From: Myxococcales bacterium
GTDB taxonomy: Bacteria > Myxococcota_A > UBA9042
DNA: 13,327 bases
Assembly (NCBI GenBank): GCA_037441385.1
Contig: JBBISH010000154.1
Coordinates: 1-13,327, forward strand
Direction: 5' to 3'
Below the pieces are notes generated by a model that made no database searches, was not told the DNA's origin, and saw only the letters and a list, made by a program, of their open reading frames with translations. Every line of letters begins with the position of its first letter. The stretch's first letter is position 1. Below, piece after piece: positions 1 through 13,327 of the stretch. A program made the translations under genes and the position numbers.

Positions 1-425
1 GAAGTGTCCAGCTACTGGCTCAGGCCGCGCAACGCCAAAGTGTGCCGTTAGCGCTGGTCCGTCCTCGCGGTGGAGCATTGATAGAGCTATGATTTATTGT
101 GGGTTTGTTGGTTCTAGATCCGGTGGGCCGCGGTGAGCGAAGCGAGCGAGTGGCGCCAGTGGCGCCGGGAGAGCGGGGTGCCGCGTAGCGGCGGGGTGAG
201 GGCCCATGCGGTCAACGTCACAACAATACGGACTATTCGTGTTACTGTCGCTAACCGGTAACGCGGGCAGTAATTCGCCCCTTCTGGCCGCGTCTCTAGC
301 CCCAAGTGGGGCGCGGGCAATCGCCTGCGGCGCCTCGCGGTGGCGAGTTCGAAGATCCGGACGCGCGGAGAAAGTCCATCTTGATGGGCTCTCTGGGCCA
401 GAGTCCAATTGAATCGGCTCGAAAG

Positions 426-447
426 TCCGGGGCGGTCTCCGGGGCGG
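426..447. repeat. Tandem 10-bp direct repeat TCCGGGGCGG (426-435, 438-447), candidate integrase arm-type binding sites
   Basis: Exact 10-bp repeat with a 2-nt spacer, followed by an AT-rich tract (457-490) and TGGCGGA (491-497). The repeat is seen directly; the function is inferred. Confidence 0.45.
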
Positions 448-727
448 AGTCGGTGGTTTGTCTTAATTCCATTCAGTTACAACCAGATCTTGGCGGACCA
501 TCCGGGGGAAGTCTGGCGGGGCCCGTCTCCGCTGTCGCCGCGGGGCCAACGGCAGCGCGACCGGGCAAGGCAATCTTCACAGCATCGCCACGGCCCCGTT
601 TGAACCGCGGTGACACAGCGCCTGGCGGGGATGGCCTGCCGCAAGAACGTACACATTTCCACACATTACGATGCAGCGGGTTGCTCGCTGTCGCGGCCAA
701 ACCGGCCACGGCCAGGCACTCTACCCT

Positions 728-756
728 TTGACGGCGTGTAGCCCCTGGGCGATGCT
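728..756 (+). promoter_or_regulatory. Putative sigma70 promoter of the hybrid kinase
   Basis: TTGACG (728-733), 17-nt spacer, GATGCT (751-756), about 57 nt upstream of ATG 814. Confidence 0.4.
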
Positions 757-813
757 GTGCCGCAACGGCGCCCGACGCAGTGGACGGACCCGGGTGCACG
801 GACGAGGTTGGCG

Positions 814-3225
<2,412 letters not shown>

Positions 3226-3295
3226 GCCCCTTGCCGCGCCGACGCCTGGCTACGACTCGCCACGCTTGCCAACCAAGACCGTACGTATCCTGCGA

Positions 3296-3476
3296 ACCCC
3301 GGTACGGGCCTGAGGATTTGTGATTGGTGGTCTAGACGGAACCGGTATCATACCAGTTCCGTCCGTCTCGGATCGAAAACACGGGCAATCTTTCGGGCCC
3401 GAACCGGGGTCCCCGCCTGATTCTCGCCAGTTGCAGAACGGGTCAGAAAAGCCGTACAGGCGCGAATCAGGTGGGG
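3296..3476. other. Structured intergenic element: two abutting long imperfect hairpins (candidate ncRNA or non-autonomous mobile element)
   Basis: 3296-3318 pairs with 3387-3410, with an apical stem GACGGAAC (3335-3342)/GTTCCGTC (3356-3363). 3411-3428 pairs with 3459-3476. No U-tracts. Confidence 0.6.
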
Positions 3477-3482
3477 TGCGTA

Positions 3483-5150
3483 TCAGGTCAAGGCCACATA
3501 GGCCCCGGGCTTGGCCCCTGGTGGCAAGCTGCCCGCGACCAACATGTTGTAGGTCAAGGCGACGACATTGGATTTTGCTCGGGGCGCGACCATTCGCTCG
3601 GCCATCGCAAACACGTACACCGCCACGGCGCGCTGCGGATCCACCAGCGCCACGCCACCACCCTGCCCCGCATCCTGCACCTGCACCCACTGGTAGCCCA
3701 GGGCGCGATGCAGTTGCTCGCCCAGCACGCAACCCACGGCCATCGGGATCTGTTTCTTCTTGTCTGGCTTGACCTTGCCCTGCTGCACCTGATCGAGCCA
3801 ACCGTGCAGGGCAGCCACCACCATCGCGGGCGTGGCGCTGGCGTCCAGACAAAGCAAGTCCAGACCGCGGCCGGTGAATTCGCCGATATCGGCCCGCACC
3901 GCCTGCTCCAGCGGCGCGTGCCCCGGCCGGGCCGCCGTGGGCGTGCTGTCTTCCGCAAAGCGCGGCAGGACCGGCGGGAGGCTGGCCGGATCGGCGATCT
4001 TGGGTGGGGTGACTGCGGCCCGCGGTGCAAGATCTGCGGCAACGTCGAGTAGCGGCTCGCCCGCCGCCCGCCACGCCGCCCATTTGGCTGCCACCTTCAT
4101 ATCTTGCGCGTACGAACCGGCGATGGCCGGATGGTTGGCGCCCTGCTCGGTCACCGCGTGCGGCCCCACGTCGACGTAGCGCGCGTAGGCCAGCGCCGCC
4201 AGTGGGTGCTGGGCCGCGGCCAGGCGAGTGTCGTCGCGCGGCCCGTGATCAAGCTGATTGGCATACAGAAACGCGTAGTGCGGGTGGCGCAGCGCGGTGG
4301 CGGCGGTATCGTCGTTCGCGTCGCGGTCCACTACTGCGGCCAGGTAGTGCGAGTAGTGCGGACAGGCGAGTACGGCGTCTCGATCGCCCGCTACGCCCGC
4401 CCCGGCATAAAGCCGGAAATACGCCGACGCCGCCGCTGCACTCACCGCGGCCGGTGCCGTCTCGGGCATCGGAATCGCGTTGGGATACGGGTAGAAACCG
4501 TACATGCCCAGGTGCAGCTGGTAGCCGTTGCGCAAGTCCATGTGGGCACCCTTGGTGTCGCGCCGGTACGGAGCCGGGTGCGGCGCCAGGCCCTGCTTGG
4601 TGGCCGCGGCCAGGTCCAGCGCCAGGTCTTCGCGCGCCACCACCACGTCGGGATGTTCGCCCAAGCGGAAGAGGGCCGCCCGCGGCTCTCGGCCCGGGCC
4701 CCAGGTTAGCTCCTGGACGCGGACACAGCGCGATCCGTGGGGATTCGCTGGGTTTTCGTACTCCGCCGTGGCCGCGTCGCGATCCAGTGGCAGCCGCTGC
4801 TTGGGGTTGACCCACACAAAGTCGCCGTCCAGCGGCCCAACTTCGTCGCAGAGCAGGATCGGCACCAGATCCACGTCGTCTGCGGCCCGGTACTTCGCCA
4901 GCAGCGGCTCGATCAAGGCGCGGCGCAGCGCAAGCTCTGACCGCCCCAAAAGCAGCACCAGCACCCCGGCGCGGACAGCCGTCCCCTGCCGCATCTTCTT
5001 GCCGCCTTTTGGGGTCCAATCGCGGGCTTGCAGACAGCGCGGGGCAGGCACGCGGTGCAGGTCCAACTGGCCTGGGCCGGCGGCCGTGTCCAGGGTAATG
5101 CCAGCGACCAGCGGCACGGCCGACCTTTGCTGCAAGGGTACGAACTGCAT
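3483..5150 (-). CDS. Multidomain hypothetical protein: Imm11/DUF1629-like N-terminus, ~26-aa tandem repeats, DUF3806-like C-terminus
   Basis: Long ORF with GC-rich third positions. ATG 5150 has AGGGG upstream and lies 31 nt after the amylase stop. The domain resemblances come from motif memory only. Confidence 0.8.
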   Translation of the reverse strand: MQFVPLQQRSAVPLVAGITLDTAAGPGQLDLHRVPAPRCLQARDWTPKGGKKMRQGTAVRAGVLVLLLGRSELALRRALIEPLLAKYRAADDVDLVPILLCDEVGPLDGDFVWVNPKQRLPLDRDAATAEYENPANPHGSRCVRVQELTWGPGREPRAALFRLGEHPDVVVAREDLALDLAAATKQGLAPHPAPYRRDTKGAHMDLRNGYQLHLGMYGFYPYPNAIPMPETAPAAVSAAAASAYFRLYAGAGVAGDRDAVLACPHYSHYLAAVVDRDANDDTAATALRHPHYAFLYANQLDHGPRDDTRLAAAQHPLAALAYARYVDVGPHAVTEQGANHPAIAGSYAQDMKVAAKWAAWRAAGEPLLDVAADLAPRAAVTPPKIADPASLPPVLPRFAEDSTPTAARPGHAPLEQAVRADIGEFTGRGLDLLCLDASATPAMVVAALHGWLDQVQQGKVKPDKKKQIPMAVGCVLGEQLHRALGYQWVQVQDAGQGGGVALVDPQRAVAVYVFAMAERMVAPRAKSNVVALTYNMLVAGSLPPGAKPGAYVALT

Positions 5151-5181
5151 GGAACCCCTACGAAACAACTGGCCGGGCCAG

Positions 5182-7236
5182 CTACTTCACCTTCTCCAGC
5201 CGCAGCCATTGGAACCGCTCGGCCAGGGTCAAGTGGCTGTACACGCCAAACTCACGAATATGCTTGCCGGTCCGGCCGCCGGGATAGTGACTGGCCCACA
5301 CGTCTTGGCCGCTCAGCGCATCGACGAGCTTGTAGGTCGCGCCGTCTTGCAGACAGATCTTGCTCGCCAGGTCGGGCGGCACGGCATAGGTGGCCTCCAC
5401 GTCGGTCACCCACAGCGAGAAGAACGTAAAGAGCGTATTGCTGCAGTCGGGCATGTACTTGACCATCGCGAACAATTGGTCCTTCACGGTGCCCTGGTCG
5501 GTGCGCAGGAAGTAGTATTTCCCCTTGCGCAACGCCACGTTTTCTGGAGCCGAGCGCGCCTTGTGGATCTTCTTGTACAAGTCGGTGAGCGCGTCGCCCT
5601 GCGGCTGCCAGTTGGCCTCGGACGGGAATCGCCCGCGGAGGTAGTCGCTTTTGCGGAAGCCCAGGTCCCACGGCTCGCCCCACTCTTGCCCGCCCAGCAG
5701 CATCAGCGTGCCGCGCGAGGCCGCGGCCAGGGCGTAGAACGTCGCGCCGCGCCAGATGTCAAAGCCGGTGGTGTCCTTGAGCAGGCGACCTTCGTCGTGA
5801 TTCTCTAGGTTCAGCAGCACGTAGCTCAGGTCTTTCAAGAAAGCGGTGCGATTGTCGAAAAGCAGCGTCTCGATGTAGCTCGTGTCGCGCTTGCCGTGCG
5901 TGATATCGTGGTGATAACCCTCTGTCAGTACATCAAAAACGCGGTTGAGCGACTCGATATCGTGAAAGCTCTCGGACAAGAACACCGGCACGGCGCCGCC
6001 GCGCTTGGCTTGGTAGAACTTGGCTTTGCGGAAGATGTAGCGCCACTCGTTCTCGGTCAGGCCGTTGGCGTGGTCCAGGCGGAAGCCGTCGACGCCCATC
6101 GCCAGGTAGTAGTTGACCACGCGGAAGGCGAACTCACGGGTGCGGATGAACTCCCACTGCTTGGCCAGGTTGTACTCGTTGTTGTACAAGAACTTCACGT
6201 CTTTCCAGTTGTTGGTGAAGTTGTCGCCCAGCTTCTTGGAAGGGTTGGTCGCGTCGGCGCCCAGGTAGAAGCCCGGCAACTGCCACTCTAGGCTGGCCGG
6301 GTTCTTGCACGACATCTGCTGGCGCTCCCAGTCGAAGCCCTCGCGCCACATCAGCCAACGCCGCACGGTTTCTTGATTTTTTGGCGCGCTGCCACAAAGC
6401 GTCTTGATCTGGGTGTAGCCGCTGGCCGGCACCTCGCTGGGGGTGTCGACGATCTCGGGCTTCAGCAGCGCCGCGTCGTAAGTAGCGGTAAAGTCCCACA
6501 GGTTCTTGTTGGCGGCCAACAGTTCGCGCACGGGCTTGGCGCTGGCGTAGTCGTAGAACTGGTACTCGTGGCCCAGGTGATTGAAAGCCAGATCCAGCAT
6601 GATTTTCATGCCCTTGCCATGAGCTGCCGCGATGACCTTCTTCAGCTCGGCGTCGCCGTAGCACGGCGTGCTGCTCCACTCGTCGGTGCCCGTCTTGACG
6701 CAGCGCGCCGCCAAGCTGCCGCGGGTGTGGTAGTAGTCGCGCACTGCATAGGGCGAGCCCAGGTCGTCGCAAGCGTCGGGCAGATCATACTGAAAGTTAT
6801 GCGGAAACAGCGGCATCAGCCACACCGCATTGGCACCGACCACGTCCTGAATGTACTGCAGCGTGATGCCGGCGGTGCGGCTGGGCTTGGCGCTGCTGAC
6901 CAACAGGTCGTCCAGGGTGCCCTTCGAGATGCTCTGCAATTGCGACAGGCTGCTGCAGCCCGGTCCGTAGTAGGTAAAATTCGGTTTGGTTTTGGCCGAG
7001 CAGGCGGCGCCGCCGCTGGCAGGCAGGCAGGCGTTGGCCGATCGCACCTGCAGTTCGTACAAGATCCAGTCGCCGGCCGCCGTGTTCAGCGGCTCGACCT
7101 GACCGTTGTACTTCTGGTAGGTCGGCTCGGTCAGATCCGCGGTCGACTCGCCGACGGCCGTGTCCGTGCACGCCGCAACCGGCCCAAGCAGACCTGCGGT
7201 GAGCACTCCAGCCATCCACCACCGGAAGGAGCCCAT
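5182..7236 (-). CDS. GH13 alpha-amylase-family glycoside hydrolase, predicted lipoprotein
   Basis: GH13 conserved regions: WLMPLF, GSPYAVRDYY, DLAFNH (I), GVDGFRLDHA (II, nucleophile D), FLSESF (III, acid/base E), LENHDE (IV). Signal peptide ends in lipobox VAAC. ATG 7236 has GAGG upstream. Confidence 0.92.
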   Translation of the reverse strand: MGSFRWWMAGVLTAGLLGPVAACTDTAVGESTADLTEPTYQKYNGQVEPLNTAAGDWILYELQVRSANACLPASGGAACSAKTKPNFTYYGPGCSSLSQLQSISKGTLDDLLVSSAKPSRTAGITLQYIQDVVGANAVWLMPLFPHNFQYDLPDACDDLGSPYAVRDYYHTRGSLAARCVKTGTDEWSSTPCYGDAELKKVIAAAHGKGMKIMLDLAFNHLGHEYQFYDYASAKPVRELLAANKNLWDFTATYDAALLKPEIVDTPSEVPASGYTQIKTLCGSAPKNQETVRRWLMWREGFDWERQQMSCKNPASLEWQLPGFYLGADATNPSKKLGDNFTNNWKDVKFLYNNEYNLAKQWEFIRTREFAFRVVNYYLAMGVDGFRLDHANGLTENEWRYIFRKAKFYQAKRGGAVPVFLSESFHDIESLNRVFDVLTEGYHHDITHGKRDTSYIETLLFDNRTAFLKDLSYVLLNLENHDEGRLLKDTTGFDIWRGATFYALAAASRGTLMLLGGQEWGEPWDLGFRKSDYLRGRFPSEANWQPQGDALTDLYKKIHKARSAPENVALRKGKYYFLRTDQGTVKDQLFAMVKYMPDCSNTLFTFFSLWVTDVEATYAVPPDLASKICLQDGATYKLVDALSGQDVWASHYPGGRTGKHIREFGVYSHLTLAERFQWLRLEKVK

Positions 7237-7283
7237 GAGCGACCTCGCGTGCGGGCGCAAAAAGGTGCGCCACAGCGGGCAGT

Positions 7284-7292
7284 AGCATAGCA
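7284..7292 (-). promoter_or_regulatory. Possible extended -10 element for the GH13 gene
   Basis: Minus strand reads TG-C-TATGCT, about 48 nt upstream of ATG 7236. No clear -35. Confidence 0.3.
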
Positions 7293-7509
7293 CCAGCGCG
7301 CGCGGGCGGTGCAGTGCAAGTCGCAGGGCACCCGCACCTGGCCGCAGGGCTTGTCACCGCATTGTCAGCAGGTGGCCGTCGCCGCCCCGGCCCAAACCCG
7401 GCAATCGCGTGCAGCCGCAGACCGTTGTATAGTAGCGGGGGCGCGCGCGGCGGCAGCGGCAAGTGGCGAGCGCCCGTCCAAGACGAACGCCGAGTCGGGA
7501 GCCCCAGCC

Positions 7510-8391
<882 letters not shown>

Positions 8392-8448
8392 CCGGTGCCC
8401 CAATTCCGACTGAAACGGCAACCTGCCAGCAAGCATCAAGGACACACG

Positions 8449-10620
8449 ATGAAACATTGGATGTGGGCAGCGGTTTTGGCCACGGCGATCGGCTGCGGCA
8501 GCACCGACCAGAGCGCCGCGACCAGCAAGGCCGACACGGCCGACAGCAAGGGCAGCAGCGACACGGCGACTTTGGGCGATGCCAGCGACGCCGCGGACAC
8601 CGCCGGCACGCCGACGCCGACCGGGGTCTGGGCCAGCGCCGCGACCTGCGAAAGCCATAGTTGCGGCGTGACGAGCCTGGGCTGGGTCGCCTGTTGGGGT
8701 GGCAACGCCGACGGTCAGCTGGGCGACGGCACCACGCAACCCCGCACCAAGGCAGCATTTGTTGGCGGGATGGACAAGATCGCCAGCGTGCGCACCTCGC
8801 CCGGCAACACCTGTGCCCTGGGCGTAGACGGCGGCCTGTGGTGCTGGGGCCACGCCATGGCCACGTTGGGCGTAGAGAATCCGGCGCAACCGGTGGCGCT
8901 CTTGCCGCCCAAGCCCGTGCAAAACGTGGCAATGTCCAAGTACACGGCGTGCGCGCTTTTTGACGACGGCAGCGCAGCCTGCACCTTCCAGTCGTTTGTG
9001 GGCGGCATCAAGTGGTTGACGCTAGAGGGGGTCAAGGGCGCCAAGGCCATCGGGCTGGGCGACGATCTGTTCTGGCTGAACAAGGACGGCAAGCTGCAAG
9101 TGGGTGGCTTGGACAACACGGCGGCGCCGCAACAGGTGAGCTCGCAACCCCTGGTGGATGTTCGGGTGGCCGGCGCACAGGTGGTGGGCCTGGACGCCAA
9201 AGGCCAAGTGTGGGTGCTGGGCGAGCACGGCCTGACGCCGCCGCCCGCCGGTTGCGACGCGGCCAAGTGCGACAAGCTGACCGCGCTGCCGGGAGCGACA
9301 GAAGTCGTTGCAGTGTCGCCCAGTTGCGGGATGCGCGCCGACGGAAGTCTGGTCTGCTGGCGCTACCTGCCGCAGTCGTGGCAGGGCAACAACGCCGCCC
9401 GGGTCGCCAGCGCCGCGGCCGTGGTGGGGCTGACGGGCACCACCCAAGTCGACAGCGGGCCAAGCACCTTTGCAGCCGTCAACACTGCGGGCGAACTGCG
9501 ATTTTGGGGCCATCACAGCGGCGTCAGCCCGGCAAGCCAGTGGCAACCAGGCGCGGTCGGCGGCGTGACGGGCGCCGGCGCTTTGATAGGCGGCAGCGGC
9601 GGTTACTGCGCCGTGGACGGCAGCGGCAAGCCCTGGTGCTGGGGCCAGCGCCCGGCCGACTCGGCCAGCTTGCCGGCCTTTGTCGATGTCGCCTCGGCGT
9701 ACCTGGGCCTGCCCGGCGCGACCAAGCTGGGCTACCACACCGCGGCGATGTGTGGCGTGGGAAGCGACGGTAAGGTGGTCTGCCAAGGCGGCGCCGCCCC
9801 CGCCGACGCCGGCCTGAAGATCCCCGATCGCGACTGCCAGCAAAAACCGTGCAGCGTCCCCGAAGCGGGCGACGGCATTACTGATATTCGCGCCGCCGCC
9901 ACGGGGGGCAGCCGCTGGTGTGCGGTGGATGCAGGCGGCACCCTGCGCTGTTGGGGCGACCCGGCCGGCCACGTCGCCGATCTGGGCACGGGCAGCACCG
10001 CCACCGACAGCGTGTGGCCACCGGTCGCCAATTCGGCGCTGCCGCCTGTCCAGACCACGTGCTTTACCGGCGGGTTCGGCTGCGCGTTGACGACCACCGG
10101 CCAGGTATGGTGCTGGGGCGAGCGCGCCAACTGGGGCGCCAAGGACAACGCGCCCAGCCAGGTGGCGGGGGTGAGCGGCGCGGTCGAGCTGCGCTGCCAC
10201 CTGAACGCCGCCTGCGTGGTCACGAGTGCCGGCGCGGTGCAGTGCTGGGGCGCCCACATGGGCAAGTCCGACGTGGAGCCATGGCCCGTGACCAGCATCG
10301 CCGGACTGCCGCCGGTCGTGACGCTGGCGATGGGCGGCGCGGCCGACGGCGAGCGCTATTGCGCCGTGGCCAAAGGGGGCCAGGTGTGGTGCTGGGGCCA
10401 GGGCGAGAACGGCCAACTCGGGATGGGCACCAAGGTTTTGGTCGCCAAAGTTCCGCAGGCCGTGCCGGGCTTGAGCAGCGCCGTCGCCCTGGCCGGGGGC
10501 GCGCAGACCCTGTGCGCCGCGCTGGCGAGCGGCCAGGTGCAGTGCTGGGGCACGCAGTTGCAGGGCGAGCTGGGCAACAGTGGCCCCGTGGCGACCAAAC
10601 CCGAAGTCGTCCCGCTGTAG
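8449..10620 (+). CDS. RCC1/BLIP-II-like repeat lipoprotein
   Basis: Signal peptide MKHWMWAAVLATAIGC (lipobox), a D/T/A/S-rich linker, then many C-A-x-x-x-x-G-x-V-x-C-W-G repeats, including CWGGNADGQLGDG and CWGQGENGQLGMG. AAGGA RBS before ATG 8449. Confidence 0.92.
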   Translation: MKHWMWAAVLATAIGCGSTDQSAATSKADTADSKGSSDTATLGDASDAADTAGTPTPTGVWASAATCESHSCGVTSLGWVACWGGNADGQLGDGTTQPRTKAAFVGGMDKIASVRTSPGNTCALGVDGGLWCWGHAMATLGVENPAQPVALLPPKPVQNVAMSKYTACALFDDGSAACTFQSFVGGIKWLTLEGVKGAKAIGLGDDLFWLNKDGKLQVGGLDNTAAPQQVSSQPLVDVRVAGAQVVGLDAKGQVWVLGEHGLTPPPAGCDAAKCDKLTALPGATEVVAVSPSCGMRADGSLVCWRYLPQSWQGNNAARVASAAAVVGLTGTTQVDSGPSTFAAVNTAGELRFWGHHSGVSPASQWQPGAVGGVTGAGALIGGSGGYCAVDGSGKPWCWGQRPADSASLPAFVDVASAYLGLPGATKLGYHTAAMCGVGSDGKVVCQGGAAPADAGLKIPDRDCQQKPCSVPEAGDGITDIRAAATGGSRWCAVDAGGTLRCWGDPAGHVADLGTGSTATDSVWPPVANSALPPVQTTCFTGGFGCALTTTGQVWCWGERANWGAKDNAPSQVAGVSGAVELRCHLNAACVVTSAGAVQCWGAHMGKSDVEPWPVTSIAGLPPVVTLAMGGAADGERYCAVAKGGQVWCWGQGENGQLGMGTKVLVAKVPQAVPGLSSAVALAGGAQTLCAALASGQVQCWGTQLQGELGNSGPVATKPEVVPL

Positions 10621-10659
10621 TGCGGTCGCCGCAGCCCGTTCCGCCGCGGCTGGTGGCCC

Positions 10660-10688
10660 TTGACGACCTGCGGCGGCGTGTCCATCCT
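10660..10688 (+). promoter_or_regulatory. Putative sigma70 promoter of the methyltransferase
   Basis: TTGACG (10660-10665), 17-nt spacer, CATCCT (10683-10688), about 40 nt before ATG 10728. Confidence 0.4.
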
Positions 10689-10727
10689 CTGCGCCGCAAA
10701 GGCCGGCCGGCGCCGGTGGGACCTACC

Positions 10728-11366
10728 ATGAGCAACAAGCCCGCAGACACCGTTCAAGCCCAGTTCTGGCGCGGGGAATTCGGCGATACCTATGCTGGTC
10801 GCAACGCCGCCACCCACGAGCAACTGCGGGCGCGCGTGGCGATGTGGGCCAAGATCCTGGACGCCCTCGCGGGCAGTCCGCCGGCCAGCATCTTGGAAGT
10901 GGGCTCGAACATCGGCAACAACCTGCGGGCCTTGCGCACGCTGACCGGCGCCGAGTTGTACGCCCTGGAGCCCAACGAGCATGCCCGCGAGACCCTGGTC
11001 CGCGACCAAGTGGTGCCCGCCGACCACGTGCTAGAGGGCCTTGCCACCCACATCGCCCTGCCCGATGGCGCCGTGGAGCTGGCCTTTACCAGCGGCGTGC
11101 TGATCCACATCCACCCGGACGATCTGCTGGCCTCGTGCCGGGAAATCCACCGGGTGGCCAAGCGCTACATCGTGTGCGTCGAGTACTTCTCGGACAAGGC
11201 CGAAGTCATTCCCTACCGCGGCCACATGGACCGGCTGTTCAAGCGCGATTTTGGCGGCTTCTGGCTGGACCATTTTGCCGACCTGCAGGTGGTCGACTAC
11301 GGCTTCTTGTGGAAGCGCCTGACCGGTCTGGACAATCTGACCTGGTGGGTGTTCGAGAAGCGCTGA
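10728..11366 (+). CDS. Class I SAM methyltransferase, pseudaminic acid biosynthesis-associated methylase family
   Basis: FWRGEFGDTYAGRN N-terminal signature, SILEVGSNIGNNL (SAM motif I), FTSGVLIHIHPD, EYF..IPYRGH..LFKRDFG and DNLTWWVFEK. Real start is ATG 10728, inside the 9918 ORF. Confidence 0.9.
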   Translation: MSNKPADTVQAQFWRGEFGDTYAGRNAATHEQLRARVAMWAKILDALAGSPPASILEVGSNIGNNLRALRTLTGAELYALEPNEHARETLVRDQVVPADHVLEGLATHIALPDGAVELAFTSGVLIHIHPDDLLASCREIHRVAKRYIVCVEYFSDKAEVIPYRGHMDRLFKRDFGGFWLDHFADLQVVDYGFLWKRLTGLDNLTWWVFEKR

Positions 11367-11372
11367 TCCCGG

Positions 11373-12485
11373 CTACCGGCGCGTCCACGCGTGCACCGGC
11401 TGTTCGCTGGTGGCGCCCATTTCGCCAAAACGCCCGCCCAGGCCAAAGCCCAAGCTGGTCGTCAAGCCCGCGACGAAATGCCCTGTTTTGGCCACCGAGA
11501 CAAAGCCGCCCAGCCACTTGACCCGCGGGATCAGGCCGGGGAACAGCTCGGCCTGGACGAAGTAGTCGGGCACATCCGCGACCTTGAGCGAGGCGAGCAG
11601 CGAGCCGCGGCGGTCGAAGAATAGCCCCACAGCCGGGACAAAAGTCACAGTATTCTCGACCAGATTGGGCTGGCTGCCGATGAGCTTGGTCGACGCGCCG
11701 CCGGCCGAAAGCGATAGGCCATAGCCGTCGTCGCGCTTGTAGCTCAGGCCAAAACTCGTCCACGCGCCAAAATAGCTGAACAGCGCAACTTGCTTGGCAA
11801 AAGGTAGCGGCCAGCGCGCGGCGTAGTAGTTGCCATGGTTGTGGAGCTCCAAATGCGGCCAAGTCAGCACCGGCGGCGTGGACCAGTCCATCAACTCAAT
11901 CTGGCGACTGAAGAATTGCCGAACCGCGGGCGAGCTGAACAGCAGAATCCCGCCCAGGTCGAACACCAGCATGTCGGCGATGCAATCGGTGTTGCGGCCG
12001 GTAACGCCTTTGTTTTCGATGGATTCGTTGACCAACGCCGCCGACATCAGCGTCAGCGCCGACCACAGCTTGGGCAGCGGCACCGCGTGAGCCTGGAACC
12101 ACTCGTCCAACATGGCAAAGGTCTGGCCGCCGCCCAGCAGGTGCAGGGTGTAGTTGGGCACCCAGCGCGCCGTAGCCGAGGTAAATGAAAGCGGAAAGAT
12201 CTCGCGGCTCAGGAAGCGTCCCCAACCCTCTTCGCCGACCCGCGAGGGGGCATGGGCCAGGTTGTCCACCACGTTGGCCGCGTTGGTCGCGTAGTCAAAG
12301 TGCCACGGGTCGCGAAGGGTATCGCCCAGCTGCATCATGTCCCAGCCGCGATTGACCAGGACGGTCGCTGGGTTGTACGTCGACTCCGAGCCAAAATCGT
12401 AGCCGTGGTAGAAGGACGGCTCGGCCTCTTGGGCGACCAGCGCCGAAGGCCACGCGGCGACCAGCGCGGCCAGCAGGGCGGTCAC
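11373..12485 (-). CDS. Secreted or outer-membrane hypothetical protein (weak DUF3943-like central helical region, beta-strand-like C-terminus)
   Basis: Signal peptide (ALVA|QEA). NYTLHLLGGG and LVNESIEN..IADMLVFDLGG helical region, followed by alternating aromatic/Gly strands. Good promoter upstream. Confidence 0.8.
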   Translation of the reverse strand: MTALLAALVAAWPSALVAQEAEPSFYHGYDFGSESTYNPATVLVNRGWDMMQLGDTLRDPWHFDYATNAANVVDNLAHAPSRVGEEGWGRFLSREIFPLSFTSATARWVPNYTLHLLGGGQTFAMLDEWFQAHAVPLPKLWSALTLMSAALVNESIENKGVTGRNTDCIADMLVFDLGGILLFSSPAVRQFFSRQIELMDWSTPPVLTWPHLELHNHGNYYAARWPLPFAKQVALFSYFGAWTSFGLSYKRDDGYGLSLSAGGASTKLIGSQPNLVENTVTFVPAVGLFFDRRGSLLASLKVADVPDYFVQAELFPGLIPRVKWLGGFVSVAKTGHFVAGLTTSLGFGLGGRFGEMGATSEQPVHAWTRR

Positions 12486-12554
12486 GGACGCGAAAGAGCG
12501 AGGCGGCGGCGTGGTGGGGCTCCGGGGCGGGCCGGGCGAGCCGCGCGGTCGGGT

Positions 12555-12583
12555 AGACTACGGTCGGCCGGGAGTGGGGTCAA
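12555..12583 (-). promoter_or_regulatory. sigma70 promoter of the 11373-12485 gene
   Basis: Minus strand: TTGACC (12583-12578), 17-nt spacer, TAGTCT (12560-12555). Confidence 0.6.
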
Positions 12584-12767
12584 GGCGGTGGAGCCGGGCG
12601 CGGTGGGCAAGAGTTGCGCGCGCAACTTTGGGGGTAGCCCACTGAAGTTGCAGTCGAAATTGGAAATGGGGTGGAGTTTTGCGCGGCGCAGCCTCTTGGG
12701 GATCGCTGGCTGGCGCGTCATCCCCTGCCTTACCGCTTGCCTACTCTGACGCAGCGCCGCAAGCCCT

Positions 12768-12839
12768 ATCGGGTAGGGGCGCCGGTTGCCCGACGCCCCT
12801 CCCACACCACCGGACATGCGGGTCCGCATCCGGCGGTTC
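12768..12839 (-). ncRNA. Group II intron catalytic domain V and branch-site domain VI
   Basis: DV is GAACCGCCGGATGCGGACCCGCATGTCCGGTGGT, with the CGC triad typical of IIC and an AY bulge. DVI is GGG-AGGGGCGTCGG-GCAA-CCGGCGCCCCT-A-CCC, with the bulged A at 12774 and a terminal AT. Confidence 0.96.
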
Positions 12840-13004
12840 GCGTGCTACGCGGTTCGGGTCCGCGTCTGAGCGGTCGGTCTTCGAGTCCGCCGCGCGCAGT
12901 TCGGCGCCCACGCCGCGTTCGCTTCGGGCTTCACCCTGGCAATCCGCCGTCCGGGCCAACGTAAGTGTTACCTGACGTTGCTGATTCTGCCGCGTTCTGC
13001 GCAC
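12840..13004 (-). pseudogene. N-terminal remnant of the intron-encoded reverse transcriptase/maturase
   Basis: GTG 13004 follows GAGGA at the start of DIV. The peptide RQNQQRQVTLTL..QGEARS..GAE..A resembles the RQK-x-QL-x-L..RGEA..G-x-E leader of IIC proteins. It joins DV after ~55 codons, with no RT0-7, YADD or X domain. Confidence 0.65.
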
Positions 13005-13327
13005 GAGTCCTCTCGCCTATTGGCTCTGCTCACGTTTGGCCCTTGGGCGCCGGGACCCTCCCAGCGCCTACTATGGCCTCTGCTGACTCCTGAGATCGCT
13101 TCGCGTCTTCTTTCGATTCCGCTAGCCGGCGCTGCCGGCACGATCCCAGGTCTCTCCGGGTAAGAACGCCTACTTTCACCGCGCGATTGCCGCATATACG
13201 TGCCAGGGTCTTGATGCTATTGGACTTTGCAGTGGATGGCCTGCTCGTCCACCCTGACCAGCCTCCGATGCGATTTCTGTTCGTCAACCCGCGGTTTTGC
13301 TCCACGCTTCCTCCAGACCTCGCCTCG

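Follow-up and report, generated by a model that had tools for sequence, protein, structure and literature searches.

The window analysed here is an entire contig of 13,327 nt, and its last 560 nt (12768-13327, minus strand) belong to a group II intron, assigned below to class IIC, with the contig ending inside domain I. Approximately 91 nt at the 5′ side of the intron are missing from the contig, the start of the intron being placed near 13418 by a 110-nt spacing rule taken from related introns; the 5′ splice site, the first helices of domain I (D1) and the 5′ exon are likewise outside it. The whole intron is estimated at approximately 650 nt, of which the 3′ 560 nt lie in the window, and the ribozyme without domain IV (DIV) at approximately 450 nt (560 − 200 + 91). 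The visible domains are listed in Table 1.

Judged from its gene content, the contig appears to be ordinary chromosomal context, free of mobile-element genes. A 370-aa gene (12485-11373, minus strand) lies on the same strand as the intron, approximately 280 nt downstream of it, and a scan of 12300-13327 for promoters and terminators found none. The 90%-cluster mate of this neighbouring protein is MBI5611055.1, a 379-aa protein labelled as from a Deltaproteobacteria bacterium MAG. The window is approximately 66% G+C and also encodes, on the plus strand, a 741-aa RCC1-repeat protein (8395-10620) and an 822-aa hybrid PAS histidine kinase with a receiver domain (757-3225). An amylase-family gene, a fatty-acid desaturase and a DUF3806 protein are found elsewhere on the contig.

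Table 1. Features of the group II intron in the window, listed from 5′ to 3′ along the intron
Feature	Coordinates	Strand	Basis and remarks
Domain I, partial	13164..13327	-	Rfam RF02001 group-II-D1D4-3, 120.4 bits, model positions 8-170; 5′ side cut by the window end
3′ end of domain I with short G+C hairpin	13126..13163	-	Between two Rfam matches; variable among relatives
Domain II, J2/3 and domain III	13039..13125	-	Rfam RF01998 group-II-D1D4-1, 56.4 bits
Domain IV remnant, 200 nt, without RT ORF	12839..13038	-	Gap between Rfam matches; one closed irregular hairpin
Retained DIVa / IEP translation-start region	12875..13022	-	nhmmer with relatives' profile, 22.0 bits, E 6.9e-7
Domain V, 30 nt	12807..12836	-	Rfam RF00029
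Linker and domain VI	12768..12806	-	Rfam RF00029; bulged A at 12774; 3′ end ...CCCGAT at 12768

Related introns and class

A blastn search of plasmids with the 560 nt of the intron returned 144 records, none covering at least 80% of the query. The best plasmid relatives were a Mesorhizobium intron with an annotated ltrA gene (L001) and a copy on an E. coli plasmid (L002), both of which match the same two Rfam families as the window across D1 to domain III (DIII). A D1-helix pattern specific to the window gave no match in a set of genome contigs from which the source genome is absent, and a broader pattern, built from the columns conserved in alignment A1, found 44 loci there, in Mesorhizobium, Sinorhizobium, Kosakonia, Brenneria, Raoultella and MAGs of several phyla. 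The relatives used throughout comprise 46 loci (L001-L046), which are 67–72% identical to the window over 160–277 nt of D1 and 83–90% identical over 43–53 nt of domains V and VI (DV/DVI). DV was detected in 26 of the 46; the other 20 gave no DV at E ≤ 1e-3, 10 of them because their contig stops within 900 nt of the D1 motif, and 10 in spite of at least 3.5 kb of room. The ORF in DIV is 460 aa long in 16 of the 46 loci and 469 aa in two. One of the 460-aa ORFs (P0001), taken as the representative IEP, contains the Pfam domains RVT_1 and GIIM and nothing else.

A GTG[CT]G motif lies 109–116 nt before the D1 motif in 42 of the 46 loci; in 37 of the 46 the distance is exactly 110 nt, and the letters at this point are GTGTG. 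The D1 motif used for this spacing starts at 13308 in the window. Most of the 42 intron starts mapped in this way are directly preceded by a G+C hairpin or by a terminator with a T-run, as judged by eye from folds.

Class IIC introns are marked by a small ribozyme and a short DV with CGC at the position of the catalytic triad. With approximately 450 nt outside DIV and a 30-nt DV with CGC, the intron of the window fits the marks of a small ribozyme and a short DV. The IEP of the relatives (P0001) is nearest to the GsI-IIC RT (E 2e-150) and then to the E. rectale IIC maturase (6.1e-100), followed by two chains of approximately 300 aa, 5hhj (2.5e-84) and 5hhl (6.8e-83), which were deposited as 'Retron-type reverse transcriptase' and which we take to be group IIC intron RT domains. 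LtrA (8.2e-39) and 6me0 (2.5e-38), presumably the T. elongatus IIB protein, are far less similar. The IEPs with which class C ribozymes co-evolve have an RT and a maturase domain but no endonuclease domain, in keeping with the Pfam content of P0001. IIC introns are described as typically located after terminators and poorly transcribed (PMC12584367). Both the GTG[CT]G motif of the relatives and the hairpins or terminators before it fit the published description of the class. On these grounds, together with the kinship of the relatives' IEP, the IIC assignment made in a preliminary description of the locus was accepted; the protein and target-site arguments are drawn from the relatives, and the intron of the window is placed in class IIC with them on its sequence. 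The first nine letters of its DV are also those found in the O.i.I1 DV primer given in PMC4748821.

Mesorhizobium cantuariense carries eight full-length IIC copies on one 7.9-Mb contig (L005, L009, L010, L012, L025, L031, L044 and L045), with one hairpin motif before the 5′ end in six of the eight (in L005 as a near-variant) and with differing 3′ flanks; the hairpins of L044 and L045 differ from the shared motif by one or two stem letters. These copies form a proliferating full-length family. In Kosakonia oryziphila, four contigs (L013, L016, L027 and L036) end approximately 180–210 nt past the D1 motif, in the same intron and at nearly the same point, showing that introns of this lineage break short-read assemblies.

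State of the ribozyme

An Rfam cmscan of the window gave three collinear group II matches on the minus strand in canonical domain order, as expected from the preliminary description of a group II ribozyme at this position. The match to group-II-D1D4-3 (13327-13164) has an E-value of 7.8e-25 and that to group-II-D1D4-1 (13125-13039) one of 3.7e-8, while the match of DV/DVI to Intron_gpII (12838-12768; E 7.6e-6) is weak, its 43.2 bits being only a little above the gathering score of 40. Taken together, the matches go far beyond what chance would produce. The bit scores are near those of the ORF-containing relatives, at 120 versus 136–137 for D1 and 56 versus 40–54 for domains II and III (DII-DIII). 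A DV/DVI profile of the lineage, made from 24 relatives and the window, matches 12839-12769 with an E-value of 3.7e-11, which is inflated and gives no independent confirmation because the window's own DV/DVI is among the 25 rows of the profile.

The core of J2/3 and DIII has 25 of its 26 columns invariant in comparison with the Mesorhizobium and E. coli relatives. DII is a hairpin with a GAAA loop and an internal loop, and the three non-canonical pairs that Rfam flags in it correspond to an internal loop also present in L001. In a consensus fold of D1-DIII, computed with RNAalifold from the window and 30 unique relatives, the window has canonical pairing at 60 of the 69 consensus positions (43–69 of 69 in the relatives). 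The commonest pair is found at 35 of these 60 positions, with one side changed at seven and both sides changed at 18. Three of the nine non-canonical pairs are alignment gaps in DIII and four fall in the variable, poorly aligned hairpin at 13126-13163.

The catalytic-triad position of DV (12835-12833) reads CGC. DV has a lower helix of 8 bp, then a 2-nt bulge and an upper helix of 4 bp, closed by GACC as it is in the relatives. Alignment with 23 relatives revealed two DV pairs that differ from theirs on both sides with pairing kept. The bulged adenosine of DVI is the seventh nucleotide from the 3′ end of the intron, and the CCCGAT terminus is common to 20 of the 23 aligned relatives. The visible ribozyme thus shows no disabling lesion. 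The claim that every IIC landmark is present and paired stands for the visible part of DI-DVI, including DV and DVI, which had been described as spared and in which pairing is maintained despite the double-sided changes; it does not extend to the 5′ ~91 nt, which lie off the contig. The compensatory changes date from the divergence of lineages that are approximately 70% identical and may therefore all predate the loss in DIV described below; they are a mark of intact structure and no sign of selection on the shortened intron itself.

Domain IV

The interval between DIII and DV is 200 nt long (13038-12839), close to the ~194 nt (13033-12840) first reported for a DIV without an RT ORF, and both the length and the missing ORF were borne out. 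In the window, 469 nt separate the D1 motif from DV, versus 1681–1765 nt in 24 of the 26 relatives whose DV was detected. None of the 26 has the short, ORF-less form; by this comparison the intron of the window is short by approximately 1.3 kb relative to its full-length kin. Full-length IIC introns of the GsI-IIC, O.i.I1 and A.v.I2 type, found in Mesorhizobium, on enterobacterial plasmids and in MAGs, share with the window the same Rfam D1 and DII-DIII models, DV and the CCCGAT 3′ end, but carry in DIV an RT/maturase of approximately 460 aa that the window does not have. At the other extreme, L019 (Sinorhizobium psoraleae) and L035 (a plasmid of Mesorhizobium sp. AR07) have D1-to-DV distances of approximately 4.0 and 4.3 kb, which suggests the insertion of another element into DIV, as a nested insertion or twintron.

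No RT similarity was found in the window: a tblastn comparison of 34 ORFs of the relatives with its whole length gave a minimum E-value of 0.009, and the matches at E < 0.05 inside the intron comprise only a short peptide coded by DV. Pfam likewise gave no match in three ORFs within the intron, in a plus-strand ORF at 12252-12749 or in the downstream gene. The 200-nt DIV on its own is predicted to fold as one closed domain (MFE −85.4 kcal/mol, z −2.63, equalled by 3 of 200 shuffles).

What remains of the protein-coding part lies at its start. An nhmmer profile of the DIVa and ORF-start region, built from seven unique relatives and covering 220 nt from a point 40 nt past the DIII motif, has its sole significant match in the window at 13022-12875, collinear with the flanking domains; an earlier, cruder profile had given an E-value of 3.2e-4. 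The IEP translation-start region had been described as spared, and this match agrees. From 5′ to 3′ the retained stretch consists of a purine-rich stretch, a GTG, a hairpin and approximately 43 codons of the former N terminus, which have stayed in frame. The GTG (13004-13002) stands where the relatives have ATG, with the purine-rich stretch only 3 nt before it, and the alignment shows the DIVa hairpin to be preserved through a sequence different from that of the relatives. At the other end, a profile of the last 150 nt of the relatives' ORFs matched nothing in DIV, its best hit (E 0.54) falling in another part of the window. The deletion break would accordingly fall between about 12875 and 12845, with essentially the whole of the RT/maturase gone. 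One protein with a GIIM domain (P0018) was considered as a counterpart of a C-terminal remnant and rejected, the alignment being convincing only over the DV-coded peptide.

A frame of 87 aa (12741-13004, minus strand) opens at the GTG, crosses the DIV remnant, DV and DVI, and extends beyond the intron by 27 nt of the 3′ exon. The former N terminus of the IEP accounts for the first ~43 codons of the frame, which has no Pfam match.

Origin and trans dependence of the intron

The reading that we favour, with a probability of about 0.6, is that the intron descends from an RT-encoding IIC ancestor by deletion of its ORF, that it has kept the ribozyme and DIVa, and that it needs an IEP in trans for efficient splicing and mobility. 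It builds on what the analysis established about the window, namely the identity and class of the intron, the loss of its ORF and the retention of DIVa, DV and DVI. A full-length IIC intron would have undergone an internal deletion of approximately 1.3 kb in DIV, which would have taken the RT/maturase gene from about codon 44 to its end and left the ribozyme domains together with DIVa around the former start codon. In studied introns, as in the Ll.LtrB literature, DIVa around the IEP start is the main docking site of the maturase. Without an RT/maturase gene the element cannot make its own protein and is thus non-autonomous; to splice efficiently in the cell, or to move at all, it would require a related IEP acting in trans, as has been shown for other ORF-less introns of bacteria.

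Bacterial group II introns that lack an ORF and are served in trans have been described (PMC2882425, PMC2504315, PMC4424553), and in nearly every case a related intron that encodes an IEP, a possible trans helper, resides in the same genome, C.te.I1 being the lone exception (PMC4424553, PMC3245105). The closest precedent is provided by T. elongatus, where 17 ORF-less introns stem from one DIVb deletion and are mobilised by the IEPs of related introns (PMC2882425). Like the intron of the window, these TeI3 introns combine a DIVb deletion, of approximately 1.5 kb, with an intact ribozyme, a retained DIVa and remnants of the N-terminal part of the ORF, and they depend on the IEPs of related introns (PMC2882425). 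They differ in that their IEPs are closest to EcI5 rather than to IIC proteins, and in that 17 copies with identical break-points and remnants of the ORF end exist, for which mobility was shown experimentally (PMC2882425); the window offers one known copy, which belongs to class IIC, shows no trace of a C-terminal ORF remnant and has no known driver IEP. On plasmid pE33L466 of B. cereus E33L, three near-identical ORF-less copies of B.c.I7 lie beside a full-length one (PMC2504315). Trans-activation by the full-length copy has been proposed for B.c.I7 and B.th.I2 (PMC2504315), whose setting, with three copies and a full-length parent in the same genome, is unlike the single contig of the window. 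As to the ribozyme, IIC constructs of 474–486 nt stripped of their ORF self-splice in vitro (PMC4748821).

The intron of the window falls under the ORF-less category of a genome-wide pipeline, defined in PMC8919778 as D1-DIV within 1.3 kb of DV with no RT. It is a further member of the rare but known ORF-less group II introns of bacteria, and no claim of a first is made. No natural ORF-less IIC intron, trans-mobilised or other, was found in the literature searched, part of it in excerpt, a body of work that includes neither Mohr et al. 2018 nor the main survey, Simon et al. 2008.

The main competing explanation, possible though on balance unlikely, is that the intron is a dead relic, a single immobile and decaying copy that has lost its ORF and is tolerated intergenically after a terminator, where the host needs no splicing. 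The pattern scan of the genome contigs and the proxies offered by the protein collection revealed no other copy and no parent. The 13-kb contig has no RT gene. An exact look-up of nine ORFs that overlap the intron or its 3′ flank (eight overlap the intron) found none of them in the protein collection, and the nine matches of the ORF in the D1 frame, at 48–54% identity and none of them near-identical, are spurious ORFs over related introns. The N-terminal IEP remnant, compared with 90 longer candidate proteins, had no match at E ≤ 10, which is weak evidence. These negatives from the protein collection are a weak proxy for copy number, as ORFs of this kind are not always reported by gene callers. 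From the way assemblers work, a contig that continues for 560 nt inside the intron would be unexpected if DIV, DV and DVI were repeated at high identity, and it mildly argues against many identical copies of the 3′ part. Broken copies are common in the lineage, given the 10 of 46 loci with room for a DV and none detectable, and the change of the former ATG to GTG with a purine-rich stretch just 3 nt before it would also suit a relic. A dead copy is, however, not what the absence of any disabling lesion in the visible ribozyme would suggest, and DIVa with its ~43 former codons is still recognisable and open, pointing either to a recent deletion, with the parent recently present, or to constraint from RNA binding.

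Whether the mobility allowed for by this favoured reading is actually in use is a separate matter. A MITE-like intron mobilised in trans is plausible by precedent (PMC2882425, PMC2504315, PMC4424553), but the searches described above, in which neither a second copy nor a candidate parent or driver IEP turned up, lend it no support. The break of the contig inside the intron could mark a repeat, intron-internal contig ends being common (10 of 46 loci). A fuller version, in which the intron is one of a SINE-like, actively proliferating family of IIC mini-introns within an uncultured lineage of high G+C content, a diverged full-length IIC intron supplies the IEP that drives them by recognising the retained DIVa, and the contig break is the sign of the repeat, is speculative and rather improbable.

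It is still more doubtful that the intron is self-sufficient, splicing without an IEP and perhaps kept for its position approximately 280 nt upstream of the 370-aa gene. The model for this is C.te.I1 of Clostridium tetani, likewise an ORF-less bacterial group II intron, which resides in an IEP-free genome and self-splices robustly in vitro (PMC4424553), and the intron of the window does lie upstream of the next gene and on its strand. C.te.I1 is, however, the single such case among 225 genomes surveyed and is not described as IIC in PMC4424553; the usual position of IIC introns after terminators, with poor transcription (PMC12584367), speaks against such a role, and the keeping of an IEP-docking region would be unexpected in an intron independent of any IEP. 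An assembly artefact, in which the ORF of a full-length intron was collapsed out during metagenome assembly, is very improbable: the metagenome-style contig does end inside the intron, and assemblies often break at introns of this lineage (10 of 46 loci cut less than 900 nt past the D1 motif), but no repeat is seen at the junctions, both of which would have to carry one for a collapse. Nothing in DIV corresponds to the last 150 nt of the relatives' ORFs, and the 200-nt DIV folds as one closed domain.

ORF-less group II introns have been put forward as a bacterial model for the dependence of introns on a shared, trans-acting splicing apparatus (PMC2882425). An IIC example that has kept the IEP-docking region would extend this picture of trans dependence to the terminator-targeting class, and the element would provide a compact natural ribozyme of approximately 650 nt for studies of splicing and targeting. 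As a single copy, incompletely seen, it adds an example and not a principle.

A minor observation concerns the protein collection itself. The ORF in the DIV frame has 14 protein matches, which cover 18–53% of the query and comprise only its DV-coded part. Many predicted metagenome 'proteins' (P0013-P0026) contain this peptide coded by a IIC DV, and some of them are C-terminal fragments of an IEP in which the GIIM domain reads on into DV. Such 'proteins' with a DV peptide are a recurrent annotation artefact.
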